The notes under the pieces: generated by a model
The model's database searches: none
What the model was told of the DNA's origin: nothing
What the model saw: the letters and a program-made list of their open reading frames with translations, nothing else
Translations under genes and position numbers: made by a program
From: Candidatus Poseidoniales archaeon
GTDB taxonomy: Archaea > Thermoplasmatota > Poseidoniia > Poseidoniales > Poseidoniaceae
Direction: 5' to 3'
Length of the DNA: 64,000 nt
Assembly: GCA_038144595.1 (NCBI GenBank)
Contig: JAYQOB010000008.1
Location: 151,871 to 215,870 of the forward strand
Part shown: positions 1 through 64,000 of the stretch, piece after piece
Numbering within the stretch: position 1 is the stretch's first letter
Layout: every line of letters starts with the position of its first letter

Positions 1-159
1 GTTGCGATCGGTGGGCTCAAGGGCGTTGTCGATGATGCGGTTGTAAAAGCCAAAGAAGCCGAGCGCGTGTTCGGCCATGCCTTGGGCGACCTCGGCGTCC
101 ATGTCAAGGTCAATGTGCTGTTGAATCGCCTTTGTCAGTTCTGCAAGTGTCATGCCCAT
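1..159 (-). CDS. partial hypothetical protein (N-terminal 53 aa, MGMTLAELTKAIQQHIDLDMDAEV...); the gene continues beyond the window start
   Basis: Open frame on the minus strand from ATG at ~157-159 to the window edge. A GGAGG Shine-Dalgarno-like motif sits 6 nt upstream. No family recognised. Confidence 0.3.
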   Translation of the reverse strand, partial: MGMTLAELTKAIQQHIDLDMDAEVAQGMAEHALGFFGFYNRIIDNALEPTDRN

Positions 160-337
160 CGTCTCGCCTCCGAACTCGGGAAACCGGGTGTTTTCGGTCC
201 CCGTTGCTATATTATATTGGTCACCGACCCATATTAAGTGTTCCATGTCTTTTCATGAAATCGGTCCTTTGAACCCGAAAATCGGGGTCCTGCCCTCATC
301 GGCAGGATGATGAAGGTGGCGATGACCGAGTCAAATC

Positions 338-1355
338 ATGTCGGAGGACTTTGAGGAAGGGGCGTTTCTCGGCCTGCCTCGCGGTCAAGGGTCCAGCCGA
401 TGTTGCCGTGGTCCCCCTCGCCTACGAGTTGACGACCTCGTACGGAATCGGCGCTTGCGATGGACCGCAGGCCTGCGTTGAGGCCAGCGGCCAGGTTGAG
501 TTGTACGACGACCGACTGGGCGACGACCTTCCGGCCGGCCTCGTCATTTCAACCGAGCCCGTTTGGGAGGGAACTGCCCCGACACTGCGAGCACAGTTGG
601 ACGAACTGGCGGCGCACGCTGTTTCGTTCTACAGCGGCGACCTGTTTCCCCTGTTTTTGGGAGGTGAGCACGGCATTCTGCCGCCCATCATGCACGCTGC
701 TCGCCATCATCCGGGCGTCAACGGCGACCTGTCAAGCCTGTCAGTGGTGCAACTCGATGCTCACGCTGACCTGCGAAGTTCCCTTGACGACGAGGTGTTC
801 TCCCATGCTTGCGCAGCCGCTCGCAGCCTTGATGTGGGCGTGGGTCAACTGGTGCAGGCAGGCATCCGTGCCTACAGTTTGGAGGAAGCCGAGCGGATTC
901 GTAACGATGAGCGCATCACGACATTCTTTGCTCGAGACACCCAGCATCCCCACACCGGTGGAGCAGTGTGGCAAGCGTGGCTTGACCAACTTTCATCGTT
1001 GTCCGGTCCCGTTCATTTCACGCTCGACATTGACGGACTGGACGGTGCTCTTGTGCCCGCGACGGGCACCCCTGTGCCGGGTGGGCTGAGTTACTGGCAA
1101 GCGGTAGAAACCATTGAGACACTCTTCGCCAATCCCAACGTCGTGGTGATCAGTGCCGATGTGAACGAAATCGTAGCCCAACAGGACACGCCGCTGACCC
1201 AGTTCACGGCGGCGGGTCTTGCCACCAAGATCATCGCCAGCCACGTGCTCGCACGCCGGGAAGGACGCTGGGTGGCCCGCTCCTCACCTTCGCCCCATTC
1301 CACCGATGAAACATATTTCCAGCGGTTTGTGCCGAGCGTTCCTTCGGCACCTTGA
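338..1355 (+). CDS. speB: agmatinase / arginase-family ureohydrolase; the N-terminus is in another frame (apparent 1-nt insertion near 370-375)
   Basis: Ureohydrolase motifs GGEHGI, DAHADL and DIDGLD in ORF 351..1355. The frame starting at ATG 338 encodes MSEDFEEGAFLGLP, matching the agmatinase N-terminus (E. coli SpeB NAFGFLRLP). Removing one C near 373 joins the frames as GAFLGLPAVKGPADVAVVPL. Confidence 0.75.
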
Positions 1356-1363
1356 AATAGGCC

Positions 1364-1777
1364 ATGGTGAGGCAGGGCGCAGGTGAGTTCATGACGGTCA
1401 ACCCTCCCCAAGGGGCCCACGTGTTCCTCGATTATGTCAACGCCTTTTTCGAAGGTGAAGATGACTATCAGTGGCTCTTTTCCACCATGCGAGAAGCGGT
1501 CGCTCAAAGTCCAGCCACCGAAGTCCATGCCCACCTCGCCCCGTTTGATGGAAGCACTTCGCCACCGGGGTTCGCCGCCGTGGTGCTCATTGACGAGAGT
1601 CATATCACGGCCCACTGCTACGCTGACCGAGGCCTGCTGGCCGTGGATTGCTTCACCTGCGGCGACACCGACCCCGAATTCATCGCCACCTACCTCGACG
1701 AGCGACTCACGGCGCGGTTTCCGGGCCTGCTGCGAACGCGAAAAGACCGCGTGGACCGGTTTCTGACGGAGGGTTGA
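1364..1777 (+). CDS. speH: pyruvoyl-dependent S-adenosylmethionine decarboxylase proenzyme (SpeH family; may act as arginine decarboxylase in some archaea)
   Basis: VLIDESHITAHCYAD (ES self-cleavage site) and FTCG motifs. Length 137 aa is typical of archaeal and bacterial SpeH. Confidence 0.7.
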   Translation: MVRQGAGEFMTVNPPQGAHVFLDYVNAFFEGEDDYQWLFSTMREAVAQSPATEVHAHLAPFDGSTSPPGFAAVVLIDESHITAHCYADRGLLAVDCFTCGDTDPEFIATYLDERLTARFPGLLRTRKDRVDRFLTEG

Positions 1778-1780
1778 GCG

Positions 1781-2741
1781 ATGTCCATTCGTTCCTTTGT
1801 CGACGAGCACTACCGCCACTTCAACGCGGGGACGGTCGCTCGGGCATCGTCCTCGCTCGTTGAATTTCTCGATGAGGGCGGACGTATTTTTCTGACGCTG
1901 GCCGGTGCGATGAGCACGGCGGAAATTGGGCGCAGCTTGGCCGGCATGATCCGTGCCGGGCACATCGCCGCCATCTCGTGCACGGGGGCGAACCTCGAAG
2001 AGGACGTGTTCAACTTGGTCGCTCACGATGCCTACGTCAAGGTGGCCAATCACGAGGACCTCTCACCGGAAGATGAGGCCGCGTTGCTGGAGCGCAAGTT
2101 GAACCGGGTGACCGACGTGTGCATTCCTGAGGACGCCGCGATTCGTGCCATCGAACATCATCTCATGGGTGTGTGGCGGTCTGCACAGGAGTCCAGTGAA
2201 TCCCTGTTGCCTCACGAACACCTGTATTGCTTGTTGCGCTCGGGGGCGCTCGAAGACACCTACCAAGCCGACCCTCGCCACTCTTGGTTGTTGGCCGCCG
2301 CTGAGGTCAACCTTCCGCTCTATCGTCCCGGGGTGGGAGGATTCTACGCTGGGCAACATCTTTGCTGCTCGTTGTTCAGAAGGGCGCCTTCATCCCGATG
2401 TGGTGCTGAGTGGGACTCACTACATGACGGACCTGATGACGTTCTACCGTTCGTGCACCACGCCCTTGGCGTTTCTTCAGTCCGGTGGGGGCATTGCGGG
2501 GGATTTCCCCATCTGCGTGGTGCCCTTGCTCCACCAAGATTTGAGGGAACAAGACGTGCAACTTTGGTCGTGGTTCTGCCAAATCACGGACGCCACCGCC
2601 TCCTACGGCGGTTACTCTGGCGCACCGCCCAACGAGAAAATCACGTGGGGAAAACTGGGTGTTGCGACGCCGAAGTTCAACATTCAAAGCGATGCAACCA
2701 TCGTGCTGCCCCTCATGTTCGCCTATGTTCTTGACCGCTAG
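1781..2741 (+). CDS. dys: deoxyhypusine synthase, frame-shifted (extra G in the GGGG run at ~2326-2330)
   Basis: N-terminal 180 aa (LAGAMSTAEIG, ISCTGANLEED) are in the frame of ORF 1781. The C-terminal part (PGWEDSTLGNIF..., GGGIAGDF, SGAPPNEKITWGK) is in the frame of ORF 2145..2741. The frames join at ccggggtggg. Confidence 0.8.
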
Positions 2742-2791
2742 GGGCACATCATCCCCAAAGTCTTGAAGGGGAGCAGCACCACCTTCTCACC

Positions 2792-5700
2792 ATGACGAAT
2801 CGAGGAGTGAGCCTCTGCCTTGCGGTTGTTTTGGCGATGTCGTTGGTGCCGGCCTCGGTTCAAGCGGACGAGGTTCCATCGGTGAAGATCACCACGCACT
2901 GGGTCGGAGACGGGCCCACAGCAACCCTTCACGCCTACACCCTGACCTTTTCGGACAACGGAACGTACAGCGTTGACATCGACATGCTCCAGGAACGCAA
3001 TGGCACGGCGCTGGCGACCTCACACAACCTCGCATGGGACAGCATGGACGGTGTACGTACAGCCCTCCTCACGTTTGACACGTCCTTGGCGTGGGGTGAC
3101 GTCATCGATTTGGCCGTCACCATCACGGACCACGACGGGACATCGGGCCTTGACATCACCACGCAGCGCACCTTCACCGTCGGGCAGTGGAATCAACCGA
3201 TGGACGACCATGAAGTCCTCCTTTCCACCTCGTGGGCGATGAGCCAGAACTACACCACCGAAGCCGGTGAGCAGGCGTTTGACCTCTCCTTCACGGGCCA
3301 GGGTTGGCAGGAACGGGTCGGCACCACCCTCTCATCATGGGAACTCGGCAACGGGACCTTCCGAACCGTAGAAACCACGGAAGACGGGACAACGGACATG
3401 GACTTGGTGCTGACTCAACTGTGGAAGAACGAGACCGTCGTCGCGGGACTGCTCACCAGCCAGGTCTTTGATGCTCGAGGCTTTGGAAACCTCCAGACCA
3501 CGGTCATTGACGGCGACATGGTCACGGTCATTGACGCCGATGTGTCGCAGGCACTTCTCAACCGGTCGGTCATCAACGGCGTGGTTGGTGAACACCTTTC
3601 AATCGAGGCCACGGGCTTGCTCAACGTCTCGGAGGATGGCGAGGAGAACAACTCGCTTTCCATTGATGGCGAACTCGCTGTGTTCTTGTTTGAGTACGTC
3701 GACCTTGACGGCGTGCGGTTGCTTCAGCACACTCAGTTTGAAGCGATGGCCGATTTCATCCTGATCGAAGATGGGTCTCGGCTGGACGTTTCGCTGGACG
3801 GCTTTTCCTCCCTTGCACGGTGGGAAAACGGTGTGCGCACGCAGCATTTGGAAGAACTGTACGGAGCCGGCACCTTCGGATTTGCGGACCAGGATGAAAA
3901 TGCTTCATTGCAGGTGAACGGTACCATTCTCGACCTGCACACCAAACTCGAAAACGGTACGACCATCATCGACGACCTCCACGTTGACGGCACCCTTTCG
4001 GGCGACGTGCAGGGCACCTTCGGTGTGGTTCGAACCATCGAAGACACCGGCATGCAAGCCAACGCCACGGGCGAACGCTTCCTCGTGAACGTCATTTTCC
4101 AAGAGTCTTGGTTCAACATCACCGGCATCAACGGCGGGAATTTCTTTGACGGCGCTGGTGTTGGCGCTACGCACAATCAAACATGGGACTACCAAGCCGT
4201 CCAGTCCGATTGGGACAACCGAACGGTTCGTCTCGTTTGGCGAGAAACCGGCCCGGACGCCTCGGAAGGCGAGGATCTCCCGGAACGGAGCCCCATCCAG
4301 CAAAACGCAACGGCACCGGTGGCGGAGGAAAGGCTTGGCAACCTGACGGTCGGTCGAGAAACAGGCCTCATGCCCATCCCGCTGATGAAGGACGACCGCC
4401 TTCGTCTTGCAGGTCAGGAGGGCATCACGCTGACGGTGTCGGCCGGTGACACCCGCATCGATGTCAGGGACGGGCACAACCTCACGGTCATTGAGTGGAC
4501 GGGCGTCTACGAGGGCGCTGGTGAGGCTGGTTTGGCTTCGGGTGCCATGGTGTCCGCCGGGCCGCTGAAAGGCCTGCTGTCCACCGTTCAGCGAACGTTG
4601 TCCGTGCCGTTTGGCGAGGACAGCGAAACCGTTGTGCTGGAGGAAACCCAAACCCTCGAGCGCGTGCTTTCACCGGAAATCGTCAGCGAGGATGACAACA
4701 CGGCCCCCTCCATCGGTGAAGTTCAGTGGCGAGACGGACTTGCCATCGGTGAAGGCGCCATGGTTGCTCATCTCGAAGTGAGCGTCACCGACTTGGAGTG
4801 GAACGTGATCGGCGTGTCCGCCGACCTCTCGTCCCTCGGCCTTGGTGAAATCGAACTCAACGACAGAGGGCTCAATGGCGACGCCGCCATCGGTGATGAC
4901 GTCTACACGGCGTCGGTGATCATTACCGGTCTCGAGGTCGGTGCTCATTCGGTCGGCGTGTCTGCCACGGACAGTTTCGGAGCCACGAGTTCCACCACGG
5001 GTGAACTCGACGTGGGCAACCAGGCCCCGCGAATCATCGGCGTCGAGGTGGTGCCGACCTCCCTTGAGCGTGGTCAATCCGCTGTCATCAACGTTGAGGC
5101 CTACGACGGGCACGGCGTCGATCGGGTCCAGCTCGACCTTCGGGAGTACGGAGGCGAGGTCGTGAACATGACCTCGGAAGACGGTTTGGTTTGGGCGGCC
5201 ATGGTCGAGATGCCCATCGGAATGAATCCGGGTCATCGGTCCATGCTGGTCGTCGCCACCGACGATCTGGGTGCCACCACCCAGCAACGGTTCTCCACGC
5301 CGGTTGACGAGGTTGGAAGCCCCGTGTATGGGCCTCACCACGTCGCATTGGAGGCGGAACTGCCCATCGAAATTCACATCCTCAACGACCGGCCCGTGCT
5401 GGTCAGCGACTCGGTCCGCCTCGACAAAAACCCAGACGAGCCAGCGGTCTACACGATCCAAGCCAGCGACCCCGACGGTGTGGAACGCGTTCAAATCCGG
5501 CTTGGCGTCTTTGCGCCCATCGGTGGTGGCGAATGGGCCATGATGCACGACGACGGCGTGAACGGTGGTGATGAGGTGGCGGGCGACGGCACCTACAGCG
5601 TCCTTCTGTCCGTACGGGGTGGAACACCGCTCGGCACGCACCAAGTCTCGTTGAGGGCGTTTGACGTCTACGGGGAAATGAACACGGGGTCCGCTGTCAT

Positions 5701-5866
5701 TACGCTCGCCGAACCCGATGCTCCGGGCGTCTCCGAGGGTGGCCTCAGTACGATGGTGCTTGGCGGCTTGGGGCTGGTGGTCTTCCTCGGTGCCGTGGTG
5801 ATTCTCTCGTTGATGCTTCGCCGTGGTAGCGGAGGCGAGGGTGGCGACCGGTTCGGCATGCAATGA
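2792..5866 (+). CDS. large secreted/cell-surface protein (1024 aa): N-terminal signal peptide, repeated beta-rich (Ig/cadherin-like) segments, C-terminal TM anchor with a basic tail
   Basis: N-terminus MTNRGVSLCLAVVLAMSLVPASVQA is signal-like. The protein is acidic and rich in D/T/G/V. The C-terminal hydrophobic helix LGGLGLVVFLGAVVILSLML is followed by RRGSGG. Confidence 0.6.
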   Translation: MTNRGVSLCLAVVLAMSLVPASVQADEVPSVKITTHWVGDGPTATLHAYTLTFSDNGTYSVDIDMLQERNGTALATSHNLAWDSMDGVRTALLTFDTSLAWGDVIDLAVTITDHDGTSGLDITTQRTFTVGQWNQPMDDHEVLLSTSWAMSQNYTTEAGEQAFDLSFTGQGWQERVGTTLSSWELGNGTFRTVETTEDGTTDMDLVLTQLWKNETVVAGLLTSQVFDARGFGNLQTTVIDGDMVTVIDADVSQALLNRSVINGVVGEHLSIEATGLLNVSEDGEENNSLSIDGELAVFLFEYVDLDGVRLLQHTQFEAMADFILIEDGSRLDVSLDGFSSLARWENGVRTQHLEELYGAGTFGFADQDENASLQVNGTILDLHTKLENGTTIIDDLHVDGTLSGDVQGTFGVVRTIEDTGMQANATGERFLVNVIFQESWFNITGINGGNFFDGAGVGATHNQTWDYQAVQSDWDNRTVRLVWRETGPDASEGEDLPERSPIQQNATAPVAEERLGNLTVGRETGLMPIPLMKDDRLRLAGQEGITLTVSAGDTRIDVRDGHNLTVIEWTGVYEGAGEAGLASGAMVSAGPLKGLLSTVQRTLSVPFGEDSETVVLEETQTLERVLSPEIVSEDDNTAPSIGEVQWRDGLAIGEGAMVAHLEVSVTDLEWNVIGVSADLSSLGLGEIELNDRGLNGDAAIGDDVYTASVIITGLEVGAHSVGVSATDSFGATSSTTGELDVGNQAPRIIGVEVVPTSLERGQSAVINVEAYDGHGVDRVQLDLREYGGEVVNMTSEDGLVWAAMVEMPIGMNPGHRSMLVVATDDLGATTQQRFSTPVDEVGSPVYGPHHVALEAELPIEIHILNDRPVLVSDSVRLDKNPDEPAVYTIQASDPDGVERVQIRLGVFAPIGGGEWAMMHDDGVNGGDEVAGDGTYSVLLSVRGGTPLGTHQVSLRAFDVYGEMNTGSAVITLAEPDAPGVSEGGLSTMVLGGLGLVVFLGAVVILSLMLRRGSGGEGGDRFGMQ

Positions 5867-5911
5867 CATGGCGCCCTGATGGGGCACTTCCCCAATCGTT
5901 CCTCGCCGACA

Positions 5912-5921
5912 ACCGTTTAAA
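5912..5921 (+). promoter_or_regulatory. archaeal TATA box (gtttaaac) about 26-30 nt upstream of the tRNA-Gly 5' end
   Basis: A/T-rich octamer at the canonical -26 position relative to the tRNA start. Confidence 0.45.
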
Positions 5922-5946
5922 CTCCTTCAAGGTGGGACGGCCACCA

Positions 5947-6018
5947 GCGAGCGTAGTGTAGTGGTTATCACCGGGCGTTGCCAACGCCTGAACCCGGGTT
6001 CGAGTCCCGGCGCTCGCA
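5947..6018 (+). tRNA. tRNA-Gly (anticodon GCC); genomically encoded CCA follows (6019-6021)
   Basis: Manual fold. Acceptor stem gcgagcg/cgctcgc. D-loop agtggtta. Anticodon stem gggcg/cgcct with loop ttGCCaa. T-arm ccggg-ttcgagt-cccgg. Discriminator A. Confidence 0.85.
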
Positions 6019-6092
6019 CCACTGCGAGCCATTACAGGTCAATTTCCTCTCAATGTTTATGGGATGAACGCCCCCAACTCAAGGCGAGAGCC

Positions 6093-6413
6093 ATGAGCGA
6101 CCGCAGAGTGATTTTTGTCGGAAAAAAGCCCCTTCATGCCTATGTCCGAGCCGTGGTCAAAGCCATGGAGGACGGCGACCGAGAAATTCAGTTGGTCGCG
6201 CGCGGCGCTACCATCTCCAGAGCGGTCGACGTCGCAGAAGTGTGCCGACGAAGGAACGGCCACATCGCCCAAGGTTTGCCAGAGGCCGTGAACATTCAGC
6301 ACCTCTCGTGCGAATCGGAAGAGGTCGAGGGTGAGAACGGCATGCGAACCGTGAGCGTGCTCCGCATTGACATGGAAGGCGTGGGCGATGTGCCCGAGCC
6401 TCAAGATTCCTGA
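6093..6413 (+). CDS. albA: DNA/RNA-binding protein Alba
   Basis: MSDRRVIFVGKKPLHAYVRAVVKAMEDG... resembles Alba/Sso10b (VIFVGKKP motif) at ~106 aa. The first ATG after the tRNA was chosen as start. Confidence 0.75.
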   Translation: MSDRRVIFVGKKPLHAYVRAVVKAMEDGDREIQLVARGATISRAVDVAEVCRRRNGHIAQGLPEAVNIQHLSCESEEVEGENGMRTVSVLRIDMEGVGDVPEPQDS

Positions 6414-6772
6414 GCGGCCAACAATTCAAGCCTGCGCTGAATTTCTGCCGCCGTCGCTTCGTACACTTCGTACGCTTGGCCGACCGGGTCTTCGAGTTCC
6501 CAATCCTGGTCGATCTTGATCGCTGGGCAGTGGACACCGCACCCCATGGAGACGACCATGTCAAAATCACTCGGGTTGAAGTTGTCCAGGGATTTCGGGG
6601 TCATCCCCTCCGTGGAGATGCCTCGGCCTTCAAGCAGGGTCACGGCGTGTTTGGCGACCGCTTGGGCAGGATGAGTGCCAGCAGATGCGGCTTCAAGGCC
6701 CATGGATTTGGCCAGTCCTTCGGCCATCTGAGAGCGACAGGAGTTTCCGACACATACGAACAGGACCTTCAT
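6401..6772 (-). CDS. low-molecular-weight protein-tyrosine phosphatase / ArsC-type arsenate reductase family
   Basis: MKVLFVCVGNSCRSQMAEG (CX5R P-loop) and a DP motif. The long ORF 6401..7225 is trimmed to the MKVLFV start. Confidence 0.7.
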   Translation of the reverse strand: MKVLFVCVGNSCRSQMAEGLAKSMGLEAASAGTHPAQAVAKHAVTLLEGRGISTEGMTPKSLDNFNPSDFDMVVSMGCGVHCPAIKIDQDWELEDPVGQAYEVYEATAAEIQRRLELLAAQES

Positions 6773-6825
6773 GCAATCCACAAGCAGACGATGCCATTTA
6801 GACTCTCGCTCCATAGAAGGTTGAT

Positions 6826-7100
6826 GCCTTGACATACCACGGCGTGCACGGCCGCTTGTGTGGCGAGCACTCGGGCTCAACCTGGGCGTGTTCGGGCTCC
6901 TCGTTGGACTCCACATCGTGTTTGCAGCACGCGACATGGACGCCGCCTTTGCCATGGTGGCGGCGCTCATCACCGTCCACGTCCTTGCCTTTGGGCCCAT
7001 CACGGCGCGGGTGGCCTCGCCTGAATCAGTCTTGACATACCACGGCTGGCCGACGCCTTGCACTCCGCCCATCACGGCGTGGGTGGCATCGCCTGAATTG
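6826..7100. repeat. imperfect direct repeats in a 540-bp GC-rich divergent intergenic region
   Basis: cttgacataccacggc occurs at ~6829 and ~7031. gcccatcacggcg[c/t]gggtggc[c/a]tcgcctgaat occurs at ~6994 and ~7068. Confidence 0.6.
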
Positions 7101-7315
7101 CCGACGCCAACACTCCGTCGCCACTTTCGCTGGCGATGGCAACTGGCTTGGCGTGGGCCTACGGGGGGATGGCGTGGTCGCTGCCGGCGCTGGTGGGCGT
7201 GCTCGGAGCCACGTTGGTGGTTCACGGCGCTGCATACCGCCGATGGTCGTCGTGAACTGCGGCATCATTCCCCCTTTGTGGGTGGGTTGAAGTAGGCCAG
7301 TTTGGTGGTTGATGC

Positions 7316-8325
7316 ATGGCGGATTCCCCCGTATCCATCAACACCCCCGGCGGGGCAAACGAAGCACCTGCCGGCCCATCCCCCCAAGAGCAGAAGCAAA
7401 TGGAACAGGCGTATGCTCAGATGAAGCGCAAGATGGCCATGGAGGAAATCGGTCGCAAGATCAAACACAAAATCATGGTCTTGTCCGGCAAAGGCGGCGT
7501 TGGGAAATCCACCGTTTCCACCGGTCTTGCCCTCTCGCTGGCCCAACAAGGCCACACGGTGGGTATCCTCGACATCGATATCACCGGGCCGAACGTTCCC
7601 AAAATGATGGGCCTCGACGGCCGTCGTCTTCACGTCGAAAACAAGCGGATTCATCCTGCTCAAGGCCACCTTGGTGTGAAGGTCATCAGCATGGCTTTCC
7701 TGCTCGAGGACGAAGACACCCCGGTTGTGTGGCGCGGTCCCATCAAGTTGGGCGCCATCCAGCAATTCATCGGTGATGTGGAATGGGGAGAGTTGGACTA
7801 CCTCATCATCGACTTCCCACCCGGCACCTCAGACGAACCGTTGACGGTGGCGCAATCCCTACCCGACATCGACGGCATGGTCATCGTCACTACGCCGCAG
7901 CAAGTGGCGCTGCTCGACAGCCGAAAATCCATCACCTTCTCCGAGTCCCTCAAGGTGCCCGTGCTCGGTGTTGTTGAGAACATGAGCGGGTTCACGGTGA
8001 ACGGCACGACCTCACCAGGGGCCGAGGTGAACATCGCCGCTCCCGGCGGTAAAACGCTTGCCACCACGGCCGACGATGAAGGCAACTTTTCCGGACGCTT
8101 GATATCTTCAAAGAAGGCGGCGGCAAGGAGACGGCAGAAGAATTCGGTGTTCCCTTCCTCGGCGCCCTGCCCTTTGACCCCGGGTTTGTTCGGGGCGGTG
8201 ATGACGGTGTGCATCGGATCGTTTCCGAACCCGAAGGCCCCTCTGCACAGGCCTTCGCAAAGGTCGTGACGGCCATCCAAGACCAACTTTCTGACGGTGC
8301 CGACGGCGGCCTCGAAATCATTTGA
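7316..8325 (+). CDS. apbC: Mrp/NBP35 (ApbC) family Fe-S cluster carrier ATPase, frame-shifted near the TTTT run at ~8087-8090
   Basis: Walker [10 protein letters not shown], the DIDITGPN motif and VENMSGF. The conserved C-terminus [28 protein letters not shown]... is in frame -1 relative to ORF 7316 and ends at ~8325. Confidence 0.8.
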
Positions 8326-8334
8326 GGTGAGCAC

Positions 8335-8688
8335 ATGGCCGACGTCTTGCCCACGCTCAAGAAGCTTGAACGCCGTGCACAGGACATGGTCCTCACCTAC
8401 GACAACGGCACAGACTTCACGGTCACCTACGACGATTTGCGCCATGCCTGCCCTTGCGCCAAGTGCTCGCCCATGCGAAACGAGGACGACACCAGCCGCA
8501 CGCTGCGTCGCCAAATTGAGGCGCTCCCTGCGGAGAAACCCACGGTTCGAACGGTTGGAAAGTACGCCTTGGCGTTCGAATGGAAGCAAGGTTGCTCGAG
8601 CGGAATCTACCGGTTTGAACGGATCTACGACTTGGCCAACCGCCGCGACCCCGACCGAGGCAAGCCCTACGTCCACGGAGCCTGGTGA
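8335..8688 (+). CDS. DUF971 family protein (often associated with or fused to Mrp/ApbC)
   Basis: HACPCAKCSP cysteine motif and WKQGCSSGIYRF. About 117 aa, 10 nt downstream of mrp. Confidence 0.55.
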   Translation: MADVLPTLKKLERRAQDMVLTYDNGTDFTVTYDDLRHACPCAKCSPMRNEDDTSRTLRRQIEALPAEKPTVRTVGKYALAFEWKQGCSSGIYRFERIYDLANRRDPDRGKPYVHGAW

Positions 8689-8765
8689 ACAGAACGCCAT
8701 CCGCGCAGGCCGGATGACGACGCTTTGATGAAGGGACGGCGCGACCCAAAACTGGAGGCCACGCT

Positions 8766-10832
8766 GTGCAGAGTGTCTACTTGACCTGGATGATCAGCGC
8801 CTTGGCCTTGGGCGTCATCCTGCTTCCCGTGTTCAAACCGCCTTGGGCGAAGTTGTCCCTGCCGCCGTTCGTGGATTTCTTCCGGAGGTATTGGGTCCAC
8901 ATTCTCATCGTGTTCGCCATCTACAACGCCAAGGATGTGCTCGACCAAGTGGACCGTTTGCTCATGGCGAGCACCGGCCTGGACATGACACCGTACATTT
9001 GGGCCATTGAGGGCAACCTCGTGTTGTGGGTTCAGGAGACCTTTGAGGCGGATTGGTTGACCATCGCCCTGACGCATTTCTACGTTGCCGGCTTCATGTT
9101 CATCTGCTACGTCTCAGTGTTCTACTTCGCCTACTTTGATGATCGTTGGCTTGCCGACCGGGTAACCCTGTCCATCGCTTGGGTTTACATCCTTGCCGTA
9201 CCGTTTTATCTCTTTTTCAACGTTCGAGTGACGGGTGATACCATCCCCGGAATGGAAACGTTGGCCTACACCCTCACTCCCGAAATCGCTGACTGGTTCC
9301 GAAGGATTGACCCGTTCACGAACGGGATGCCGTCGCTTCACATCGGGATTCCGTTTGCCGTGTGGTTGTGCCTCACGCGCTTTGACGACGACCGTCGCTG
9401 GAACCGCTATCGCTACACCGTGTTTGCCTACACCTTGCTGACTGCGTTCACCATCATCTACCTCGGCATTCACTGGTTCCTTGACATCATCGGGGGCATG
9501 CTCATCGCCGGCGCTGCGGTGTCCATGGCGGACCGTACCTCCAACGGTTGGTGGAAGTTCTTCGACGAGCGAACGATGAACGCTCGCATCGTCACCGTCC
9601 TGACCCGTCCAGGCCAAGCGTGGGCGTGGCTCACCGGCCGAGTTGGCCGAGAATTCAAGCAATACCGAACGCCGACGAGCCGTGAGACCGGGCGAATGGC
9701 CGTGGCCATTTTGATCGTCGTGGCTGCCGTCATCACGTGGGATTTGACCCACCGTTCCCTCCCTGCCGGCGGTGTGGAAGCTCCTGAGGCCGCTGCCGTG
9801 TCCGACGAATGGCTGGCAACGCTGGACAACCAAACCGAAGGGGTCTCCCTGTTGCTCCAGAATTTATCGGCGGCTGATGCTGCCTCCTCCAAGGTGGAGG
9901 TTCCCGGGCTGAGTCTAGATTCCACGCATGCCCTCCAGAACGACCTTCTCGTGGTGGCGAACGGCACCGCCCTGCTGATGTACGACGTTCATCAACCCGA
10001 ACGGATACTCAGCACGTTGGACCTTCCCCAACCCGAGCACTTGTTGCTGTGCGAACGTGCCTCATCGATGGTCCTCGTGTACACCCTTGACGGTGTGCTT
10101 GAGGTCACTGATCTGGAGGGCACACCCGTGCTCGTGTCGGATGATGCGCACGAAGGCATTGAGCAGTTGACCTGTTCGGGTTCCGAAATCGCCTATGTTA
10201 CCGCCGAGCGACCGATGGAAGTGACCGTCCTGCAACTTGGTGTTCGCGGCGAAGTGGGCTACACCATCAACGCCTCGGCACCGGTGGAGGAGGATGAGAT
10301 TCTGGCGTCGTGGGGCACGCCGGTTGACATGGAAAACGCCACGGTGCAAAGCATGGCCTTTGACCGGGAATACCTCGCCGTGACGGTCAACGTTTCCGCC
10401 ACCGACCGTTTGGTGCTCTACAATCGAACGACGGCCGAGCAGTGGTTGGCCAGCAATCCGAAGTACCACGTATCCGACATCTCCCTCGACCACGGCATCC
10501 TCGCCTGGTCGGTGCGCGATCACCTCAACCCGCTCTCGCCTCAGGAAAAGTACCTCGACCGAGAGATTTACTTCATTGAACTCGCCACCAACACTTCGTT
10601 TGTCTTAACATCCGACTACAAAGATCAGTGGGGGCCGTTGGTGCTGGAGCACCAACTCGTCTATTTTGAGATGGACGACGATACGATGTCGATGCGGGTT
10701 CATGCATGGGAGCCCGAACTTCGTTTGTACTCCAGCCTCGCGTTGCAGGCCGGGGTTCTTGCGGCCTTCGTGGTCGTCGCTTGGAACATGTGGCAGCGCC
10801 AGAGTGAGCGCCGTCAGAGCCGTCAACCGTGA
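8766..10832 (+). CDS. membrane protein with an N-terminal PAP2-like (type 2 phosphatidic acid phosphatase) domain and a large extracytoplasmic C-terminal domain
   Basis: Multiple TM helices. PAP2-like motifs PSLHIG and YLGIHWFLDIIGG. C-terminal TM helix plus basic tail. Confidence 0.5.
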   Translation: MQSVYLTWMISALALGVILLPVFKPPWAKLSLPPFVDFFRRYWVHILIVFAIYNAKDVLDQVDRLLMASTGLDMTPYIWAIEGNLVLWVQETFEADWLTIALTHFYVAGFMFICYVSVFYFAYFDDRWLADRVTLSIAWVYILAVPFYLFFNVRVTGDTIPGMETLAYTLTPEIADWFRRIDPFTNGMPSLHIGIPFAVWLCLTRFDDDRRWNRYRYTVFAYTLLTAFTIIYLGIHWFLDIIGGMLIAGAAVSMADRTSNGWWKFFDERTMNARIVTVLTRPGQAWAWLTGRVGREFKQYRTPTSRETGRMAVAILIVVAAVITWDLTHRSLPAGGVEAPEAAAVSDEWLATLDNQTEGVSLLLQNLSAADAASSKVEVPGLSLDSTHALQNDLLVVANGTALLMYDVHQPERILSTLDLPQPEHLLLCERASSMVLVYTLDGVLEVTDLEGTPVLVSDDAHEGIEQLTCSGSEIAYVTAERPMEVTVLQLGVRGEVGYTINASAPVEEDEILASWGTPVDMENATVQSMAFDREYLAVTVNVSATDRLVLYNRTTAEQWLASNPKYHVSDISLDHGILAWSVRDHLNPLSPQEKYLDREIYFIELATNTSFVLTSDYKDQWGPLVLEHQLVYFEMDDDTMSMRVHAWEPELRLYSSLALQAGVLAAFVVVAWNMWQRQSERRQSRQP

Positions 10833-11518
10833 TAACGAACACGGGTGCGAATGTCCTCGAGTCGAGCGTGAACTTCCTTCGCCGATGGGACAGCACCACC
10901 TTGGAGCACAGGCGCCGGTCCGAGGTCGTCTTCGGCTGAGAGGTAGCCCTCAATCACCCAATCAATGGCGCCCTCCCATTGGGGGTGGGACGCTCCGAGA
11001 ATCTCGTCCAGTACGTGCAAATCAATACCGAAACGCTCGACGTCGTACTCCACCGAAGCGAGACCGAAGTCGATCAGGTGAACGGTTTCGCCCTCGATGA
11101 GAATGTTGTTGCTCGACAGGTCTCCGTGCGTGGTGGCCACGCGGTGGAGGCGTCTCACCGATGCGCCGACACGCCGAAGCATCGCCTTGGCCTCGTCATC
11201 GGTCGTCGCTTCATCGTTGAGCACGTCGATCAACGGACGACCACCGAGGTGTTCGATGATGAGCTGACCGCCTTCGTAGTCAAGGTCCCAAACGGAAGGT
11301 ACTGAAAGGCCGGCTTTCCGGGTTCGAATCAGCAGGCGGGCTTCGCTGATCATGCGTCGCACCCCCAGGCGGTGGTCCAAATTGGGGTGGCGCCAGGAAC
11401 GCGGTCGTCGTTGCTTTCGGACCGCCGGGCGACCGAACCACTCACCCTTCCAAACCTCGGCTTCTGCGCCGAGGTGAAGGCGCTCTGTTGGCTGAAAGAC
11501 CATGGAGGGGCTCACCAA
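10823..11518 (-). CDS. bud32: Bud32/RIO-type serine/threonine kinase (KEOPS complex kinase)
   Basis: GAEAEVWKG, the HGDLSSNNILI catalytic loop and IDFGL. The start may be the internal Met (MVFQ...). Confidence 0.7.
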   Translation of the reverse strand: MVSPSMVFQPTERLHLGAEAEVWKGEWFGRPAVRKQRRPRSWRHPNLDHRLGVRRMISEARLLIRTRKAGLSVPSVWDLDYEGGQLIIEHLGGRPLIDVLNDEATTDDEAKAMLRRVGASVRRLHRVATTHGDLSSNNILIEGETVHLIDFGLASVEYDVERFGIDLHVLDEILGASHPQWEGAIDWVIEGYLSAEDDLGPAPVLQGGAVPSAKEVHARLEDIRTRVRYHG

Positions 11519-11571
11519 GGCCTTCTTTTTGAACGTTCACGCCCATCCGTTCCTTCAAAAAGGGTTGAGCG

Positions 11572-12744
11572 TTGGGATTGATGAGAGCCATGACGGTGAC
11601 CCTCCCGATGTGTTCTGTCAACTTCATGGACACCACGCTGTCCGTTGAAGAGCAAGCCGTTGCCGATCGAATTCAGGAACTGAAAGAACAGTTGGGTGAT
11701 GACTTGCTCATCCTCGGCCACCACTACCAGCGGGACAGCATTGTGATGCACGCCGATTTCCTCGGTGACTCGTTCATGCTCAGCCAAAAGGCGGCCGAAT
11801 CGGACGCCAAGTACATCGTCTTCTGTGGCGTCCACTTCATGGCTGAATCGGCTGATATTCTCACCTCCGACGACCAGTCCGTGGTCCTCCCCAACCTTCG
11901 GGCGGGGTGCTCCATGGCCGACATGGCCACGCTGGCTGAGGTCGAAGTGGCATGGCAGGAGTTGCTCGACCAATCGGGTCTTTCCGACCCCATTAACCGG
12001 GAACATCCGGAGGACGTAGCGGGCGAGGGGGAAGCCTACCTCGTGCCCGTCACCTACATGAATTCAAGTGCGGACCTGAAAGATTTCGTGGGGCGACACG
12101 GCGGCGTGGTGTGCACCTCGTCCAACGCCGAGGGCGTGTTGAACTGGGCCTTTGAGCGAGCCGGCCCAAAGGGTGCGGTGTTGTTCTTCCCCGACCAGCA
12201 TCTGGGGCGAAACACCGGCCTTGCCATGGGTATTTCCGAGGACCGAATGCCGACCTGGACACCGGGCATCGGTGCCATGGGGTCGTTGGACAACGCCCGC
12301 ATCGTGCTGTGGCATGGATTTTGTTCGGTGCACAAGCGCTTCACGCCTCAACAGATCACTGAATTCCGCGAACAACACCCCGACGGCATCGTGGTGGTTC
12401 ATCCAGAATGCCCGAAAGAGACGGTTGAACTCGCCGACGCCTACGGCTCGACCCAATACATTCGCAATTTCGTGAACAAGCAACCTGCAGGGGCCTCCAT
12501 CGCCATTGGGACGGAGATCAACATGGTCGCCCGGTTGGCTCAAGAACATCCCGACAAGCACATTGAATGCTTGGACGAGGAAATTTGCCCTTGCTCAACC
12601 ATGTACATGATTCACCCTGCGTACTTGATGGACGTGTTGGAACGTCTGGTCGACGGCGAAATTCCCAATCAAATCGTGGTGCCGGAGGAAGTTCAAGCCG
12701 GCTCCTTGTTGGCGCTCAACCGCATGCTGGCCATCTTGAAGTGA
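11572..12744 (+). CDS. nadA: quinolinate synthase NadA
   Basis: LILGHHYQ, PDQHLG, CSVH and CPCSTM motifs. The true start is probably the internal Met near 11626 (MDTTLSVEE). Confidence 0.8.
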   Translation: MGLMRAMTVTLPMCSVNFMDTTLSVEEQAVADRIQELKEQLGDDLLILGHHYQRDSIVMHADFLGDSFMLSQKAAESDAKYIVFCGVHFMAESADILTSDDQSVVLPNLRAGCSMADMATLAEVEVAWQELLDQSGLSDPINREHPEDVAGEGEAYLVPVTYMNSSADLKDFVGRHGGVVCTSSNAEGVLNWAFERAGPKGAVLFFPDQHLGRNTGLAMGISEDRMPTWTPGIGAMGSLDNARIVLWHGFCSVHKRFTPQQITEFREQHPDGIVVVHPECPKETVELADAYGSTQYIRNFVNKQPAGASIAIGTEINMVARLAQEHPDKHIECLDEEICPCSTMYMIHPAYLMDVLERLVDGEIPNQIVVPEEVQAGSLLALNRMLAILK

Positions 12745-12747
12745 GGC

Positions 12748-13116
12748 TTAGAACACCGCTTGCCCGCCTTTCCATCCAGCCAGAGCGAGCACGGGCCCGA
12801 GAATTGCGCTGACCAGAACATAGGCCCCTGCAAGACGCCAGTGCCCTGCTTCCACCATGGTGATGGTTTCCACCGAGAAGGTGGACATGGTCGTGAACGC
12901 CCCCAACAACCCAACGCCCAGCAGCAACGCTTGAGATTCGGAAAGCGCACTGGCGAGGGTGGCAGCGGCGACCAAGCCCAGCAGCAAGGAACCCATGAGA
13001 TTCACGCTGAGGGTGGCCCAAGGAAAACCGGTATCGGGTGTGGTTTCGCTGATGAGGTACCTCAACATGGCACCCACGGCGCCGCCGACGGCGACAAGCA
13101 TCCAATTTGAGAGCAT
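12748..13116 (-). CDS. crcB: fluoride ion channel CrcB/FluC
   Basis: 122 aa, four TM helices, GTFTTMSTF-like motif (GAFTTMSTFSVE). Confidence 0.8.
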   Translation of the reverse strand: MLSNWMLVAVGGAVGAMLRYLISETTPDTGFPWATLSVNLMGSLLLGLVAAATLASALSESQALLLGVGLLGAFTTMSTFSVETITMVEAGHWRLAGAYVLVSAILGPVLALAGWKGGQAVF

Positions 13117-13215
13117 GAAGAAGGCTGGTCAGCGCGGGCTAAAGTCTCTCCTTTCTCCGGAATGCGTTCGCTGCGAATGGGGCACGGTCATTAGCCGTCA
13201 CCAAGAAGACCAACC

Positions 13216-13881
13216 ATGGACCCGACCGTTTGGTTTCTCACCTCAAACGCCGGAAAGTTGGCGGAAGCCACGCACCACTTCTCCACATTGGGCATGACGG
13301 TTCGTGCCCTTGAGGTTCCGGAGGGGTCGATTGTCGAGCCTCAGGCATCAACCCTTGAGGAGGTGGCGGAGGCCAAAATTCGCCAGGCGATGGACCACCT
13401 TCCTCACGAAGGTACGATGGTGCTGGTGGAGGATGCGGGGTTGTTTGTGGATGCCCTCGATGGATTTCCCGGCGTGTATTCGTCCTACGTTCACGAAACG
13501 GTCGGCAATGCAGGCATGCTACGCTTGCTCGCACATCTCCAGAGCGAGGACCCGGCTCGCTCAAAGCGCCTCCGTTCCGCTTCGTTTCAAGCCGTTGCGG
13601 CCTTGTGGGACGGTCGTGAACTTCATTTCGGAAAGGGCGTTTGCAAAGGGTCAATCGCCTATGATGCCGAAGGGGAGAGCGGGTTTGGATACGACCCGAT
13701 CTTCATTCCATTAGACTTGGACGAGGAAGGGAGGCCCCTCGACCCAGAAACCCTTGGCGCGGTGAGCACGCACGGCCAAACCTTCGGGTCGGTGGACACC
13801 GAAATGAAACACCAATTCAGCCACCGGCGACGGGCGCTGGATGACATTGTTCGACAAGTGCAGCACCTCGTCAACCGATGA
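13216..13881 (+). CDS. non-canonical purine NTP pyrophosphatase (Ham1/RdgB, dITP/XTPase)
   Basis: SNAGKLAE, EDAGLFVDALDGFPGVYSS and GFGYDPIF motifs. Confidence 0.75.
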   Translation: MDPTVWFLTSNAGKLAEATHHFSTLGMTVRALEVPEGSIVEPQASTLEEVAEAKIRQAMDHLPHEGTMVLVEDAGLFVDALDGFPGVYSSYVHETVGNAGMLRLLAHLQSEDPARSKRLRSASFQAVAALWDGRELHFGKGVCKGSIAYDAEGESGFGYDPIFIPLDLDEEGRPLDPETLGAVSTHGQTFGSVDTEMKHQFSHRRRALDDIVRQVQHLVNR

Positions 13882-13920
13882 GAACTTCCTGCGTCCATCA
13901 CCGTCATAAAGAACCGATGA

Positions 13921-14874
13921 TTGGAGGGGACGAGGGACATGGGATTCGCAAGGACCGCTGTCGGGGTGTTGTTCATCTCGGTGCTCGTGTTCTATTTGTC
14001 CACCGTCGGGCAGTTGACCGATGAAGCCAAGTGGGGTTTTGTCGGTGCCATGGCGGTGCTTGCCTTCATTTGGATCAATCTCGGTGGGCAGGCCAAACCC
14101 GCTCCGCGGGCTCGCCGTCCGGCACCAACTCCCGCTCCCGTTGTTGAGACCGAAACCGTCGCGCCTGCTACCGAAGCGATGGCTGAGGACGAAGATCTCC
14201 CTGCCCCCGTCACCGCTTCTTCGTTGGACGGGGCCACGTTGAGGGAGCGAAAACTCGCCAAGATCGCCGCCGCCGAAGCAGCCGCTCAAGTTGCTGCAAG
14301 CGAAGCAGAGGAAGCAGGCATTGAGGAAGTCGTCGTTGAAGTTGAACTCGAAGAGGTTCACGTCGCCGATGAATTCGTGGTTGATGTCAGCCCCGAGTCC
14401 GTTGAGGATGCTGACATTGAAGTCACGGTCCGAGACCGCCGAGAACGCCACGAGGCCATTCGCGAGCGCATCAAGCGTCGTCGCATGGGCCAAATGGCAG
14501 ACATCCGAGCCTCGACCGCCCGGATGTGGGAAGACCACGCCTCGGGTGAAGACCTGGTGGCATTGCTTCAAACCCCCGGGCACGGTCACAGCGTGCTGGT
14601 GGAGCCCGAACACCCTGCACCCGGTCACGTCTACGGCGCGACCTTTGTCCGCATTGATGAAGGGCGCATCCTCAAACTTCGTCTTCCCCTCGACGTGGGC
14701 TTCGAATCCGTCGGGCCGGCCGCACCTGCACAACCCGAGCTCCCCGTGCTGATCGGACCTGACGGCAAAGAACTCCCGCCCTTGCTTTCCCCGGACGGTA
14801 CACCGCTTGCCCTCCCGCCCCTTCCTGCTGCCAGCAGCGCCCTCGACGCCCTGCGCAAAGAAATGGAAGATTGA
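13921..14874 (+). CDS. hypothetical membrane protein with two N-terminal TM helices and an acidic Ala/Glu/Pro-rich low-complexity region
   Basis: Coding-like composition. No family recognised. Confidence 0.4.
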   Translation: MEGTRDMGFARTAVGVLFISVLVFYLSTVGQLTDEAKWGFVGAMAVLAFIWINLGGQAKPAPRARRPAPTPAPVVETETVAPATEAMAEDEDLPAPVTASSLDGATLRERKLAKIAAAEAAAQVAASEAEEAGIEEVVVEVELEEVHVADEFVVDVSPESVEDADIEVTVRDRRERHEAIRERIKRRRMGQMADIRASTARMWEDHASGEDLVALLQTPGHGHSVLVEPEHPAPGHVYGATFVRIDEGRILKLRLPLDVGFESVGPAAPAQPELPVLIGPDGKELPPLLSPDGTPLALPPLPAASSALDALRKEMED

Positions 14875-14984
14875 TACCTTCGCCCCTCCCAATGGGTGTC
14901 GAAACTCACGTCTCATGGTGGGTGCGTGTCCTGTTTTGTGCAGTCTCACGCCGTCACGTGCCGTACGGGGTCCCCATCGCCTCC

Positions 14985-14992
14985 TTTATATA
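14985..14992 (+). promoter_or_regulatory. canonical archaeal TATA box (tttatata) with a purine-rich BRE-like flank
   Basis: ATG at ~15012, ~20 nt downstream, would give a leaderless ORF in another frame than ORF 15152 (see findings). Confidence 0.45.
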
Positions 14993-15151
14993 CACTGGAG
15001 GACTATACAATATGCTGGAGGAACCTCAGATGCCCCCGATACCCAACCAACCTGCGAGTAGATTGCGCCTGAATTGCGGAAGCGCCGGCGGACTTTGTCC
15101 GTTCAGCGAGCGTTTCTGCGCAGATGAAAGGCAAAAAGCAGGTGAAAAGAC

Positions 15152-15595
15152 ATGGGTAAGTACAACAACAAAAGGGCACGTAAATTTAGACCAAACCAGC
15201 AGATGCGTCGCAACCCCAAGACGGGGAAGGTCGAGAAGTTTGAGGGGAAGAGGGGTTCACAGCCTTCACAACCTCCTCAAGATTCAACCAAGACGTTGGA
15301 TGACGAGCAACTGACACAGAGCCAGAAAGAGCGGATCATGCATCCCTCCACGGGCTTCGTTCCACAAAAGCGTCAACCAAGGTTCCGGCCTTGCGTCTGC
15401 GAGGGCATCGACCTCGAACTGAACAACCAGCGTTTGCTCGACCTCCTCAAGCGGGAGAAGCGAGCCTACGACGATGAAACCGGTACCTACAGGGTGCTGG
15501 TCATCTCCCCTCGGTTCCGTCGAGACCACGCACGACACATGCGGCACTTCCGGACATTCCTCCGGGAGGAAAACATCGGGTTTGTTGAGGTCTGA
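15152..15595 (+). CDS. hypothetical basic protein (147 aa)
   Basis: Lys/Arg-rich N-terminus, CVCEG motif. No family recognised. It may be fused to the upstream leaderless frame if a single-A indel is present. Confidence 0.4.
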   Translation: MGKYNNKRARKFRPNQQMRRNPKTGKVEKFEGKRGSQPSQPPQDSTKTLDDEQLTQSQKERIMHPSTGFVPQKRQPRFRPCVCEGIDLELNNQRLLDLLKREKRAYDDETGTYRVLVISPRFRRDHARHMRHFRTFLREENIGFVEV

Positions 15596-15701
15596 ATTGA
15601 GCCAGCAGGACCGTGGCCGGGCACACTCCCGGACAAGAGGAGGGCAATCGCGCCCTCTCACCTCTTGCCGACAGGCTCGATAGCGTTTCAGCGCCGCTTC
15701 C

Positions 15702-16519
15702 TCATCGGTGCTTCCAAACCGCTGTTTCACGGTTCATGAAGGCCTGAACACCGATTTCCTTGTCCTCGCTGTCGAACAGACCGGCGAAGGCGATGGCTTC
15801 GATTTCCACGCCGTCGGTGAGGCCTTCGTCGAGGGCAGCGCGGACCGTGGCCTTGCCGACACGCAGAGCGAGCGAGGATTTGCTACCGATTCGCCTGGCC
15901 ATGGCCATGACGGTTGGTTCCAAATCTTCCGGTGCGACCACGTGGTTGACCAGCCCGATGCGATGGGCCTCTTCCGCTGGTACCATGTCGCCCGTCATGA
16001 TCATCTCGTGGGCCTTGCCGTAGCCGACCAAGCGTTCCAACCGTTGGGTGGCGCCGTAGCCGGGAATGAGGCCGAGGTTGATTTCAGGCGTGCCGAAGGT
16101 GGAGCGGTTGCTGGCGATACGAATGTCGCACGAACACGCCACCTCGCATCCACCGCCCAGGGCAAAACCGTCAACCATGGCGATGGTGGGCTTGCTGAGG
16201 TTCCACAGCGCTTCAACGGCGTTGTTCTTGAATCGCTCCCGGATGACCTCGCTGCCCACACCAGCAAACTCGGTGATGTCGGCGCCTGCGACGAAGGCGT
16301 GAGGCTTGGCCCGCTTTCCTTCGGGGGTGGGTTGGGCGGCGCACCGGTGACCACCAAAACGCGGACGTCATCGGTGGCCTCCATCCAATCGCAAACGTCC
16401 TTGAGGGAGGCCAAGACCTCGTCGTTGAGGGCGTTCAGTTTGTCCGGTCGGTCGATGGTCATGCAGGCGATGAAACCGAGGTCGTCCTCATCGCTGATGG
16501 CGTGCAGGTCGACCTTCAT
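15702..16519 (-). CDS. enoyl-CoA hydratase (crotonase family), frame-shifted in a C-rich tract at ~16300-16320
   Basis: N-terminal part MKVDLHAISDEDDLGFIACMTIDRPDKLNAL...VLVVTGA is in ORF 16001..16591. The frame continuing AKPHAFVAGADITEFAGVGSEVIRERF... is ORF 15702..16259. Confidence 0.75.
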
Positions 16520-16658
16520 CACGTCGCTTTGTGGGGGGTTCATGGCCGGACTGAAGGCTCCCCTCTTCTTGATGTCATCGCCACAGGTCAATGAAGCACA
16601 ACCAAGGTATGATAATTCAAAACGAAATCAACGGAGTGTGGCTGGGAGCAAAGAACCG

Positions 16659-17423
16659 ATGGTCAGCGCCGTGGACATGGCGAAGAAATACGGTGATTTC
16701 ATCGCCCTTCATCCACTCAATGTGGAAGTTCACGCTGGCGAATTTTTTGGCGTGTTCGGGCCCAACGGCGCCGGGAAATCCACGTTCATCAAGCTCCTGA
16801 CCGGTCAACTCCGGCCGAGCAAAGGGCGCATTGAGGTGCTCGGCGTGGACGCCGTGAACGACCCTCAGAAAGTCAAGGCCAACATCGGCATCGTGCCCGA
16901 GTCGGAATCACCGCCCTCGTTCCTGACGCCGGCTGAATTCCTCGAGTTCGTGGCCCGTTTGCGCGGGGTTGAGGACATGAAGGCCAAGGTTGAACACTGG
17001 CTCGAATGGTTTGGCCTCCAAGACAAGCGAGACACCATGTGCAAGGACCTTTCCAAGGGTCAGCGCCAGAAGGTCATGCTCGCCAGTGCGTTTATCCACA
17101 AGCCCAAGCTCTTGTTCCTCGACGAACCGTTTGCTAACCTCGACCCGATTTACCAGCGGAAATGTCGGGAGTGGCTGCTCGAGCATGTGGCCGATGGAGG
17201 CACGATTTTCCTCTGCTCGCACGTGCTTGAAATGGCCGAACGCATGTGCAACAGAATGGCGATCATCAACGACGGGAAAGTGCTTGCAGCGGGGACGGTT
17301 AAGGGGCTCAAACAAACGGAAGAGGAAACCTTGGAAGACGTCTTCATTCGTTTGGTCGGTCGTTCCATTGAGGACGTTGAACGCCTCAGCGACGAAGGGG
17401 TCACGGACGATTCGGAGGAATGA
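16659..17423 (+). CDS. ABC transporter ATP-binding protein
   Basis: Walker A GPNGAGKST, signature LSKGQRQKV, Walker B LLFLDEP. The upstream part of ORF 15708..17423 is antisense to the crotonase gene and is rejected. Confidence 0.8.
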   Translation: MVSAVDMAKKYGDFIALHPLNVEVHAGEFFGVFGPNGAGKSTFIKLLTGQLRPSKGRIEVLGVDAVNDPQKVKANIGIVPESESPPSFLTPAEFLEFVARLRGVEDMKAKVEHWLEWFGLQDKRDTMCKDLSKGQRQKVMLASAFIHKPKLLFLDEPFANLDPIYQRKCREWLLEHVADGGTIFLCSHVLEMAERMCNRMAIINDGKVLAAGTVKGLKQTEEETLEDVFIRLVGRSIEDVERLSDEGVTDDSEE

Positions 17424-19117
17424 GCGTGGCCGGGACCTTCGTCGAATCGCGTCCGTGGACGGACGAAGATTTCAGCGAGCCGGGCCCGCTTGGGACGTCC
17501 TCTCACGGCGTCAAATTGAACGAACCGCTCCGGGGTTGGGCTTCGTTTTCCGCCACCTTTCGTGTCATGTTCATTGAGGAAGGTCGCAAGAGCGTTGAGT
17601 TCGCAAAAAAGCGCCAGATGGTGCTCTTTCCGCTGTTGCTGACGCTGGTCACCGCCATTTCGACCATCGGCCTGCAGTTTTTGGTGGGCGATTCCACCGC
17701 ACAAACTTCGGACATTGATGCCAAGACCTTCACCTGGCAGGAACTCCGCTTTGCCCTCCACCTGCCGATGTTCATGTTCTCCTTGGGCATGGGCACCTTT
17801 GCGTTCATGGGCCGTGATGCCATCGTTCGACGAACGGGAACGAAGAATTTCCTCTTGGCAGCACCAGCGCTTCAACCGCTGCCCAATTCCATGGCCCATT
17901 TCGCTTATTTCGTCAAGGACTTGCTGTTCTACGTGATGCTGATTCTCTCTCCCATCATCGCCGGTATGGCACTGGGCATCCTCCTCGACGGGTTTGCCGG
18001 TATCCGAACACCGCTGTTGTGGAGTTCGCTCCCGTGGACATGGTTGGCCATGGCCACGACGCTGGGTCAAGGCCTGGCGCTCTCTTTCCTGGCTTCGTCG
18101 CTGTGGCTCCGTGGACGGCCGTTCACCGTGGTTGGGCCGTTGGTGATCGTGGCCATCGGTATCGCTGTCGGCGTCGGTGTGTTGCCTGCTGATGTCCTGC
18201 TTTGGGGTCTGGCAGCTCAGTCAAGTCAAAGCGGCGTGGCGATTCTTCTGGGGTTGCTTCTTTCGCTGGGCATCGGATTGGTCGCTTCGCTGCTCATCCT
18301 CGACGACTTTGACGTGAGCGTGGTTGAACGAGGCGACTTGCTGGCACCGATGTACGCCCGGCTCGGCTTCCTTGGTCGCGGCCACATCCGCCTCATCGTG
18401 GCGAAGGAATTCGTCGACCTGTTTAGGTCGGGAGCCATCAAGAAGATGACCGTGTCCTACGCCATCCCACTCCTCGTGCTGTTGGGCATGGCGTGGCTGG
18501 TGGATTTTGCCGAGGCTCCCATTCCGATTAACCTGCTCTCTTATGCCCCGTTCCTGGGTTTCTTCGGCTTCAATTTCTACTCGTGGTTGACCATCCTTGA
18601 CTCCCCCGATTTCATGAACGGCTTGCCGCTGAAAGTCCCCGACTTGATTCGAGCCAAGGTGGTGGTGTACTTCCTCGCCACGTCATGGATTTCACTGATT
18701 TTCATCGTCTTGATGGCATGGCGACTGGACGAATGGGCTTCGTTGCCCACCAGCATCATCGTGATGTTCGCCAACTCGGTCTACATCGTCGCGCTCACGG
18801 CCTTCTTGATGGGCCTGCGACCCAACAAAGCCATTTTCGACGCCTCGATCATGGTTTGGTTTTGGATCGGGACCGTCCTGCCCCTGCTCGGCCTCTTCCT
18901 CCTCTCGTTCACCCAGGGCGATGTCAGCCTCTACGGGAACTGGTGGGAGCGAGCCAGCCAGGACGGGTTGGCGGCCACCGCCCAAATGTACGATGAAACC
19001 ATGGTCCAGCAGGGCTACATGGGGATGATCGCCATCTCCATCGGTCTGATCTTTGCTTCGGCCTTGCTCTGGAAACTGATGGACACCCGTTGGGGGCGCT
19101 CCGAGTTCTCAAATTGA
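17420..19117 (+). CDS. ABC transporter permease (ABC-2-like, multi-TM)
   Basis: Its start codon overlaps the ATPase stop (ATGA overlap). More than 10 predicted TM helices. Confidence 0.6.
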   Translation: MSVAGTFVESRPWTDEDFSEPGPLGTSSHGVKLNEPLRGWASFSATFRVMFIEEGRKSVEFAKKRQMVLFPLLLTLVTAISTIGLQFLVGDSTAQTSDIDAKTFTWQELRFALHLPMFMFSLGMGTFAFMGRDAIVRRTGTKNFLLAAPALQPLPNSMAHFAYFVKDLLFYVMLILSPIIAGMALGILLDGFAGIRTPLLWSSLPWTWLAMATTLGQGLALSFLASSLWLRGRPFTVVGPLVIVAIGIAVGVGVLPADVLLWGLAAQSSQSGVAILLGLLLSLGIGLVASLLILDDFDVSVVERGDLLAPMYARLGFLGRGHIRLIVAKEFVDLFRSGAIKKMTVSYAIPLLVLLGMAWLVDFAEAPIPINLLSYAPFLGFFGFNFYSWLTILDSPDFMNGLPLKVPDLIRAKVVVYFLATSWISLIFIVLMAWRLDEWASLPTSIIVMFANSVYIVALTAFLMGLRPNKAIFDASIMVWFWIGTVLPLLGLFLLSFTQGDVSLYGNWWERASQDGLAATAQMYDETMVQQGYMGMIAISIGLIFASALLWKLMDTRWGRSEFSN

Positions 19118-19173
19118 CCCTCGCTGCTGTATCTGGAGGTAGGTTCTTGAGCGGCAGGCGACGGCCGTGAACC

Positions 19174-19730
19174 ATGGGTCAAGTTGTGGCGGTGTGCGGC
19201 ATGCCTGGCTCAGGCAAAGGAGAATTCGCAGCCGTTCTCGCCAACGCTGGCGTGCCGGTCGTTTCCATGGGCGACATGATTCGAGCCGAGGTGCGTCGCC
19301 TCGGACTGGAAGAAGCCCCGCACGTGTTCGGTGAGGTGGCGGCCTCGTTGCGAGCCGATCACGGCGAGGACGTGCTGGCGGTTCGCCTGTGCGACCGTGT
19401 GGACGAACTGCTCGTCGACCATCCGATGGTGCTCATTGAAGGTCTGCGTGGAACGGCGGAAGATGCCGTGTTTGCCGCCAGGTGGGGCGCCATCTATCGG
19501 ACAGTGGCCATTCTTGCTGATGCCGAATTGCGCTTCCAGCGAACCCTCAAGCGCGGCCGGTCCGAAGACGGTGACCGAGCGGCCTTTGAGGCACGAAATC
19601 AACGCGAGCAAGGGTGGGGGGTCTTGATGCCCTCATCGACGTGGCCGCCGACAAAATTCACAACGACGTTGACCTGCCGGAATTCCAGGCCCGCTGTGAG
19701 GCGTGGATGGCTGAGATTCTGAACACCTAA
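19174..19730 (+). CDS. P-loop nucleotide kinase of the archaeal UPF0200/dephospho-CoA-kinase-like family, frame-shifted in a G6 run at ~19616-19621
   Basis: VCGMPGSGKGE P-loop and ...RFQRTLKRGRSEDG. The conserved C-terminus WGLDALIDVAADKIHNDVDLPEFQARCEAWMAEILNT is in the +1 frame. Confidence 0.6.
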
Positions 19731-19914
19731 ATCGGTGTGCCTCGACGGTAGGAAACGCGCCACAGCAGGGCGGTTTACGACCGATTTCCACCCAAGTGTT
19801 ATAGTCGGGGAGATGTTGTAGCAAACTGCAATCGCGAGGGTTGGTGTCCATGGCAAGAAAAAAGGCGGTGGCGGTGGACGACAGCGAGCCCGACAACGAG
19901 CGCAGTACGACGAG

Positions 19915-21372
19915 TTGGACAAGTACCCCGTGATGCCTCCTCACGCCTTTGCCCGTATCGTTCGCGACAAGCAAACGCTCAACATCATTTACCAGATCAT
20001 TGAACCCCCGCTCACAAAGAAGGAACAAGAGCAGCGAGACGAAATCATGGACATCTTCATTCGCTCCCTGACGGCGAACATTGAGGAAATCGACTCCAAT
20101 CCCGAAGCCTATGTGCGGACGGCCATGGACAAAGTCATCAAATCCTACAGCATGAAAATCAACAAGAAATCCAAGTCGAAGTTATTCTACTACCTTCGCC
20201 GCGACCTCATCGGCTACGGGAAAATGGATGTGCTGATGAACGACGTCAACGTCGAGGACATCTCCCTTGACGGTACCAACGTGCCTATTTTCGCTTACCA
20301 TCGAAAATTCGAATCGGTGGAGACCACCTGCGTGTGGGAAACCGACGAAGAACTCGAATCCTACGTCATTAAACTCGCTCAACGCTGTGGAAAGCACATT
20401 TCCGTCGCAGAACCCCTGCTCGACGCAACGCTGATGGACGGTTCCCGTATTGTCATGAAACTCGGTCACGAAATCTCAACACGTGGGTCCGCATTCTGTA
20501 TTCGACGGTTCAAGGACGACCCGTTCTCGCCCGCCGACATCGTCGCCTTCCGAACCATGTCGTCGTTGATGACGGCCTACTTGTGGATCGCCTTCCAGAA
20601 CGAAGTCCCCATGCTGTTCGTTGGCGGTACGGCGTCCGGAAAGACGACCACCCTCAACGCCATGTGCATTTTCATCCCTTGGCAAATGAAAATCGTGTCC
20701 ATCGAATCCACACGCGAAGTCAACATCCCGCAACCCAACTGGGTTCCCGGTCTGACCCGACAAGGGTTTGGTGGTGAGAGCGACGACGGTGTCATCGGTG
20801 AGTTCGAGTTGCTCAAGGCTGCGTTACGTGAACGGCCGGAATACATCATTGTGGGTGAAATTCGTGGTGCAGAGGCTTACGTTCTGTTCCAAGCCATGGC
20901 CACCGGCCACTGCGCTTACTCCACGGTTCACGCCGACTCCGTGCCCTCGCTCGTTCACCGATTGGAGAACAAACCGATCGACATCCCTCGGGTGCTTTTG
21001 CCGGCGCTGGAAGCCTGTTCGATTCAGATTCAAACCAGAATCAACGGCCGCCGTGTTCGAAGAACAAAGCAAATCGTTGAGATCGTTGGCATTGACCCTA
21101 ACTCGATGGAAGTCATCACCAACGAAGTGTTCCGCTGGGACGTGACCAACGATGATTTCATCTTCAGCGGTAAGTCCTATGTGCTGGAGAAAATCATGGT
21201 CAAGATCAACTACAGTCAGGAAGAAATGCGCCGTGAATTGCGAACCCGCAAGCGCATCTTGGAATGGATGGTACTCAACGACATTCGGAAGGCTGACCAG
21301 GTTTCGCAGATCGTTACGGAATACTACGTCCGACCCAATGAAATTCTCGCCCGTGTGGACGGATTGAAGTGA
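19915..21372 (+). CDS. FlaI/ArlI-like type IV pilus or archaellum assembly ATPase (VirB11/GspE superfamily)
   Basis: Walker A GGTASGKTT, Walker B and Asp/His boxes. An ATG at ~19850 in another frame (MARKKAVAVDDSEPDNE...) suggests the true N-terminus lies upstream with an additional indel. Confidence 0.8.
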   Translation: MDKYPVMPPHAFARIVRDKQTLNIIYQIIEPPLTKKEQEQRDEIMDIFIRSLTANIEEIDSNPEAYVRTAMDKVIKSYSMKINKKSKSKLFYYLRRDLIGYGKMDVLMNDVNVEDISLDGTNVPIFAYHRKFESVETTCVWETDEELESYVIKLAQRCGKHISVAEPLLDATLMDGSRIVMKLGHEISTRGSAFCIRRFKDDPFSPADIVAFRTMSSLMTAYLWIAFQNEVPMLFVGGTASGKTTTLNAMCIFIPWQMKIVSIESTREVNIPQPNWVPGLTRQGFGGESDDGVIGEFELLKAALRERPEYIIVGEIRGAEAYVLFQAMATGHCAYSTVHADSVPSLVHRLENKPIDIPRVLLPALEACSIQIQTRINGRRVRRTKQIVEIVGIDPNSMEVITNEVFRWDVTNDDFIFSGKSYVLEKIMVKINYSQEEMRRELRTRKRILEWMVLNDIRKADQVSQIVTEYYVRPNEILARVDGLK

Positions 21373-21396
21373 GGCGGCCAAACAGGAGTCGATAGC

Positions 21397-22416
21397 ATGG
21401 ACCTGACGGCATGGCAACGCATCTGCACTCGGCTGCTCGGGCCGTTTGTCAAGAAGCGCGCTCGCAACGACAAGGAATTATCGGCCAACCTCGTCAAAGG
21501 GTCGATGGGCATGATGCCCGAGGTTTACCTCTCCACCGTGATCGTCACTTCGATCGCCATCGCCTTGATGTCGTGGGCCTTCGTGGCCATTTTCTTCATT
21601 CCCGACATCGGCGTCATCGCCTTTTACGAAGGCATTCAAGACGCCGCTACGAAGGACCCGTGCTTCGAATGGGAGTACTGGAACCCCGACCTTATCGACC
21701 CCTCGCAGCCCGGCAACGGTTGTCCTGAATTCGCCCTCCAGGTGTTCCCGCCGGCGCTGAAGGTCGTCATTGTGGCCCTCGGCGGCTTGATCATCCCGTA
21801 CGCCGCTTACGTCTACAACAAAGGCGGGGCTGCCCGTGAAGCAACCCGCCGTGGCGACATGATCGAGAAGTACCTGCCCTACGCTGCTTCCTACACGGCA
21901 GCCATGTCGGCGGCCAACGCCACCCCGGCCAAGATCTTCAGGTCCCTTGCCATGAACAAGGACATCTACGGCGACGTGGCTGACGACGCAGCGATGATTT
22001 ATCGCGACATCACCCTCCTGGGTTACGACCTCATCACCGCCATGAAAATGAGTGTTGACCGGGCCGCTTCAGTTTGGTTGACGGAATTTTTCCAAGGCAT
22101 GGTCGGCACCCTCACGGCCGGTGGCCAACTCAAGCTGTTCTTCCTCAACCGTGCAGAGCACTACATGCGTGAGAACCGTACCCGGCTGGGGCAATTCCTC
22201 GAGTCGATCGCTCTCTTGGCTGAATCCTACATTGTGGTCGCCGTCGCTATGCCGCTTTTCCTGATCGTCATGCTCGTCATCATGTTCTGGGTGTCGGGTT
22301 CCGGCGCACAGATGAGCGAAGGGATGCTGTACGGCATCGTGTTGGGCTTCATTCCGATGATTCACATCGCCTACGCCATTCTCGTGTGGACCAGCAGCAA
22401 GGAGCAAGAAATGTAA
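21397..22416 (+). CDS. T2SS-F domain membrane protein (FlaJ/TadB-like half)
   Basis: Polytopic. Motif ...IEKYLPYAASYTAAMSAANATPAKIF... is typical of GspF/FlaJ domains. Confidence 0.55.
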   Translation: MDLTAWQRICTRLLGPFVKKRARNDKELSANLVKGSMGMMPEVYLSTVIVTSIAIALMSWAFVAIFFIPDIGVIAFYEGIQDAATKDPCFEWEYWNPDLIDPSQPGNGCPEFALQVFPPALKVVIVALGGLIIPYAAYVYNKGGAAREATRRGDMIEKYLPYAASYTAAMSAANATPAKIFRSLAMNKDIYGDVADDAAMIYRDITLLGYDLITAMKMSVDRAASVWLTEFFQGMVGTLTAGGQLKLFFLNRAEHYMRENRTRLGQFLESIALLAESYIVVAVAMPLFLIVMLVIMFWVSGSGAQMSEGMLYGIVLGFIPMIHIAYAILVWTSSKEQEM

Positions 22417-22430
22417 GGAGGTGAAGAAGG

Positions 22431-24005
22431 ATGGCACGCAAGAAAGAGAAGATCGTGGTCAACCTCGACCTTCCCAAGGACGACTCCACGCTGACCAAGC
22501 TCTACGTCATCTTGTTCTTCTCCATCATTCTTGGATTGGGCAGCGGTCTGTTTTGGATCACCAATTCAGGTTTCGTCCCCACCGCCAACGGAGAGCCGAT
22601 GTTCACCAACCTGTACTGCGGTGCGACGGCTCAGGATGAACTCGGCAACCCTACGGGTGAATTTTTCCAAACCAACCAGAAGCCAACCTACACGGCAAAC
22701 CAAACCTGTTCCATCCTCCAAGACAGCCCCGATCGCATCACGTGGGAGGACGAGGAATGGAACATGGTCACCAAGCGAGGCAAAAACTTCGATGTTCCCG
22801 GCGTTCCTGATTCCGCCACGGGTGGGACCGCTGTCCTCCAACCGCTCTGGCTGAACTACACGGTTGAGGCCTCGTCGGCGTACGATTACACCGTCGCCAT
22901 CCGGACGTCCTCCGGTGATATTCTCGAATACGAAAACCAAACGGCGAACACCGGCTCGCAACAACTCTACATGGTGACGATTCCGCCGGACACACGGTAC
23001 GAACTCATCTTCATGTCCTCGCAGGAAGGCCAGTTCTTGCAAACCATCACGTTCGACATGACCGTTCACTATCAGGACGGCATCCCCACAAACATGAACA
23101 ACAAATCGTTGTGGTTGGGACCCGCCTTGGAAGCAGGACCGTTGAAGGTTCACCCCACCATTTTCCTCAACTTCTTTGGTTTGACGTTTTTCTTCTTTAT
23201 CTTCCCAGCATCGTACTACTGGGAGCGCGTTGAGAACGAGAAGAACGAGGTGGAAGAGAAGTTCCCGGACTTCCTCCGTGACCTGGCCGAATACTGGAAA
23301 GGTGGTCTTTCCATGACCGTCGCAGTCCAAACCTTGGCGACTTCGGAATACGGAGCTCTCAACGACGAAGTCAAGAAAATGTCCGACCAGTTAAGCTGGG
23401 GTGTCAAATTCTCCGATGTCATCGGTCAGTTCGCAGAACGGGTCGGCACCCCACTCGTCAAGCGTGCCATTACGCTCATCGCTGAAGCCGACCGTGCGGG
23501 CGGGAAAATTTCAGACATTCTTGTCACGGCTGCCAACGACTCCCGTGAACTGAAGTTCCTCGAGGGAGAACGTAAGCGCGCTATCGGTTCGTACATCGCG
23601 GTCATTTGGACGTCGTACTTCGTTTTCCTCGGCGTGATTGTCGTTTTGGCCAAGGTGTTTATTCCCGCCATTGCTGGTTCAAACTCGGGAGGTGAGGACG
23701 GCGGCGACAGCGGCGGTCAAACCATCGGAAACATGACCATTCGAAACATCGATCCGCTGTTCTTCCTGACGATTTTCTACTACGGTGTAACCATGCAAGC
23801 GCTCGGTAACGGCTCCATGGCCGGGTTGATGGCCACCGGGCGCTTCTCGACCGGGTTCAAGCATTCGGGGATGATGATCGTCGTCGCCCTCTTGATTTTC
23901 AACCTCGTGGCGTTCTCACCTGACCTCATCGGCATCACGGAAGTTCCCGGCCTGAACCCCTCTTCGGGAACCTTCGTTCCCTCCCCGCTCTACTTCGGAG
24001 GTTGA
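22431..24005 (+). CDS. FlaJ/TadC-like type IV pilus or archaellum membrane platform protein
   Basis: Polytopic with a GspF-like cytoplasmic domain (FPDFLRDLAEYWKGGLSMTVAVQTLA...). Located immediately downstream of FlaI. Confidence 0.6.
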   Translation: MARKKEKIVVNLDLPKDDSTLTKLYVILFFSIILGLGSGLFWITNSGFVPTANGEPMFTNLYCGATAQDELGNPTGEFFQTNQKPTYTANQTCSILQDSPDRITWEDEEWNMVTKRGKNFDVPGVPDSATGGTAVLQPLWLNYTVEASSAYDYTVAIRTSSGDILEYENQTANTGSQQLYMVTIPPDTRYELIFMSSQEGQFLQTITFDMTVHYQDGIPTNMNNKSLWLGPALEAGPLKVHPTIFLNFFGLTFFFFIFPASYYWERVENEKNEVEEKFPDFLRDLAEYWKGGLSMTVAVQTLATSEYGALNDEVKKMSDQLSWGVKFSDVIGQFAERVGTPLVKRAITLIAEADRAGGKISDILVTAANDSRELKFLEGERKRAIGSYIAVIWTSYFVFLGVIVVLAKVFIPAIAGSNSGGEDGGDSGGQTIGNMTIRNIDPLFFLTIFYYGVTMQALGNGSMAGLMATGRFSTGFKHSGMMIVVALLIFNLVAFSPDLIGITEVPGLNPSSGTFVPSPLYFGG

Positions 24006-24009
24006 CGGC

Positions 24010-24450
24010 GTGCGTCACGACGAAGAGGCCCAGATTCACATTCTGGAAATGTTGACGCTGTTTTGGCTGTTCTTCATGTCGGCCACGTTCCTGATTCGTG
24101 TTCACGTTCCAGATTCTGCTTCCGTCGCCCTCGACTCATCCTTGGAAATGGCAGCCGACGATGCTATCCGTTACGGTCTTGGCCTCGAGGCGGAGATTGA
24201 AGGCGACAGTCGTTTGGAGGAATTGCTGGCCGATGACGCTCGGGAAGAGGCCTGTGAGTTGCTTCAGTCTGCCGTGGCGCCCGGAAAGGAGGCGAATTGT
24301 TGGCTGGCGAAGGACAGTTCAGTGGCCACACCGCACGGAACGGTTGGAACACCGGCCGGTGGCACGGTGGCGGTTCACCATCTCGTGGTCATCGGCCCGT
24401 ACGTGTGGACGGTGACGCTCGACGTTTGGGCTCGTGGAGGTGGTGCCTGA
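24010..24450 (+). CDS. small protein with an N-terminal hydrophobic helix (pilin-like candidate)
   Basis: ILEMLTLFWLFFMSATFLIRV N-terminal helix. Its stop overlaps the next start (tgATGcgc). Confidence 0.35.
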   Translation: MRHDEEAQIHILEMLTLFWLFFMSATFLIRVHVPDSASVALDSSLEMAADDAIRYGLGLEAEIEGDSRLEELLADDAREEACELLQSAVAPGKEANCWLAKDSSVATPHGTVGTPAGGTVAVHHLVVIGPYVWTVTLDVWARGGGA

Positions 24451-24896
24451 TGCGCTCCACCGAATTGGAGGATGCCAACGGCGGACAAATGCTGCTCGCC
24501 ACCGGTGTCGTGCTTCTCATGTCCTTGCTCTCCATGGCCATCTTCGGTGTGAAAGTGGCGGGCCTGACCTTGCCGCATGAAGCGGCATCCGACGATGTCA
24601 TCGACACCACCGATCAGGTCCTCGAGACGATTCAGCCCTTGACACAGGCCCGGATGGACCTCTGGATGGATGGCGGCCTTGAGCCACTTGAAGCAGCCGA
24701 ACTTGGGTTCGAAACCGTTCACGATGACCTGCTTCACCACGGTGAATTACGGGGTGTTGAAATCAAACTCACCAACATGGCTGTTTCCGAACTTGACAGC
24801 AACACGCTTCAGGTCAGCGCAGAACTGGGTGTCTCCGACGGTGAGGCCATGCTCAACTACGATGTTTCCTTCACGCTCACGGTTCAATCTTCGTGA
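24450..24896 (+). CDS. small protein with a class-III-signal-peptide-like N-terminus (pilin-like candidate)
   Basis: MRSTELEDANGGQMLLATGVVLLMSLLSMAIFG: charged N-terminus, then Gly, then a hydrophobic stretch. Last gene of the FlaI-FlaJ cluster. Confidence 0.35.
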   Translation: MRSTELEDANGGQMLLATGVVLLMSLLSMAIFGVKVAGLTLPHEAASDDVIDTTDQVLETIQPLTQARMDLWMDGGLEPLEAAELGFETVHDDLLHHGELRGVEIKLTNMAVSELDSNTLQVSAELGVSDGEAMLNYDVSFTLTVQSS

Positions 24897-25546
24897 TGAT
24901 CATCAATGGCTCGGTTCAGCAAGGTGAAGATGCGCTCGACGTCACTCTCAACACGGGTGGGGTCAACGACCGGCCAGTTTGCGATTTTCGCACGCTCGAT
25001 GAGCCCCTCTTGGATGGCTCGGATGCGAGCGAAGCTGGCGAGGTAGCGGTCGGACCGACGGTAGGAATGAGCGTCCCTGGATTTCAGCATGTCTTGGTGA
25101 GCCCGTTCTTCATCCACCACCATCACCACGCCCAAAGCGACGCCTCCGGCGTCTTCCCATGCCTTGAGCAGGCGCGCACTCGGAACGATGTGAACGCCTT
25201 CGAGCAGGAGGTCGATGCCCTCTCTTCGAGCCCGTTCAACGGTGGCCGTGACGCCCGCTTCAACGGCCAGGCAGGTTTCGTTCCAATCCAGCACCGGCTC
25301 ACCGCTGCTTCCTCTTGAGAAGGACGAGCGATGCAACGCTTCTCGCTGCTGCCCTTCGTCAGCCGCCCGCATGATTTCACGAATGGCGTCGGTCGACATG
25401 ACCCGGGTAAATCCGGCTCGGTTGGCGACCCCGACGGCTGCCGTCGATTTTCCAACCCCGGTGGCACCGGCGAGGATGAGCAACCTCGGCGGTCGCGTTG
25501 AGAGGGTTTGCGCTGTTTGTTGCGCCATCCCTACCCGCTTTGCCAT
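24884..25546 (-). CDS. 2-phosphoglycerate kinase-like P-loop kinase (COG2074 family)
   Basis: LLILAGATGVGKSTAAVGVANRAGFTRVMSTDAIREIMR resembles archaeal 2PGK. The start is uncertain (internal Met chosen). Confidence 0.45.
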   Translation of the reverse strand: MAKRVGMAQQTAQTLSTRPPRLLILAGATGVGKSTAAVGVANRAGFTRVMSTDAIREIMRAADEGQQREALHRSSFSRGSSGEPVLDWNETCLAVEAGVTATVERARREGIDLLLEGVHIVPSARLLKAWEDAGGVALGVVMVVDEERAHQDMLKSRDAHSYRRSDRYLASFARIRAIQEGLIERAKIANWPVVDPTRVESDVERIFTLLNRAIDDHHED

Positions 25547-25666
25547 GCGGTTGAGGTGCAGGGGCGAGCACATGAGGGTTCTGCCCGAGGATGCGCAACC
25601 CTCCTTCATTTGGTCCCCGAGAAAACCCACCGATGGCCCTTTGAATTGGGTGGACTTGGAAGATCC

Positions 25667-27103
25667 ATGGCCGATGAAGAGATGTGGATTGCAGGCGAAT
25701 GGTGTGCAGCCGAGAACAAGGAAACCAGCGATGTCATCAACCCTGCGACCGGCGACGTCATGGCCACCGTACCAAGGGCCACCGTCGGTGATGTCGACCG
25801 TTGCGTCGCCGCCTCACGTGCCGCTCTGAACAACGCAGACTGGAAAGCCATGGACCCCGCTCAACGTGGTCGTATTCTCAACAAGATGGCGGCCGTCACC
25901 TACGCCAAAGCAAAGGAACTTGCCGTCATTGAATCTTCCAACAACGGCAAGACGTTCAGGGAAGCCCTCTCAGAAATCCGCTACGGTGCATGGACGCTGG
26001 AATACTTTGCAGGCCTCGCCGATAAGATCGAAGGCACCACGATCCCCGTCCCCGGTCCTCGTCTCAACTACACCCTCCGCCAACCGCTCGGGGTCACCGC
26101 CCACATCGTGCCCTGGAACTTCCCGCTTCAGCTGGCGCTGCGCTCCATCGCCCCCGCCCTCGCCGCAGGGTGCACGGTCATCGCCAAGCCTGCATCATGG
26201 ACGCCGCTGTCCCTGCTCGCCTGGGCAAAAGCCGTCGACGAGGCCGACACCGGCCTGCCATCCGGCGTGCTTCAGGTGTTGACTGGCTCGGGTGCTCTGG
26301 CAGGTGATGCCCTTGCGGGCCACGCCGGCGTGGACGGCGTGGTGTTGACCGGTGGGGTGCCCACGGGACAAGCCGTGATGGCCAAAGCCAGCGAGCAACT
26401 GACGCCCGTTACCCTCGAACTCGGTGGAAAGGGCGCCAACATCGTCTTCCCCGACGCCAACCTTCGCTACGCTGCGAAAGCGATTTGCTTTGGCATCTTC
26501 ATGAACGCCGGCCAGATGTGCTGGGCGGGTTCTCGCCTGCTCGTTCACGAGGACGTTCACGATGACCTCGTGGAGGCCGTGTGCGCTGAGGTGTCCAAGT
26601 GGCCCGTTGGCCCGGGGATGGAAGAAGGTGTTCGAATGGGCAGTCTCGTTCACGAGCGCCACCGAGCCGAAGTGCTTGAGAAACTCGAGGCCGGCCTGAA
26701 AGAAGGCGGCACGTTGGTGTTGGGCGGAAAGCCGCTCGACCGCGACGGGGCCTTCATGGAAGCAACGGTGGTCACCGGCGTCGATCGTTCCCACCTGCTG
26801 TTCCAAGACGAACTCTTCGGGCCCGTGCTGGCCGTCACCTCCTTTTCCACGGATGAGGAGGCCCTTGAACTGGCCAACGACACGCCGTTTGGGTTGCTGA
26901 ACGGCGTCTGGACGAACAACCTCAGTCGAGCTCACAGTTTTGCTCGCGACCTTGAGTGCGGCATGGTTTCCATCAACGAATACCCCATCACGTTCCCGCA
27001 GACGGCCTTCACGGGTTGGAAGCATTCGGGCATCGGCGTGGAACAGAGCCAAGATGCGCTTCGCTTCTACACGAAGGTCAAGAACGTGAACGTGAAGTTG
27101 TGA
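25667..27103 (+). CDS. NAD(P)-dependent aldehyde dehydrogenase
   Basis: ALDH motifs ELGGK and catalytic Cys (NAGQMCWAGSR). The ORF 25508 N-terminal extension is trimmed to MADEEMWIAGEW. Confidence 0.8.
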   Translation: MADEEMWIAGEWCAAENKETSDVINPATGDVMATVPRATVGDVDRCVAASRAALNNADWKAMDPAQRGRILNKMAAVTYAKAKELAVIESSNNGKTFREALSEIRYGAWTLEYFAGLADKIEGTTIPVPGPRLNYTLRQPLGVTAHIVPWNFPLQLALRSIAPALAAGCTVIAKPASWTPLSLLAWAKAVDEADTGLPSGVLQVLTGSGALAGDALAGHAGVDGVVLTGGVPTGQAVMAKASEQLTPVTLELGGKGANIVFPDANLRYAAKAICFGIFMNAGQMCWAGSRLLVHEDVHDDLVEAVCAEVSKWPVGPGMEEGVRMGSLVHERHRAEVLEKLEAGLKEGGTLVLGGKPLDRDGAFMEATVVTGVDRSHLLFQDELFGPVLAVTSFSTDEEALELANDTPFGLLNGVWTNNLSRAHSFARDLECGMVSINEYPITFPQTAFTGWKHSGIGVEQSQDALRFYTKVKNVNVKL

Positions 27104-27113
27104 GTGGATCTCC

Positions 27114-27893
27114 ATGGCGGTTGAAGTTGACCAACAAGGCGCTGTTCGCATCATCAAAATGGCGGGTCAAGCCTCGACGCAGTCGTTCTCGATGGCGTTC
27201 CTGCCCACGATTGCCGAGGCCATTGATGCTGGATTGAAGGACAGCGCCACGAAAGCCATCGTGCTGACGGGCGACGGCCGTTTCTTTTCCGCCGGGGCTG
27301 ATATTAACGCCTTTCAAGAAGCGATTGACGACAACTCGGCTCCCGAACTCATCCGCGACTTGACCGGTGTGCTCCACCCGCTGTTGGTTCGCATCCGTAC
27401 ATCCGCAACCATCGTGGTGGCGGCCCTCAACGGCGTATCGGCCGGCGGTGGTCTGGGTTTGGCCTTGGCGTGCGATGCTCGCATCGGTACGTCCGATGCT
27501 CGAATGGCGGCGTCCTACGCCGGCATGGGGCTCTCGCCGGACGGCGGGACGACCTGGCTTTTACCACGCCTCGTTGGCGAACAACGAGCACGTCGATTTT
27601 TCATGAGCAATGAAATTTGGACGGGCGAGGAAGCTCACGATTACGGCGCGATTGACGTGCTGGTGGACCCTGCATCTTTGCTTGAGACCGCCACAGGCTT
27701 GGCCACGATGTGGTCGTCGTGGGGCCCCCACACCAAGGAGGCGACCAAGCACCTCCTCCACGTTCAAACCGACAACGATTTCTCAACGCATCTCGACCAC
27801 GAACGGACCCTCATTGAAGCAGCCGGTACGACCGAGGCGTTCAAAGAAGGCGTGAGCGCCTTCCTTGAGAAGCGCCGCCCATCCTTTGATTGA
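27114..27893 (+). CDS. enoyl-CoA hydratase/isomerase family protein
   Basis: ALNGVSAGGGLGLALACDARIG crotonase fold signature. Confidence 0.75.
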   Translation: MAVEVDQQGAVRIIKMAGQASTQSFSMAFLPTIAEAIDAGLKDSATKAIVLTGDGRFFSAGADINAFQEAIDDNSAPELIRDLTGVLHPLLVRIRTSATIVVAALNGVSAGGGLGLALACDARIGTSDARMAASYAGMGLSPDGGTTWLLPRLVGEQRARRFFMSNEIWTGEEAHDYGAIDVLVDPASLLETATGLATMWSSWGPHTKEATKHLLHVQTDNDFSTHLDHERTLIEAAGTTEAFKEGVSAFLEKRRPSFD

Positions 27894-27894
27894 A

Positions 27895-28821
27895 TCACTG
27901 GATTTGGAATTGGTACTGCTTGGTGGGTTTCTTGCCGCCCAGGCGAGTGAGCCCGATGATGAGTGCGATGAGGCCACCGCATGCAGAGCAGCAACCCGCA
28001 CCAAACGAAACGACCGAAATGCCCGACTTCATGAGCAACTCCTCAACAAATCCAGATTCAATGTACATGGCGTCAAGGTCAACCACGGACATGTTGATGC
28101 CAGCATTGTTGGACACCGTCAAGACCTCGCCTTCCTCGCATTCGTGTTCTGGTTCTTCGATATCATCGCCCACTGTGTAGCAAATTCGTGCCACAATGAT
28201 GTGGTCTTCGATGTCAAAGTACTCCTCGTACAGGTTGGTGTCGCTCGCTTCTTTGTTCGTGGAACAGGAAATTCTCGCTGTGCGATCGCTGGCATCATCG
28301 CCTGTGTCATCGAGAACAGAAAAGGTCACGCCCTCGCAGGCGTCGATGATGCCGTTGTTGTTTTCATCGGCCTTGACATCACCTGGAATCAAAAGGTACC
28401 AACCCTCCTCACCCAAGCCATCTTCGTCGTCGTAGGTGAGCTCACCGCTGTCCCCAATGGACATGGTGTAATCAACGGTGGAGAGTTTGTTGAAGGTGTC
28501 CTCAAGTGAAGCACCCACGGCAATACCGGTTCCGAACCCAATGAGGCCGATGACCACCAAAACAGCGGCGATGATCATGGGGACTTTGGGCCCCTTTCCT
28601 TCATCCCCGATGGTGATGTTCTGGGTCGCCATGCCTGGCTGATAGCCAGCAACGACCATGTCCGGTGTGATTTGTTGCTGGAGCACAGGGCTCGGGCCTG
28701 CGATGTCTGCCGAAGTGACATCTGCTGAGGTCTGGGTTGACGTGCCATCTGGTTCATTTCCACCAGCATCGTTGGCAGCGCCCATCATGGCGCCCCAGGG
28801 GGTGGGGTTGGTTTCGTCCAT
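27895..28821 (-). CDS. hypothetical highly acidic membrane-anchored protein
   Basis: One internal TM and a C-terminal TM preceded by GAGCCSACGG. Asp/Glu-rich ectodomain. Confidence 0.4.
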   Translation of the reverse strand: MDETNPTPWGAMMGAANDAGGNEPDGTSTQTSADVTSADIAGPSPVLQQQITPDMVVAGYQPGMATQNITIGDEGKGPKVPMIIAAVLVVIGLIGFGTGIAVGASLEDTFNKLSTVDYTMSIGDSGELTYDDEDGLGEEGWYLLIPGDVKADENNNGIIDACEGVTFSVLDDTGDDASDRTARISCSTNKEASDTNLYEEYFDIEDHIIVARICYTVGDDIEEPEHECEEGEVLTVSNNAGINMSVVDLDAMYIESGFVEELLMKSGISVVSFGAGCCSACGGLIALIIGLTRLGGKKPTKQYQFQIQ

Positions 28822-28869
28822 GGATTTTCCACGGTCCCTTGCTCAATAAATCAGTGGGTGGAGCAGGGC

Positions 28870-29754
28870 TCACTCGAGGCTGGTTTCCTCGGCCTGTCCG
28901 CTGGACCAATCGTAGATGCCTTTGCCGGATTTCTTGCCGAGGCGACCTTCGGCGACCAAGCGCTCAAGCAGTGGGTGAGGGGCGTAGGCATCGTCGTTGA
29001 ACGAGCGCTGGAGGTTGAGGAGGATGTCTCTGCGAACATCGAGACCCACCAGGTCGGTCAAGGCCAACGGGCCCATTGGGTGCTTGTAGCCCAGCACCAT
29101 GGCGGTGTCAATGTCCTTGGCGCTGGCCACGCCGTCGGCCAGCATGCGGATAGCTTCGTTGCCGAGCACCACGCCCAAGCGGCTGGTGGCAAACCCGGGA
29201 ACGTCCTTGACCAGAATAGTGGTCTTGCCCATGGCTTCGCCGGCTGCTTCAGCGATGGCAATCGTCGCATCAGCGGTCTGGTCATGACGAACCAGTTCGA
29301 GCAGTTTCATGATGGGAACGGGATTGAAGAAATGCATGCCAATGACCTGTTCTGGTCGGGAGGTGGCAGCGGCGATGTCGGCGATGGAAAGCGAAGAGGT
29401 GTTGGTACCGAGCACGGCGTGAGCAGGGGCGAGTTCATCGAGTTGGGCGAAGATGCTGTGCTTCAGGTCAGGGATTTCAGGCACGGCTTCAATCACGAGG
29501 TCGGCCTGTCCGACCGCCGCAGCGAGGTCGCCAACAGCGGTCAGGTTAGCCGACCATGCGTCTCGCTGCTCAGGGGTGGTTTTGCCTCGTGCGATGCCCT
29601 TGTCCCAGAAGGCTGCGATGCGCTCCATGCCACGTTCAAGCCCCTCGGGAAAGGCGTCGTAGAGGTTGGTTTGCCAGCCTGCTTGGGCACACACTTGAGC
29701 GATACCGGCGCCCATCGTTCCAGCGCCCACCACGGCCACGCATTGAATGGTCAT
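28870..29754 (-). CDS. hbd: 3-hydroxyacyl-CoA (3-hydroxybutyryl-CoA) dehydrogenase
   Basis: VAVVGAGTMGAGIA Rossmann motif plus 3HCDH N- and C-domains. Start trimmed to MTIQCVAVVG. Confidence 0.8.
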   Translation of the reverse strand: MTIQCVAVVGAGTMGAGIAQVCAQAGWQTNLYDAFPEGLERGMERIAAFWDKGIARGKTTPEQRDAWSANLTAVGDLAAAVGQADLVIEAVPEIPDLKHSIFAQLDELAPAHAVLGTNTSSLSIADIAAATSRPEQVIGMHFFNPVPIMKLLELVRHDQTADATIAIAEAAGEAMGKTTILVKDVPGFATSRLGVVLGNEAIRMLADGVASAKDIDTAMVLGYKHPMGPLALTDLVGLDVRRDILLNLQRSFNDDAYAPHPLLERLVAEGRLGKKSGKGIYDWSSGQAEETSLE

Positions 29755-29776
29755 GGTCCTTGCAGGGAGAGGCCCT

Positions 29777-30700
29777 TCATGATGCTTGCTCGTTGGTTCT
29801 CTGTTTGGATTGCGCCAAGGCGACACCGCCGACGATCAGCGCAAAGGCCACGACCAGCGACGTTCCGAGTTGTTCGTCGAGCAGAAGCCAACCGCCGAGG
29901 ATGCCGAAGGGCGGAACGAGGTAGACGTAGAAGGCTGCAGGCCCTGCGCCGATGATGCGGATGCCGTCAGCGAACCAGACGTAGGACACCACCGTGGAAA
30001 AGACGGCGAGGAACACGATGCCCACCCATGCCTCTGCGCTCGGGAAGGTCCATGCTGCACCCACCGCCTCAATCCCAGCCCAGGGCGTGAGAATGAGCAG
30101 ACCAATCACGGAGGACCAGACCGTCAGGTGAAGCGGGCTCAGCGGTGCCTGTGCGTCGTCCGGTGTATCGGTCATGGCGCGCTTCATGACGATGGTTGAC
30201 ATGGCCCAGGCAAAGGCAGAGCCGGCGATGAAAGCGTTTCCAATCCAACGGTCCACCGCAGGAATGTCCGTGTTGGGCGAAGCAAGAAACAGCACTGCAA
30301 TGCCGGCCACGGCAAGGGCCAAGCCCCCGAGAAGCCGCCAGGTCATGCGTTCATCAAGGAGCAGTACGGCCAGAAAGGCCGTGAAGAGCGGATTGAAGGT
30401 GATCATCAGCGAAGCGTCGCCAGCGGCCGTGTAACCCATCCCGAACATGAACAGCACCTGGTACATGAAGGTCGAAAACAGGCCGATGAGCGCGACCTGT
30501 TTCCACTGGGAGCGTGAGGGCATGACCCACTGAGACGACCACTTGAGGTAGGCCAGAAACAGAGCGACGACCATCACATAGCGAATCCATGCTGCCCCGA
30601 TGGGCGGTAATTCCGTAGCGACCACACGGCCCGCAGGCCAGCCAAAACCCCAGATACCAGCGACGATGACCAATTTGGCATGAACACTGGCGTTGTTCAT
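29777..30700 (-). CDS. EamA/DMT family transporter
   Basis: 10 TM helices with two EamA repeats. Confidence 0.65.
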   Translation of the reverse strand: MNNASVHAKLVIVAGIWGFGWPAGRVVATELPPIGAAWIRYVMVVALFLAYLKWSSQWVMPSRSQWKQVALIGLFSTFMYQVLFMFGMGYTAAGDASLMITFNPLFTAFLAVLLLDERMTWRLLGGLALAVAGIAVLFLASPNTDIPAVDRWIGNAFIAGSAFAWAMSTIVMKRAMTDTPDDAQAPLSPLHLTVWSSVIGLLILTPWAGIEAVGAAWTFPSAEAWVGIVFLAVFSTVVSYVWFADGIRIIGAGPAAFYVYLVPPFGILGGWLLLDEQLGTSLVVAFALIVGGVALAQSKQRTNEQAS

Positions 30701-31236
30701 TCAAATCGCTCCAGGCCCAACTGCAGCATCCGGGTTCGGGGGAGGCCGATTTCCGGAAGTCCTGCGGCTGGGGCGTGGAGCTTGAGGCCTTCAATCCTGT
30801 TCACGTACAGGCCATAGCTGGCGATGTCGTCGGGTTTGTACGGGGTGTCAAGGCCCATCTTTTGCAGTGTTTGGCACGCTTTTTCGGAGTAGATGGGGAA
30901 CAAGTTGGTGGAGAAGTGCATCCATTCAGAGATTCGCTGGGCGTCAACGCCGTCAAGCGTCATGAGGTGCTCGAGCAGTGAAACATCGGGGTAGTTGGTG
31001 GTTCGCAGCACCATCTCCACTTCGTTCACGATGTCCTCGGGCCAAGCGAACGGCACACGTTCAGCCCACTGGTCGGCGATGCTGATGTGCTCGATGGATT
31101 GCTCGGCTTGAACGGCGTACAGCGATTCAATGTACGACCGGTCTTCGTAGGCGTCGGTGACAAGACCGGGAAGGTTCTCAAAGAAGCGTTCACACATCTC
31201 GGCGTCGACACCGTAGAGGGCGACGGGAATCATCAA
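30697..31236 (-). CDS. hypothetical protein (179 aa)
   Basis: Coding-like. Overlaps EamA by 4 nt. No family recognised. Confidence 0.35.
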   Translation of the reverse strand: MMIPVALYGVDAEMCERFFENLPGLVTDAYEDRSYIESLYAVQAEQSIEHISIADQWAERVPFAWPEDIVNEVEMVLRTTNYPDVSLLEHLMTLDGVDAQRISEWMHFSTNLFPIYSEKACQTLQKMGLDTPYKPDDIASYGLYVNRIEGLKLHAPAAGLPEIGLPRTRMLQLGLERFE

Positions 31237-31251
31237 CGATCACTCCGGTGT

Positions 31252-32412
31252 TCAGGCACTTGCGCCAATGCCAGAGGCGATTTGGCGAGCGGTCATGGGC
31301 TTCTCAGCCACCCATTGTTGCTTGAAGAGTTCCTTGAGGTCCTCCTCGTCTTGGGCGGTGGGCAGGTGAGCGGCCATGTAGGCGTCCCACTCGTCGTCGG
31401 AGCCTTCGAACAGGGTGCCTTCAACGGTGTAGCGCTGGCGCTTGAAGTGGCCGATCTCACGGTGGAAGTTCTCGTGAGGGACGTACAGGTCAGCAGCACC
31501 CTCGGGGAGGTAGCCGCAGAGTTTCTTGACCTCAGCCACGATCTCCTCGTGGTAGTGCTGGCGGGCCTCTTCGTTGAGTGTTTCCTTGGACACTTCGATG
31601 TCGCCCTCGAGCTTCTTGCGCTCGTCCCAGCGTCCTTTGATGCCCCAAACGTAGGCCCAGTGAGCGGAGGAGGATTCGTCAACACCGAACAGGTCGTGAG
31701 CGGTGGACACCCACTTGTTGATGTAGCGCTGGAGCATGTCAAGGGGAATCACGCCGGCCTTGATAATGCGGCGCAGGCCGTTGGAACCGGTGCCCAGGTG
31801 GAAGGATTCTTCCTTGAGCATGGGGCCCATGCTGGCAGCCAGTGGCTTGAACGCCGAGGTGGAGAGCATGCCGAGTTGGAACTTGCCGTCACGGTCCACG
31901 AACATCGTGTAGCAGAAGAAGTCCAGCCAGTGGGGCATGGGGCGGTTGAAAGCGCCAAGGAGGCGGTCGCCGTCCTGGGCGTTGCGCTCGAGGAGCTTTT
32001 GCGCCTCACGTCGTCCTTGCTGACCGAAGTAGGTCATGAGGAGGTAAGCCATCTGCCAGCCGTGTCGCTGCTCTTCCGCCATGATGCGGGCGGCTGCGTA
32101 GCGGTCGTAGTCGGTTGGTGCGGTGGCGAGGAGGTGGCGCTGCTGCTCCACGGAGGCGAATTCGGTATCGCCCTGAACGGTGATCATGCTCACGAGGGCA
32201 TCTCGCATGCTTTGATGGGGAACCTGAAGGGATCGTTCCCACTTGGCTCGACCGGCGTAGTCGCCGAATTCAATGACGTCGCCAGCACGCTCCCAGTCGA
32301 ACTGGATGGAGAGGTCAAAGTCGCCCATCCATTCACGGTCGTAGCCGACGTTGTCTTGCCAGGTTTTGAAATTCTCAATCCAGTCGTCCCAAGTCTTCGG
32401 TAGGTTGTCCAT
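31252..32412 (-). CDS. ferritin-like di-iron carboxylate oxygenase (BoxB/PaaA-like family candidate)
   Basis: EEQRHGWQ and a second E..H motif typical of di-iron oxygenases. 386 aa. Confidence 0.4.
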   Translation of the reverse strand: MDNLPKTWDDWIENFKTWQDNVGYDREWMGDFDLSIQFDWERAGDVIEFGDYAGRAKWERSLQVPHQSMRDALVSMITVQGDTEFASVEQQRHLLATAPTDYDRYAAARIMAEEQRHGWQMAYLLMTYFGQQGRREAQKLLERNAQDGDRLLGAFNRPMPHWLDFFCYTMFVDRDGKFQLGMLSTSAFKPLAASMGPMLKEESFHLGTGSNGLRRIIKAGVIPLDMLQRYINKWVSTAHDLFGVDESSSAHWAYVWGIKGRWDERKKLEGDIEVSKETLNEEARQHYHEEIVAEVKKLCGYLPEGAADLYVPHENFHREIGHFKRQRYTVEGTLFEGSDDEWDAYMAAHLPTAQDEEDLKELFKQQWVAEKPMTARQIASGIGASA

Positions 32413-32470
32413 GGTTGAAGGTGGACGGGGACCTCCTTATACCCTTTACGAACATGTTCGTGCGAACATG

Positions 32471-33115
32471 TTAGCCACTTTGGCGACGGATCTCTTCGGT
32501 AAAGGCATGAAAGACGGCCGACTCAATGCGTTGGAGTTGGTTCGATAGCGTTGATTTGGCGACGTTGAGCAGGCCGGCCAGCTCGGTCAAATTGATGCGA
32601 CGAGGTACATCCCAGTAGCCTTCGCGAGAGGCGACTTCGAAGACCTCTCGCTGACGCGGTGTCAGCAATCGAGCGCCCGTGCTTCGTGTCGAGAGAAGTC
32701 GGTGGGGGATCTCATCGCTTCTGAAACGGTTGATCAGGGCTCGCATGGTTTCGCGCGTGCCCTCAACCGTCCATTCAACCCAACCGTCTCGAACTTCGAA
32801 GGGTGTTCGCGGCACGACACCAAGGTCGACGAGCGGTCGCAGGAATCCGCCTCCACCCGCCGAGATGTTGACCGAGAAACGACCGTCTTCCGGCTCGCTG
32901 CATTCGTCGATACCGCCGTGGGCCTGCACGGTGGCGTGGATGGACTCGTTGCTCCAACAGCGAGCGGTACCGCGCCCTTTGCTCAGCGGCATGTGTTGTT
33001 CGATGCGAAGCGTTGCGGAAGGATGCTCGCGTGTCACGTCGCCAGCCCAGTGGCCTTGAGGGAGACGGACGTCGATTCGCAGCTGTTGAGCCATGGTTGC
33101 GCCTCGGTTGCTCAC
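32471..33115 (-). CDS. HTH_10 (bacterio-opsin-activator-type) transcriptional regulator
   Basis: C-terminal LTPRQREVFEVASREGYWDVPRRINLTELAGLLNVAKSTLSNQLQRIE. Confidence 0.55.
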   Translation of the reverse strand: MSNRGATMAQQLRIDVRLPQGHWAGDVTREHPSATLRIEQHMPLSKGRGTARCWSNESIHATVQAHGGIDECSEPEDGRFSVNISAGGGGFLRPLVDLGVVPRTPFEVRDGWVEWTVEGTRETMRALINRFRSDEIPHRLLSTRSTGARLLTPRQREVFEVASREGYWDVPRRINLTELAGLLNVAKSTLSNQLQRIESAVFHAFTEEIRRQSG

Positions 33116-34095
33116 AGGGGTCGTCGCTGCTCGGACCTCACCACGGTGTTCTTGGCGACGTCGATGAGTTCGTTGTAGGTGGTGGTGTGGGTGGCCTCCA
33201 CCTTGACGCCCGGCAGGTAGCCGTCACAAACACCAGCGGCAGCAAAAATGGCGTCTTCACTCTGGCAAAGGTCGTGAGCCTTCCAAAGGCGGGTCAAGTC
33301 GTCGCCCACCATGGTCCCTGCACGCGCTTCTTCCTCGGGCGAGCGGAACATGAGTCGTCCCTCAAACATCCCTCCAACACCTCGAATGGCCGTGGCTGAA
33401 ATGACGCCTTCAGGCGCAGCACCGATGCCCATGAGCATGTCGTACGGGCCGTCGTCCTTCGCAGCCCAGATGGCGCCGGACACGTCGCCGTCGCTCAGCA
33501 AGTGAAGTTGGGCGCCAGCGTCTCGAATCTCCTTGAACAACCCCGCATGACGCTCACGGTCGAGGGCCACGATGCGAACATCACCTGCTTCGCAGTCAAG
33601 GACGTGCATGGCCTGTTCGATGTTGTAGGCCACACCACCGTCAAGGGCGACATGGTCGGCAAGGGCGGGTCCGGCAGCGAGTTTGTCCATGTAGCAATCG
33701 GGAGCGTGAAGCAACGTTCCTCGGGGGGCCGCTGCCAGCACGGCGATGGAATTTGGAAGGTTGTCGGCACAGTTGTTGGTGCACTCAAGCGGGTCAACGG
33801 CGATGTCGATTTGCGGGGCGCCCGCCTGACCCACCATGGAGCCGAGTTCTTCACCGATGTACAGCATCGGGGCATCGTCTCGCTCACCTTCGCCGATCGC
33901 CACTCGTCCGTCGAACGGCACGGCGTCGAAGGTGCGTCGCATGGCTTCGACGGCAGCGTCGTCAGCAGCGTTTTTGTCGCCTTTTCCTCGCCAAGCCGCG
34001 GAGGCGATGGCCGCCTGGTCGACGGCCTCTACAAAGTGGTGTGCAAGCTCGCCGATGATGCCCATGAGTGACCGGAATCGCGGGAACGCCATCAA
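33112..34095 (-). CDS. glpX: class II fructose-1,6-bisphosphatase (GlpX)
   Basis: GKGDKNAADDAAVEAMR, IGEGERDDAPMLYIGEELG and other GlpX signatures. Confidence 0.8.
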   Translation of the reverse strand: MMAFPRFRSLMGIIGELAHHFVEAVDQAAIASAAWRGKGDKNAADDAAVEAMRRTFDAVPFDGRVAIGEGERDDAPMLYIGEELGSMVGQAGAPQIDIAVDPLECTNNCADNLPNSIAVLAAAPRGTLLHAPDCYMDKLAAGPALADHVALDGGVAYNIEQAMHVLDCEAGDVRIVALDRERHAGLFKEIRDAGAQLHLLSDGDVSGAIWAAKDDGPYDMLMGIGAAPEGVISATAIRGVGGMFEGRLMFRSPEEEARAGTMVGDDLTRLWKAHDLCQSEDAIFAAAGVCDGYLPGVKVEATHTTTYNELIDVAKNTVVRSEQRRPL

Positions 34096-34104
34096 GTCAA
34101 CGGT

Positions 34105-34608
34105 TCAGTTTCCCTTGAATTTCTCGACGACTTGAAGGTCGGTGATGCGAGCAACAGGGTACTGGCCTTCGTCGTCCTTTTCGAGGGATTTCACCATGTC
34201 AAAGGCGCACAAGAGGCCGGCGGCGACGCCGGTGAGCGCCTCCATTTCGATGCCTGTTTTGTAGTGAGCGCTGACCGTCACGGAGCACCACAAACCGGTG
34301 CCCTCCCACGACCAATCCACGGTGGTCCCCTCGAGGGGAATGGGGTGGCAATGAGGGATGATACGAGGGGTGTCCTTCACGGCTTGAAGAGCGGCGATGG
34401 TCGACGCCTCGAAAACGTCCCCTTTCTTGATGTTCCTTGAAACGATGGCGTCCTTCGTGGCTTGGCTGAACAGCACCTTTCCACGGGCGGTTGCTCGTCG
34501 CTCAACCACAGGCTTCTGTCCGATGTTGATGATGCCCTCAATTGATTTCTCGCTCAACCCAACCCCTCCTTCCAGGTCTCCCCTTCGCTGGTGACTTCTT
34601 TCTTCCAT
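34105..34608 (-). CDS. moaC: cyclic pyranopterin monophosphate synthase MoaC
   Basis: IPHCHPIPL and KTGIEMEALTGVAAGLLCAFDM motifs. The start may be internal; it overlaps the moaE 3' end by 55 nt. Confidence 0.75.
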   Translation of the reverse strand: MEERSHQRRGDLEGGVGLSEKSIEGIINIGQKPVVERRATARGKVLFSQATKDAIVSRNIKKGDVFEASTIAALQAVKDTPRIIPHCHPIPLEGTTVDWSWEGTGLWCSVTVSAHYKTGIEMEALTGVAAGLLCAFDMVKSLEKDDEGQYPVARITDLQVVEKFKGN

Positions 34609-34979
34609 ATGGGTGCTTGCTTCTTCAATTCATCAATCAGCCATTCGCATGCATGAAACGCCTCTTTGCGATGCGGGCTGCCCACATGAATGGCGACGAT
34701 GGGTTCCTGCGGCCCCACCGAACCTGTGCGGTGGGCCATGGCCACTGAACCCACGCCGAATTCCTGGATGGCTTCTTCCGCAAGGCGATGGAGGACGGGC
34801 GTCAATCGGTCTTGCCAAGCATCAAATTCCAACCTCAACACCTCGGCCTCACCCTCTGTTTCTCGCGTCAAGCCGACAAAGGAGACCACGGCGCCGCACC
34901 CTTCCGTGTCCATCTTGGCACGGAGGGCGTCGGGCAGAAGGACATCGGGCGCTTCTTCGACAAGGATGCGCGCTGCCAT
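34554..34979 (-). CDS. moaE: molybdopterin synthase catalytic subunit MoaE
   Basis: SFVGLTRE, AMAHRTGSVGPQEPIVAIHVGSPHRKEAF and PIWKKE. Confidence 0.75.
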   Translation of the reverse strand: MAARILVEEAPDVLLPDALRAKMDTEGCGAVVSFVGLTRETEGEAEVLRLEFDAWQDRLTPVLHRLAEEAIQEFGVGSVAMAHRTGSVGPQEPIVAIHVGSPHRKEAFHACEWLIDELKKQAPIWKKEVTSEGETWKEGLG

Positions 34980-35031
34980 GGTCCGAACGAGAGGCGGGCA
35001 TCATACAAACCTCACGCCTCCATGGCAAGCC

Positions 35032-36306
35032 ATGGCCGACGGTTCCCCCGCCGACTCCATCACCATCATGGGTGCGGGGCTTTCCGGGTTGGCGGCCGCC
35101 ACGCTTCTTGCTCGAGCAGGTCGCGAGGTGCACGTCCATGACATCCGCAACGATTCCGGCGCTCGGTTCGACGGTGATTTCCAAGCCTTGGAAAATTGGA
35201 GCATGGACGCTGACTTTTTTGACCAACTCGAAGGTTGGGGCTTTGATTCAACAGCGTTCAAATCCACATCGTTTTCAGTGGTGGACTTGATTCACCCCGA
35301 CGATGTTGTCACCCAAGCCAAGACCGATGGTGTCGCCTACCGCATCGTTGAGCGCGGCACCTCGGACCACACCATCGACCAGGCGTTCAAGCGGATGGCC
35401 ATCGAGGCCGGTGCGACGTTGCATTACAAGTCAAGGATTGACGAAAAGGACGCCGACATCGTGGCGTGTGGGCCAAAGGACACCTCGGCCATCGCACTGG
35501 GCGAAATCTTTCACACTTCGCACCCCAACCACATCGCCTTTCAACTGAACGACAAACTCGCTCCCGGGGCGTACTCCTACCTCATCGTCATCGACGGCGT
35601 GGGTCTCATCTGCACCTGCCTGTGGCGCAAACAAAAGAAAAGCGAACGGTTCCTCAACGAGACCATCGCCTGCTACCAGCGCCTCTACCCCGACATGGAC
35701 ATGCAGCCCGTAAAGCGGGTGGGCGGCAAAGGCGATTTCACGCTCAACGGCTTCTACACCGTCCCGGGGACCGGCCAGCACTTTGTCGGTGAATCCGGTG
35801 GTCTCCAGGACTTCATGTGGGGCTTTGGCATGCGAATGGCGGTGTGGTCCGGCGTCTTGGCGGCTGAGGAAATGCTCGGTGGCAAGCCCTACGAAAAGGA
35901 AGTCCGCCGTCAACTGCTTCCCTACGTCCAGACGAGTGTGGCCAATCGCTGGCTGATGAACAGGGTGGGCGACCGGACGTTCAAGCGCATGTGCGTGCAG
36001 TGGATGCGAGATCAGAAGCGAGGCGGGGACGGGCTGCGATGGATTGGGAAGTTGTTTCGTCCCAGTTTGTTCAAGCGCTTGGTGTTCCGCGTGACCTCAC
36101 CGTTCATGCTCAAGCGAATGGAGGGCCCGACGCGCCCGCTTCGGCTGCCGTTCCGGAAAGCCAAACCCCGCGACGCGTGGGAACAGAGCGAAGCGGCGCT
36201 GGAGGTCAAAGCGCGATGGGAGGCGGTTCGGCGAGGTGGCGGGCACGTCTCCTTCACGAGCAACGCCGAGGGTGAGGCGCAAGAAATCTCAGCGATTTCT
36301 TCATAA
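35032..36306 (+). CDS. FAD-dependent oxidoreductase (geranylgeranyl-reductase-like flavoprotein family)
   Basis: ITIMGAGLSGLAAATLLARAG dinucleotide-binding motif. The N-terminal part of ORF 34690 is antisense to moaE and is trimmed. Confidence 0.6.
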   Translation: MADGSPADSITIMGAGLSGLAAATLLARAGREVHVHDIRNDSGARFDGDFQALENWSMDADFFDQLEGWGFDSTAFKSTSFSVVDLIHPDDVVTQAKTDGVAYRIVERGTSDHTIDQAFKRMAIEAGATLHYKSRIDEKDADIVACGPKDTSAIALGEIFHTSHPNHIAFQLNDKLAPGAYSYLIVIDGVGLICTCLWRKQKKSERFLNETIACYQRLYPDMDMQPVKRVGGKGDFTLNGFYTVPGTGQHFVGESGGLQDFMWGFGMRMAVWSGVLAAEEMLGGKPYEKEVRRQLLPYVQTSVANRWLMNRVGDRTFKRMCVQWMRDQKRGGDGLRWIGKLFRPSLFKRLVFRVTSPFMLKRMEGPTRPLRLPFRKAKPRDAWEQSEAALEVKARWEAVRRGGGHVSFTSNAEGEAQEISAISS

Positions 36307-36329
36307 TACCAACCCCTGTGGCTCAAGGC

Positions 36330-37195
36330 ATGAGCGACCTCTACGGATTGAAACTTGAGCCCATGCCAAACCGACTTGTCAACTACGGTGTGACCGACAA
36401 CGGCATCGCCGTCATTGAACTCACGTCCGATTCGGCCGGTGCTCCCTTGAGGGTCCCAACGACCGCTCGCCCAACACCTACACTCACGGCATGATGCGAG
36501 ACATCGACGAAGCCATCGTCCGTGCTCGTTTCGACGACAGCGTCACCTGCATCGTCCTCACCGGCAACGGTGCCTCGTTCTTCTCAGCGGGTGCTTCCAT
36601 CCAGATGCTGAACAGCGTCAGCCCCGGCTTCAAGTACAACTTCTGCCTTCACGCCAACGAAACCCTCTCTCGCCTCGAGCAGACGGCCAAGCTTGTCGTG
36701 TGCGCCATCAACGGCCACGCCGTCGGCGGTGGACTTGAAATCGCCATGGCGGCCGACATCCGCATCGCTCGCAAGAACTCCGGGAAGGTTGGCCTGCCTG
36801 AGATCAACCTCGGTGTGCTCGCCGGAACCGGCGGTACCGCTCGCCTCACCCGCCTCATCGGCAAGGCCAAGGCCCTCGAGATGATGGTCACCGGCGAACT
36901 GATGTCCTTTGAGGACGCTCACGCTTGCAACCTCATCAACCACATCTGGGAAGGCGACCCCGATGACTTCCGCCGAGACATCCTTGACTGGTGCAGCCAG
37001 TTCACCCTGCCCAACAAGGCCGTCAAGGCCGTTGGCAACATCAAGCGCTCCTGTCAAACCGGTCCTGAAATTCCCTTCGAGTACCACTTGGCACTCGAGC
37101 GTGAGCTCCAAGCCGCCCTCTTCAATAGCAGCGACGCCAAGGAAGGCATCGCCGCTTACGTTGAGAAGCGTGTGGCCAACTTCACCGGTCAGTGA
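36330..37195 (+). CDS. enoyl-CoA hydratase (crotonase family), frame-shifted near 36450-36460
   Basis: MSDLYGLKLEPMPNRLVNYGVTDNGIAVIELTSDS... is in frame A. ...NDRSPNTYTHGMMRDIDEAIVRARFDDSVTCIVLTGNG...CAINGHAVGGGLEIAMAADIRIA is in frame B. Confidence 0.7.
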
Positions 37196-38142
37196 ACTTC
37201 GGCGTGGTACCCATGGACAACATCCACGTTCCAGCCGACGTTCCCGACGAGTTGATCGAGACCTACCTCGACAACATGGCCGCCGCCACCGCGGGCACGG
37301 GCAGCATGAACCTCTTCGCTTGCGACCAGAAAATCGAACACCTGAACGACGATTTCTACGACGGCGGCAAGACCATTCCGCTCTCGTCGAACGACCCCGG
37401 GCATTTGTTTGAGATCGGTGCACGCGCCCACGCCGACGGCACCATCGGTGTCCTCGCCGGTCAGTGCGGTCTCATCGCCCAGTACGCTCGAGACCACCCC
37501 GACGTGCCCTACCTCGTGAAGTTGAACTCCAAGTCTCACCTGGTCAAGACCGCTCAGCGCGACCCCATCAGTCAGGCCCTTTGGGACATTGACGACGTGA
37601 TGTCGCTGGTCCACAACGGCATCAACGTGGTCGGTATCGGCTACACCGTGTACATCGGCAGCGAATACGAGCATGAGATGCTGACCGAAGCCGCTCACTT
37701 CATTCGCCAGGCCCACGAACTCGGGATGATTTCGGTCGTCTGGATGTACCCCCGCGGTCAGGCTGTTGCCGACGAGAAAGACCCGCAACTGATCTCGGGC
37801 GCCGCAGGCGTTGCCAGTTGCATCGGTGCGGACTTTGCCAAGGTCAACTACCCCAAGGCCTTCGAGGGCATGACGCAACCTGAATCTCTGAGGATCGCTG
37901 TTGAGGCCGCAGGTCGCACGGGCATTATCTGCTCGGGCGGTGGTTCGCTCCCTCCACGTGACTTCCTTCAGCGCCTGTACGATCAAATGGCCGTTTCCGG
38001 CTGTCGAGGCGCTGCGACCGGTCGCAACATCCACCAGAAGACAACCGAGGAAGCCGTTCGCATGACGGCTGCCTGCCACGCGATCATTTGCGAAGGTGCC
38101 TCGGTTGACGAGGCCATGGCCATCTTCTTTGAAGGCAATTGA
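37192..38142 (+). CDS. fba: class I fructose-bisphosphate aldolase (archaeal DhnA/Fba type)
   Basis: VWMYPRG, GADFAKVNY (Schiff-base Lys region), ICSGGGS and GRNIHQ motifs. Confidence 0.75.
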   Translation: MNFGVVPMDNIHVPADVPDELIETYLDNMAAATAGTGSMNLFACDQKIEHLNDDFYDGGKTIPLSSNDPGHLFEIGARAHADGTIGVLAGQCGLIAQYARDHPDVPYLVKLNSKSHLVKTAQRDPISQALWDIDDVMSLVHNGINVVGIGYTVYIGSEYEHEMLTEAAHFIRQAHELGMISVVWMYPRGQAVADEKDPQLISGAAGVASCIGADFAKVNYPKAFEGMTQPESLRIAVEAAGRTGIICSGGGSLPPRDFLQRLYDQMAVSGCRGAATGRNIHQKTTEEAVRMTAACHAIICEGASVDEAMAIFFEGN

Positions 38143-38189
38143 AATTCATCCGGTCCTAGATTCTCATGAATCACAGGGTAGCGAGTGAT

Positions 38190-38245
38190 TCGAAAGCCCT
38201 GCGAGCCCTCTGATTGGGTCAAAACGAATCAGTGGGCTTGTCGGA
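38190..38245. repeat. left terminal inverted repeat of the AT-rich island, with an internal hairpin (agccctctgatt-loop-aatcagtgggct)
   Basis: ~50/55 nt match to the reverse complement of 40043-40100. Confidence 0.7.
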
Positions 38246-40042
38246 TTATCTGATTCACCCCATTGAATAAGGATTGAACAATGTACCAATTGGATTAATT
38301 AAAATTCATTCGCATTAAGCATTCGTTAGGATCATCTTGTGATTTGGGAAATGCTTGGAAAAAAGCAGAGAAATGGCCATCAGAAGATCCTGAACCTTCC
38401 GCATCTGTTGTCAAAAGAAAAGAGAGCGCTTCATCAAACATGACGCAATATCGTTTGGGATTTATTCCAACTCATGATCAAGGACAAGTCTTTCGTAATT
38501 GTTCTCCATGGACTGGGAAAAAAATGCTGGAGGGTATTTCCCGGCACTACGAGGACTTAATGGGTGCATATTGATCCCGTTGAAACCATCTTCGACGATG
38601 TTTCGACCCTTCAGTGGGCTAATGAGATGAAGAGGTGTCAATTTGATTGAGACATCAATCATAACAGATGAGATTAATCAGTCGTCTGGCAAAGGCGTTA
38701 GACAAGTGAAGAAATTCAAAATTCGATATTTCTTGCGAAAGTCAACAAATACTCAATTTGAAGAAAATTGTATTCCAAATTCAGCAACGGGAATGCACAA
38801 ATTCCATTCCTTGGATGATTTCGACTGAGTTTTGATGATTCCAACAAACAAATGCCAATGCATCAAATTCTAATCCGTTCTCGGTTTCTGCTTCCCAAGC
38901 GAGATTCACACTGAATTAGCCGAAACAAATGAACATTTAATTGTGTTGCAAATCCGTTGATATCAAAATCAACATGGCTTATTTTCGTGGTTTGGTTCAA
39001 GAACTCATGCATCAATCATTGTTGCCCATCAAAACATCCAGTTAACAATTTTCAATTTGTAATCACAAGGATTCGCAGGAAAACACCAATTCGTCGATGA
39101 ATTTGCAGCATGTTTAATGCATGGTTCAATCCGTTAATCGTTTTCTTTTAAATTCCATCACCGATGGATTTCGCTCGGCAGAAATGAGCATTTTCCTCAC
39201 GCTTAAACCAATTTTCAACAACAATCCATTGGACATGCTCCCTGCATCGTTCCATTCTTAGCACCAATTCTGATTCAGCGCTAAACCAACAATCATTATG
39301 AAAAAAAATACGTTCACTCTTTGTGATATGGAAAAGCAGATTCCAGATTGAATGGAACAAGAGGACAAGAATGTTGAAATTTGGACATGCTCATACCATT
39401 TCTTATGAAGATTAAAATCTGAACTCATATTGCAAGATTTATTTTCTTAGGGAAAATTGATGTTCCAGATTGAAATTCATCAGGTCCTGTTAATCTCAAT
39501 CCGTCAATTTTGGACTCGAAAACATTGTGTAAGCATGGAGGACTGCTCACTACACAGGAAAAACGTTATAATCTGAGCAGACAGATGAGTGAAAGGATAA
39601 ATTGGTACTCTGCCGGGATTCAAATGATTATCTCCATGGGCAAATCAATTTTTGGATCCGAGGATGGAAAGGAGAAACATCAACGAAGTATCTCTTTCTT
39701 GCTTGACCATTGTATCGGAATTTGGTTCTCATTGGTTTTTTCACACTTTTGGATTCGGGCACGAGTCCAATTCAAATTTTTCTTCGTCCCAATCATGGAA
39801 TGTGAATTTTCTTGTCGTAGTCGTATTGGCAGATCGTTCACTCTCTGGCTCCTGTAAAAACAACTCCAAAACAAGTGGCGAGAATACCTCTTCATTGGAT
39901 AAAGGGAAAAAAACGACATAAGCACATGGCTCACAATTTCTTGGAATTTAGCAAAACAAAAATCGATTCTTTTCGTCATGTTTCTGCGGCTTGCATTGGC
40001 GAAATCCGTTGATTCAATCTTTATCTAACCGAATGAGGGTCA

Positions 40043-40100
40043 ATGCACAAACCCACTGATTCGTTTTGACCTCATCAGAGGGCTCGCAGTGGGCTTTGTC
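40043..40100. repeat. right terminal inverted repeat of the AT-rich island
   Basis: Reverse complement matches 38190-38245: aaagccc..tgcgagccctctgat..ggtcaaaacgaatcagtggg. Confidence 0.7.
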
Positions 40101-40214
40101 ACTAGCCTACCGTCTGCTTAGGTCTCCACGTAGCCGGATCTTTGAGTGAGGAGGTTCCCCTCCGTCACGGCTGTGCCTTGAGAGAGACGGCGGCAGGGCG
40201 TCGAGTTGGTGAAC

Positions 40215-40538
40215 TCAGAGTTTCTCATCGCTGTTGGTCATGAAGTTGCCTTCACTGTCAACGATGATGGGCGTTCCCTCGACCCACTCAGGGCAGTTCT
40301 CTGACACCCAGGTGCGGGTGGCCCATTCACAGATGTCATAGCCGCCAGACAGGATGCCGGAGCGCTTGATGTAGCCGACCTTGACGATGTCCTTGTCCTT
40401 GGAGAGCACGTTGCCCAGCTGCTGGCTGGTGGTGCCATGACGCATGGTGCTGTTGATGTACTCCAGAATCTCTGCAGTGTTTCGTGGTCGATCGCCTAAG
40501 AATTTCTTGATTTTTTCACGGATGCGTGTTGTTTTCAT
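40215..40538 (-). CDS. small winged-helix (wHTH) DNA-binding protein (107 aa)
   Basis: TAEILEYINSTMRHGTTSQQLGNVLSKDKDIVKVG helix-turn-helix-like segment. Intermediate GC. Abuts the right IR of the island. Confidence 0.45.
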   Translation of the reverse strand: MKTTRIREKIKKFLGDRPRNTAEILEYINSTMRHGTTSQQLGNVLSKDKDIVKVGYIKRSGILSGGYDICEWATRTWVSENCPEWVEGTPIIVDSEGNFMTNSDEKL

Positions 40539-40713
40539 GGTTGGTCCCTCCTGTCATTTTTTGAGCGGCCTGATTGGAAATGTGCCACTAAGGTTGAGGA
40601 GCGAGGCCGCTGATATAATGGTTCCTCCTCGGATGAACGATTTGGTTACGTTTGATGACTCAATTGCGGTGTATTTCCAACACTGCGGTACGAATATGTA
40701 AGTTATTTTTCAC

Positions 40714-40724
40714 AGTTCCACTGG
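40714..40724. promoter_or_regulatory. perfect archaeal mini-ORB-like dyad TTCCAGTGGAA (read on the minus strand) in an AT-rich divergent intergenic region
   Basis: gttccactggaaatg. Identical to the canonical origin recognition box core bound by Orc1/Cdc6 in Sulfolobus and Pyrococcus origins. Confidence 0.45.
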
Positions 40725-40808
40725 AAATGTATAACTAAATTTAACTTCAAAGATTTTTTATTTGCAAAAGCACTGGCCAAACCACTCCCGGGCATGCCAA
40801 GGTGACTT

Positions 40809-43316
40809 GTGATGAAACATCGCACCATCCGATCAACCGCTCAACGCCAAATTCTGGTCTGGTTGCGCCATGGTCCCTCAACGGTTTCAGAGATCGCCAA
40901 GCAATTCTCCATGCGAATGCCCCACGCCTCGCTTGCATGCCGACAACTGAGAGAGGCTGGGCTGATAACACGAGACGAACGCGGAGGGCTTCGAAACGCG
41001 CCCATCTACCTGAGCCAGTTCGGTCATGAACGGCTCGAAGAGGACGCGCTCGGAAAAATGCAGCAGTATGCGGGGGCTCTCGCCTCATCTCGCCATCCCT
41101 TGGTGCTTCATGCCGATGAGACCAACGTGCTCCTTGCTTACATGGAACCCCCTGAATCCTCCTTCGTTTTCGTCGGCGAACGACCAGGTGATGGCTCCAC
41201 TTCCTCCAGTGGAAATTTAGGGGGGGCGTGGGTCTTGGCGCCACGCGATGCTGTCACGTGGTACACGCTCAGTGATGCAACCGTTTCTGCACCTCCTGCG
41301 CCGAGAGAATCCAGCACGCTGGCAGCGTTTGAATTGACGCAACAACGCATTGGTTTGGTCCGTGGCGTTGTGCTCGAGCAGCGCGGCCATCGCGGTTTGG
41401 TAGAAGGGCAGTCGTTCACCATGCGTGCACGACCAGGCCTGCCCGGCCCCTCCTTCCTCTCACAAGGTGAAGTTGAGATTGGCACCTTACCGGGGTTGAA
41501 CGAAGGCTATGCACCGTCCGGCGGACTCTTGGCCCACCTTCGGTCCGCTGCCCATCGAACCTTGTTGCTTGGAAACATCACGCATGGCGCCTTTGCGCTC
41601 AGCGACTGTCCTTCCTCCTCACCTGTGCCGTTGCCGTATGCTGTCCTGCTGCACTGGCTTGCATTGAAACACCCGCGCATGGCGTTGGCTCGGCGCCAAG
41701 AACGTTATCTTGAGTTGGTCAAGGAACTTGAGACGAAGGTCAACCAAACGACCTCATCGCTCATGCGTTCACTTCTTCTCGAGTTCGGAGAGCAACAATG
41801 GACCCATGATGTGTTGCGGCCCGGTTGGTTCAACACCCACGGTGTGGGTGAGCGAGCCGTTGTGGCTGTGCTTCACCACGTCATGGAGGTGGGTTGGCTT
41901 CCATTTGTGATGGATTGGGCCTTTGAACAACCGAATCCTCCAGTTTTGTCTCGTTGGCTCACCCACCCGGCCTGCAGAGCGGTGGTGACGCGCCATGGTT
42001 CTCTACCCGAATCAAAGGGGAGCGCCCTGTTGGTTGACGGTCAAGACTTGGGTACGGTTGACGTTGAGTTGAGCAGATCGGTGAAGTTTGACCTCAACCT
42101 GAACCTCGACGAGGTGGAGTCGAATGCTTCTCGCCAACGAATGGATGCGGTGCCGAGCAACGCAGAAGAGTTGTTGACCGCCTCAGTTCGTCATCCAGAA
42201 CAGGTGTTTTCGTCGCCTTCACCGGAGGGATTGACTGGTCAGCGCCTCACCGAAGCGCTCCACCTGTTCCCGACGGGCGATGAGGGCAGAGCCAATGAGC
42301 TGGAATCCACCGACCCACTGGCGTCGTGGATCGCCTCGCCTCCGAAGCATCGTCCTGCCCGGTGGATTCGTCTGCGAGACCGCCTTCCCGGCGGTTGGGT
42401 TGAACTGATGCCCGTCCACGATGTGCCCTTGGCCGATCTTCCCTTTGCCTTGGCTTCAGGCGGGCGTTCATGGCGGCGTCAGGCACTCCAGCGAATTCAT
42501 GCCGAGGCAGCCCACGACATCACCACCGTGCTGCGCTGGCGTCAGCATCTCCAACCGGACGACGGGCATCGTTTTGCTGTGGCCACCTGCATGCTATGTT
42601 CGCTCACCCCTTCGCTTTCAGAGCATGTTGCTCTGTTCGAGGACGCTAGTCGTGCATGGTTTGAGGCTCCCATGAACGAGCAAGATGTGTTGGAATGCCT
42701 CTTCGGGCCGTCCACAACGGGTCACGATCAGGCCTTGCTTCAGCGGTGGATGGACCGTTCCATGCTCCAGCCAAAAGGTTCCATGTTGCGTGCGTGGGCC
42801 ATCGGGTTGGGCATCGCCCAACGCCAGGAACCATGGCTGCCTGAAACAGAGCGAACCCTCATGGAAGTGCTTCCCTCGACGTGGTGGTCACCTTTTGCGC
42901 AGCGTTGGCTCACGACCCAACTGTCCAGTCAAACCGGCCGCACGTGGCTCGCCAACTTCGAGTGCAGTTGGCCTGCCTTGTTGGCCCGAGCCCACGGCGA
43001 GCGTTCCCTCTTCCCCGGCCATGCTGGTGAACACCCCGGCTTCACCCTTGACTCCACCTCGCTTCTTCCGGTTCAACTTCTGCCTGAGGGGGTTGGTAAG
43101 GCGGCATTGACGGACGTGCACGCCATGGTGCATGCGCTTGAACAGGGCGCGCCGGTCCCGGTCCTCTCGACGCATCCGTCGGCGGGTTGGCTGGTCCGTC
43201 CGGTTGAACAATGGCCCGTGTTTGGAAGGGATGTCATGGCCGTGGGGGACCCGGACATCGGCGAGGTGTTGTTCACGCGGAGCTTCCACGCCCGCCATCT
43301 ATCCTCACGCCGATGA
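40809..43316 (+). CDS. large hypothetical protein (835 aa) with an N-terminal winged-helix DNA-binding domain and no recognisable catalytic motif
   Basis: STVSEIAKQFSMRMPHASLACRQLREAGLITRDERGG (ArsR/MarR-like wHTH) at residues ~20-60. The remainder is Leu/Ala/Arg/Trp-rich with no Walker motifs. Confidence 0.55.
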   Translation: MMKHRTIRSTAQRQILVWLRHGPSTVSEIAKQFSMRMPHASLACRQLREAGLITRDERGGLRNAPIYLSQFGHERLEEDALGKMQQYAGALASSRHPLVLHADETNVLLAYMEPPESSFVFVGERPGDGSTSSSGNLGGAWVLAPRDAVTWYTLSDATVSAPPAPRESSTLAAFELTQQRIGLVRGVVLEQRGHRGLVEGQSFTMRARPGLPGPSFLSQGEVEIGTLPGLNEGYAPSGGLLAHLRSAAHRTLLLGNITHGAFALSDCPSSSPVPLPYAVLLHWLALKHPRMALARRQERYLELVKELETKVNQTTSSLMRSLLLEFGEQQWTHDVLRPGWFNTHGVGERAVVAVLHHVMEVGWLPFVMDWAFEQPNPPVLSRWLTHPACRAVVTRHGSLPESKGSALLVDGQDLGTVDVELSRSVKFDLNLNLDEVESNASRQRMDAVPSNAEELLTASVRHPEQVFSSPSPEGLTGQRLTEALHLFPTGDEGRANELESTDPLASWIASPPKHRPARWIRLRDRLPGGWVELMPVHDVPLADLPFALASGGRSWRRQALQRIHAEAAHDITTVLRWRQHLQPDDGHRFAVATCMLCSLTPSLSEHVALFEDASRAWFEAPMNEQDVLECLFGPSTTGHDQALLQRWMDRSMLQPKGSMLRAWAIGLGIAQRQEPWLPETERTLMEVLPSTWWSPFAQRWLTTQLSSQTGRTWLANFECSWPALLARAHGERSLFPGHAGEHPGFTLDSTSLLPVQLLPEGVGKAALTDVHAMVHALEQGAPVPVLSTHPSAGWLVRPVEQWPVFGRDVMAVGDPDIGEVLFTRSFHARHLSSRR

Positions 43317-43709
43317 GTTGATATGGAGTCGGCCAAAGGCCACATTACCGTACCTGCAACATCAGGCTGAGCGACTGTGAAATGAGCAATGACGTCTGAC
43401 ACCACGTGTACGGCCGCAATCGAAGACTGGGACGACCCTTCGGGGAGTGACTTCCGGTGCAAATGCGGTAAACCATCGGTGGGTTATGGGTCCTTGTGCG
43501 ACGCAAGAATGAACGCAAGACAACCACCTTACCGGACAGTACGCCCCGACACCGAGGGTCAGGCCTCGGAGGAAACTGTGAACAAGGCCGTTAGGTGTTG
43601 GGGCACAGTCCCATGATGCCCCTCTCAGCGGGAGACGGGGCGATGACCTCAAAGGCCCGTGGCTGAACCAGCCTTCATGGGAGAGGCGCCCCGCTTCAAC
43701 CGATGCTTG

Positions 43710-44694
43710 GTGGGCGGTACCTTTGACCGCTCATGCCGGGCATCGTTTGCTCCTTGATGCAGCAGTGCGTGCAGCAGCGCACGTCGAGGTCCACATCACG
43801 AGCGACAAGATGGCTGACCAGAAATCGGTGAACATGCAGTCGTTCGAAACGCGTCAAGACGAGGTGCTCAATTGGGCAGAACGCCATGCACCGCGCCGGG
43901 TTTCTGTCCACGAATTGTCCGATGTCCACGGGCCTGCTCCTCATCATCCCGAAGCCGACTGCATTGTCGCCACACCGGAAACAAAAGCCGAATGCGAGCG
44001 CATCAACCTCAAGCGTGTGGAGCATGGCCTTCCGCCCCTCCACATCGTGGAGGTCGCACATCTTCGGGAGGTTGACGGCGCCATCATCAGTTCAACTCGC
44101 ATTCGAAACGGTTTGGTGGACCCGGACGGCCACCCATGGATGGCCGCAGCATGGAGGCAGGCCGTGCTTCGCATGCACCCGAGGGCCGAACCCGAACTCA
44201 AATCTCCCATGGGGACGCTCTACAAAGGCCCTGAATCTTCACCTGAGATCGCCATGTCGGCGGCCCTTGAGGACCTTGACACCTCCGAAGTGATTCTCAT
44301 CGCTGTGGGCGACGTGACCGTCGCCACGTTGCTGTCGATGGGGGTGGTTCCCGACATGGCGTTTGTCGACGGGCAAACCAAGCGCCAAGCCCTGGACGAG
44401 GAGGACCAAGTCGACCTGTCAAAGTTCCCGCATCGGCTTGGCGCCACCAATCCGGCTGGGGTCTTGACACCAGATTTGCGAGCGGCCATTGAGCAAGCAT
44501 CCACCTTGGAAGAGCCCGTGGTGGTGGTGGTGGATGGCGAGGAGGACCTCGCACCGCTGTACATTCACCTGCATGTGCCGCTCCACGCCGTGGTCCTGTA
44601 CGGCCAACCTCACACCGGCGTGGTGGTTCAGCCCAGCAGCCTTGCGACCAAGATGCGTTGCCGCCGTCTTCTCGAGTTGTTTGAGGTGGAGTGA
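43710..44694 (+). CDS. coaD: bifunctional phosphopantetheine adenylyltransferase (archaeal PPAT) / DUF359 GTP-dependent dephospho-CoA kinase fusion; N-terminus frame-shifted at ~43728-43733
   Basis: (V)GGTFDR is in frame 0 and HAGHRLLLD (HxGH) is in frame +1. ISSTRIRNG (PPAT). The C-terminal half IAVGDVTVATLLSMGVVPDMAFVDGQTKRQ...VVVDGEEDLAPL...VVLYGQPHTGVVV matches DUF359 (COG1909). Confidence 0.65.
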
Positions 44695-45807
44695 ATGGCT
44701 GACCCCTTCGTCTCCATCACCGTGTGCGTACGCGACGGCGCTCACTGGATTGCAGGTTGTTTGGACGCACTCCTCGCGCAAACCTACCCGTCGTTCGAAA
44801 TCCTGGTGGTGAACGACGGTTCAACGGACGATGCTGCGCCGGTGTTGGAGCCCTACCATGACCCCGAGGGGGTGAACGGTGTTCCGCTACGCGTCCACCA
44901 CCAAGCACCCCTTGGATTGTCAGCTGGTCGTCAATGGGCGGTTGAACACGCCAAAGGTGACTGGGTGGCCATCACCGACATTGATGTACGCCCTGAACCG
45001 GACTGGATCACCAATCTGGTGGCCCACATTCATCCCATTGACGAGCGGGAGAAGGTGGTCGCCGTGACGGGTCGCACCGTATTTGAGCAAGCCAACGACC
45101 TCGTCAGTCGCCTTCGTTCGGTTGAAATCGCTGCCAAATATCGGGCTCGCCCCCGAAGGACAAGTTTAGCCAACGGCCCCTGTTCAATGTTCAATCGAGA
45201 AGCCCTCATGGAGGTTGGTGGGTTCGACCCCTCGTGGTACCACGCTGAAGACATGGAGGTGAGCCTCCGCCTTCTTCAGGCAGGAGGGACCATCGTCTAT
45301 GCCCGGGATGCGCTGGTGAAGCACGTGCCCGAAAGCGGTGCCGCTCATTTCCTGGCCAAACGTCGCCGAGACGCTCGTGCGCACGTCCGAATCGTTCGCC
45401 ACCATCCAAAACGGCAACGCAGCGGACCGGGCTTTGATTTTCTAGGCAGTTCCACCATGGTGCTGTGCTTGCTTCCCCTCTGGCTTGCTATCCTCGTATC
45501 GGGTGCACCGTTCCTCCTCGGATTGCTCACCGGGCAATTTGGATTTGACCAAACTGCGTTTGACCATTGGGAGGCTCGTGTGTTGCTTGGAGCCTTCCTT
45601 TTGCTTCTCGTTCACGAATTGCTTCTCTGGCGTGGTCGGTTGGGGGTGGTGAACCGTGAAGTCATGCGCTCGGCACCCACGAACAAGGTTGTCGCTATGC
45701 TCGGCGTTCGCCGTCTCACGTTCCGTTGGAGTCTCGCCCTTTGGCACGGCTTGTTGCTCGGGTTGATCGATGCCCTTCTCGGGCGAAACGGCCACCGTCG
45801 GTCGTGA
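44695..45807 (+). CDS. family 2 glycosyltransferase with a C-terminal TM region
   Basis: ITVCVRDGAHWIAGCLDALLAQTYPSFEILVVNDGSTD (GT-A N-terminus), a DxD-like motif, and hydrophobic C-terminal helices. Confidence 0.7.
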   Translation: MADPFVSITVCVRDGAHWIAGCLDALLAQTYPSFEILVVNDGSTDDAAPVLEPYHDPEGVNGVPLRVHHQAPLGLSAGRQWAVEHAKGDWVAITDIDVRPEPDWITNLVAHIHPIDEREKVVAVTGRTVFEQANDLVSRLRSVEIAAKYRARPRRTSLANGPCSMFNREALMEVGGFDPSWYHAEDMEVSLRLLQAGGTIVYARDALVKHVPESGAAHFLAKRRRDARAHVRIVRHHPKRQRSGPGFDFLGSSTMVLCLLPLWLAILVSGAPFLLGLLTGQFGFDQTAFDHWEARVLLGAFLLLLVHELLLWRGRLGVVNREVMRSAPTNKVVAMLGVRRLTFRWSLALWHGLLLGLIDALLGRNGHRRS

Positions 45808-45813
45808 GCCGAC

Positions 45814-46434
45814 TCAATCGATGTTTTCGTCGCCAGGTGGGACGCGGCTGGCGTGATTCAAGGCCACACCTGCTGCCATGAGGGCGATGGTGACCGAATA
45901 CACGCCAAGGTCAATCCAGCCCTTGTTGGCGAAGCCGAAGTAGAGGTAGAACGCAAGGCCGAGCAAGAGGCACCATGCTGCCATGGTTCGCTGGCCACCG
46001 GCCACCGAGGTGTCGTTGAGGGCCGTCCACGTGTCGTTGATGAGAAGGCCACGGAACCAGTCGGCGACCGGTTGTTGTTGGTTGATGGTCCGGGTGCCCA
46101 AGGCGATGAGGCCTGCGCATCCTGCGATGAAGATGGTGTCGCCAAGGACCTCATAGTGGAAGCCATCCTTTGCCTCACCAAAGGCGGCGTTGGTGGCTTC
46201 GAAGGTGAGCAGGCCGCCCCAAGAGACGTGGTAGGTGGGGTGAATCATGCCAAACATGTTCAGAACGGCGAGCACCAAGCCCCAAAGGCCAACGCACACC
46301 ATCACGGACGCATAAACGGGCACCTTTCCGGTGGTGGATTGGGCGGTTGCATCGTCGCTCATGGGCCCTGCGACTTGCGAACTGCATTTAAGCACACCGA
46401 AACGGGCGAACGCTGGAGGAAACCGCCACCTCAC
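45814..46434 (-). CDS. hypothetical integral membrane protein
   Basis: 5-6 TM helices. Its start overlaps the orc1 stop. Confidence 0.4.
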   Translation of the reverse strand: MRWRFPPAFARFGVLKCSSQVAGPMSDDATAQSTTGKVPVYASVMVCVGLWGLVLAVLNMFGMIHPTYHVSWGGLLTFEATNAAFGEAKDGFHYEVLGDTIFIAGCAGLIALGTRTINQQQPVADWFRGLLINDTWTALNDTSVAGGQRTMAAWCLLLGLAFYLYFGFANKGWIDLGVYSVTIALMAAGVALNHASRVPPGDENID

Positions 46435-47670
46435 AACGAGGTTTGGTGGTGGTAGTTGGAATTGAACACCGTGCGCATCTCTTCCTCGGCGGTGCCCATG
46501 ATTTCACGGACGTCCACGTTGGCCGGGATGCAGGAATTGATTTCCTTGGAACGACCATAGCGGCCCTTGCTGACCGTGCGTGCGGTGACCAGACCCAGCA
46601 TGTCAAGGTTGGAGATCAAACCGGAAATTCGACGTTGGGTCAGTGGGTTTTGCCGGATGTGCTTGCAGGCTTGGCGGTAAATGTCGTACACTTGGCCGGT
46701 TTGGACGTTGCGCAACCCGTTCTGTTCGTTGAGAAGAATCGCGGCAAGCACCAGTTTTTGTTGGCTGGGGAGGGTGGCGATCACGGGCGTCATCTGGTCG
46801 GATTCAATCTGACTTTGGGCGATGCGGACGTGGTTTTGGTTTACGATGGATTCGCCGGACTGTTCGGCCTTCTCTGCTGAAATTCGCAGCAAGTCCAAGG
46901 CACAACGAGCATCGCCATGTTCCTGTGCAGCCAGCGCCGCACACAACTCGATGACACCGGGTCCAAGGGCCTCGGCGTCAAGTCCTTCTTGGGCGTTGGC
47001 GGAGAATGTCCTGAAGTTGTTCGGCGTCGTAGGGCCGGAACAGCACGTCCAACTGGCCGAGTCGAGAGCGGACACGAGGGTCAAGGAAATCCGTGAACTT
47101 GAGGTCGTTGGAAATGCCGATGACGCACGAGCGGGCGTGCTTGAGCGAGGCGTTCATGCTGGTCAAATTGTACAGCAGGTCGTCGCCAGCCTTGCGAACG
47201 AGGTGGTCAATTTCGTCGAGGACGATCACAAACACACCGCCACGGCGGTCCATTCTTCGAACAAGTTCGTTGAAGACACGGTCGGTTGGCCATCCAGTGA
47301 AGGGGATCTCATCTTGTTCAAAGTCCTCAAGCAGTGAATTTCCGATGTGGCTGAGCACCCGGTACTGCGTGTCGATTTGGCGACAATTCACCATGATGGA
47401 CTCCACCTGTCGACCCATGGTCTGACCCTTGGCTCGAAGGTGGTGGCAGACGTAATCCGTGACCGCTGTCTTTCCGGCACCTGTCACACCGTAGAGTGTC
47501 ATGTTACTGGGGATGTGGCCCTTCAGGGCTTCCCAGAGGTTGTAGGAAATTTTCTCGATCTCTTCCTGTCGGTGAGGAAGTTGAGAGGGGCGGTAATTGT
47601 GACGAAGATGTTCCTTGTTTTTGAAGAGGGTTTTCTGGGAAACAAACTTGTCGAAGATGTTGGTTTCCAT
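46431..47670 (-). CDS. orc1: Orc1/Cdc6 replication initiator, frame-shifted (CCC run at ~46990)
   Basis: Walker A LYGVTGAGKTAV, Walker B VIVLDEIDHL, sensor regions and the C-terminal winged helix (HGDARCALDLLRISAE). N- and C-terminal parts lie in ORFs 46978..47670 and 46431..47084. Confidence 0.8.
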
Positions 47671-47880
47671 TGAATTTCACCTCCCTATTTATACCAAGGA
47701 CGAGGGAGTCAATTGCCGACTCACCGCCATGAGTTGGCTGAGTCCGAGTCCCCCTTATATGCCTGTCCACGAGGAGGGATGGGAGGCCCTGATTTAGTGA
47801 AGCGTGGACTCCTCAATTGAGGATATAAAGTAAGGGGAGAACGAACGAAAATGAACACTTTCCGAGCCACAAATTTGAGT

Positions 47881-48684
47881 TCAGGAATTCACCACCCATC
47901 GTCCGCCGGACCATTCGATGTTCATCCCGTCACTCAGGTGGATGACATGGTCGGCAAACACGGGAAATTCCGATTCGAGAACGGTGGGAAACGAGGACGC
48001 TTCGTCAATGTAGGTGTGGGTGATGCCCAGCGGTGTCGAACACCGCTCCGAGAGGGCGCGAACATCCATCGGTTTGTGATGATGGGTTGAAGGAACCCAA
48101 TCGGGAAAACCCATCTCCAGGATGGCAAAGTTCGAGCGCTCGATGGCGTCGTAAAGCGTGTCGCACGGGCCGGAGTCACCGCTGTGGACGAAGGACGCAC
48201 CGCTCGGGTGCTCGAAGCGGTAGCCGTGGGGTTCCACGGCATCGTCATGATGCACCTCGAACCGTTCCCAGCGCCACCCGTCATCGAGTTCACCGACGTC
48301 GTCCATGACCCAGGTGACATGGTCGATCATGCTGTCAAGTGAACCGGGGAAGGCCAGCTGGCACAATTGGGTGAGCCGTTCCTTCACGAACGGGGTTCCT
48401 ACCACGGTCAGCGGCGCAACGCCCTCGCGGTCCGAGATGTACTTTCGCTCCAGAAGTAGAAACGGAAAGCCGAACACATGGTCCCCGTGCACGTGGGTGA
48501 CGAACACGGTTCGGAGGTCGGCGATGTTCATGCCGTGCCGTCGAAGCCCCGCCAGCGCCGTTGGAGGAGCGTCGATGACGTGCTGCTGGTCGAACATGGC
48601 GAACGAGTGATGCCGTCCGTGCGGGAGAAAGGCGTTCCCCGTGCCGAGCATGTCGATGCGGGGGGCCATGGCACTCGGAGTCAT
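47881..48684 (-). CDS. MBL-fold metallo-hydrolase
   Basis: VTHVHGDH (HxHxDH) motif. Start trimmed to MTPSAMAPRIDMLGTGNAF. Confidence 0.6.
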   Translation of the reverse strand: MTPSAMAPRIDMLGTGNAFLPHGRHHSFAMFDQQHVIDAPPTALAGLRRHGMNIADLRTVFVTHVHGDHVFGFPFLLLERKYISDREGVAPLTVVGTPFVKERLTQLCQLAFPGSLDSMIDHVTWVMDDVGELDDGWRWERFEVHHDDAVEPHGYRFEHPSGASFVHSGDSGPCDTLYDAIERSNFAILEMGFPDWVPSTHHHKPMDVRALSERCSTPLGITHTYIDEASSFPTVLESEFPVFADHVIHLSDGMNIEWSGGRWVVNS

Positions 48685-48800
48685 CGCGCCTTCTTCTTCC
48701 CATCGGTGGGCGAGGTTTGCCGTAGGGATGCGAGGGCATACCAAGGATGATATAGCCACCTTTGGTGCCAAAATCAACCCCCGTGGTTTGAGGTGACGCA

Positions 48801-50051
48801 ATGAGTGACTGGTCCGCAAAAAACCCCTACATGACACAGATTACGGAGAACTTCATCCTCAACGGCGAAGGCTCGAGGAAAGAGACCCGCCACATCGTGT
48901 TCGCGCTCGGCGATTCGGGCCTTGACTACAAGGTCGGCGACGCCCTCGGCGTGATCGCTGAAAACCCTCCTCACATCGTGGATGAACTGCTCGAAGTGCA
49001 GGGCTGGGGCCGAGAGGCGACGGTGACCACCCACAACGGGGAGCGCACCCTTTACGACGCGCTCAAGAAAGATTTCGAGGTCCACATGGCGAACAAGAAA
49101 TTCGTGAAGTCGCTTGCAGAAAAAGTGGTGTCCAGCGGAATGAAGATCAGCATGAGCATCGTGTCTCGCACCCGCAACGATGCGACATGGTCCGCCACCG
49201 ACGACCAGCAAACGCCTCCTGCGCTCCGCCCCTCCGTGCCATCGGACGACCCTGCTGCTCAGGTCGAGGCCATCACCGCCGACACCAAGGCCATCGAGGA
49301 CTACCTGTGGACCCGAGATTACGTGGACATCATGCGAGAATTCGACGTGAAGTACTCGCCTGAAGAATTCCTCGAACTGGCTGACCGCCTCAAGCCTCGC
49401 CTCTACTCCATCGCCTCGTCCCACGACGCCCACCCCGGCTTCGTCGAGCTGACCGTCGGCATCGTCCGTTTCGAATACAACGGTCGAGCCCGTGGTGGTC
49501 TGTGCACGCAGTTCATGGCCGATGAAATCGACACGTCCGGTGCGCCCATCGGCGTGTTCATGTCGCCCACCAAGTCGTTCATCCTCCCCGAGGACAAAGA
49601 CACAGACATCATCATGGTCGGGCCGGGCACGGGCATCGCACCGTTCCGTGCCTTCATGGAACAGCGTGTCTTTGACGGTGGTTCGGGCAAGAATTGGTTG
49701 TTCTTTGGCGACCAGTCCGCCAAGACCGAATTCTACTACAAGGACGAGATTGAGTCGTGGATTGACGAGGGTCATCTTTGGCGATTCACCACGGCTTGGT
49801 CTCGCGACCAGGCTGAGAAAATCTACGTTCAGCACCGCCTCAAGGAGCACGGTGCTGAAGTGTGGGAATGGTTTGAGCGAGGTGCCTATTTCTACATCTG
49901 CGGCGACAAGCAGTACATGGCCAAGGACGTCCACCGAGCCCTCATCGACATCGCCATTGAGCACGGTGGTATGTCCGAGGACGATGCCACGCACTTCATC
50001 GAGAAAACGATGATGCGCGAGCAAAAGCGCTACCTGCGCGACGTCTACTGA
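48801..50051 (+). CDS. FAD/NAD(P)-binding oxidoreductase of the sulfite-reductase-flavoprotein (CysJ)/cytochrome-P450-reductase family, lacking the FMN (flavodoxin) domain
   Basis: RLYSIASS (FAD-binding) and GPGTGIAPFRAF (NADPH-binding) motifs. Confidence 0.65.
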   Translation: MSDWSAKNPYMTQITENFILNGEGSRKETRHIVFALGDSGLDYKVGDALGVIAENPPHIVDELLEVQGWGREATVTTHNGERTLYDALKKDFEVHMANKKFVKSLAEKVVSSGMKISMSIVSRTRNDATWSATDDQQTPPALRPSVPSDDPAAQVEAITADTKAIEDYLWTRDYVDIMREFDVKYSPEEFLELADRLKPRLYSIASSHDAHPGFVELTVGIVRFEYNGRARGGLCTQFMADEIDTSGAPIGVFMSPTKSFILPEDKDTDIIMVGPGTGIAPFRAFMEQRVFDGGSGKNWLFFGDQSAKTEFYYKDEIESWIDEGHLWRFTTAWSRDQAEKIYVQHRLKEHGAEVWEWFERGAYFYICGDKQYMAKDVHRALIDIAIEHGGMSEDDATHFIEKTMMREQKRYLRDVY

Positions 50052-50133
50052 CCAACGGCGCCCGTCCGTTGGGCCGTCGTTCTCGTGGACAGGTGCACCA
50101 AGGCCTCAAAACCCAAAGGTCGCTGTCGCCGAC

Positions 50134-51141
50134 ATGGAGGAAGAGAGCATCGGCTTCAAAGCCCGATTGGTTTCGATGCTTCTGCGCCTCCTGACCTTGG
50201 GGCTCATCGCTGTTGCCCTGATGATTTCCACCGAAGGCATCGTGATCGTGGTGCTGCTGTTTGTCCTCGTCGTACCGTTTGAGAAACTGTTCCCGCGTCA
50301 TCGAGGCCAAAAGGTCAGACGACCTCACTTGGATACGGACGTGGGCTATGCGCTCGCCTCACCGTTGATGGGTCTGCTCACGGGCTTCGTGGCCATCGCC
50401 ATCGGCCTGCTCAGCCTGGCTTGGATTCCCGGACTTCTGGTCGCACCGTACGTTGCCAAGATACCGGCGGCCTATTTGCCGGTGGTTGGGTTTCTGCTGT
50501 TCGACGCCTTGGTGTACTGGACGCATCGCTTCTACCACGAGATTCCGGTGTTGTGGAAGTTCCACGCCATTCACCACTCCACCGAGCACTTGGATTGGGC
50601 CAGTGGGTTCCGCGCTCATCCACTCGACGGGACCATCTTGGCTCCTGCGTTCGTGTTTCTTGTCACTGCAGGCTTTTCCTTCGAATTGACCGGAGCCCTT
50701 GCCGCAGCTCAACTCATTCTCGGATTGTTCCTCCACGCCAACGTGAGGTGGCGACTCAAGTGGCTGCAGCGCCTCATCATCACGCCTGAATTTCATCACT
50801 GGCACCACACCAACGAGCGGGATGCGATTTGGACGAACTACTCCACGTTCCTGCCGCTTTGGGACCAACTGTTCGGGACCTACTTCATGCCGAAGGACCG
50901 ACGTCCACAGTCCTACGGAGTGAACGAACCCATCCCTGACGGCATCCTACGTCAATTGCGCCATCCGTTCAAGGGATGGAGAAACCCGTTGTGGTACCTC
51001 ATCCATCCCTTCCAGTCCCTGCGACGTTCGTTGAGGTTCACGAGAGCCATCCTTCGCTCCATGCGCAAGTCGATGTTTCGCAAGCGGGGCACGAAGCCAT
51101 GGGACATTTATCCGCCTGAGGAGGTCGCAAGAACGCAATGA
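50134..51141 (+). CDS. fatty acid hydroxylase / sterol desaturase superfamily membrane di-iron enzyme
   Basis: Histidine boxes HRFYH, HAIHHSTEH and HHWHH within a 4-TM scaffold. Confidence 0.65.
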   Translation: MEEESIGFKARLVSMLLRLLTLGLIAVALMISTEGIVIVVLLFVLVVPFEKLFPRHRGQKVRRPHLDTDVGYALASPLMGLLTGFVAIAIGLLSLAWIPGLLVAPYVAKIPAAYLPVVGFLLFDALVYWTHRFYHEIPVLWKFHAIHHSTEHLDWASGFRAHPLDGTILAPAFVFLVTAGFSFELTGALAAAQLILGLFLHANVRWRLKWLQRLIITPEFHHWHHTNERDAIWTNYSTFLPLWDQLFGTYFMPKDRRPQSYGVNEPIPDGILRQLRHPFKGWRNPLWYLIHPFQSLRRSLRFTRAILRSMRKSMFRKRGTKPWDIYPPEEVARTQ

Positions 51142-51229
51142 TTGATGTTGCTTCTGGCCCAAGTTCAAGGTGGGTGTTCCTCATGTTGCGACCGCTTTGC
51201 TCATAGATTGAGTCGGCCGACGGGGCGCC

Positions 51230-52570
51230 ATGGGCTTCAAGCGCGTGCTGATTGCCAACCGCGGCGAAATCGCTCTCCGTATCCTTCGCACCCTCCGAGA
51301 CATGGGCATTGAGGCAGCCATCATACACGGCCGAGAAGACCGTTTGTCCCTTCCCGTCCAAATGGCGGACATCGCCTACCCCAACTACCGAGCCAACCCG
51401 CTCGATTCCTACTTGGACATCGAAGCCGTCGTGCAAGCCGCCAAGGAACTCGAATGCGATGCTGTTCACCCCGGCTACGGCTTTTTGGCCGAGAACGCCG
51501 CTTTCGTCGCTCGCCTCGAGGAAGAGGGCATCACCTTCATCGGCCCAGCCTCGGGCGTGATCACGCTGCTCGGCGACAAAATTGAGGCCCGCGCAGCGAT
51601 GGAAGCGGCGGGATTGCCCACGGCCAAAGGCTCGTCCGAACCCATCGCCAGCGCCGAGGTCGCCAGTGCGCTTGCGGATGAAATCGGCTACCCTGTCATC
51701 ATCAAGGCGGCCGCCGGGGGCGGTGGCATCGGCATGCAGATCGTGCAGCAGGCCGACGAGTTCGAGAGTGCGCTCAAACTCTGTCAGTCGCGTGCAAAGT
51801 CGGCCTTTGGCGACGAGCGCGTCTTCGTTGAGAAGTACATTCTGGGCGCGCAGCACGTCGAATTTCAGGTCTTGGCCGACGGCAAGAAGGCCATTCATTT
51901 CGGTGAGCGCTTCTGTTCCATTCAACGCCGTCACCAGAAGTTGGTCGAAGAAGGACCGTGGCTGACCGATGAGAAGCGAACGGAAATCGGTGCTTTGGTC
52001 TGCAAGGGTGCAGAAGCTGTGGGCTACAAGGGCCTGGCCACCTTTGAGTTCCTTCGGGACGCCAATGGCGATTTCTACTTCCTCGAGGTCAATCCTCGTG
52101 TTCAGGTCGAGCACACGGTCACCGAACTCATCACCGGACACAACCTCGTCGAACTCGGCATCCGAGTCGCCCAAGGTGAGGCCTTGCCGATGGAGCAAGA
52201 GGACATCACTTGGCGAGGCCATGCCATTCAATGCCGATTGAACGCCGAGGACCCGCGTGAGTTTGTGCCCAGTCCTGGCCGCCTGTGGGAGTGCCACTTC
52301 CCCAGCGGATTTGGGATTCGCTGCGATACGCACGCCCATGCCGGCTACGAGATGCCGGGCTGTTTTGATTCCCTGCTGGCCAAGCTGTTGGTGTGGGGCA
52401 GGGACCGTGAAGACGCCGTACGTCGCATGAAAACCGCGCTGGATGAAACGATGATCACGGGCGTTGAACACCTCATTCCGCTGCACCGCCGCATCATGGA
52501 CGAGGAAGATTTCAACAACGGTGACATCACGATTCAGTACATTGACATGCACCAAGAGTTGCTGGGGTGA
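51230..52570 (+). CDS. accC: biotin carboxylase (acetyl-/propionyl-CoA or pyruvate carboxylase subunit A)
   Basis: Complete ATP-grasp biotin carboxylase: RVLIANRGEIALRILRT... EVNPRVQVEHTVTE. Confidence 0.8.
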   Translation: MGFKRVLIANRGEIALRILRTLRDMGIEAAIIHGREDRLSLPVQMADIAYPNYRANPLDSYLDIEAVVQAAKELECDAVHPGYGFLAENAAFVARLEEEGITFIGPASGVITLLGDKIEARAAMEAAGLPTAKGSSEPIASAEVASALADEIGYPVIIKAAAGGGGIGMQIVQQADEFESALKLCQSRAKSAFGDERVFVEKYILGAQHVEFQVLADGKKAIHFGERFCSIQRRHQKLVEEGPWLTDEKRTEIGALVCKGAEAVGYKGLATFEFLRDANGDFYFLEVNPRVQVEHTVTELITGHNLVELGIRVAQGEALPMEQEDITWRGHAIQCRLNAEDPREFVPSPGRLWECHFPSGFGIRCDTHAHAGYEMPGCFDSLLAKLLVWGRDREDAVRRMKTALDETMITGVEHLIPLHRRIMDEEDFNNGDITIQYIDMHQELLG

Positions 52571-52576
52571 GCGAAC

Positions 52577-53501
52577 ATGAGCGTCCTGATCGTTGGTAGC
52601 ATCGCATACGATTCGGTGGAATCGCCCGCTGGTTCCGTCGACAAGGCACTCGGAGGTTCGGCCACCTACGGGGGCCTCTCTTGCCGATTCGTTCAGTCCC
52701 TCCACGGTTCAAGCACCACCGGTTTGGTCGGTGTCGTGGGCGAAGATTTCGCACCCGAAGACCGAGCGTTGCTCGCTTCGGCCGGGTTAAACCTCGAAGG
52801 ATTGGAAGTCGCACCCGGTGAGACCTTTCGTTGGGAAGGCGCCTACCAGGGCTCGATGGCCGAGGCAGAAACTCGCGCCACCTACCTCAACGTGTTCGAA
52901 CATTTCCAGCCGGCCGTCCCCGACGGGCTTCATTCACCGGCGGTCTTGTTCTGTGCCAACTTGCACCCGGAGATTCAGCGGAGCGTGATCAACCAAACCG
53001 AGGCCAAGCGCTTGACCATGCTTGATTCCATGAACCTGTGGATCACCATTGCCAAGCCTTCGCTGCTCGAGGTCATGGGTGCGGTTGACCTTGTCATCAT
53101 CAACGACGGCGAAGGCTCGCATGCTGACGGGCGACGACAACCTCATTCGAGCCATGCATGCCTTGGCTGAGCAAACGAACACGCCGACCCTGATCGTCAA
53201 GCGTGGTGAGCACGGCGTGGTCGCCCTCCACAACGGTGCACTGCTGGCCTTGCCCGCCGTCCCTACGGCGGACGTGGTTGACCCCACGGGATGCGGCGAT
53301 ACCTTCGCTGGCGCGTTGGCAGCCCACCTCTCAGGAGGCGAGGGCGCCGTCAGCCTCGACGAACTTCGTGAAGGGTTGATGGGCGCCACGGTGATGGCCA
53401 GTTTCACCCTCGAAGCGTTTGGGACAGAGGCCCTCACCAACGTCAGTGAGAGCGATTATCTGCAGCGGCTCGCCGAATACAAGGCCATGCTTGGCCACTG
53501 A
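52577..53501 (+). CDS. PfkB-family carbohydrate kinase, frame-shifted at ~53110-53116 (extra G in aagg)
   Basis: N-terminal part is in ORF 52577..53170. The C-terminal part with DPTGCGDTFAGA (PfkB signature 2) is in ORF 53049..53501. Junction VIINDGE / ARMLTGDDNL. Confidence 0.7.
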
Positions 53502-55019
53502 TCACTCGTCGTCCAAGCGAGGGACGTGAACGGTTTCGTCTTCCGCCGTACTGGGACGAAGGTCGCTGAAGGACATCGACGCCAAGCGCCCCTCCTCGGA
53601 CTGGCTGAGTTCATTGGCGGTGGCGAGAAGTTGCGTCCCGATTTCGCTGAGGCGTGCGGCTTCTTCAGGTGCCATCACGCCACCCTCCTCAGATGAAAGG
53701 GAATTCATGACGTGTTGGGTGCGGTTTGGCGGTGTGGAGGCCTCGGTCTGCTCTCGAAGCGCACCCGAGGTCTCCGTGGTCGCATACGGGCTTGGCCGGA
53801 CGAAGGTTGAAGCCCGCTCAAGCACGCTGCTCGAGGTGTCTCGGATTCGGGAAAACACGGTTCCTCCCCGCCGCGCTTTGGGCCGCAAGGTTTCGGTTCG
53901 ACGTGGGCGGAATGGCGACTCTTCGATGGTGGTGGGCGTTTTTGGCCTCAGCAGCGTTGGTGTTTGTTCCACGGGAGACGGCACAGCTTGTGGTGCGCCC
54001 TGGATGTCCTCCCGTTCTTCTTCCACGTCGTCCAAGAGGCCGTCCAGCATGTCTGCATCCAGCACGAGGTCGTCCTCGGTCGGCTCAGGCTCTTCAGGTG
54101 GCTGCTGACCGGGGATGTGGGCGCCGTACTGATTGAGAAACGACGGGAAGAAGGAACCGGATCCATGTTGCTGAATTCCCTGGTACATGGGCGGCGTGGG
54201 ATGGGGGATCAGCACCGGATTGTTCACGGGTGCAGGTCGGTGGTCAGGGGGGTAGGCCGTGGTTTGCACGGCACCGTGAACAGGCTGAAAACTGGAAATG
54301 TAGCCGACAACAGGCTGAGGAGGGGCTGGCTCTGGTTCGAGCGTTGGCATCCATTCGGGCTCAATCTCTCGTTGTTGTTCGAGGGGTTCGATGCCTTCGT
54401 CAGCGGCGAGGAAGCGCTCGAGGGCTTGCGGTGCTTGGAGCGGATTGGGCAACAGTGGGGCGGGTGGGACCTGTGCCTCTCGCCATGAAGTTCCACCCTC
54501 CGCCTCGATGGCTTTCAGTTTGGCTCGTACCTCGGCCATTGAATTGTTGTTGGCGAGGTGATGGAACATGAAACTGAGACGGTTGAGGTCCCGTTCGTTG
54601 CCGAACAGAACATGGGAGTCTCCCGAGGAGGTGTGAATGCTTAGCGTGGGTTTTCGCGTTAAAAACCGGCCGACGATGAGCGCGCTTCCTGCACCGATGA
54701 ACCCCAGCCTGTAGGTGGGCGGCACCACCAGCCGATAGCCAATCCAGACCAAGGCCAGGCCGAGCACCACCAACCACGGAGGGACGAGGTTCGTGGAGTG
54801 GTGGCGCATGGTGGTGATGGCCTGAAGTCGCATGTCCACGGTGGCTTTCCGCTTGCCTTCGATGCTCAGCATGCGCTCATCCAAGGTGATTTTCACCCGT
54901 TCTGAAGGCTCTGCCAACCGGAGGGACAGGAAGATTTCCTGTTCCATCTCGCTGGTTGGTACAGTCCCCTGCCCAATCTCGCGCATCCCAAATCCGAGCC
55001 GGTCGTTTGGGGTTATCAA
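53502..55019 (-). CDS. hypothetical membrane protein with an N-terminal PH-like domain and a long Pro/Glu-rich disordered C-terminus
   Basis: Two TM helices after ~90 aa. Low-complexity PEPEPAPPQP-type region. Confidence 0.4.
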   Translation of the reverse strand: MITPNDRLGFGMREIGQGTVPTSEMEQEIFLSLRLAEPSERVKITLDERMLSIEGKRKATVDMRLQAITTMRHHSTNLVPPWLVVLGLALVWIGYRLVVPPTYRLGFIGAGSALIVGRFLTRKPTLSIHTSSGDSHVLFGNERDLNRLSFMFHHLANNNSMAEVRAKLKAIEAEGGTSWREAQVPPAPLLPNPLQAPQALERFLAADEGIEPLEQQREIEPEWMPTLEPEPAPPQPVVGYISSFQPVHGAVQTTAYPPDHRPAPVNNPVLIPHPTPPMYQGIQQHGSGSFFPSFLNQYGAHIPGQQPPEEPEPTEDDLVLDADMLDGLLDDVEEEREDIQGAPQAVPSPVEQTPTLLRPKTPTTIEESPFRPRRTETLRPKARRGGTVFSRIRDTSSSVLERASTFVRPSPYATTETSGALREQTEASTPPNRTQHVMNSLSSEEGGVMAPEEAARLSEIGTQLLATANELSQSEEGRLASMSFSDLRPSTAEDETVHVPRLDDE

Positions 55020-55076
55020 ACCACCGATGATGGTCCGGCATGACCGCAGGAATAAGCGGCGTGGGCTCGAACGCCG

Positions 55077-56102
55077 TCAGGCGTCGTCTCGCACCAGAAC
55101 GGCTGAACCCATGATGCGGGGTTTTGAGTCGAGTTGGGCGATGAGGACCGAGGGCGGGTTGTCCTTTCGGATGAACAAGGGTTGGTCCCATTCGACCACC
55201 AGCGATTCACCGGATGCATCGGCCACACGACCCACGACAAACTGCAGGTCCACGCTGGCGTGAATCACGTCGCCTTTGGCGAGCACTCGCTTTTGGAACG
55301 GCGAAATCGTCAGCTGGACGGTCGACCGTTGATGCTGTTCAACGGCCAGTGGCACGGAGATGTTGGCTCGCTTGTCCTCCACCGGTGGATGAACGATGAT
55401 GGTGCCTCCCGTCAGGTGTTCTTCCTTGGCGTTGCGAAGCGCCAGACCGACTCGGTCGCCTGCGCTGGCCACATCGACATCGTCGTCCATGACCTGGAGC
55501 GATTTGGCGTTCCCTGTACCGTTGGCCGGCAGGAGCAACACCTCGTCGTGGACGTTGACCTTGCCGGATTGAACGTAGCCGATGGCTACCAAACCGATGC
55601 CTTTGACGTTGAAATGCTGGTCAACGGGGAGCACGAGGGGGGCGTTGGCGTTGGCTTCCAACACCCCTTGGATTTCGTCCATCAGGGCGTACATGCGCTC
55701 GCGAAGGTGGACGCCGTCGTTGCGCTCGAAGGTCCACGATTCGAGCCCGACCTGTTTGAACAGCATCTTGACTTGGTCCTCGTTGACCCAACCGCCTTCA
55801 GGTGGATTCACCACGGCCAAGCCTCGCTTGATGCCAGCGCTGGCAAACGCGACCAAGACTTCACCCAGCGAAGCGTCCACGGCGGTCACCTCGATGATCC
55901 CGGCGTGAGAGGTCGACAGGGCGTTGAGGAATGGAGGGAGCCGCTCGGGGTATTTGGCGGGACGAATGAGCGAGAGAATGCGTGCGCCGTCCGGGCCGCT
56001 CTCTTTGTTCACGTAGGTGTGAACGTCCCGTTGGTCGGCCGCTTTGGCGATGCTTCGAGCCAGTTCATCGGATGCGATTACAGCGACGTTGAGCACGACC
56101 AT
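55077..56102 (-). CDS. elongation-factor-Tu/EF1A domain-2/3-like protein without recognisable GTPase motifs
   Basis: DQHFNVKGIGLVAIGYVQSGKVNVHDEVLLLP resembles the EF-Tu domain II beta-barrel. No GxxxxGK[ST]. Start trimmed to MVVLNVAV. Confidence 0.4.
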   Translation of the reverse strand: MVVLNVAVIASDELARSIAKAADQRDVHTYVNKESGPDGARILSLIRPAKYPERLPPFLNALSTSHAGIIEVTAVDASLGEVLVAFASAGIKRGLAVVNPPEGGWVNEDQVKMLFKQVGLESWTFERNDGVHLRERMYALMDEIQGVLEANANAPLVLPVDQHFNVKGIGLVAIGYVQSGKVNVHDEVLLLPANGTGNAKSLQVMDDDVDVASAGDRVGLALRNAKEEHLTGGTIIVHPPVEDKRANISVPLAVEQHQRSTVQLTISPFQKRVLAKGDVIHASVDLQFVVGRVADASGESLVVEWDQPLFIRKDNPPSVLIAQLDSKPRIMGSAVLVRDDA

Positions 56103-56142
56103 GAGGTGCCGAGATGGCAGCGATTGAAGAACCAATGGGTGG

Positions 56143-56646
56143 TCAGGCTTCTCGCTTGGCTTTCTGTGCCAGCATGTTGTCCCGAATGGCCTTGGCCTTG
56201 GCCCACTCGGCTTGCTCCTCCTCGGATTCGGGGGTGAATTGAGGTACGGGGATGGGTCGCATCATGGAATCAATGGCGACGAAAAAGAAGTAGCCTTCGC
56301 AGATGATGCTTTTCTCCCACGTTGCTTTGCTCATCGTGTAGGCCGTCACTTTGGTGCACGCCGTGTGGCTGCTGGTGTAGACCACTTGCCCGGACACCTC
56401 GAGAAGATCGCCCTGCCGTGCCGGAGCGATGAAGGTCAGCGTGTCGATGGAGATGGTGACGAATTCCCGATGCGCAAACTTCGCACAGGCGATACCGCCC
56501 GCTTTGTCCATCAGCGAAAGAAGTCGACCGCCGAAGAGGGTATTGTAGGCGTTCGTGTCCTGCGGAAACACTTCTTCGATGAGGGTCACCGGTTCGGTTG
56601 AGTAGGGTTCCATGGTCCTTCCAAGGTGTTCACCCTCATAACTCAT
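56143..56646 (-). CDS. acyl-CoA thioesterase (hotdog fold)
   Basis: NTLFGGRLLSLMDKAGGIACAKFA... resembles YciA-type acyl-CoA hydrolases. Confidence 0.65.
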   Translation of the reverse strand: MSYEGEHLGRTMEPYSTEPVTLIEEVFPQDTNAYNTLFGGRLLSLMDKAGGIACAKFAHREFVTISIDTLTFIAPARQGDLLEVSGQVVYTSSHTACTKVTAYTMSKATWEKSIICEGYFFFVAIDSMMRPIPVPQFTPESEEEQAEWAKAKAIRDNMLAQKAKREA

Positions 56647-56744
56647 CTTGACGAGGTGAGGGAGATATGCAGAAAACGGGGAGGATGTCTTGAAAGCGAC
56701 GAGATTTTAGGGGGACAAACCTTCGCGGAGGTGCAGGTGACACC

Positions 56745-59700
56745 ATGTCAAATCAAACACACCCGAAAACCAAGCCAATTTTCCTGATGTTGTTGATGCT
56801 TCTCGCTCCGTTTGCCTCTGCCAACGTCACCACGTTCGCTGACGGCAGTTCGGAGGTCGACATCGAAATTCGAGACGGCAACGACCTCGAGAATCTGGTC
56901 GACGGCGCCATCAACCTTCCCGACGGTGAAACGGTCACCGGGGCTTCAATGATCATCCACACCCAGATGGTTGAGCACGGTGCTCACTCCCGCATCGACG
57001 CAGAAATTGACGTTGGAAGCGGGCCCGGGGTGCGTGTTTGGAACCCCCAGTACAACAACCAACTCACTGATTTTTCCGATGAATCCCTCTTCCAGTACGA
57101 GGACGGAAATCAAGCGACGGCCATTTCTCTGGTTTCCGAAGGCTTCCTCACTGATTTCGAAGGTACTCCTGCAGGCTTCACTGATTCAACGGACCCCACC
57201 CTCATGCCGTCCAGCGGCATCGGCTGGGAGCACGGTTCGCTCTCAACGACCGACATTCCCGGCGGCTGCGCCTCTGGACAACAGTGCTGGGGCACCAACC
57301 TCGCCGACACCAACTACACCGACGATAACGACGACGGTAACACCCCACCTTCCTACCTGCCGTTCACCGTCTCCATGACGAGCGCTGAATTGTTTGTCGA
57401 CCCGCTCCTCAAGAGCAAGACGGCGTACTTCGACTCCTGGCACAACCTCGAAACGTCGACCGGTTCCCAACAGAACAGCAAGCGCTTCTCGGACTGCGCC
57501 TACCTTGAAATCCGCTCCTCGCCCAATCCCGGTTTCCCACCCGACAACACCGGCTTCGAGTACATCGCCATCGACCAGCAAGCCAGCACCGGTTTGGTGT
57601 ACGGTACCAACTACGCTCAAGGTGGCGGCTTTGGAAGCAACTGGGACGGAAAGATCACCAGCAACTGCGGTGGCCTGCAAAACGGCAGCCAATGGGAGTG
57701 GGGCCTTGCAGGTTCCTCCACGACGGCCCAGAACCCCACGGGTTGGACCAACATCGCCGTTGACCTGACGGATTACATCGACGAGTACGTCCAACTTCGC
57801 TTCGTCCTTGACCACACCGCACGTTCCGCCATGAACATCGATGACAACATGTCGGGCTGGTACGTCGACAACTTCCGACTGGGCGACCTCTTGCCTCAGA
57901 GCGCCAGCATGACCGTCCGTGGCATGACGCCGTCAACCTTGGGCGGTGAAAACCACCCCAACGGCTACGGCATTTTGACCGTTGAAGCCGAGACGTCCCT
58001 TTCTGCCACGCTGACCGTCGATGTTCTCGACACCAACAACAACCCCATCACGGGCAAGGACGGCTCCATGATGACCGGTCTTTCCGGCGACATCATCGAA
58101 TTGTGGAACATCGATACGGCGGACTACCGTGCTGTCAACCTGAAGTTCAACTTCGACTCGGGTCCCGACCGACTCTCGACGCCGGTTCTCCACGGTTTCA
58201 GCATCGGTTCCCGCGTGGGAACTGGCTTCAACTTCTCGGCGATTGGCCCTGTTCAAATCGACGGCGGCATCTGGCAAACAATGGGCGGTGGAGAGCCCAT
58301 GATCTACGTTCCGAACCTGATACGGGACGCCTACAGCCCTGCACTCGAGCGCAGCAAGTTCAGCTACCCCATCACCGCCATGACGCCGGTCATCCAAGAC
58401 GACTGCAGCGAATCCCCGTCCATTGAGATCACGCCCACCGGCCAAACCACCAGCGTCAGCGTTGAAGACGGCGTGAGGTCCACCTTTGACGAACCGTTGT
58501 TCGGCTTCAACGCCGTGACCTCGTACCAAGGACCTTGTGACGTCGGTGGCATTTGGTTTGACTTGGAATTTGGACACCACGCCGAGAACGTTGTAATCGA
58601 CGTGGCCAACGATGGCGACGTCGACTACGGTTTCACCGAGCCCGCGTTTGACATGTTTGGTCGTCAAACCAAATTTGTCTCGGGCACCGTTGACGGTGTC
58701 AACTACGCTGCCGATGATGCCACCCTCACCCTTGGGGTGAACGGCCAAGCGACCGGCGGCTTCTTCCTCCTGCCCGAAGGGGCCGACATTACGGCCGCAG
58801 ATTTCGGTATGGACCAAATTTCCATCCGCTCGAACAGTGACCCGACCGAGGGCTTCGAACTCACGCTCATGGCCGGCTCCCAATCCGTTGTGCTCGGCGA
58901 CATGCCCAACAGCACCATGCTGGTTCAGGAGATGCTCAACCAGCCCATGGACTTCGTAGGCGCTCTGAAGAGCCTGATGACCAATCCTTCCGTTGCGGGC
59001 ACGCACCAGGACGAGTTTGGCCGCTACTGGGTCATGTTCCGGTTCATGGTTGATTCGCCGAACGCCTCGTCAGGAACCACGCTGGACATCGTCGACCTCG
59101 ACATCGTCTACGATTACGCCACCACCCTCGACGAGACCGACGGCTTCGACATCGAACTCAACCAGGGCGTTGCCCTGTGGACCGGTGGCGCGACCGCAAC
59201 CGTTCCCGTCGCCGTGTACAGTTCCACCGGTGGCGGCGTGATGCTGAGTGACCTGAGCGTCTCGTCCAGCACCGGCTACAGCAACACGCTGACCCTCACC
59301 GACAACCCGGTTGGCCTGTACCCGAACGGCGACATCTACGAAGTGGTCACGACGCACGCCGTTGACCCCTTGACCGGCGCTGCACTGGCCGAGGCCTGGC
59401 TGACCTTCGAGTCCGAATCTGGCTACATCAAACTCTCCTGGAGCGACTTCATGTCCTTCGCTGAAGCCAGCGACGAGCACGACCACATCCAACTTGAGTC
59501 CACGTCCTCGGTGGCGGACATCACCAACGGCAAGGAGATCACCTGGCACTTCCGCGTCAACCCAACCTGGGATGATACGCCCGCCGTTCGCATGTACGCT
59601 GGTCTCACGGCCACCAACGGTGTCAACGGACTTCCCGACGCTGTGTTGCTCGAACCTTCGGTCGGCAACGCCGTGGAAAACGATGCGGGCATCACCTCCT

Positions 59701-62632
59701 TTGAGTTGCAAAACAGCATCGGTGCACCGCAGTCCTTGAGTGGGGCTGAATCGGGACAAGACATCAACCTCATCGGCCAAATCCGCCTTGAGGACCTGAA
59801 CGAAGCACCCGACCCCTCCTCCTACTTCCTCACGCTTGAATTGAAGCACGTCAACACGACCGACGGCAACATCACCGTGGAGTGGGAAGAGGTGGCGAAC
59901 CGCTCTGGCGTCATCGGCGGCGACTTCAACTGGAACGTCGACCTTGGTGCCGCAGCGGGCAGCGAAACCTACCGCTTCGCAGCACGTGGGTACGACGGCG
60001 GTGAACTGCTGTGCCCGCCTTCGCAGTACAACCCCGACGAAACCTGCGCCATTCCGTTCGACATCACCATTGACACCTACGAGCCGAACCTGCTCGACCT
60101 TCAGGTGCTCAGCCCCGGAACCGACGCCAACGTCGACTCCAACTGGCGAACCCTGCTTGACGACACCTGGGTGGTTCCTCAGGCGAACCAGCAAATTCGC
60201 ATGTCGAGCCAAGACCTGCCAAGCCCGCCCGCCACGCTTGACCTCCACCTTTGGGTTGAGAACGACCACGATGCGAACAGCGACGGTCTGCCCGATGCAG
60301 ATGAATACATCACCATCACGCTCAACGGCGACGGTGAAGCACCAACGGCCAACTACTCTGGCAACTACAACGACTTGGCCAACGAAGGCCTGGAAGGCAA
60401 GGTGTCGCTCTGGATTGAAGGGTACGACCTCGCAGGCAACCCCATCGACGGTGGCGGGCCTGGCTTTGACAACGACCAGGTCACCTACGTGTCGATGTCG
60501 TCCAAGACGCCGGTGATTCGCAACTTCTTCATCGAGGACTCGAAGGGAAGCAGTTTCCTGAACTCCAACGAACTTCAGTGGGACGGCACGTGGAACCAAA
60601 CCATGTACGCCGGCAACACCTACCACCTCATCCTTGAGGCCAGCGACGACAACGGTTGGCGAGACGTTGACTTCTTCCAAGTTAACCTCGACAAGACTGC
60701 TGATGACATGACCGTGTGGTACTTCCCACGCAACCAAACCGCCTGGACCGACAGCCCACATATCGACATCGTGTACGACGGGGACATCGCTCCCACCATG
60801 CTGACCATGGACAACACGGACCTCATCGACCCCTTCGAATCCGATTTCATTCTGAACATCCCAATTCGAATCGACTGGGGCATCGTTGGTCTTGACGGCA
60901 AGGACATTGAGCCCAAGTTGCAGATGCAGGACCTTGACAACCCGCTTTACACGATGCTTTCGGGTGTCCCGGGCCGCTACATCCAGATTTGGCGATACAG
61001 CGACGGCATTCAACTCGACTTCCGAACCGACGAGGTGAACAACCTCATGGTCACCCCGATGTTTGAAGATGCCAGTGCACCGTTCACCAGCGATGTCCGT
61101 CAAGGCTTCATCTTTGCCGGCGACACCGTGCAATTCACCGGTCAGTTTGCGTTCCGTGAGGGTATCTTTGACAGCGTCTACATCAACCCCGAAGTTGAAC
61201 TGACGCTGGAGATCACCCGTGCGGATGCTGCAGAGGATTTCAACAAGGGCTACATCGCCACACCCGGCGAGGTCATCACGCACACCTTCACCGGTGGTGT
61301 GTTTGACATCAACATCACAGCACCTGTGTTCACCAACGAATACACCTACACGTACAAGCTCATCAACCTGCCCGACGGAGCTGAAGACTTCACGGCAGCG
61401 CTTTGCGCCACGTCGACCTCCTACGGTTGCGGTGAGTTCACCCTGAAGGTTGACCGAACACCCCCGAGGTGTTGCCCAACACGTGGCTTGCTGAGAAGGG
61501 TGCCCTGCCGACCGGTGCGGACGACCGCATCATCTCCAACACCCTGTCCACGGCCAACTACCACTGCGTTGACATTCAGGCCCAAATCAAGGAGCAGGAA
61601 GCCATGTTCCCCGGTGATCTTCAAGTCAACTGGATGTTCTACAGCAACACCATTGACTACACGCCGTGGTCCGAATACGCCGAATACTTCGGATTCGAAC
61701 CTTCCTCGGCCACGTTGTCGTTGAGCACCCTCAGCGGTGGCTACCTGGCAACGGCGACCTGCCTTGACCTGTGGCCCCTGTCCGACAACGAGCCACGCGT
61801 GTTCGATGCCGAGGTGAACGAAGCCAACCAGCCCACGGTCGTGTTCTGGATTTCAGGTGCCGACTCCGCCGGTTCGACCGTTCGCTTGGGCGGTGGAGCA
61901 CAGGAGGACGGCAGCGTGCTGCCCATCTTCTCCGGTCAGGCCCAGCACAAGTCCGAATACACCTTCATCGAAGAGAAGGCCACGTTCGAGATTCAGGACG
62001 TGCTCTTGAGCGAAGACCCACGTGTTGGCGAGAGCATGAAACTCCGCATCAAGGTCAAGAACACCGGTTCGATGGCCGGCGTGGCCGATTTGGTCATCAA
62101 GTCGGTGACCGATGGCGGTACCCCGGTGGTTGAAGACACGGTCTCAACGCCCGAACTGGGCATTCAAGAAGTGAGCGACTGGGTTGAAGTCACCCTCGCT
62201 CCGTTTGCCGCTCAAACCACGGGCATGTACTACACCATCAGCCTCAACGGTTCCAGCGAGAGCATCTACGATGGTTCTCAAGGCCAGTGGGCCGACGTGT
62301 TCAACGTCAAGGTGCAGGCAGAAGAGGACGATTCCAACCTGTTGCTCATCGTCATCATCTTGGTCGCCGTGGTCGGCGTCCTCGGTACGCTGGTCTTCGT
62401 GCTCGCCCGTCGGGGCGGCGGTGCCTCCATGCTTGACGATGAATACGAGGAAGAGGACGATGATGAGGGCTACGGCGAGGCCAAGGTCCTTGCACAGATC
62501 CCTGCCGATGTTGATCCCGAGATGGCACGAGCCATGCAGCAGTTCCCGCAGTGGACTCAAGAAGAAATCCAAGGCTACTTTGACCAAGGATGGAACATTG
62601 AGTCCCTTCAGGACTGGGTCAACAACCAGTGA
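56745..62632 (+). CDS. giant cell-surface protein (~1960 aa) with signal peptide, C-terminal TM anchor and acidic cytoplasmic tail; frame-shifted at the C5 run at ~61461-61465
   Basis: ORF 56745..61724 degenerates into low-complexity after ...FTLKVDRTPP. ORF 61469..62632 continues as EVLPNTWLAEKG... with TM LLLIVIILVAVVGVLGTLVFVLA and a DDEYEEEDDDEGYGE tail. Adding one C joins them. Confidence 0.7.
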
Positions 62633-62641
62633 GGCCCCTGC

Positions 62642-63442
62642 ATGTCCTCGTTGTGGACCGATACGGTCTGGGAGGACCCTGACGGCGGACGCGTCATCGT
62701 TCACGGCACGATGCCAACGGTGGTGTATCCCAACGCCATGCGGCCACGGGCGACCTGGCACGGTCTGGCGCTGCTCGAATCGCCCGATGTCGTCGACCTG
62801 TGGATTCAGGAAGAAGCGGATGAAGCGGAATCACAAGGCATCAACCTCACGCATGCGCTGCTCTCCGGCGGGGCTTTCGGCAAATACATCGAAGGCATCG
62901 AGACGCTTGAGGGCCTTCAGGGCGGTCGTTTTCCCGATCCTGAACCTCGTCGTCTCCAGCGAAACGCCGACCGACACGGCCGGGCGGTCTTCTTTATCGA
63001 ACCCCTGGCCGATGATGAGGACTGGGGCGATTATCTGACCCAGGAAGCAAGAGCCGTCTCCCACTGGCGAAAATTACTGGGCATGGTCCGCGTGGGGAAG
63101 CGATGGAAAAAGAGCGTCAAGCAACATCTGTTCAACGCCCAACCACCACCGAAGGGGCAATCCGTAGACTATTCGACAGCGAGCGTGTTGGCCGCTGCGT
63201 GGTGGGACCTCTCCGAATGGTTGAGCACGCCCGCTCTCGCGAACCGCCGCGATGAGCGCTACGCTGCGCGTGCACGGGGCGCCCTTGCCTCGCTTCGGTC
63301 CTACCTTGGGGATGACGCCACCCTGCTGCTCGTGGTTCACCAGCCTCACGCAGCGGCCATGGTGAAGGCGCTGGATGCAAACATGACGGTGGAGGAGATT
63401 TCATCAACAGCCGCCACCTCCACCCACACGGAGGAAGAGTGA
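62642..63442 (+). CDS. hypothetical protein (266 aa)
   Basis: Coding-like, acidic. No family recognised. Confidence 0.35.
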   Translation: MSSLWTDTVWEDPDGGRVIVHGTMPTVVYPNAMRPRATWHGLALLESPDVVDLWIQEEADEAESQGINLTHALLSGGAFGKYIEGIETLEGLQGGRFPDPEPRRLQRNADRHGRAVFFIEPLADDEDWGDYLTQEARAVSHWRKLLGMVRVGKRWKKSVKQHLFNAQPPPKGQSVDYSTASVLAAAWWDLSEWLSTPALANRRDERYAARARGALASLRSYLGDDATLLLVVHQPHAAAMVKALDANMTVEEISSTAATSTHTEEE

Positions 63443-63443
63443 G

Positions 63444-63986
63444 ATGGCCACTGGAAGCATTGACGTGCGCGTTGAAAACCAACTCGTCCGATTTGTCTGT
63501 CCAACGCCCCTCAACCACGACCGTGTGGTCGCCGAGGTCGGCGGTCAACGCAACAGTGGCGTGGTGATCAAAGCGATGGATCGGCCACGAGCCACCCTTG
63601 TCATCGACGAAGAGGGGCGCATCGTCGTTCACGGTACGCACCGCGTCGAAGCAGCTCGTGCCGCCGCCAAGGAACTGCTCCTCCGCATGGGCATGGATGA
63701 CAACGGTTTGGTGGCCGAGATGGGCCCTGTCGTTGTCTCGTTCCAGTTTGAGCAGTCCGTCAACCTCGAAGCCATCCCGGCCTCACTCCCCTCGGGTTCG
63801 GCCGAATACGATGCACGCTTGGGATGCACGACGCTGACCGATACACGCCACAGCCTGACCGTTCAGATTTGGCCCAACGGAAAGTGCGTCGTCGCCGACG
63901 CTCGACACCCCAACATGGTGGCGATGGCCGCTGTTTATTGGAAGGGCGTGTTCGCCGAGCAAGGATGGTTCGTGCAACGAATTTGA
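63444..63986 (+). CDS. tbp: TATA-box-binding protein (TBP)-like, divergent
   Basis: 180 aa with two ~90-aa pseudo-repeats (IDVRVENQLVRFVCPTPL...VIKAMDRPRATLVIDEEGRIVVHGT and VVSFQFEQSVNLEAI...LTVQIWPNGKCVVADA), matching the TBP repeat pattern. Confidence 0.45.
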   Translation: MATGSIDVRVENQLVRFVCPTPLNHDRVVAEVGGQRNSGVVIKAMDRPRATLVIDEEGRIVVHGTHRVEAARAAAKELLLRMGMDDNGLVAEMGPVVVSFQFEQSVNLEAIPASLPSGSAEYDARLGCTTLTDTRHSLTVQIWPNGKCVVADARHPNMVAMAAVYWKGVFAEQGWFVQRI

Positions 63987-64000
63987 GGGGCTCGCATGGT

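Follow-up and report, generated by a model that had tools for sequence, protein, structure and literature searches.

The AT-rich island between the convergent fba and DUF3860 genes of this marine group II genome is probably a horizontally acquired two-gene cassette that has since decayed, that is bounded by two inverted copies of an element of ~110 nt that we call E, and that would have been moved in trans. Taken by itself, the island is a mobile cassette of an ordinary kind, now decayed. What is probably new for the lineage is the cassette-end element, E, a previously undescribed family of which no description was found in the literature on Poseidoniales repeats, MITEs, integrons and islands. 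The features on which this reading is built are listed below; the window refers to the whole 64-kb stretch of DNA analysed.

37192..38142, plus strand: DeoC/LacD-family (class I fba-type) aldolase, the left flanking host gene (Pfam PF01791, E=3.7e-39).
38138..38157, plus strand: first copy of a 20-nt direct repeat, ATTGAAATTCATCCGGTCCT, overlapping the fba stop codon (repeat search, 95% identity).
38168..38278, minus strand: left copy of E (nhmmer against the E profile, positions 8-116, E=5e-21; alignments).
38199..38241, no strand assigned: left arm of the ungapped inverted repeat, the core of E, with the hairpin CCCTCTGATT / AATCAGTGGG.
38253..38300, plus strand: conserved promoter-like or 5′ leader module, TTCACCCCATTGAATA...CAATGTACCAATTGGATTAAT, which in other genomes lies upstream of a 289-aa gene.
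38344..38574, plus strand: 76-aa ORF left over from the N-terminal part of the 289-aa gene, with which it has NAWKKAEK in common; the remainder of the gene is unrecognisable.
39469..39488, plus strand: second copy of the 20-nt direct repeat, ATTGAAATTCATCAGGTCCT, partner of 38138-38157 (repeat search).
39661..39894, plus strand: pseudogene of an 89-aa small membrane protein, with the start codon lost, an in-frame stop and homology across three frames.
40009..40121, plus strand: right copy of E (nhmmer against the E profile, positions 4-117, E=3e-29).
40047..40089, no strand assigned: right arm of the ungapped inverted repeat.
40215..40538, minus strand: DUF3860 winged-helix protein, the right flanking host gene (Pfam PF12976, E=3.6e-34).

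In 200-nt windows, the GC content is 0.32 to 0.45 between ~38150 and 40100, as against 0.56 to 0.66 in the flanks. These values bear out the first-pass annotation, which had placed an AT-rich island at 38145-40110: GC falls there from ~0.60 to 0.32-0.45 and returns to the ~0.60 of the surroundings by 40100-40200. That annotation was also right to call the island the strongest compositional anomaly, since it is the deepest GC trough of the 64-kb window (1-kb bins of 0.425 and 0.380 vs 0.51 to 0.64 elsewhere). Its description as gene-free holds for intact genes, but pseudogene remnants are recognisable inside. The longest start-to-stop ORF in the island has 115 aa and the longest stop-free stretch 127 aa. 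No ORF inside the island matched Pfam, and the 26 six-frame, stop-free fragments of at least 38 aa, searched as a concatenate against 5.8 billion protein clusters, gave no match at E<=0.01.

The content of the island is read by comparison with locus L075, where a unit of 2.24 kb carries three intact genes. Its order is E(-), promoter-like module, 289-aa gene, 89-aa membrane-protein gene, E(+). The E(-)...E(+) unit of the window (1.95 kb) is collinear with this intact unit, with both genes wrecked. Specifically, the promoter-like module, which in L075 precedes the ATG of the 289-aa gene by 22 nt, is in the window 81 to 86% identical to L041 and L070-L079. Residues 18-99 of the L075 289-aa protein align to 38353-38562 with 25.6% identity (tblastn, E=0.003 in a tiny database), the 76-aa ORF is 34% identical to its L041 homologue over 58 aa, and there is an exact DNA match of 25 to 27 nt at 38348-38374. 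The pseudogene of the 89-aa gene has 72% nucleotide identity to L075 1825-2038, with the protein pieces distributed over three frames, and its indels are of 2 to 7 nt and lie outside homopolymers. Two conserved core genes of the window, cdc6 and the enoyl-CoA hydratase gene, are also frameshifted; therefore, some of the island indels could be assembly errors, although those observed are not of the homopolymer type.

The first-pass annotation had offered a non-autonomous mobile or a decayed integrated element as one reading of the island. This was essentially right, except for the suggested plasmid or virus remnant. No plasmid or virus genes were found in the island, blastn with E gave no match among PLSDB plasmids, and a scan of IMG/VR with the E core returned one chance match, with flanks devoid of similarity. 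The tRNA scan of the window detected a sole tRNA, tRNA-Gly at 5947, and no tRNA-linked integration site at the island. The 20-nt direct repeat (38138-38157 / 39469-39488) is the only direct repeat, and its copies do not bracket the unit.

The inverted-repeat ends are real: the ungapped arms 38199-38241 and 40047-40089 span 43 nt and are 93% complementary, with 0 comparable matches in 100 shuffles. They had been put at ~55 nt, extendable to ~75 nt, but the homologous ends are longer and extend, with gaps, over 38168-38278 and 40009-40121. A third copy of the repeat arm was not found in the 64-kb window. The arms belong to two copies of E, which is an oriented element. From inside to outside, it consists of an optional 5′ hairpin (TTGATTC-N15-GAATCAA), the core AAGGGTCAATGCACAAA, an arm CCCACTGAT, an invariant loop TCGTTTTGACC, a second arm ATCAGAGGG, and an outer part comprising CTYGCAGTGGG, a small terminal hairpin and CTACCC. 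The CTAC after the 3- to 4-bp terminal hairpin is invariant, and 9-nt arms alternate in orientation. The left E of the window points its 3′ end outward toward fba, with the terminal-hairpin variant TCGAATCACTCG followed by CTACCC, and its outer end is ~25 nt from the fba stop codon. The right E points its 3′ end outward toward DUF3860, with the 5′ extension TTGATTCAATC..., the terminal variant CTTTGTCACTAGC and then CTACCG; it is 91 to 98% identical to E copies in other MAGs. The DUF3860 gene is convergent with the island, and its stop codon is ~95 nt from the outer end of the right E.

Each repeat had further been credited with a 12-bp stem and an 11-nt loop. The stem exists (CCCTCTGATT x AATCAGTGGG), but 10 of 11-12 positions are paired, with one T.T or A.A mismatch, and the loop is of 11 to 13 nt. 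Folded as single-stranded DNA, the two strands of the left copy have z scores of -3.5 and -3.0 and those of the right copy -1.1 and -0.7, the right copy favouring a competing helix, CCCACTG/CAGTGGG. The hairpin is only modestly special. A C/D-box reading of CUGAUGA on the minus strand was dropped, as half of the copies have CUGAUUG.

A 20-nt degenerate core pattern searched against the GTDB species genomes occurred in 58 places, ~38 of them in Poseidoniales MAGs. These ~38 sites share 80 to 130 nt of conserved flank, and the bacterial matches are bare chance matches inside genes. E is present in at least 30 Poseidoniales MAGs, mostly labelled Poseidoniaceae or Poseidonia, with up to 4 copies per MAG. 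The contexts are unrelated, as the neighbouring ORFs differ between loci; alignment of the 36-44 kb part of the window with the E loci is limited to E, plus matches of 72 nt and 27 nt to L041. Several MAGs have more than one copy, and numerous copies lie within 20 to 600 nt of contig ends. Furthermore, E similarity does not track host kinship: the right E of the window is 91 to 98% identical to copies from unrelated contexts but only ~76 to 79% to the one that L003 has in the syntenic slot.

For 23 of the ~38 copies, a same-strand ORF of 63 to 707 aa stops between -40 and +52 nt from the E 5′ end, and the ORFs that end at E have no common C-terminal peptide. The next gene past E is convergent in about two-thirds of the copies. 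Tandem pairs in the same orientation occur in L016, L023, L027, L058 and L065, and outer-facing pairs in L035 and L046. Some copies have no co-oriented upstream ORF, and opposite-strand genes between E copies also occur. In other words, neither a simple terminal-inverted-repeat transposon nor a simple ORF-plus-site cassette fits all E arrangements.

Besides the window and L075, E(-)...E(+) units include one of 1.15 kb with small genes, among them one for a pentapeptide-repeat protein (L059), and one of 3.28 kb (L045 and L038) encoding an AspBHI/Mrr-type restriction endonuclease, a TetR regulator and an SDR, the ORF of the SDR terminating precisely at E(+). Outward-transcribed genes precede both ends of such units. 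The cassette interiors have a GC content of 0.37 to 0.47 vs 0.55 to 0.63 outside, and it is low whatever the GC of the host. The 289-aa gene is also found, without any E, in low-GC genomes.

Identical cassettes recur in 3 to 6 genomic contexts and break off sharply, either within the final ~20 nt of E or at the outer margin of E. The 289-aa cassette is 93 to 99.8% identical across at least five flanking contexts and 89% in a sixth (L041). All these contexts agree to the nucleotide on the left boundary of the cassette, which lies inside an inverted E, between the terminal hairpin and CAGTGGG; the right boundary comes after GGGTA in the 5 contexts where it is readable. A cassette comprising a 707-aa surface-protein gene and E occurs in L003 and L037 with 97.9% identity over 2416 nt, although the two contexts differ; the last ~100 nt of this gene with E recur in a third context, L053, a locus that begins just upstream. 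Homology of the 707-aa cassette stops at ...CGCTAC. Conversely, L037 and L045 share a host neighbour but have different cassettes. Taken over the family, breakpoints vary, occurring after CAGTGGG, after CTAC, after CTACCCT and once mid-E (L052 vs L011). Neither the window unit nor the 289-aa or the 707-aa cassette has a target-site duplication at its outer margins; the flanks are instead inverted-symmetric (T[GC]TG[AC]TT). A true empty site was not recovered. Cassette insertion at the centre of the palindrome TCAGAGGGG|CCCCTCTGA was considered and rejected, as the left boundary of the 707-aa cassette is 8 nt outside the palindrome.

The slot occupied by the island varies between relatives. The fba aldolase is syntenic in L001-L010 with ~85% nucleotide identity, and an identical DUF3860 protein is found in 322 blocks of the sequence collection. 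Exact-match look-ups of four proteins of the window, aimed at locating the strain elsewhere, found none of them on record. L005, L009 and L010 are syntenic with the window and have the identical DUF3860 protein; between fba and DUF3860, L005 and L010 have a GNAT gene and L009 an ion-channel gene, and neither the repeat nor AT-rich DNA is present there. In L001-L004 and L006-L008, the slot holds a gene of 706 to 721 aa, split into two gene calls in three assemblies, and these seven independent assemblies, from different samples, have E-bounded low-GC cassettes there. The 706-aa surface-protein gene has one repeat copy in the slot of some relatives. Tblastn of these slot proteins (706-aa, GNAT, ion channel) against the window revealed no remnant inside the island.

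A scheme for the origin of the island can be proposed from these comparisons. An AT-rich accessory cassette would have landed between the convergent fba and DUF3860 genes of a high-GC marine group II host of the order Poseidoniales, probably of the family Poseidoniaceae, and its genes would since have decayed into pseudogenes. The cassette genes probably came from low-GC Poseidoniales relatives, an origin that would explain the AT-richness. E may provide the ends at which a non-autonomous passenger cassette is recognised and crossover takes place, in a role like that of the inverted-repeat ends of mobile insertion cassettes or of the attC/VCR sites of integrons. As ~40 E-bearing loci contain no recognisable transposase, integrase or HUH nuclease, we infer that the cassette was moved in trans by an enzyme encoded elsewhere. 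The loci retrieved likewise contained no RAYT or Y1 gene, no integron integrase (IntI), and no partner IS or autonomous element with the same ends. The location of E beyond the last gene on either side makes it probable that E also terminates or insulates transcription that runs toward the convergent host genes. Going one step further, we tentatively suggest, though with somewhat less than even confidence, that E marks an undescribed site-specific gene-cassette mobilisation system of planktonic marine group II archaea, served by a non-adjacent enzyme and integron- or REP/RAYT-like in function while unrelated to either in sequence. The cargo of such a system would be AT-rich genes for defence nucleases and surface and membrane proteins, carried from genome to genome and dropped between convergent host genes.

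The most serious competitor, which we consider unlikely, takes E for an RNA-level 3′-end module (a terminator, 3′-UTR stabiliser or insulator) that is carried along passively by accessory genes, with the cassettes turning over by homologous recombination at the ~100-nt E copies and flanking core genes and no dedicated recombinase. The position of E at the stop codon of a co-oriented gene, mostly facing a convergent gene, agrees with this, as do the outward-transcribed genes before both unit ends, the lack of a recombinase in the E loci and the one mid-E breakpoint. However, the consensus structure that RNAalifold predicts for 33 E copies is weak (-4.3 kcal/mol), and covariation is nearly absent. 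The main hairpin is 84% paired, with a compensatory change at one pair and 7 breaks. The asymmetry of G.U vs C.A reveals no strand preference and favours neither an RNA nor a DNA function. E is conserved at the level of primary sequence, loop included, and it has no long T-tract, on which archaeal terminators rely. Furthermore, the 289-aa cassette breaks off at one and the same nucleotide in every context where its breakpoints can be read, which points to site-specific cutting and not to homologous recombination, and homologous recombination cannot put a cassette together with E into an E-less context.

It is far less probable that the island is an assembly artefact, a low-GC segment of another Poseidoniales genome mis-joined via E. 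E is common to many genomes and often lies at contig ends, and the frameshifts in cdc6 and the enoyl-CoA hydratase gene suggest an error-prone assembly. Against this, E-bounded low-GC cassettes fill the slot in the seven independent assemblies, and an artefact would require two chimeric junctions simultaneously. The pseudogene versions match no intact sequence that was recovered; therefore, they were not simply borrowed from an abundant relative.

Slightly less probable still is the replication origin proposed in the first-pass annotation, in which the island would be an AT-rich unwinding region between inverted ORB-like Orc1/Cdc6 sites, with cdc6 ~6 kb away. The AT-rich, non-coding character, the inverted-repeat flanks and the cdc6/orc1 homologue at ~46434-47670 suit such a role. 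The 220 nt directly upstream of cdc6 have no obvious ORB repeats or AT-rich stretch, and a search for ORB-like repeats next to cdc6 and in the divergent promoter region of the DUF3860 and 835-aa genes found only weak repeats. E contains CCACTG, a hexamer that occurs in some ORB cores, although the resemblance, judged by eye, is weak. Nevertheless, E is multi-copy, at ~38 places in at least 30 MAGs, dispersed at the 3′ ends of unrelated accessory genes. The annotation had itself named multiple genomic copies of the repeats as an argument against an origin, and at least 4 full E copies occur in one MAG (JAYQHX01, loci L041/L031 and L059); by that reasoning the origin is refuted. Ordinary genes without E take the slot in L005, L009 and L010, a replacement that an essential origin would not allow. 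The interior, moreover, has homologues among protein-coding genes whose intact forms occur elsewhere, and its 1.8 kb is well above the length of known archaeal unwinding elements, which are far shorter. Cumulative GC skew has no extremum at 38-40 kb in the window, although 64 kb is too short to decide. Finally, that the island is one long structured non-coding RNA has next to no probability: 1.8 kb without ORFs in a compact genome would fit, but Rfam yielded no relevant family for 38000-40900 even with the cutoff relaxed to E<=10 (over the whole window only tRNA-Gly passes gathering thresholds; the best sub-threshold match on E is CRISPR-DR30 at 21 bits vs a gathering score of 50, E=1), the interior is conserved elsewhere only as segments of coding genes and their promoter, and the island is collinear with a protein-coding unit.

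Among the archaea of the surface ocean, those of marine group II belong to the most abundant; they are uncultured and have compact genomes. To our knowledge, the mode by which their flexible gene pool is exchanged is essentially unknown, and for most such streamlined plankton we know of no transposons, plasmids or integrons tied to genomic islands. A conserved, easily searchable cassette-end mark of ~110 nt would provide a handle for cataloguing the accessory gene pool of the lineage, and it would explain where the assemblies of the lineage break. It would also offer a route to the responsible enzyme through gene families that co-occur with E across genomes. For the window, the practical conclusion is negative: annotation of the island as a replication origin is to be avoided.

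Compared with known systems, the island resembles an archaeal oriC with ORB or mini-ORB sites in being AT-rich and non-coding between inverted repeats, with cdc6 within 7 kb, whereas E is multi-copy, dispersed, strain-variable and located at gene 3′ ends, and the interior is derived from coding sequence. There is also a likeness to bacterial REP/BIME elements, which are associated with RAYT transposases (IS200/IS605-type Y1). E lies between convergent genes at their 3′ ends, its 9-nt arms CCCNYTGMT / AKCARNGGG alternate along E and its tail, and CTAC (GTAG on the other strand) stands beside a small hairpin at the edge of the element, as REPs carry a conserved GTAG/CTAC next to a small hairpin. 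In contrast to REPs, E appears to have a low copy number (2 per 64 kb), its arm motif is not enriched elsewhere in the window (11 observed vs 14 expected), no RAYT or Y1 was seen near it, and it is much longer and linked to cargo genes.

Mobile insertion cassettes (MICs), such as MIC231 of Bacillus cereus, are non-autonomous passenger-gene units. With these and MITE-like elements, the E units share inverted terminal bounds, passenger genes, the lack of a transposase of their own, a dispersed multi-copy and intergenic distribution, and decay in place. They differ in that the E ends are of ~110 nt and strongly conserved across species, vs inverted repeats of 20 to 40 nt, show neither a target-site duplication nor a partner IS with the same ends, and are co-oriented with the adjacent terminal gene, occurring also singly or in tandem. 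Archaeal MITE hosts that have been reviewed include Sulfolobus, Halobacterium, Haloquadratum, Desulfurococcus and a few others, with no mention of marine group II (PMC10969869).

The attC sites of integrons, such as the ~120-nt VCRs of Vibrio cholerae, and of CALINs, which are attC clusters lacking an integrase, pair a gene with a structured 3′ site of ~100 nt at or near its stop codon, a pattern seen in 23 of the ~38 E copies. E parallels them in five tandem arrays, which occur alongside inverted pairs, in cassettes that recur in several contexts with the crossover inside the site, in a cargo of accessory, defence and surface genes, and in the lack of a nearby integrase, as in CALINs. Archaeal integrons are mostly CALINs, and Poseidoniales are absent from the main text of the paper describing them (PMC9668308). 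Inspection of both strands of the E consensus for the attC core pair (R'' RYYYAAC, R' GTTRRRY) found no such pair, only a near-miss, TTCTAAC / GTTAGAA, confined to the optional 5′ extension and with no partner at the other end. Unlike attC arrays, inverted E pairs are common and the cassettes carry their own promoter-like modules; the conservation of E across many species lies in its sequence, that of attC sites mainly in their structure.

The island between the fba-type aldolase gene and the DUF3860 gene (38145-40110) is an ordinary decayed mobile cassette, not an origin. GC falls from ~0.60 to 0.32-0.45 at the aldolase stop and rises again at ~40100, ahead of the convergent DUF3860 gene. This is the lowest GC trough of the 64-kb window, and the drop, the recovery and the rank as strongest compositional anomaly in the first-pass annotation were all borne out. 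The longest ORF within the island has 115 aa, Pfam gave zero matches for any island ORF, and a search of 5.8-billion protein clusters with all stop-free island fragments concatenated found no homologue. The island is gene-free as regards intact genes, but its interior holds decayed remnants of genes seen intact in L075 (L001-L082 are the other loci and contigs compared). The inverted repeat described at its ends pairs 38199-38241 with 40047-40089 (43 nt, 93% complementary); it is not found a third time in the window, nor at all in shuffled sequence. The proposed hairpin can fold from each arm. As single-stranded DNA the left copy is clearly stabler than shuffled sequence (z about -3); the right copy is not (z about -1) and favours a competing helix. 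The two arms are copies of an oriented element of ~110 nt, termed E.

Features of the island and its flanks
37192-38142, plus strand: DeoC/fba-type aldolase gene, left flank
38168-38278, minus strand: left E, full copy by profile search, pointing outward
38253-38300: promoter-like module, 81-86% identical to its counterparts in L041 and L070-L079
39661-39894: homologue of the 89-aa gene of L075, 72% identity
40009-40121, plus strand: right E, full copy by profile search, pointing outward
40215-40538, minus strand: DUF3860 winged-helix gene, right flank, convergent

Scanning one genome per GTDB species with the 20-nt degenerate core GATTCRKTTTGACCYMATSA returned 58 matches, ~38 of them in Poseidoniales MAGs, mostly labelled Poseidoniaceae or Poseidonia. 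Around the archaeal matches 80-130 nt are conserved; the bacterial matches are the core alone, by chance, inside coding DNA. Two of the matches with full-length E of the Poseidoniales type sit in MAGs labelled Salipiger bermudensis (L040) and Gemmatimonadetes (L061), probably archaeal contigs mis-binned into bacterial MAGs. In several MAGs, from two to four full copies are spread over separate contigs; multiple genomic copies are among the findings that the first-pass annotation named as counting against an origin. Many copies lie 20-600 nt from contig ends, as expected because repeats break assemblies.

Parts of E, from interior to outside
1: optional 5′ hairpin, TTGATTC-N15-GAATCAA
2: AAGGGTCAATGCACAAA
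3: arm, CCCACTGAT
4: invariant loop, TCGTTTTGACC(YM)
5: arm, ATCAGAGGG
6: CTYGCAGTGGG
7: small terminal hairpin, three sequence variants
8: CTACCC

Strong conservation ends at CTACCC, and six bases beyond it are semi-conserved (NYTGMT). In about eight loci a tail of more 9-nt arms follows, and such tails often close with a perfect palindrome, e.g., TCAGAGGGGCCCCTCTGA. Alignment of the window with E-bearing loci is limited to E, except for two short stretches in L041, and the ORFs beside E are unrelated between loci. The right E of the window is 91-98% identical to copies elsewhere in unrelated contexts, against ~76-79% for the L003 copy in the syntenic slot. By these comparisons, E similarity does not track host relatedness.

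In 23 of the ~38 copies a same-strand ORF stops within a few tens of nt of the E 5′ end, often with the TGA within TTGATTCA. These ORFs span 63-707 aa and share no common C-terminal peptide; therefore, E is non-coding. Past the E 3′ end, about two thirds of cases have a convergent gene. The cargo and neighbours that Pfam could name are of a kind typical of flexible genomes, namely an AspBHI/Mrr-type restriction endonuclease, a TetR regulator, a short-chain dehydrogenase (SDR), a pentapeptide-repeat protein, an HNH nuclease, a treble-clef zinc-finger protein, an HsdM methylase, an esterase and surface proteins. No transposase or integrase was seen among them. In L026 (7060-8590) and L020, E copies have as neighbours HsdM, a methylase of type I restriction-modification, and an HNH endonuclease, which suggests that E-bounded cassettes cluster in defence islands.

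Units capped by outward-pointing copies, E(-)...E(+)
Window: 1.95 kb
L075: 2.24 kb, three intact genes
L059: 1.15 kb, three small genes
L045 plus L038: 3.28 kb, restriction endonuclease, TetR and SDR

L038 and L045 are neighbouring pieces of a single contig, and a 337-aa SDR ORF crosses their join and stops exactly at E(+). The end-proximal genes of every such unit are transcribed toward their own end. Tandem same-orientation pairs (L016, L023, L027, L058, L065) and outer-facing pairs (L035, L046) were also observed.

E marks the ends of low-GC accessory cassettes at convergent-gene junctions, and homology between loci breaks in or at E. A 707-aa gene and its E are present in L003, next to DUF3860, and in L037, flanked by an unrelated gene upstream and by a 96-aa gene; over 2416 nt the two versions are 97.9% identical. 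The final ~100 nt of this gene and E recur in a third downstream context in L053, a locus that begins just upstream. Homology stops at ...CGCTAC. L037 and L045 have a 96/102-aa host neighbour in common and different cassettes, and the SDR-gene end with E(+) lies in two contexts (L038 and L043), breaking after CGCTACCCT. At 93-99.8% identity, the cassette of a 289-aa gene (L075, 656 to about 1731) recurs in five or more different contexts, and L041 provides a sixth at 89%. On the left, all copies begin at one and the same nucleotide, which falls within an inverted E, between the terminal hairpin and CAGTGGG; on the right, they end after GGGTA in the five contexts that were readable on that side. 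Cassette interiors have a GC of 0.37-0.47 even where host GC is 0.55-0.63. The 289-aa gene without E is also found in low-GC Poseidoniales genomes, suggesting that the cargo derived from low-GC relatives, which would explain the AT-rich island.

Over about half of its length the 289-aa protein (L075 785-1654) matches part of ~360-aa cyclophilin-type peptidyl-prolyl isomerases at 48-61% identity; NCBI assigns one of these, by name, to a Thermoplasmatota archaeon. The protein lacks the PF00160 domain and has the look of a fragment derived from some host gene family. L082 (8006-11782; 1.98-Mb contig ERZ28548062 boult_4 contig_10864) has a gene-poor ~3.8 kb of GC 0.34-0.42 in which the sole ORFs are one of 72 aa and a version of the 289-aa gene truncated to 176 aa. 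E is not detectable there, and the stretch may be a second decaying island.

We infer that a trans-acting enzyme uses E as its module for recognition and crossover; the chemistry may be either transposition or site-specific recombination. E would probably also stop transcription from entering convergent host genes, since it comes after the last gene on each side. The main rival, in which E has a purely RNA-level role and cassettes are exchanged by homologous recombination, is weakened by the lack of covariation in E and by cassette boundaries that are common to contexts and nucleotide-precise.

Against the proposal of a replication origin stands a comparison of the slot between fba and DUF3860 in ten syntenic loci (L001-L010) with ~85% identical flanking DNA. 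Gene order is constant (cdc6 side, DUF3860, slot, fba and beyond); slot content differs.

Slot content in the syntenic loci
L001-L004 and L006-L008: 706-721 aa thrombospondin-repeat surface protein, GC 0.43-0.47; one E, adjoining DUF3860
L005 and L010: GNAT acetyltransferase; no E
L009: ion-channel gene; no E

Neither the repeat nor AT-rich DNA is present in the slot of L005, L009 or L010. The slot is hypervariable, and an essential origin could not be exchanged among relatives in this manner. The surface-protein gene is called as two pieces in three of its loci, probably from assembly frameshifts. The DUF3860 protein is unchanged on many contigs and occurs identically in 322 blocks of the collection. 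Its gene in the window (40215-40538, minus strand) differs from L001-L010 by 22-33 nt without a single amino-acid change; at most one of the differences lies outside third codon positions, and the protein is under extreme purifying selection. In 10/10 syntenic loci it adjoins a conserved gene (window 40809-43316, plus strand) for an 835-aa protein with a weak N-terminal MarR/ArsR-type HTH match and otherwise no Pfam domain.

The island is a decayed counterpart of the L075 unit, which is among the loci (L070-L079) returned by a metagenome scan with a 21-nt island-interior sequence common to L041. In L075 a 119-aa gene lies ahead of E(-), and after E(-) come a partial inverted E, a promoter-like module, the genes for 289-aa and 89-aa membrane proteins, E(+) and a convergent host gene. 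The window is collinear: E(-), the module, a 76-aa ORF in which a weak N-terminal resemblance is all that survives of the 289-aa protein, ~1.1 kb lacking recognisable similarity, the 89-aa-gene homologue and E(+). That homologue has lost its start codon, contains an in-frame stop and is spread over three frames. Its indels are of 2-7 nt and outside homopolymers, which argues for true decay rather than long-read error, in an assembly that is itself not error-free given frameshifts in the cdc6 and enoyl-CoA hydratase genes. The cdc6/orc1 homologue (46434-47670, minus strand; protein 93-95% identical to the 413-aa Cdc6 of L001) falls into ORFs of 217 and 230 aa at a frameshift near 46994-47002, through either an assembly indel or pseudogene formation. 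The enoyl-CoA hydratase gene (36306-37195, plus strand) is frameshifted near 36446-36473, with the L001 protein matching in one frame over residues 1-56 and in another over 48-296. Two conserved-gene frameshifts within 11 kb suggest an error-prone assembly.

The motif AATCCGTYRAT occurs five times in the window (1.5 expected), and four sites lie on the plus strand of the island (38951, 39128, 39498 and 40003). The right E has the last of these as its 5′ extension; the other three may be relics of decayed E copies. A 20-nt direct repeat (19/20 identical, plus strand) at 38138-38157, over the fba stop codon, and 39469-39488, inside the island, may have been left as an att-like footprint when something inserted earlier, but no model fits it.

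No Rfam family matches E, and full-text literature searches gave no description of E-like repeats in Poseidoniales. The main text of a paper on archaeal integrons does not mention the lineage (PMC9668308), and the list in a recent MITE review has no marine group II example (PMC10969869). In contrast to classical terminal-inverted-repeat transposons, E units have neither a target-site duplication nor, among the loci compared, a partner insertion sequence. The earlier alternative of a mobile or decayed integrated element holds in essence, as a decayed mobile cassette collinear with L075. Unlike integron attC sites, E lacks RYYYAAC / GTTRRRY cores, and its inverted pairs are common. REP/BIME elements resemble E in the alternating 9-nt arms and the conserved CTAC beside the terminal hairpin, whereas E seems to be present in few copies and its loci showed no RAYT gene. 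As a family, E appears to be a novel, lineage-wide version of the cassette-end/non-autonomous-element theme, served by a putative trans-acting enzyme.

Follow-up and report, generated by a model that had tools for sequence, protein, structure and literature searches.

A gene-free, strain-specific island in a Poseidonia chromosome carries a clustered, same-strand 11-bp word that may be a protein-binding site

The window, a 64-kb stretch of the chromosome of a Poseidonia (Marine Group IIa) archaeon, contains an AT-rich island that spans exactly from stop codon to stop codon of two convergent genes, one encoding a DeoC-type aldolase and the other a DUF3860 protein (Table 1). The GC content of the island is 38–40%, compared with 59% for the genome, and goes down to 29% at 39401–39500. 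The island is bounded by an inverted pair of ∼110-nt hairpin elements, whose two arms are complementary at 93% over 43 nt and at 74% when extended to 113 nt. In RNA folding, a low z-score is confined to one strand of each arm: the + strand of the left arm (z = −3.1 to −3.25) and the − strand of the right arm (z = −2.6 to −2.95). The left arm is homologous to an element located 3′ of DUF3860 in related loci L001–4 and L006–8, and the right arm is the same element. Searches for dispersed copies of the hairpin, by nhmmer and by pattern, matched slot copies only, with just the two arms in the 64-kb window and one copy, in the same slot, in relatives. On reading the sequence, no target-site duplication was seen at the outer ends of the 113-nt inverted repeat.

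Table 1. Positions of the island, its flanking genes, the repeats and the ORB elements within the window
Feature	Position	Strand	Remarks
DeoC/DhnA-type aldolase gene, left anchor of the slot	37192..38142	+	Pfam PF01791
21-nt direct repeat, copy 1, AATTGAAATTCATCCGGTCCT	38137..38157	+	Spans aldolase stop codon
Strain-specific AT-rich non-coding island, 2.07 kb	38146..40214		From GC profile; homology to L023 breaks off at 38145 and resumes at 40215
Inverted repeat, left arm: hairpin-forming element 3′ of, and in sense with, the aldolase gene	38169..38278	+	Best conserved core 38199–38241
Motif copy 1, 7-mer core only (AATCCGTtctc)	38872..38878	+	Not extended to 11-mer
Motif copy 2, AATCCGTTGAT	38951..38961	+	Overlaps palindrome TTGATATCAA; TTTAAT 9 nt upstream
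One-mismatch 11-mer variant, AATTCGTCGAT	39088..39098	+	
Motif copy 3, AATCCGTTAAT	39128..39138	+	TTTAAT 9 nt upstream
21-nt direct repeat, copy 2, GATTGAAATTCATCAGGTCCT	39468..39488	+	1331 bp downstream of copy 1; one mismatch
Motif copy 4, AATCCGTCAAT	39498..39508	+	10 nt past internal copy of 21-nt direct repeat
Motif copy 5, AATCCGTTGAT	40003..40013	+	Abuts right inverted-repeat arm at its inner end
Inverted repeat, right arm: same element 3′ of, and in sense with, DUF3860	40013..40119	−	Core 40047–40089
DUF3860 gene, right anchor of the slot	40215..40538	−	Pfam PF12976; PDB 2od5
Mini-ORB, GTTCCACTGGAAAT, outside the island	40715..40728	+	Conserved DUF3860/wHTH intergenic region
Full ORB with G-string, CTCCAGTGGAAATTTAGGGGGGG, outside the island	41205..41227	+	Kept at syntenic site in 60/90 loci

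No gene was found in the island, either for an initiator or for a protein able to bind the repeated word described below. Each frame contains ∼30 stop codons, distributed fully at random on both strands, no ORF is longer than 115 aa, and neither codon periodicity nor a codon-position GC signal was detected. A frameshift-ridden gene was rejected, since the minimal number of frame switches, 16–18 on either strand, equals the null expectation, and so was a recoded stop codon, since no frame is free of both TGA and TAA and no single reassignment opens one. When all six-frame stop-free segments of at least 30 aa (2240 aa) were compared with 5.8 billion protein clusters in search of a coding remnant, there was no match at E ≤ 0.1, and a pseudogene of the cargo found in relatives was rejected after tblastn, tblastx and word-7 blastn against all slot cargoes left the island interior matchless. 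Known RNAs were not detected (no Rfam match at E ≤ 1, no tRNA), and z-scores for RNA structure ranged from about −2.0 to +1.8 in the island interior, with only the two end elements reaching about −3. Distant blastn gave no plasmid or phage match, three 20–21-mers from the island had no match in viral contigs, and a two-motif pattern search of metagenome contigs returned 7 matches, all of them unrelated chance ones. The searches did not find the island in any other genome, and none of the 80 loci recovered with DUF3860 in genome contigs has it.

In related genomes, the slot between the two convergent genes contains other DNA or none at all. In the conspecific locus L023, whose flanks are 96–97% identical, the island is absent and the slot holds a 262-aa ion-channel gene, and the genomes of 80 further Poseidoniaceae species have a long ORF or nothing in this slot. 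Slot size among relatives ranges from 120 bp to 5.4 kb, and the cargoes of other species are a 706-aa surface protein, an acetyltransferase, other ORFs, or nothing; the gene for the 706-aa protein, which is repeat-rich and low in GC, was found broken in L001, L007 and L008. Neither the island nor its motif array is present in any of the 90 related loci, L023 included. Divergence from L023 is 6–7% in the ∼150–200 nt of each flanking gene nearest to the island, versus 1–2% beyond. On the aldolase side this affects the last ∼150 nt of the gene, where the C-terminus reads IFFEGN instead of IFEGN, and on the other side the 3′ 200 nt of the DUF3860 gene, whose protein is identical across several species. 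Such raised divergence in the flanks is what an imported recombination tract leaves behind, and speaks against an assembly artefact.

Inside the island, five + strand copies of the 7-mer AATCCGT are spread over 1.14 kb, all of them exactly as quoted in the preliminary description (38872, 38951, 39128, 39498, 40003); the palindrome reported to overlap the copy at 38951 is also present. The same description gave all five copies the form AATCCGT(T/C)(G/A)AT, which holds for the last four, written here as AATCCGTYRAT, but not for the copy at 38872, which shares the 7-mer only; an 11-mer with one mismatch lies at 39088. The 11-bp word is non-palindromic and all its copies are on the same strand. 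AATCCGT is (tied) the commonest 7-mer of the island, and AATCCGTT is the commonest 8-mer. Spacing is irregular, as first described, with start-to-start distances of 79, 137, 40, 370, and 505 bp when the one-mismatch variant is included, so that the copies are neither tandem nor helically phased. The conserved block is sharp-edged and about one helical turn long, with flanks that are mutually unrelated, and such a block fits what might be expected of a protein recognition site. Sensitive self-alignment revealed no longer repeat unit around the copies, and a shared promoter-like context was rejected, since TTTAAT-N9 precedes two copies only. Weaker look-alikes of the motif are AATCCATTGGA at 39223 and ATCCCGTTGAA at 38574.

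To place these counts against background, expected 7-mer numbers were computed per strand for the 1.8-kb island core. The expectation for AATCCGT was 0.10–0.14 with Markov models trained with the motif masked, and 0.09 when the background was 303 kb of low-GC Poseidoniaceae DNA. The five copies seen represent an enrichment of ∼50-fold over the Markov and AT-matched family backgrounds, with a Poisson P of 5e-8 to 4e-7 that becomes about 1e-3 to 7e-3 after Bonferroni correction over all 7-mers; a corrected significance of about 1e-3 to 1e-2 is not overwhelming. For AATCCGTYRAT, 4 copies were seen versus 0.004–0.005 expected. In an empirical test over all k-mers, the observed value was reached by none of 500 order-1 shuffles and by 4–6% of order-2 shuffles (P 0.04–0.06), the latter being a conservative test because the order-2 model is trained on the motif itself. 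A cruder neighbourhood count of 11-mers, blind to word composition, was not significant, with 4 reached by 10–18% of the nulls, and the location of all five AATCCGT copies on one strand has P = 0.06 taken alone. The excess is local to the island, since AATCCGT is not enriched window-wide (13 seen vs 8.7 expected), and the other 62 kb of the window contain no exact AATCCGTYRAT and two matches with one mismatch. Among relatives, where the preliminary description had suggested a search for the motif, the exact 11-mer occurs once in the 90 related loci (1.1 Mb), and none of these has more than two same-strand AATCCGT copies within 1.2 kb. These results confirm that the clustering of AATCCGT in the island is real and beyond chance.

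The preliminary description had likened the array to the iterons of replication origins. What stands from that comparison is the same-strand clustering beyond chance and the site-like conserved block, but the spacing, the lack of an initiator gene, the lack of an ORB core and the absence of the island from relatives do not support the motif copies as iterons of an origin. An origin is probably nearby, in keeping with the original suggestion, but would be marked by other sequences: an ORB and a mini-ORB, exact or near-exact, lie 0.5–1 kb right of the island and are conserved across the family, in relatives that have an island of some kind as well as in those that have none. The consensus for ORB elements is CTTCCAGTGGAAACGAAAGGGGT (PMC4153887 Table 2), and AATCCGTYRAT contains no TCCA..GGAA core; the best ORB-like match within the island has 3/12 mismatches to the TTCCA.TGGAAA core. 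The island lies 6.2 kb from orc1, and the region upstream of orc1 was rejected as an origin, being a 210-bp intergenic region that is without ORB and not AT-rich. An AT-rich stretch that could serve as an unwinding region is present in the island, although this property is non-specific, and neither tandem, phased repeats of ∼17–22 bp nor an adjacent Rep gene was found. The island also lacks an ORB and syntenic conservation, which an Orc1-dependent origin should have. Since it is absent from the conspecific L023 and from 89 other related loci, the island is not the essential origin of the chromosome, and the motif array is not what defines the nearby origin. Orc1 and the adjacent wHTH proteins, proposed earlier as binders of the motif, are poor candidates, as these proteins are conserved family-wide and the motif is not.

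The explanation we favor, with a probability of roughly 40%, is that the motif copies are sites for one DNA-binding protein on imported accessory DNA. The insert would be accessory DNA in the hypervariable aldolase/DUF3860 slot of the Poseidonia chromosome, and may have arrived by homologous recombination from another Poseidonia-like lineage with the same flanking genes. The 11-mers would be recognition sites of a sequence-specific protein that acts on the insert and binds as a monomer or head-to-tail, making the island a cis-acting accessory module, and would be distinct from the initiator sites of the chromosome, the Orc1-type ORB elements to the right. Starting from the enrichment of the word, the non-coding state and strain specificity of the island, the recombination tracts in its flanks, and ORBs that sit elsewhere, we infer both the protein binding to the word and the effect of that binding. 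Counted in favor of the binding-site explanation is the invariance among copies of the would-be codons Gly (GGA), Ser (TCC), and Asn/Asp (xAC), although synonymous alternatives would better suit AT-rich DNA, which suggests that the motif is conserved as DNA and not as a peptide. Counted against it, a streamlined genome would not usually keep 1.8 kb of functional non-coding DNA that lacks a partner gene, and one frame per strand places the variable Y and R at codon positions 3 and 1 (S-V-[ND] on the + strand, I-[ND]-G-[FL] on the − strand), so that they could also be remains of a dead repeat-protein gene.

Dead cargo is nearly as likely as the binding-site explanation. In that case, the island would derive from a gene that decayed long ago or from foreign non-coding DNA, and the motif would be the rest of an old internal repeat that is functionless now; in one possible version, one of the two peptides just given would have been repeated in a former repeat-containing surface protein. 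Every other filled slot does hold a gene, and in another Poseidonia species the slot has in common with the island both the stem word CCCTCTGATT, near the aldolase end, and the hairpin 3′ of DUF3860; its cargo is the low-GC, repeat-rich 706-aa surface protein on the same strand, a gene that is itself broken in three loci. The codon positions of Y and R fit this origin, the look-alikes at 39223 and 38574 would yield more xNG[FL] peptides, and neither a function nor a partner of the motif is demonstrable. However, neither the 706-aa gene nor any of the protein clusters searched shows residual similarity to the island, stops are wholly random on both strands, the codon-position GC signal is absent, and the supposed codons are never replaced by synonymous ones. 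Seven invariant bases in five copies amid randomised flanks are also hard to obtain by neutral decay. By comparison, it is very improbable that the excess is a chance product of the composition of foreign AT-rich DNA, or that the island was mis-assembled in an error-prone long-read contig. The contig has three frameshifting indels in 11 kb and is the only one in which the island is known, and both the order-2 shuffles and the composition-blind test leave room for chance, but the ∼0.1 copies expected versus five seen hold under both leave-motif-out and AT-matched family backgrounds. Furthermore, the junctions are located exactly at the two stop codons, divergence is graded in both flanks, homologs of both hairpin elements and of the rightmost 180 nt of the island occur in the same slot of another species, and ∼30 stops per frame are beyond what a few indels can make.

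Two further explanations give the 11-mers a role in replication or recombination. An origin-related array, in which the island is the captured origin or partition region of an extrachromosomal element, or an AT-rich extension of the neighboring chromosomal origin, with the 11-mers as sites for an initiator or partition protein, is unlikely. Archaeal chromosomes are known to capture extrachromosomal origins, low GC indicates a foreign source, the island is AT-rich and non-coding with repeats in the same orientation, and the ORB/mini-ORB cluster and orc1 are close, but there is no rep, orc, or par gene in or beside the island beyond those of island-free relatives, no plasmid, phage, or viral contig was matched, and GC skew does not turn at the island. 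The spacing of 40–505 bp is not iteron-like either, the ORB core is missing, and the conspecific genome and 89 other loci do without the island. We regard as improbable that the 11-mers and the 21-nt direct repeat are core sites that remain where short cassettes inserted site-specifically, one after another. Such insertions would account for irregular spacing and for the direct orientation that every motif copy has; the 21-nt repeat, with one mismatch, brackets 1331 bp and overlaps the aldolase 3′ end with its first copy, att sites often overlap gene 3′ ends, and the slot swaps cargo and has hairpin elements at its bounds. Yet no integrase or recombinase was found nearby, the supposed cassettes of 40–505 bp are empty, no relative has the motif at its slot borders, and the divergence in the flanks indicates ordinary homologous recombination as the route of exchange. 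Quite unlikely is an origin-adjacent accessory module, that is, a laterally exchanged gene-free cassette that varies among strains of the same species, with polar 11-bp sites that would be bound by a host or mobile-element protein and would modulate events at the neighboring ORB-defined oriC; such a module might act as a barrier to replication forks or transcription, as a centromere-like partition site, or as a secondary origin acquired by capture.

Should protein binding to the 11-mers be genuine, the island would be a rare case of a cassette without genes that acts purely in cis and passes between strains of an abundant, streamlined, uncultivated marine archaeon, and its place beside a probable replication origin would raise the question of the force that selects it. 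If it is dead cargo, it would be a flexible-island remnant of a common type. Of more use is a by-product of the analysis, the ORB and mini-ORB cluster that is conserved family-wide between the DUF3860 and wHTH genes and gives a concrete, testable oriC position for Poseidoniaceae, usable, for example, in growth-rate estimates from metagenome coverage. A full-text literature search found no description of this cluster, which is not proof of absence, and nothing relevant on origins or islands of Poseidoniales.

Among known systems, the island shares with the iteron arrays of plasmid and viral theta origins direct repeats of a short word in AT-rich non-coding DNA. Iterons are, however, 17–22 bp long, tandem, helically phased, and located beside a rep gene whose product binds them, whereas the word here has 11 bp and gaps of 40–505 bp, with no rep gene and no plasmid or virus match. 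Archaeal Orc1/Cdc6 ORB and mini-ORB sites are similar in being dispersed short repeats by an AT-rich stretch near orc1, but AATCCGTYRAT has no core in common with the ORB consensus, and the true mini-ORB and ORB, at 40716 and 41205, are outside the island. In partition arrays of the parC/parS type, a short site likewise recurs several times in non-coding DNA, and its copies can be directly oriented and unevenly spaced; unlike such centromere-like arrays, the island has no ParA/ParB/AspA-type gene beside it. Like MITE-like non-autonomous transposons, it is AT-rich non-coding DNA between inverted repeats, but at 2 kb it is large, its repeat is best conserved internally and not terminally, no target-site duplication was seen, the window and 1.1 Mb of related loci contain no further copy, and each arm belongs to the neighboring gene as its 3′ element. 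With the replacement-type flexible genomic islands of marine prokaryotes, it has in common a fixed slot between syntenic genes with unrelated cargo per strain or species, cargo of deviant, low GC, raised divergence in flanks where homologous recombination mediates exchange, and a surface protein among the cargo of relatives. In those islands the cargo consists of genes, and here it is 1.8 kb with no coding signal, a short repeated word, and an inverted hairpin pair at its ends, so that we assign the island to this class as an atypical variant only.

Judged by the genes around the island and by 90 related loci, the host is a species of Poseidonia (Marine Group IIa, Poseidoniaceae). The convergent aldolase and DUF3860 genes are syntenic family-wide, and the space between their stop codons, here called the slot, ranges from 120 bp to 5.4 kb. 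In the closest genome, a conspecific one whose flanks are 96-97% identical to those of the window, the slot is 843 bp long and carries a gene for a 262-aa ion channel, and homology with the window stops at 38145, to resume at 40215. In other species it holds an acetyltransferase gene, a gene for a 706-aa protein, or other ORFs, or is empty. Every filled slot but that of the window contains a long ORF, and the interior of the window's AT-rich island was absent from all 90 related Poseidoniaceae loci compared. The island is an atypical, gene-free cargo of a known hypervariable-slot kind, near the probable oriC. The 706-aa protein, encoded by a low-GC gene, is secreted and membrane-anchored, with thrombospondin-type repeats; its gene fills the slot of one Poseidonia species, and three of that species' seven assemblies have it divided between two ORFs, either as true pseudogenes or through indel errors of pilon-polished long-read assemblies.

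Features in and around the island (window coordinates unless a related locus, L, is named)
Feature	Position	Strand	Remarks
DeoC/DhnA-type aldolase gene	37192-38142	+	left flank, convergent with DUF3860
Island	38146-40214		2069 bp; 38-40% GC versus 59%
DUF3860 gene	40215-40538	-	right flank; PDB 2od5
AATCCGT	38872, 38951, 39128, 39498, 40003	+ (all)	7-mer, five copies
One-mismatch 11-mer AATTCGTCGAT	39088	+	
Inverted repeat, core	38199-38241 / 40047-40089		43 nt, 93% complementarity
Inverted repeat, extended	38169-38278 / 40119-40013		113 nt, 74%
Direct repeat	38137-38157 and 39468-39488		21 nt, one mismatch; starts 1331 bp apart
Full ORB with G-string CTCCAGTGGAAATTTAGGGGGGG	41205-41227	+	inside 5' part of 835-aa wHTH ORF
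Mini-ORB GTTCCACTGGAAAT	40715-40728		DUF3860/wHTH intergenic region
TGGAAAT half-sites	40576-40582, 40679-40685	+, -	conserved DUF3860/wHTH intergenic region
Indel	36443		ECH (enoyl-CoA hydratase) gene; C3 versus C4
Indel	43730		DUF359/CTP-transferase gene; 2-nt deletion
Indel	46996		orc1; CGCG to CG; ORF split into 217 aa + 230 aa
Split 706-aa gene	L001 10521-12261; L007 10522-12568; L008 10522-12642		

The interior of the island is orphan non-coding DNA. All six frames have about 30 stops apiece and show neither a frame-specific stop type nor a codon-position GC signal. On either strand a stop-free crossing takes 16-18 frame switches, as many as in Markov nulls and against none in a control gene. 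A search of 5.8 billion protein clusters with the stop-free segments (2240 aa) gave no homolog at E<=0.1, an Rfam search of the island returned nothing at E<=1, RNA-folding z-scores of the interior were unremarkable, and no plasmid, phage or viral contig matched the island. Compared with close relatives, genes near the island show three frameshifting indels, which are probably long-read errors, but such few indels cannot account for the island's absent coding signal. If the one in orc1 is real, that gene would be a pseudogene.

Both flanking genes diverge more from the closest genome where they touch the island: the final ~150 nt of the aldolase gene (37990-38142) and the 3' 200 nt of DUF3860 (40215-40420) differ by 6-7%, against 1-2% in the bulk of the aldolase gene and in the 5' half of DUF3860. 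The aldolase C-terminus also reads IFFEGN rather than IFEGN, with one Phe codon gained. In these alignments the raised flank divergence marks a recombination tract that came in along with the island, which argues against mis-assembly. The donor of both was a more distant, unsampled lineage having the same two flanking genes. The 180 nt of the island adjoining DUF3860 have 66-76% homology with the corresponding stretch in the species with the 706-aa gene. The two arms of an inverted repeat bracket the island, and each arm forms a hairpin (stem CCCTCTGATT / AATCAGTGGG) whose fold is significantly stable (z about -3) only on the strand sense to the upstream gene. One copy of the same element lies 3' of DUF3860 in L001-L004 and L006-L008, and no further copies were found in the window or the loci. 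We infer that the arms are 3'-end, terminator-like elements of the two convergent genes and not transposon ends. The same loci carry a perfect palindrome, TAATCAGAGGGGCCCTCTGATTA (L003 12813-12835), near the aldolase end, in the gap that separates the aldolase gene from the 706-aa cargo gene; it has the stem word CCCTCTGATT in common with the window's element, so the slot borders of two species bear related hairpins. The first copy of a direct repeat runs across the aldolase stop codon, and the pair may have arisen as an att-like scar or as a duplicated junction.

All five AATCCGT sites quoted in the preliminary description are present just as it gave them, all on the + strand. Four reach the extended form AATCCGTYRAT, and the copy at 38872 shares the 7-mer and no more. 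There are two subtypes, AAATCCGTTGAT and TCAATCCGTYAAT, each occurring twice; flanks beyond the conserved block are unrelated to one another, and sensitive self-alignment gave no longer repeat unit around the copies. AATCCGT is the joint-commonest 7-mer of the island, and AATCCGTT its commonest 8-mer. The excess held against both backgrounds: for the 7-mer in the 1.8-kb core, motif-masked Markov models gave an expectation of 0.10-0.14 per strand, and 303 kb of low-GC Poseidoniaceae DNA gave 0.09, compared with five observed (P = 5e-8 to 4e-7; ~1e-3 to 7e-3 corrected over all 7-mers). For the 11-mer, four were observed and 0.004-0.005 per strand expected under the masked models (P ~1e-11, roughly 1e-2 when corrected for a pattern space of ~5e8 patterns by our own count). 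In a best-k-mer shuffle test, the observed value was reached in 0/500 order-1 shuffles and in 4-6% of order-2 shuffles, the latter model being trained on the motif itself and hence conservative. A composition-blind 11-mer neighbourhood count showed no significant excess, because AT-only words cluster easily. In the window outside the island the exact 11-mer pattern was absent, and a one-mismatch search yielded two further sites. The 1.1 Mb of the 90 related loci contain the exact pattern once, and in each of these loci any 1.2 kb holds at most two same-strand 7-mers. The excess is local, about 50-fold, and real though not overwhelming, and chance or artefact is the least probable of the explanations considered.

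The repeat is real, and the mechanism proposed for it in the preliminary description is wrong. We favor, with a probability of about 0.4, a candidate binding-site array on imported accessory DNA. A recognition site, rather than a decayed coding repeat, is suggested by the sharp-edged block of about one helical turn with randomised flanks, and by the invariance among copies of would-be synonymous positions (GGA, TCC, xAC). On the other side, a single frame on each strand would put the two variable positions at codon positions 3 and 1, no partner protein can be named, and no second copy of the island was found. A functionless relic is a serious, if less likely, reading. Orc1 and the wHTH proteins, previously suggested as binders, are unlikely ones, as is DUF3860: all are conserved family-wide, so their specific sites would hardly be expected in strain-specific DNA. 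That the copies are themselves recombination footprints seems very improbable.

An origin- or partition-related array is improbable too, although the suspicion of an origin nearby was reasonable. Origin recognition box (ORB) and mini-ORB signals lie outside the island, and place the probable oriC of the family 0.5-1 kb to its right, in a cluster common to strains with and without the island; the AATCCGT array is not its marker. Of the 90 loci, 60 have the full ORB at the syntenic site, in genomes of 38% to 60% GC; it was found nowhere else in the 1.1 Mb, and across 55 distinct sequences no other DNA within +-100 nt is as well conserved. The mini-ORB, whose 13-nt core TTCCACTGGAAAT is unchanged in 23 loci, lies in an intergenic region of high conservation, next to the 100 bp of it that are richest in AT. 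A further 5.5 kb beyond the cluster is orc1, which has no ORB in its own upstream region. Full-text literature searches turned up no earlier description of this cluster, and it is a more actionable result than the motif, the island itself being moderately interesting.

The DUF3860 gene directly adjoins the ORB cluster. Its 107-aa product (PDB 2od5, of unknown function; indexed in 322 blocks of the assembly collection) looks winged-helix-like by eye and is 100% identical across species, while adjoining DNA is merely 76-86% identical. Conserved family-wide blocks at 40539-40808, and in the 300 nt that precede DUF3860 in 84 loci (GTTA..GTTA, GTAAC, GGAGGAAC.ATTATATCAGCGGCCTCGCTCC, GACAGGAGGGA), are probably divergent promoters, operators and the DUF3860 ribosome-binding site, interleaved with the mini-ORB. 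The archaeal DUF3860 locus also occurs, with 99% identity at the protein level, on a contig (L014, NZEQ01000010.1) that bears the label of a Verrucomicrobiales bacterium MAG and is probably mis-binned Poseidoniaceae DNA.

Against the AATCCGT copies as origin iterons speak their irregular spacing, an island with no initiator gene that is dispensable in the conspecific genome, and the comparison with known archaeal origins: the best ORB-like word inside the island has 3/12 mismatches, and AATCCGT differs from archaeal ORBs (consensus CTTCCAGTGGAAACGAAAGGGGT; PMC4153887, Table 2) in being without their TCCA..GGAA core.

What the first reader, a model, noticed from the sequence alone, without database searches (positions are those of the whole stretch)
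40215..43316. Divergent pair of winged-helix proteins, one 835 aa with no known domain, flanking the AT-rich region
Seen directly: a 107-aa wHTH protein (40215-40538, minus) abuts the island's right IR. The divergent 835-aa protein (40809-43316) has an ArsR/MarR-like wHTH at its N-terminus (STVSEIAKQFSMRMPHASLACRQLREAGLITRDE). About 770 aa follow with no Walker, nuclease or other recognisable motif. Inference: a large wHTH-anchored protein beside a candidate origin could be a lineage-specific initiator or auxiliary factor (compare Sulfolobus WhiP, a Cdt1-like winged-helix initiator at oriC3). It could also be a plasmid Rep-like or partition protein carried by an integrated element, or a transcription regulator with a large sensor domain. 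Its host-like GC (~62%) argues against recent acquisition.
Basis: partly seen in the sequence, partly recalled or inferred. Interest (0 to 1): 0.6.

Follow-up and report, generated by a model that had tools for sequence, protein, structure and literature searches.

The report
Origin-box-bearing gene pair of marine archaea
A gene pair conserved in all Marine Group II archaea carries two binding boxes for the replication initiator Orc1/Cdc6, one written into the large gene's own codons, which probably marks the unmapped replication origin and ties an unknown 834-residue DNA-binding protein to it.

Summary
Both ORFs are real. The window is from a Poseidoniaceae (Marine Group II) archaeon.

- **Small gene:** Pfam DUF3860, about 93% identical to PDB 2OD5.
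- **Large gene:** it probably starts at ATG 40812 (834 aa). It belongs to a narrow family found only in Poseidoniales. It has an ArsR-like wHTH, then a beta-barrel plus RecA-like core resembling HerA but with no Walker A, then a 385-aa helical domain.
- **Conserved module:** in more than 75 genomes the order is DUF3860, a fixed 270-bp spacer, the large gene, and a roughly 265-nt structured RNA. Four genomes have this whole block inverted.
- **AT-rich island:** it is strain-specific cargo in a hypervariable slot, not a conserved origin.
- **Key result:** the spacer holds an invariant mini-ORB (TTCCACTGGAAAT, 40716-40728). Codons 133-139 encode a full origin recognition box with G-string (41204-41227). 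Its synonymous sites are frozen in 72 of 72 sequences, while the rest of the gene is saturated.
- **cdc6:** it lies 3.3 kb away and has no ORB beside it.

I infer that Orc1/Cdc6 binds here, and that this is most likely the chromosomal origin or its core loading site. What the protein does remains inferred.

The parts
40215..40538 (-). DUF3860 gene (107 aa), the small partner of the divergent pair. It is extremely conserved (85-100% aa identity, dN/dS 0.02-0.05).
   Evidence: Present next to the large gene in every locus with enough flank. Fused to a SAP domain in L078 and duplicated in tandem in L076.
40539..40811 (.). Divergent control region. Its length is fixed (266-271 bp to the aligned start in 75 loci) and it is conserved in blocks, with no consensus RNA fold.
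   Evidence: Blocks include the DUF3860 Shine-Dalgarno CCTCC, GCTGATATAAT (40609-40619, TATA-like on the minus strand), TTGGTTAC, GTGT..ACAC, ATGTAAGT, the mini-ORB, TAACTAAATGTAAC, and the AGGTGA Shine-Dalgarno.
40716..40728 (+). Mini-ORB TTCCACTGGAAAT (dyad, no G-string), at the centre of the AT-richest 90 bp (40689-40778, GC 0.27-0.30).
   Evidence: Invariant TCCAnnGGAAAT in 75 of 75 spacers. Identical to the Pyrococcus mini-ORB core (PMC1904270). AT profile.
40812..43316 (+). 834-aa gene. Residue numbers follow the 835-codon ORF that starts at 40809. Residues 9-75 are an ArsR-like wHTH. Residues 96-449 are a beta-barrel plus RecA-like core (HerA-like, no Walker A). Residues 450-835 are a helical domain.
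41204..41227 (+). Full ORB (dyad plus G-string) CTCCAGTGGAAATTTAGGGGGGGC, written into codons 133-139 (S-S-G-N-L-G-G), which form a low-confidence loop of the beta-barrel.
   Evidence: TCC, GGA, GGG and GGG codons have zero codon entropy in 72 distinct genes, against a gene mean of 2.0 bits. Matches the archaeal and Methanomassiliicoccales ORB consensus (PMC4153887). Kept in MGIIb loci. pLDDT below 50 at residues 128-136.
43344..43611 (+). Conserved structured RNA of about 265 nt, 30-60 nt after the stop codon. It belongs to the module because it moves with the pair in the inverted loci.
   Evidence: (58 pairs, 12 with compensatory changes, none broken). No Rfam family matches.
38199..40089 (.). 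Context only: a strain-specific AT-rich island with 43-nt terminal inverted repeats, in the hypervariable DeoC/DUF3860 slot. It is not part of the module.
46431..47670 (-). Context: the orc1/cdc6 gene, the presumed reader of the ORBs. In this window it is split by a 2-bp deletion. Its 182-bp upstream region has no ORB.

Best explanation
**Shown**
- The finding is one side of an order-wide chromosomal module of Poseidoniales (Marine Group II archaea). The order is: DUF3860 gene (minus strand), a fixed-length 270-bp control region, an 834-aa gene, and a structured RNA of about 265 nt.
- The 834-aa protein has three parts. The first is a basic ArsR-like winged helix. The second is a beta-barrel plus RecA-like core with the architecture of HerA-type ring ATPases, but no Walker A motif, so it is a pseudo-ATPase. 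The third is a 385-residue helical domain.
- The module carries two canonical recognition boxes for the initiator Orc1/Cdc6. A mini-ORB lies in the AT-richest 90 bp of the control region, directly upstream of the large gene's likely promoter. A full ORB (dyad plus G-string) is embedded in codons 133-139. There it is held by selection on the DNA, not on the peptide.

**Inferred**
- Orc1/Cdc6 is encoded 3.3 kb away and has no ORB next to its own gene. It probably binds these two boxes.
- The locus is most likely the chromosomal replication origin or its core Orc1-loading site. The AT-rich stretch around the mini-ORB would be the unwinding element.
- The large protein would be an origin-linked, DNA-anchored scaffold, possibly an oligomer like its HerA relatives. 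Its transcription would be coupled to Orc1 occupancy of its promoter.

**Excluded**
- The neighbouring AT-rich island is an unrelated strain-specific insertion.
For: **Family and synteny**
- 61 homologues of 825-840 aa, all from Poseidoniales.
- Only 196 hits among 1.84 billion representative proteins.
- 71 loci in species-representative genomes. All but one are titled as archaeal (Poseidoniales, or older or broader names for the group). The exception carries a bacterial title and looks mis-binned.
- Relatives also occur in Thalassarchaeaceae.
- The pair, the spacer length (266-271 bp) and the RNA are constant. The unit is inverted as a block in 4 loci.

**ORBs**
- Exact TCCANTGGAAA occurs 112 times in 1.12 Mb of loci, against about 2 expected. 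All but one hit lie at the two positions.
- Codon entropy is 0 at S133, G135, G138 and G139 in 72 distinct genes, against a mean of 2.0 bits. No such cluster exists in six neighbouring genes.
- The consensus is TCCAnnGGAAnnnnnGGGGGG.
- It matches published ORBs: CTTCCAGTGGAAACGAAAGGGGT and GTTCCAGTGGAAATGG-AGGGGTA (PMC4153887), and the Pyrococcus ORB and mini-ORB (PMC1904270).
- The G-string is read by the AAA+ domain of Orc1 (PMC3936714).
- MGIIb genes keep the element as CTTCCACAGGAACCGAAGGGGTC.
- Positive control: 10 of the 80 loci fetched from a metagenome scan for the same pattern also hold a cdc6 gene. Most of those matches lie within a few hundred bp of it, and some are clustered.
- These are the only full ORB and the only perfect mini-ORB in the 64-kb window.
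- The spacer has no RNA fold.

**Fold**
- Models reach pLDDT 84.4 (full length) and 87.7 with pTM 0.84 (middle domain).
- Foldseek hits HerA at E 7.7e-6 and 2.6e-5, with TM-score normalised by query length of 0.46-0.50. F1, FliI, RAD51, DnaB and KaiC follow.

**Precedent**
- An ORB cluster inside the dp1 coding sequence of Thermococcales is bound by Cdc6.
Against: **Against an origin**
- There are only two boxes, about 489 bp apart (501 bp in one clade). Both read in the same direction. Characterised origins usually have inverted ORBs closely flanking the unwinding element.
- The mini-ORB dyad is nearly symmetric, so its orientation is ambiguous.
- No binding or firing data exist.
- GC skew gave no signal.
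- In MGIIb and L077 the cdc6-upstream region is long and AT-rich (404-485 bp, GC 0.32-0.43). It could be the true origin, with non-canonical boxes.
- A single mini-ORB binds Pyrococcus Cdc6 only weakly.
- I could not scan whole genomes for other ORB clusters.

**Against the proposed protein role**
- Nothing shows that the protein acts in replication. An embedded ORB says where Orc1 binds, not what the gene product does.
Confidence: 0.5

Rival explanations
1. The boxes are real Orc1/Cdc6 sites but not an origin. They would be regulatory or titration sites, like datA in E. coli or oriC2D of Haloarcula. They would tie expression of the large gene and/or DUF3860 to the initiator's state. The origin would lie elsewhere, for example in the cdc6-upstream region.
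For: - The mini-ORB abuts the probable BRE/TATA of the large gene.
- There are only two boxes, in direct orientation, about 489 bp apart.
- ORB clusters with a non-origin, titrating role are documented (PMC3936714).
- The cdc6-upstream regions are AT-rich in MGIIb.
Against: - No canonical ORB lies beside cdc6 in any clade examined. In the window's clade that region is only 182-210 bp at 50% GC and is filled by two promoters.
- The G-string-bearing box is conserved across the whole order, more strictly than anything else in the locus.
Confidence: 0.25
2. This is an ordinary autoregulated pair of transcription factors. The dyads and the other spacer blocks are operators for the two winged-helix proteins themselves. 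The resemblance to ORBs is convergent, and the large C-terminal part is a sensor or oligomerisation domain.
For: - Divergent wHTH pairs with shared operators are common.
- The spacer has several other conserved boxes, such as GTTAC/GTAAC/GTAAG repeats, that are not ORBs.
- The recognition-helix region of the large protein (MRMPHASLACRQLR) is nearly invariant.
- The protein evolves faster than its neighbours (dN/dS 0.11-0.20), unlike core replication proteins.
Against: - The match covers the full bipartite ORB (dyad, 3-4 nt, G-string), not only a palindrome. Its spacing is the same as in Methanomassiliicoccales.
- The 11-bp dyad has half-sites too close together for a typical wHTH dimer (established knowledge of Orc1-ORB structures).
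- An operator 400 bp inside the gene, frozen at synonymous sites in every lineage, would be unusual.
Confidence: 0.15
3. One reading: the AT-rich island 38.2-40.1 kb is the origin, and the large protein is its lineage-specific initiator or auxiliary factor.
For: - The island has low GC and terminal inverted repeats.
- One 1-mismatch dyad lies at 39225.
Against: - The island and its repeat arms are absent from all 75 related loci, including the closest (96% identical protein).
- The slot varies from 117 to 4936 bp.
- The island has no ORB with a G-string.
Confidence: 0.03
4. The pair belongs to an integrated plasmid, virus or defence island, as a Rep, partition or HerA-type defence ATPase.
For: - HerA-like folds are frequent in mobile elements and defence systems (general knowledge).
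- The protein evolves fast.
- A hypervariable slot lies next door.
Against: - The chromosomal position is fixed across two families of the order, with vertical-looking divergence.
- GC is host-like.
- No integrase is present, and there are no PADLOC, PHROGs or BFVD hits beyond the wHTH.
- There is no Walker A, so it cannot be an active ATPase.
Confidence: 0.03

Closest known systems
Archaeal oriC with ORB / mini-ORB boxes bound by Orc1/Cdc6 (Pyrococcus, Sulfolobus oriC1, Methanomassiliicoccales)
   Same: - Same bipartite box (TTCCAGTGGAAA, 3-4 nt, GGGG), and the same mini-ORB.
- An AT-rich stretch lies beside a box.
- A single orc1/cdc6 gene lies within a few kb.
- Pyrococcus also has ORBs inside a coding sequence (dp1) that Cdc6 binds.
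   Different: - Only two boxes, in direct orientation, about 490 bp apart.
- They are not adjacent to cdc6.
- One box is a permanent part of a protein-coding sequence in every member of an order.
- Origin activity is untested.
Sulfolobus WhiP / oriC3 (a non-Orc initiator gene linked to its origin)
   Same: A winged-helix protein gene is physically coupled to an origin-type element. The gene and its element behave as one movable unit.
   Different: - No sequence or fold similarity to WhiP/Cdt1 was detected.
- The boxes here are classic Orc1 ORBs, not WhiP sites.
- The protein has a HerA-like pseudo-ATPase core.
HerA (HerA-NurA end-resection helicase; FtsK-HerA superfamily)
   Same: The middle 350 residues fold as an N-terminal beta-barrel plus a RecA-like core. 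HerA chains are the best matches (E 7.7e-6, TM-score normalised by query length up to 0.50).
   Different: - No Walker A in 121 relatives.
- No Pfam HerA/DUF87 signal.
- No NurA partner nearby.
- It has an extra N-terminal wHTH and a 385-aa helical C-terminus.
ArsR/SmtB and MarR winged-helix regulators
   Same: The N-terminal 60-70 residues align with ArsR-family structures and profiles. The gene is arranged divergently with a second small DNA-binding-type gene.
   Different: - It is eight times larger.
- It has no metal-site motifs.
- Scores fall below the curated cut-offs for this sequence.
Haloarcula hispanica oriC2D (ORB cluster that titrates Cdc6)
   Same: ORBs placed away from the unwinding region, with a possible regulatory role.
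   Different: oriC2D has 11 intergenic boxes beside cdc6E. Here there are two boxes, and one is coding.

Membership tests
ArsR/SmtB-type wHTH regulators | wHTH domain scoring above the curated profile cut-off | tested here: inconclusive
   - Window protein: HTH_5 scores 18.3 bits against a cut-off of 22, and NCBIfam ArsR scores 28.6 against 55.
- The family profile hits ArsR structure 3f6o at E 6e-6, and 33 of 40 members hit HTH_5 with best E 9e-7.
ArsR/SmtB-type wHTH regulators | Small (about 100-120 aa) dimeric repressor made of the wHTH alone | tested here: not met
   The protein has 834 aa, about 740 of them beyond the wHTH.
Orc1/Cdc6 initiators | AAA+ ATPase module with Walker A/B plus a C-terminal winged helix | tested here: not met
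   - No AAA+ profile hit.
- No Walker A in 121 relatives.
- The wHTH is N-terminal.
WhiP / Cdt1-like initiators | Tandem winged-helix domains homologous to Cdt1 | tested here: not met
   - Foldseek against PDB returned ArsR, MarR, IclR and RbkR-type wHTH chains plus P-loop ATPase folds. No entry among the 50 matches shown is described as Cdt1 or WhiP.
- Only one wHTH is predicted.
HerA / FtsK-HerA ATPases | HAS-type beta-barrel followed by a RecA-like core | tested here: met
   - The middle-domain model has pTM 0.84.
- HerA chains 9x1l_A, 7f6d_A and 7wrx_B are the top hits. The first two have E 7.7e-6 and 2.6e-5, the third E 3.1e-3. TM-score normalised by query length is 0.46-0.50 for the two Deinococcus chains and 0.36 for 9x1l_A.
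- F1, FliI and RAD51 follow.
HerA / FtsK-HerA ATPases | Walker A (GxxxxGK[ST]) and Walker B motifs | tested here: not met
   - No Walker A in any of 121 full-length members.
- The conserved motif LPxxVLxxWLxxxHPR (found in 70 of them) appears to occupy the place of the P-loop; this placement is read from the alignment and predicted secondary structure, not from a structural superposition.
- A Walker-B-like hhh[DE]W is kept.
HerA / FtsK-HerA ATPases | Sequence-profile membership (Pfam DUF87/HerA) and a NurA partner gene | tested here: not met
   - No such Pfam hit in 40 members at E up to 10.
- The neighbours are DUF3860, DeoC, PPAT/DPCK, a GT2 glycosyltransferase and Cdc6.
Archaeal replication origin (oriC) | ORB boxes matching the Orc1/Cdc6 consensus | tested here: met
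   - Full ORB at 41204-41227 and mini-ORB at 40716-40728, compared with published sequences.
- Conserved in more than 72 loci.
Archaeal replication origin (oriC) | Two or more boxes in inverted orientation flanking an AT-rich unwinding element | tested here: inconclusive
   - The AT-rich 90 bp surrounds the mini-ORB.
- The boxes read in the same direction and lie about 489 bp apart.
- The mini-ORB dyad is nearly symmetric: it has 1 mismatch when read on the other strand.
Archaeal replication origin (oriC) | Adjacent orc1/cdc6 gene | tested here: inconclusive
   cdc6 is 3.3 kb from the gene's stop codon and about 5-7 kb from the boxes. It keeps that position in all standard-order loci but is not adjacent.
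Archaeal replication origin (oriC) | Initiation of replication in vivo, or autonomous replication activity | not testable with these tools
   This needs marker-frequency analysis or an autonomous-replication assay. The organism is uncultured.
Pfam DUF3860 (small partner) | Profile match above the gathering score | tested here: met
   E 3.6e-34, 117 bits against a cut-off of 27. E 1e-58 to PDB 2OD5.

The most novel reading that the evidence does not exclude
The replication origin of Marine Group II archaea overlaps the 5' end of a lineage-specific gene. Its product is a winged-helix-anchored HerA-like pseudo-ATPase, possibly acting with DUF3860 and the adjacent structured RNA. In this reading the product is a new origin-associated factor that works alongside Orc1/Cdc6. 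The gene, the origin boxes and the RNA together form one heritable, invertible 'origin cassette'.
Probability: 0.22. Interest if true: 0.85.

Novelty: new variant of a known kind. Interest (0 to 1): 0.68.

Why it matters
Marine Group II archaea are among the most abundant archaea of the surface ocean, and none is in culture. I found no published origin map for them.

- **A concrete origin candidate.** Two order-wide, sequence-defined Orc1/Cdc6 boxes give a testable candidate. Read-coverage peak-to-trough analysis on existing metagenomes could test it and give in-situ growth-rate estimates for the group.
- **Dual coding.** The full ORB frozen inside a reading frame is a clean natural example of a protein loop (S-x-G-N-x-G-G) that is invariant because of the DNA it encodes. 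It shows how 'conserved motifs' can mislead protein annotation.
- **A new family to follow up.** The 834-aa family (wHTH plus HerA-like pseudo-ATPase plus helical domain) and its ultra-conserved DUF3860 partner, which already has a crystal structure, become specific candidates for origin or chromosome biology in this lineage.

Tried and rejected
**Searches that found nothing beyond the wHTH**
- Pfam, NCBIfam, PDB sequences, PADLOC and PHROGs on the single protein and on 40 relatives.
- Foldseek of the full model against BFVD viral structures.

**Structure searches**
- Foldseek of the full model against PDB was dominated by wHTH hits, with one weak HerA hit. It became informative only after the middle domain was modelled alone.

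**RNA checks**
- Rfam over 36-50 kb, over the spacer, over the RNA region and over the whole window found only a tRNA-Gly at 5947.
- I first read the downstream RNA as an SRP RNA from a GGUCAGG...AAGGCC resemblance. I rejected that because no SRP or RNase P model scores, even at E up to 10.
- I suspected hairpins with covariation in the spacer. RNAalifold finds no consensus pairs there, so the conservation is at the DNA level.

**Origin tests that gave no answer**
- GC skew at 1-kb scale and at four-fold sites is dominated by coding-strand bias and gives no origin signal.
- A search for ORB-like repeats upstream of cdc6 in four clades found nothing canonical.

**Other**
- The alignment that included distant members was too divergent for the genome scan, so I used the closer one.
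- The island's repeat arms were tested as conserved boundaries and are unique to this window.
- Literature searches for DUF3860 and for a Poseidoniales origin found nothing.

Full report
**Observation.** Both ORFs exist at the stated coordinates.
- The small one (40215-40538, minus strand, 107 aa) is a clear member of Pfam DUF3860 (E 3.6e-34). It aligns with the crystal structure 2OD5, a hypothetical protein, over residues 1-100 at E 1e-58.
- The large one was listed from GTG 40809 (835 aa). Every homologue starts one codon later, and a GGTGA Shine-Dalgarno lies 7 nt before ATG 40812. The product is therefore probably 834 aa.
- The N-terminal winged helix of the large protein is real but weak for this sequence alone. 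A profile of the family hits ArsR structures at E 6e-6, and 33 of 40 relatives hit Pfam HTH_5.
- Beyond residue 80 no sequence library recognises anything.
- The AT-rich island and its 43-nt inverted repeats are also real.

**Who has it.**
- Homologues are all 825-840 aa and come from Poseidoniales.
- An exhaustive profile search of 1.84 billion representative proteins finds only 196 hits.
- A scan of one genome per species returns 71 loci. All but one are titled as archaeal: Poseidoniales, Poseidoniaceae or Poseidonia, or older or broader names for the group. The exception carries a Verrucomicrobiales title and looks mis-binned.
- More distant relatives of 757-910 aa belong to Thalassarchaeaceae, the other family of the order.

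**Context.**
- In all loci the order is DeoC, a variable gap, DUF3860 (minus), a spacer, the large gene (plus), a second spacer of about 360 bp, PPAT/DPCK, a GT2 glycosyltransferase, a 182-aa gene (minus) and orc1/cdc6 (minus).
- The DUF3860-to-large-gene spacer is 266-271 bp in 75 of 75 loci.
- In four loci the pair is inverted as a block between unchanged flanks.
- The DeoC/DUF3860 gap ranges from 117 to 4936 bp. In relatives it holds an ion-channel gene, an unknown ORF, or nothing.
- The window's AT-rich island and its repeat arms occur in no other locus. That includes the closest relative, whose large protein is 96% identical. The island is strain-specific cargo in a hypervariable slot, not a conserved origin.

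**The key result.**
- The 270-bp spacer is conserved in blocks and has no consensus RNA structure. One block is the invariant dyad TCCAnnGGAAAT (window 40716-40728, TTCCACTGGAAAT). It lies in the AT-richest 90 bp of the region, where GC is 0.27-0.30.
- A second copy lies inside the large gene: CTCCAGTGGAAATTTAGGGGGGGC at 41204-41227, encoding S-S-G-N-L-G-G.
- Exact TCCANTGGAAA occurs 112 times in 1.12 Mb of related loci, against about 2 expected. All but one hit lie at these two positions.
- I aligned 72 distinct copies of the gene by codon. Synonymous sites are saturated everywhere, with mean codon entropy 2.0 bits at conserved residues of four-fold or greater degeneracy. Four codons are the exception: Ser133 is always TCC, Gly135 always GGA, and Gly138 and Gly139 always GGG. 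None of six neighbouring genes shows such a cluster.
- The peptide lies in a loop that both structure models predict with low confidence. The 'invariant motif' is therefore conserved as DNA.
- Its consensus, TCCAnnGGAAnnnnnGGGGGG, is the bipartite origin recognition box of archaea. Published versions are CTTCCAGTGGAAACGAAAGGGGT (archaeal consensus), GTTCCAGTGGAAATGG-AGGGGTA (Methanomassiliicoccales, a related lineage) and the Pyrococcus ORB and mini-ORB (PMC4153887; PMC1904270).
- The G-string is the part read by the AAA+ domain of Orc1/Cdc6 (PMC3936714).
- Thalassarchaeaceae genes keep it as CTTCCACAGGAACCGAAGGGGTC.
- As a control, I scanned metagenomes for the same pattern and examined the 80 loci returned. 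Four are homologues of this gene, each with DUF3860 beside it. Ten hold a cdc6 gene, and in most of those the match lies within a few hundred bp of it. Three loci carry two to four matches each, and one of these is among the ten with cdc6.
- Within the 64-kb window these are the only full ORB and the only perfect mini-ORB. The 182-bp region upstream of cdc6 has none.

**The protein.**
- AlphaFold2 with the family alignment gives a confident multi-domain model (pLDDT 84.4). Residues 1-95 form the wHTH, 98-270 a beta-rich domain, 279-430 an alpha/beta domain and 450-835 an all-helical domain.
- Modelled alone, residues 96-449 give pLDDT 87.7 and pTM 0.84.
- Foldseek against PDB returns HerA chains first: E 7.7e-6, 2.6e-5 and 3.1e-3. 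TM-score normalised by query length is 0.46-0.50 for the two Deinococcus chains and 0.36 for the Thermococcus one. F1-ATPase subunits, FliI/EscN, RAD51/RadA, DnaB and KaiC follow. This is the barrel-plus-RecA-core architecture of ring ATPases.
- None of 121 full-length relatives has a Walker A motif. A conserved LPxxVLxxWLxxxHPR motif appears to stand where the P-loop would be. I read that placement from the alignment and the predicted secondary structure, not from a superposition. A Walker-B-like hhh[DE]W is kept. I read the core as a pseudo-ATPase.
- The wHTH is basic (pI 10.8) and the rest of the protein has a pI near 6.
- The gene is under purifying selection but evolves fast: dN/dS is 0.11-0.20 overall and 0.18-0.24 in the middle domain. 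DeoC, DUF3860 and Cdc6 show 0.01-0.05.
- No viral, plasmid or defence relatives were found.

**Mechanism.**
- Shown: the conserved module, the domain make-up, and two canonical ORBs under DNA-level selection at the 5' end of the gene.
- Inferred: Orc1/Cdc6 binds them.
- Further inferred: this is the chromosomal origin or its core Orc1-loading site. The AT-rich stretch at the mini-ORB would be the unwinding element, and the large protein would be an origin-linked DNA-bound scaffold. Its promoter abuts the mini-ORB, so its expression would follow Orc1 occupancy.
- Weaknesses of this reading:
  - There are only two boxes, in direct orientation, about 489 bp apart.
  - cdc6 is not adjacent.
  - The cdc6-upstream regions are AT-rich in some clades.
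  - There is no skew signal.
  - There are no functional data.
- Rivals: Orc1 sites with a regulatory or titrating role, or operators for the two wHTH proteins themselves.

**Comparison with known systems.**
- The DNA elements match archaeal oriC boxes. Coding ORBs have a precedent in the Thermococcales dp1 gene.
- The coupling of a gene to an origin element recalls WhiP/oriC3, but no similarity to WhiP, Cdt1 or AAA+ initiators was found.
- The protein works like neither a classical ArsR repressor nor an active HerA. It fails the defining tests of both families on size and on Walker A.
- I file it as a new variant of known kinds: an origin-box-bearing, lineage-specific wHTH / HerA-like pseudo-ATPase.

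**Side findings.**
- The second 'spacer' is a gene for a structured RNA of about 265 nt (43344-43611). It has 58 predicted pairs, 12 of them with compensatory changes, and matches no Rfam family.
- The RNA follows the large gene in all 72 loci and in MGIIb. It moves with the pair in the inverted loci, so it is not a leader of PPAT.
- The window carries 2-bp deletions in both cdc6 and PPAT/DPCK relative to its closest relative. These are probably assembly errors.

Noticed in passing
window 43344-43611 (+); also L001-L078 at the same relative position: An unclassified structured RNA of about 265 nt lies 30-60 nt after the large gene's stop codon. It has 58 predicted pairs, 12 with compensatory changes and none broken. 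It is present in 72 of 72 loci and in MGIIb, and it moves with the gene pair in the inverted loci. No Rfam family matches, even at E up to 10. An invariant ACAG follows each of the two 3' hairpins, which suggests an H/ACA-type guide RNA, but this is untested.
   Followed up: partly
window 38199-40089: The AT-rich island (GC 0.38) is bounded by 43-nt inverted repeats that are 93% complementary. It is unique to this genome and sits in a slot that varies from 117 to 4936 bp among relatives. It has no long ORF, and its nature (a decayed mobile element?) was not resolved.
   Followed up: partly
window about 46985 (cdc6) and about 43710 (PPAT/DPCK): Compared with the closest relative (L067), the window has 2-bp deletions that break the frames of orc1/cdc6 (CAA--CGCCC) and of the PPAT/DPCK gene. 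The second falls inside its GGTFDxxHxGH motif region. These are likely assembly errors, or less likely pseudogenes, so indels in this window should be treated with care.
   Followed up: yes
L078 9187-9705; L076 9204-9741: In Thalassarchaeaceae the DUF3860 partner is fused to a SAP DNA-binding domain (172 aa) in one genome and is present as two tandem genes in another. This fits a DNA or chromatin role for DUF3860.
   Followed up: no
L058, L059, L068, L069: The block DUF3860 / spacer / large gene / RNA is inverted as a unit between unchanged PPAT and DeoC flanks.
   Followed up: yes
L051 (NZEQ01000010.1): A contig titled 'Verrucomicrobiales bacterium' carries this archaeal locus, including DUF3860, the large gene and Cdc6 at 95% identity. 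It is probably a mis-binned contig in a public MAG.
   Followed up: no
window 40539-40811 (alignment A3): Besides the mini-ORB, the spacer has other invariant boxes of unknown reader. These are GCTGATATAAT, TTGGTTAC, ATGTAAGT and TAACTAAATGTAAC. GTTAC and GTAAC are reverse complements about 100 bp apart. They are candidate operators for the two wHTH proteins.
   Followed up: partly
L076 15946-16352, L077 16645-17048, L078 17169-17653: In MGIIb and L077 the cdc6-upstream intergenic region is long (404-485 bp) and AT-rich (GC 0.32-0.43), without canonical ORBs. In the window's clade it is 182-210 bp at 50% GC. It is a possible alternative origin site in those lineages.
   Followed up: partly

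Follow-up and report, generated by a model that had tools for sequence, protein, structure and literature searches.

Two conserved ORB-type sites form a putative accessory Orc1/Cdc6-binding module over a divergent gene control region in Poseidoniaceae

Sequence and conservation indicate that two sites of the origin recognition box (ORB) type in a Poseidoniaceae (Marine Group II) genome are a genuine initiator-type site cluster and make up a conserved two-site module near the orc1/cdc6 gene. We suggest, with a probability of roughly 0.45, that this cluster is an accessory or regulatory Orc1/Cdc6-binding module that would lie over the control region of two divergent genes, wH835 and DUF3860; the assignment of this locus as a canonical origin is not supported. 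Marine Group II (Poseidoniales) archaea are uncultured and among the most abundant planktonic archaea, and our literature search found no paper describing replication origins of Poseidoniales.

Within the window, i.e. the whole 64-kb stretch of DNA that was analyzed, the argument concerns the following genes and sites:

40215-40538, minus strand: DUF3860 gene, encoding 107 aa, a member of the family of PDB 2OD5
40716-40728, plus strand: mini-ORB TTCCACTGGAAAT, with a near-palindromic dyad at 40716-40726 and without a G-string
40809-43316, plus strand: wH835 gene, encoding 835 aa with an N-terminal MarR/ArsR-like winged helix
41204-41226, plus strand: full ORB CTCCAGTGGAAAT-TTA-GGGGGGG, i.e. 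dyad and G-string, in wH835 codons 133-139
46431-47670, minus strand: orc1/cdc6 gene, found in a Pfam scan of the window and split by a 1-bp frameshift

Gene order around these sites is identical in 46 of 46 related genome loci and runs FBPase, MoaC, oxidoreductase, enoyl-CoA hydratase, DeoC aldolase, a variable gap, DUF3860, the spacer, wH835, DUF359, glycosyltransferase, a 206-aa gene, orc1/cdc6 and a metallo-beta-lactamase-fold gene. The ORB pair is 5.2 kb from orc1/cdc6, near to it but not adjacent, with five genes between them (wH835, a 75-aa frame, DUF359, GT2 and the 206-aa gene). The frameshift in the window copy of orc1/cdc6 lies around 46978-47084, giving 1240 bp in two overlapping frames, and reflects either a sequencing/assembly error or a pseudogene; the gene is intact in relatives, including the 96-99% identical L044, with 1239 bp encoding 413 aa, and the intact L044 copy is an NF001625 ORC1-type equivalog (504 bits).

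The first-pass annotation had placed the dyad between two winged-helix genes. For wH835 this holds, as its N-terminus matches MarR/ArsR folds and families. The AlphaFold model of wH835 has a mean pLDDT of 86.6, and the length is 834-835 aa across homologues, every named one of which comes from Poseidoniaceae, i.e. Marine Group IIa; for the remaining ~740 aa beyond the first ~100 residues neither a relative nor a solved-structure match was detected. For DUF3860 the description does not hold to the same extent, as the helix-helix-helix-strand pattern of a winged helix is seen solely in a low-confidence single-sequence model (pLDDT 53). The DUF3860 protein is 93-100% identical across the family, and that of the window is ~93% identical to the metagenome protein whose solved structure is PDB 2OD5. 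As a separate observation, synonymous sites are better conserved in the DUF3860 gene than in its neighbors (e.g. 40501-40514 and 40363-40373), 4-fold identity reaching 0.5-0.6 in distant loci compared to 0.3-0.4 elsewhere, and toward its 5' end the gene shows hardly any variation in its DNA. The DeoC-DUF3860 gap (38143-40214) is a hypervariable spot that ranges from 126 to 2073 bp in relatives and has a content non-homologous even to that of L044; it holds a 1.9-kb island of ~38% GC flanked by 43-nt inverted repeats (38199-38241 and 40047-40089). The dyad lies 627 bp from the right arm of these repeats, in agreement with the ~600 bp given in the first-pass annotation.

The dyad itself, originally reported at ~40710-40730, is present at 40716-40726 and reads TTCCACTGGAA on the plus strand and TTCCAGTGGAA on the minus strand. 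Its minus-strand reading TTCCAGTGGAACT is identical to the 13-bp mini-ORB of Pyrococcus abyssi (PMC1904270), and the dyad core TTCCA-N-TGGAA with the GGAAA[C/T] extension of the published consensus (PMC4153887) is present at 40716-40728 and at 41204-41216. A full ORB was distinguished from a mini-ORB by a G-string 3-4 nt past the dyad; the dyad at 40716-40726 is followed by GTATAAC and no G-string and thus falls into the mini-ORB class. The claim that it exceeds chance is borne out: TCCANNGGAAAT has two copies in 64 kb compared to 0.15 expected, both inside 500 bp, and the dyad is positionally conserved across Poseidoniaceae. The core TCCA-NN-GGAAAT, which is common to the intergenic and the coding site, is found 92-95 bp upstream of wH835 in 43 of 47 related loci, the remaining four retaining GGAAAT only; relative to the wH835 start, the mini-ORB is at -92/-93 in 42 of 46 loci and at -95 in L047, the most divergent homologue locus (33% protein identity). 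In a 46-sequence alignment T157, C158, A160, G163, G164, A165, A166, A167 and T168 are invariant and the dyad center is variable (CT, GT, AT, CC, CA or GC), and neutral sites are saturated in the Poseidoniaceae genomes compared. Shuffle and expected counts together with the conservation in 47 loci exclude chance. As judged by these comparisons, the dyad is a conserved ORB-type (mini-ORB) element of the kind bound by Orc1/Cdc6 and is under selection. Copies of TGGAAAT at 40575 (plus strand) and 40673 (minus strand) were considered as extra half-sites; they are unconserved beyond the closest relatives and were not counted.

The dyad had been described as the only perfect copy, which is correct for the exact 11-mer, but CTCCAGTGGAA with a G-string at 41204-41226 had been overlooked. 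This second site lies 488 bp downstream of the mini-ORB in the same orientation and reads CTCCAGTGGAAATTTAGGGGGGG as a whole, the G-string part TTA-GGGGGGG occupying 41217-41226; in shuffles of the window the full-ORB pattern has 0.00 expected matches. All 46 genome loci carry the site at +396, and L047 carries it at +405. Both its sequence and its G-string spacing agree with the Methanomassiliicoccales ORB GTTCCAGTGGAAATGG-AGGGGT; compared to the pan-archaeal consensus CTTCCAGTGGAAACGAAAGGGGT it is shorter by one base (PMC4153887). In a pattern scan of metagenome contigs with TCCANTGGAAAYNNRGGGGG, at least 120 loci were obtained. Among the matches listed, 16 adjoin orc1/cdc6 genes of other archaea, which argues that a pattern of this type is a valid ORB signature; also among the matches listed, 11 correspond to the wH835 coding site, some of them in homologues with as little as 27-35% identity, and 9 belong to a second Marine Group II locus, described below. 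No ORB-type sites beyond the two within 500 bp were found in the 64-kb window, and no third G-string site was found within +/-10 kb in 47 loci. The sequence TTCCGGTGCAAAT at 43452 was considered as a third ORB and is positionally conserved, but it lies inside a separate conserved element and was rejected.

The coding ORB encodes S133-x-G135-N-x-G138-G139. The coding part of wH835 is too divergent for a global MAFFT alignment (-700..+1000), and codon usage was followed by protein-guided codon analysis. Across 47 genomes the codons TCC, GGA, GGG and GGG at the site are fixed, with shares of 1.00, 1.00, 1.00 and 0.98, respectively, whereas the other 55 of the 59 invariant degenerate-codon positions in wH835, which served as a control, use three to six codons with a top-codon share of 0.28-0.87. 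The encoded loop (residues 128-135) is of low confidence and predicted to be disordered in the AlphaFold model. Because synonymous codons are frozen only here and the loop is disordered in the model, we conclude that the sequence of the coding ORB is set by the DNA element and not by the protein.

The spacer between the two divergent genes (40539-40808) is, as first described, 270 bp long and AT-rich, with 57% A+T compared to ~41% in the window, and the segment around the mini-ORB (40690-40800) has 65% A+T. It comprises the following elements:

40582-40745, no strand assigned: conserved non-coding core of ~165 bp, from the alignment
40597-40628, minus strand: near-invariant 32-nt block, reading GGAGGAACC-ATTATATC-AGCGGCCTCGCTCCT on that strand
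40729-40745, plus strand: GTATAACTAAATTTAAC, two TAAC motifs 10 bp apart, abutting the mini-ORB
40746-40808, plus strand: variable stretch with a TATA-like TTTTTATTTG and a Shine-Dalgarno-like AGGTGA (40800-40805), for wH835

The core is made of the blocks GTGCCRCT, AGGAGCGAGGCCGCTGATATAATGGTTCCTCC, ACGATTTGGTTAC, TTGRTG, GGTGT-N7-ACAY, GTAAGT and CAC-N-GTTCCANTGGAAAT-NN-ATAACTAAA-N-GTAAC, and its identity in distant loci is 0.64-0.72, compared to 0.25-0.45 at 4-fold sites of the flanking genes and 0.25-0.40 in the rest of the spacer. We infer that the block at 40597-40628 is the BRE/TATA promoter of the DUF3860 gene. In the TAAC motifs T172, A173, A174 and C175 as well as A183, A184 and C185 are invariant or nearly so in the alignment, and GGTTAC at 40644-40649 is an inverted copy of the motif; the variable stretch is A+T-rich in its left part only. 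Roughly 30-45 bp separate the mini-ORB from the TATA-like element downstream of it, at a fixed distance to the wH835 start codon, and its position among other conserved blocks is typical of a control region. As to an unwinding element, the A+T-rich segment around the mini-ORB is to be set beside the 478 bp between the two ORBs, which have 46% A+T and are mostly coding, and conserved blocks fill most of the spacer. By its pattern of conservation, the spacer appears to be composed of promoter-like blocks rather than of a free AT-rich unwinding element. A scan for bacterial-type promoters and terminators, which is not applicable to archaea, found nothing.

The second ORB locus of Marine Group II is found upstream of a beta-CASP RNase gene, in the interval that separates this gene from a small ferredoxin gene. 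It consists of two full ORBs that are inverted, with their G-strings pointing outward, and separated by 131-143 bp of unconserved sequence with 66-74% A+T (measured in seven loci). The loci are:

L176, 4840-5025
L177, 315-500
L109, 1900-2090
L053, L061, L077, L170 and L173

The pair occurs in Thalassarchaeaceae and also in Poseidoniaceae (L176 and L177), where the spacer is ~135 bp long and AT-rich by inspection, e.g. ACCCCTGTGTTTCCACTGGAGC ... ATTCCAATGGAAATACAGGGGTC. The coding ORB of several wH835 loci is identical over 19-20 nt to the ORBs of the beta-CASP locus, and this match suggests that the same protein binds at both loci. No initiator gene was found within 5-6 kb of the beta-CASP locus. 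The 64-kb window contains no beta-CASP gene and, therefore, the beta-CASP locus lies outside the window. We suggest that this inverted pair, seen in other Poseidoniaceae genomes, is the leading candidate for a main origin and more likely than the wH835 locus to act as such.

Combining the site, codon and spacer data, we infer that Orc1/Cdc6 would bind at both sites of the wH835 locus and would have a regulatory or accessory role there. The mini-ORB and the coding ORB bracket the putative wH835 promoter and the winged-helix-encoding part of the gene. In the mechanism that we propose, (i) Orc1/Cdc6, encoded 5.2 kb away, would bind the full ORB tightly and the mini-ORB weakly or cooperatively, (ii) the resulting initiator-DNA complex would cover the divergent wH835/DUF3860 control region, (iii) this complex would either couple the expression of wH835 and DUF3860 to the level or state of the initiator or constitute an accessory initiator-binding cluster, and (iv) the inverted pair at the beta-CASP locus, in another part of the genome, would more likely serve as the main origin.

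Alternatively, the locus could be an active chromosomal origin, main or second, at which Orc1/Cdc6 bound to both ORBs would unwind the AT-rich stretch by the mini-ORB and load MCM. We regard this as less likely, though it is the strongest competitor of an accessory role and several observations that count against the latter speak for it. Proximity to an orc1/cdc6 gene is a classic origin hallmark, and the locus lies 5.2 kb from a slow-evolving, conserved ORC1-type initiator gene within a block of conserved gene order, the beta-CASP locus being the one with no initiator gene within 5-6 kb. The two ORB-type sites lie inside 500 bp and nowhere else in 64 kb, so that a cluster of at least two sites is present; the near-palindromic dyad can be read on the minus strand, which would give an inverted pair with the coding ORB; and 40690-40800 reaches the 65% A+T noted above. 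Moreover, ORBs adjoin orc1/cdc6.1 in the related Methanomassiliicoccales (PMC4153887), and the presence of two Orc1/Cdc6 paralogues in Marine Group II (PMC3914693) makes two origins plausible. Against an origin, there are just these two sites, with no third G-string site in the surroundings; both are conserved in plus polarity rather than inverted, and one is coding; the sequence between them is mostly coding and of 46% A+T; and the intergenic blocks show sequence conservation, in contrast to the AT-rich beta-CASP spacer, which varies freely. The GC-skew check proposed in the first-pass annotation gave no signal: neither GC skew nor 4-fold-site skew corrected for gene strand switches at the locus in the 64-kb window, a weak test over this length. 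The canonical inverted pair occurs elsewhere in the family. The original suggestion of an origin is thus upheld as far as an ORB-type element, a full-ORB partner under DNA-level selection and an orc1/cdc6 gene 5.2 kb away are concerned, but weakened by the two same-orientation sites, one of them coding, by the promoter-like spacer and by the inverted pair elsewhere. The bolder proposal that in Marine Group II the wH835/DUF3860 locus functions as a second origin, or as a cell-cycle switch operated by Orc1, is slightly less probable still. If true, the high-affinity site of the initiator would form part of the coding sequence for a lineage-specific winged-helix protein, the SSGNxGG loop of this protein would be dictated by a DNA site, and both flanking DNA-binding-type proteins would be origin-associated factors.

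The palindrome could also be an operator of wH835 or DUF3860 involved in autoregulation, its likeness to an ORB being non-functional. Dyads of this kind are common binding sites of MarR/ArsR-type regulators in the promoters of their own genes, and here a palindrome with a variable center is present in the promoter region of the regulator itself (-92 from wH835), at a fixed distance upstream of its start and in the divergent control region flanked by two genes for putative DNA-binding proteins. We nevertheless consider an operator improbable, since it would leave unexplained the second core with a G-string at canonical ORB spacing and frozen codons inside the gene, as well as the identity of the coding site with the beta-CASP-locus ORBs; in addition, wH835 has no Cdc6-type winged-helix match, and the asymmetric extension GGAAAT, conserved in the dyad, is a feature of ORBs. 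Least probable by far is that the unusual conservation of the spacer stems from a structured RNA, a small protein-coding gene or chance. The RNAalifold consensus had an energy of -8.7 kcal/mol and a covariation term of -0.65, a helix scan was empty on both strands, i.e. neither consensus structure nor covariation was found on either strand, and the spacer has no Rfam match; a frame of 27 codons, open in the window, has in-frame stop codons in many relatives; and chance is ruled out by the counts and the conservation in 47 loci given above. Given these comparisons, we favor the accessory or regulatory module.

The sites of the wH835 locus have the same core, TTCCA-N-TGGAAA[C/T], as the archaeal ORBs of Sulfolobus oriC1/oriC2, Pyrococcus oriC and Methanomassiliicoccales. 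In contrast to origins with such ORBs, the locus has only one mini-ORB and one full ORB, in the same polarity and 488 bp apart, one of the sites is coding, and the initiator gene lies 5.2 kb away instead of adjoining the cluster. In a canonical oriC an AT-rich unwinding element lies between inverted ORBs, an arrangement that in Marine Group II is found at the ferredoxin/beta-CASP locus; the wH835 locus lacks all three features of the latter, i.e. two full inverted ORBs, an unconserved spacer, and a length of 131-143 bp at 66-74% A+T. A single mini-ORB is only a weak Cdc6 binding site in Pyrococcus (PMC1904270). A precedent for an accessory role of the wH835 locus is provided by dp1, the gene of the PolD small subunit in Thermococcales, in which ORB/mini-ORB repeats lie inside or adjoining a coding gene a few kb from cdc6/orc1; the position of this cluster is conserved across the order, and it is bound by Cdc6 in vivo and in vitro and is not the mapped initiation site (PMC1904270). 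The likeness consists in coding-gene ORBs near an initiator gene. However, the dp1 cluster is inside the same 5-kb region as oriC, whereas the canonical inverted pair of Poseidoniaceae is at a separate locus, and the host gene encodes a polymerase subunit in one case and an uncharacterized winged-helix protein in the other. In Sulfolobales the Orc1 paralogue Orc1-2 is described as a transcription regulator (PMC9738581). On that description, an initiator-family protein acts at promoters and non-origin loci, as we propose for the wH835 locus, although the element considered here is an origin-type ORB and is known from its sequence. Similarly, bacterial DnaA boxes outside oriC, such as datA and those in the dnaA promoter, are initiator sites used for regulation or titration.

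ORBs, mini-ORBs and an ORB cluster embedded in a coding gene were known already; new are the arrangement and the lineage, i.e. a mini-ORB upstream of a putative promoter together with a full ORB dual-coded in a disordered loop, conserved in a family that has the inverted pair elsewhere. The two conserved ORB loci make origin usage testable from metagenomic coverage profiles, the coding ORB is predicted to illustrate cleanly how an overlapping DNA-binding site fixes the sequence of a protein segment, and wH835 and DUF3860 become candidates for replication-linked functions.

Other conserved elements were observed in the window. In the wH835-DUF359 interval (43346-43600, plus strand), at least 80% of 22 distant loci share identical blocks of 13-27 nt, despite saturated synonymous sites, and a 75-aa frame overlaps the interval. 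Its consensus folds with -67.7 kcal/mol on the plus strand compared to -44.1 on the minus strand and includes a GACCCTTCGGGG hairpin; no Rfam match was found at E<=1, and the interval is a candidate for an unannotated structured RNA. In the spacer upstream of orc1/cdc6 (47671-47880), the 31-mer GAGTCCGAGTCCCCCTTATATGCCTGTCCAC (~47740-47770) is invariant across the family and adjoined by a hairpin with compensatory changes (GAGTC/GACTC in the window, GGTTG/CAACC in L010 and GGTCC/GGACC in L021); this block is probably the orc1/cdc6 promoter with a structured 5' leader. Canonical ORBs were looked for in the same spacer, directly upstream of orc1/cdc6, and none was found. Finally, upstream of a PaaA/PaaC-like gene, TACGAACATGTTC ... 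CGAACATGTTAG at 32447-32474 comprises two conserved GAACATGTT(C) palindromes that are probably a regulator binding site.
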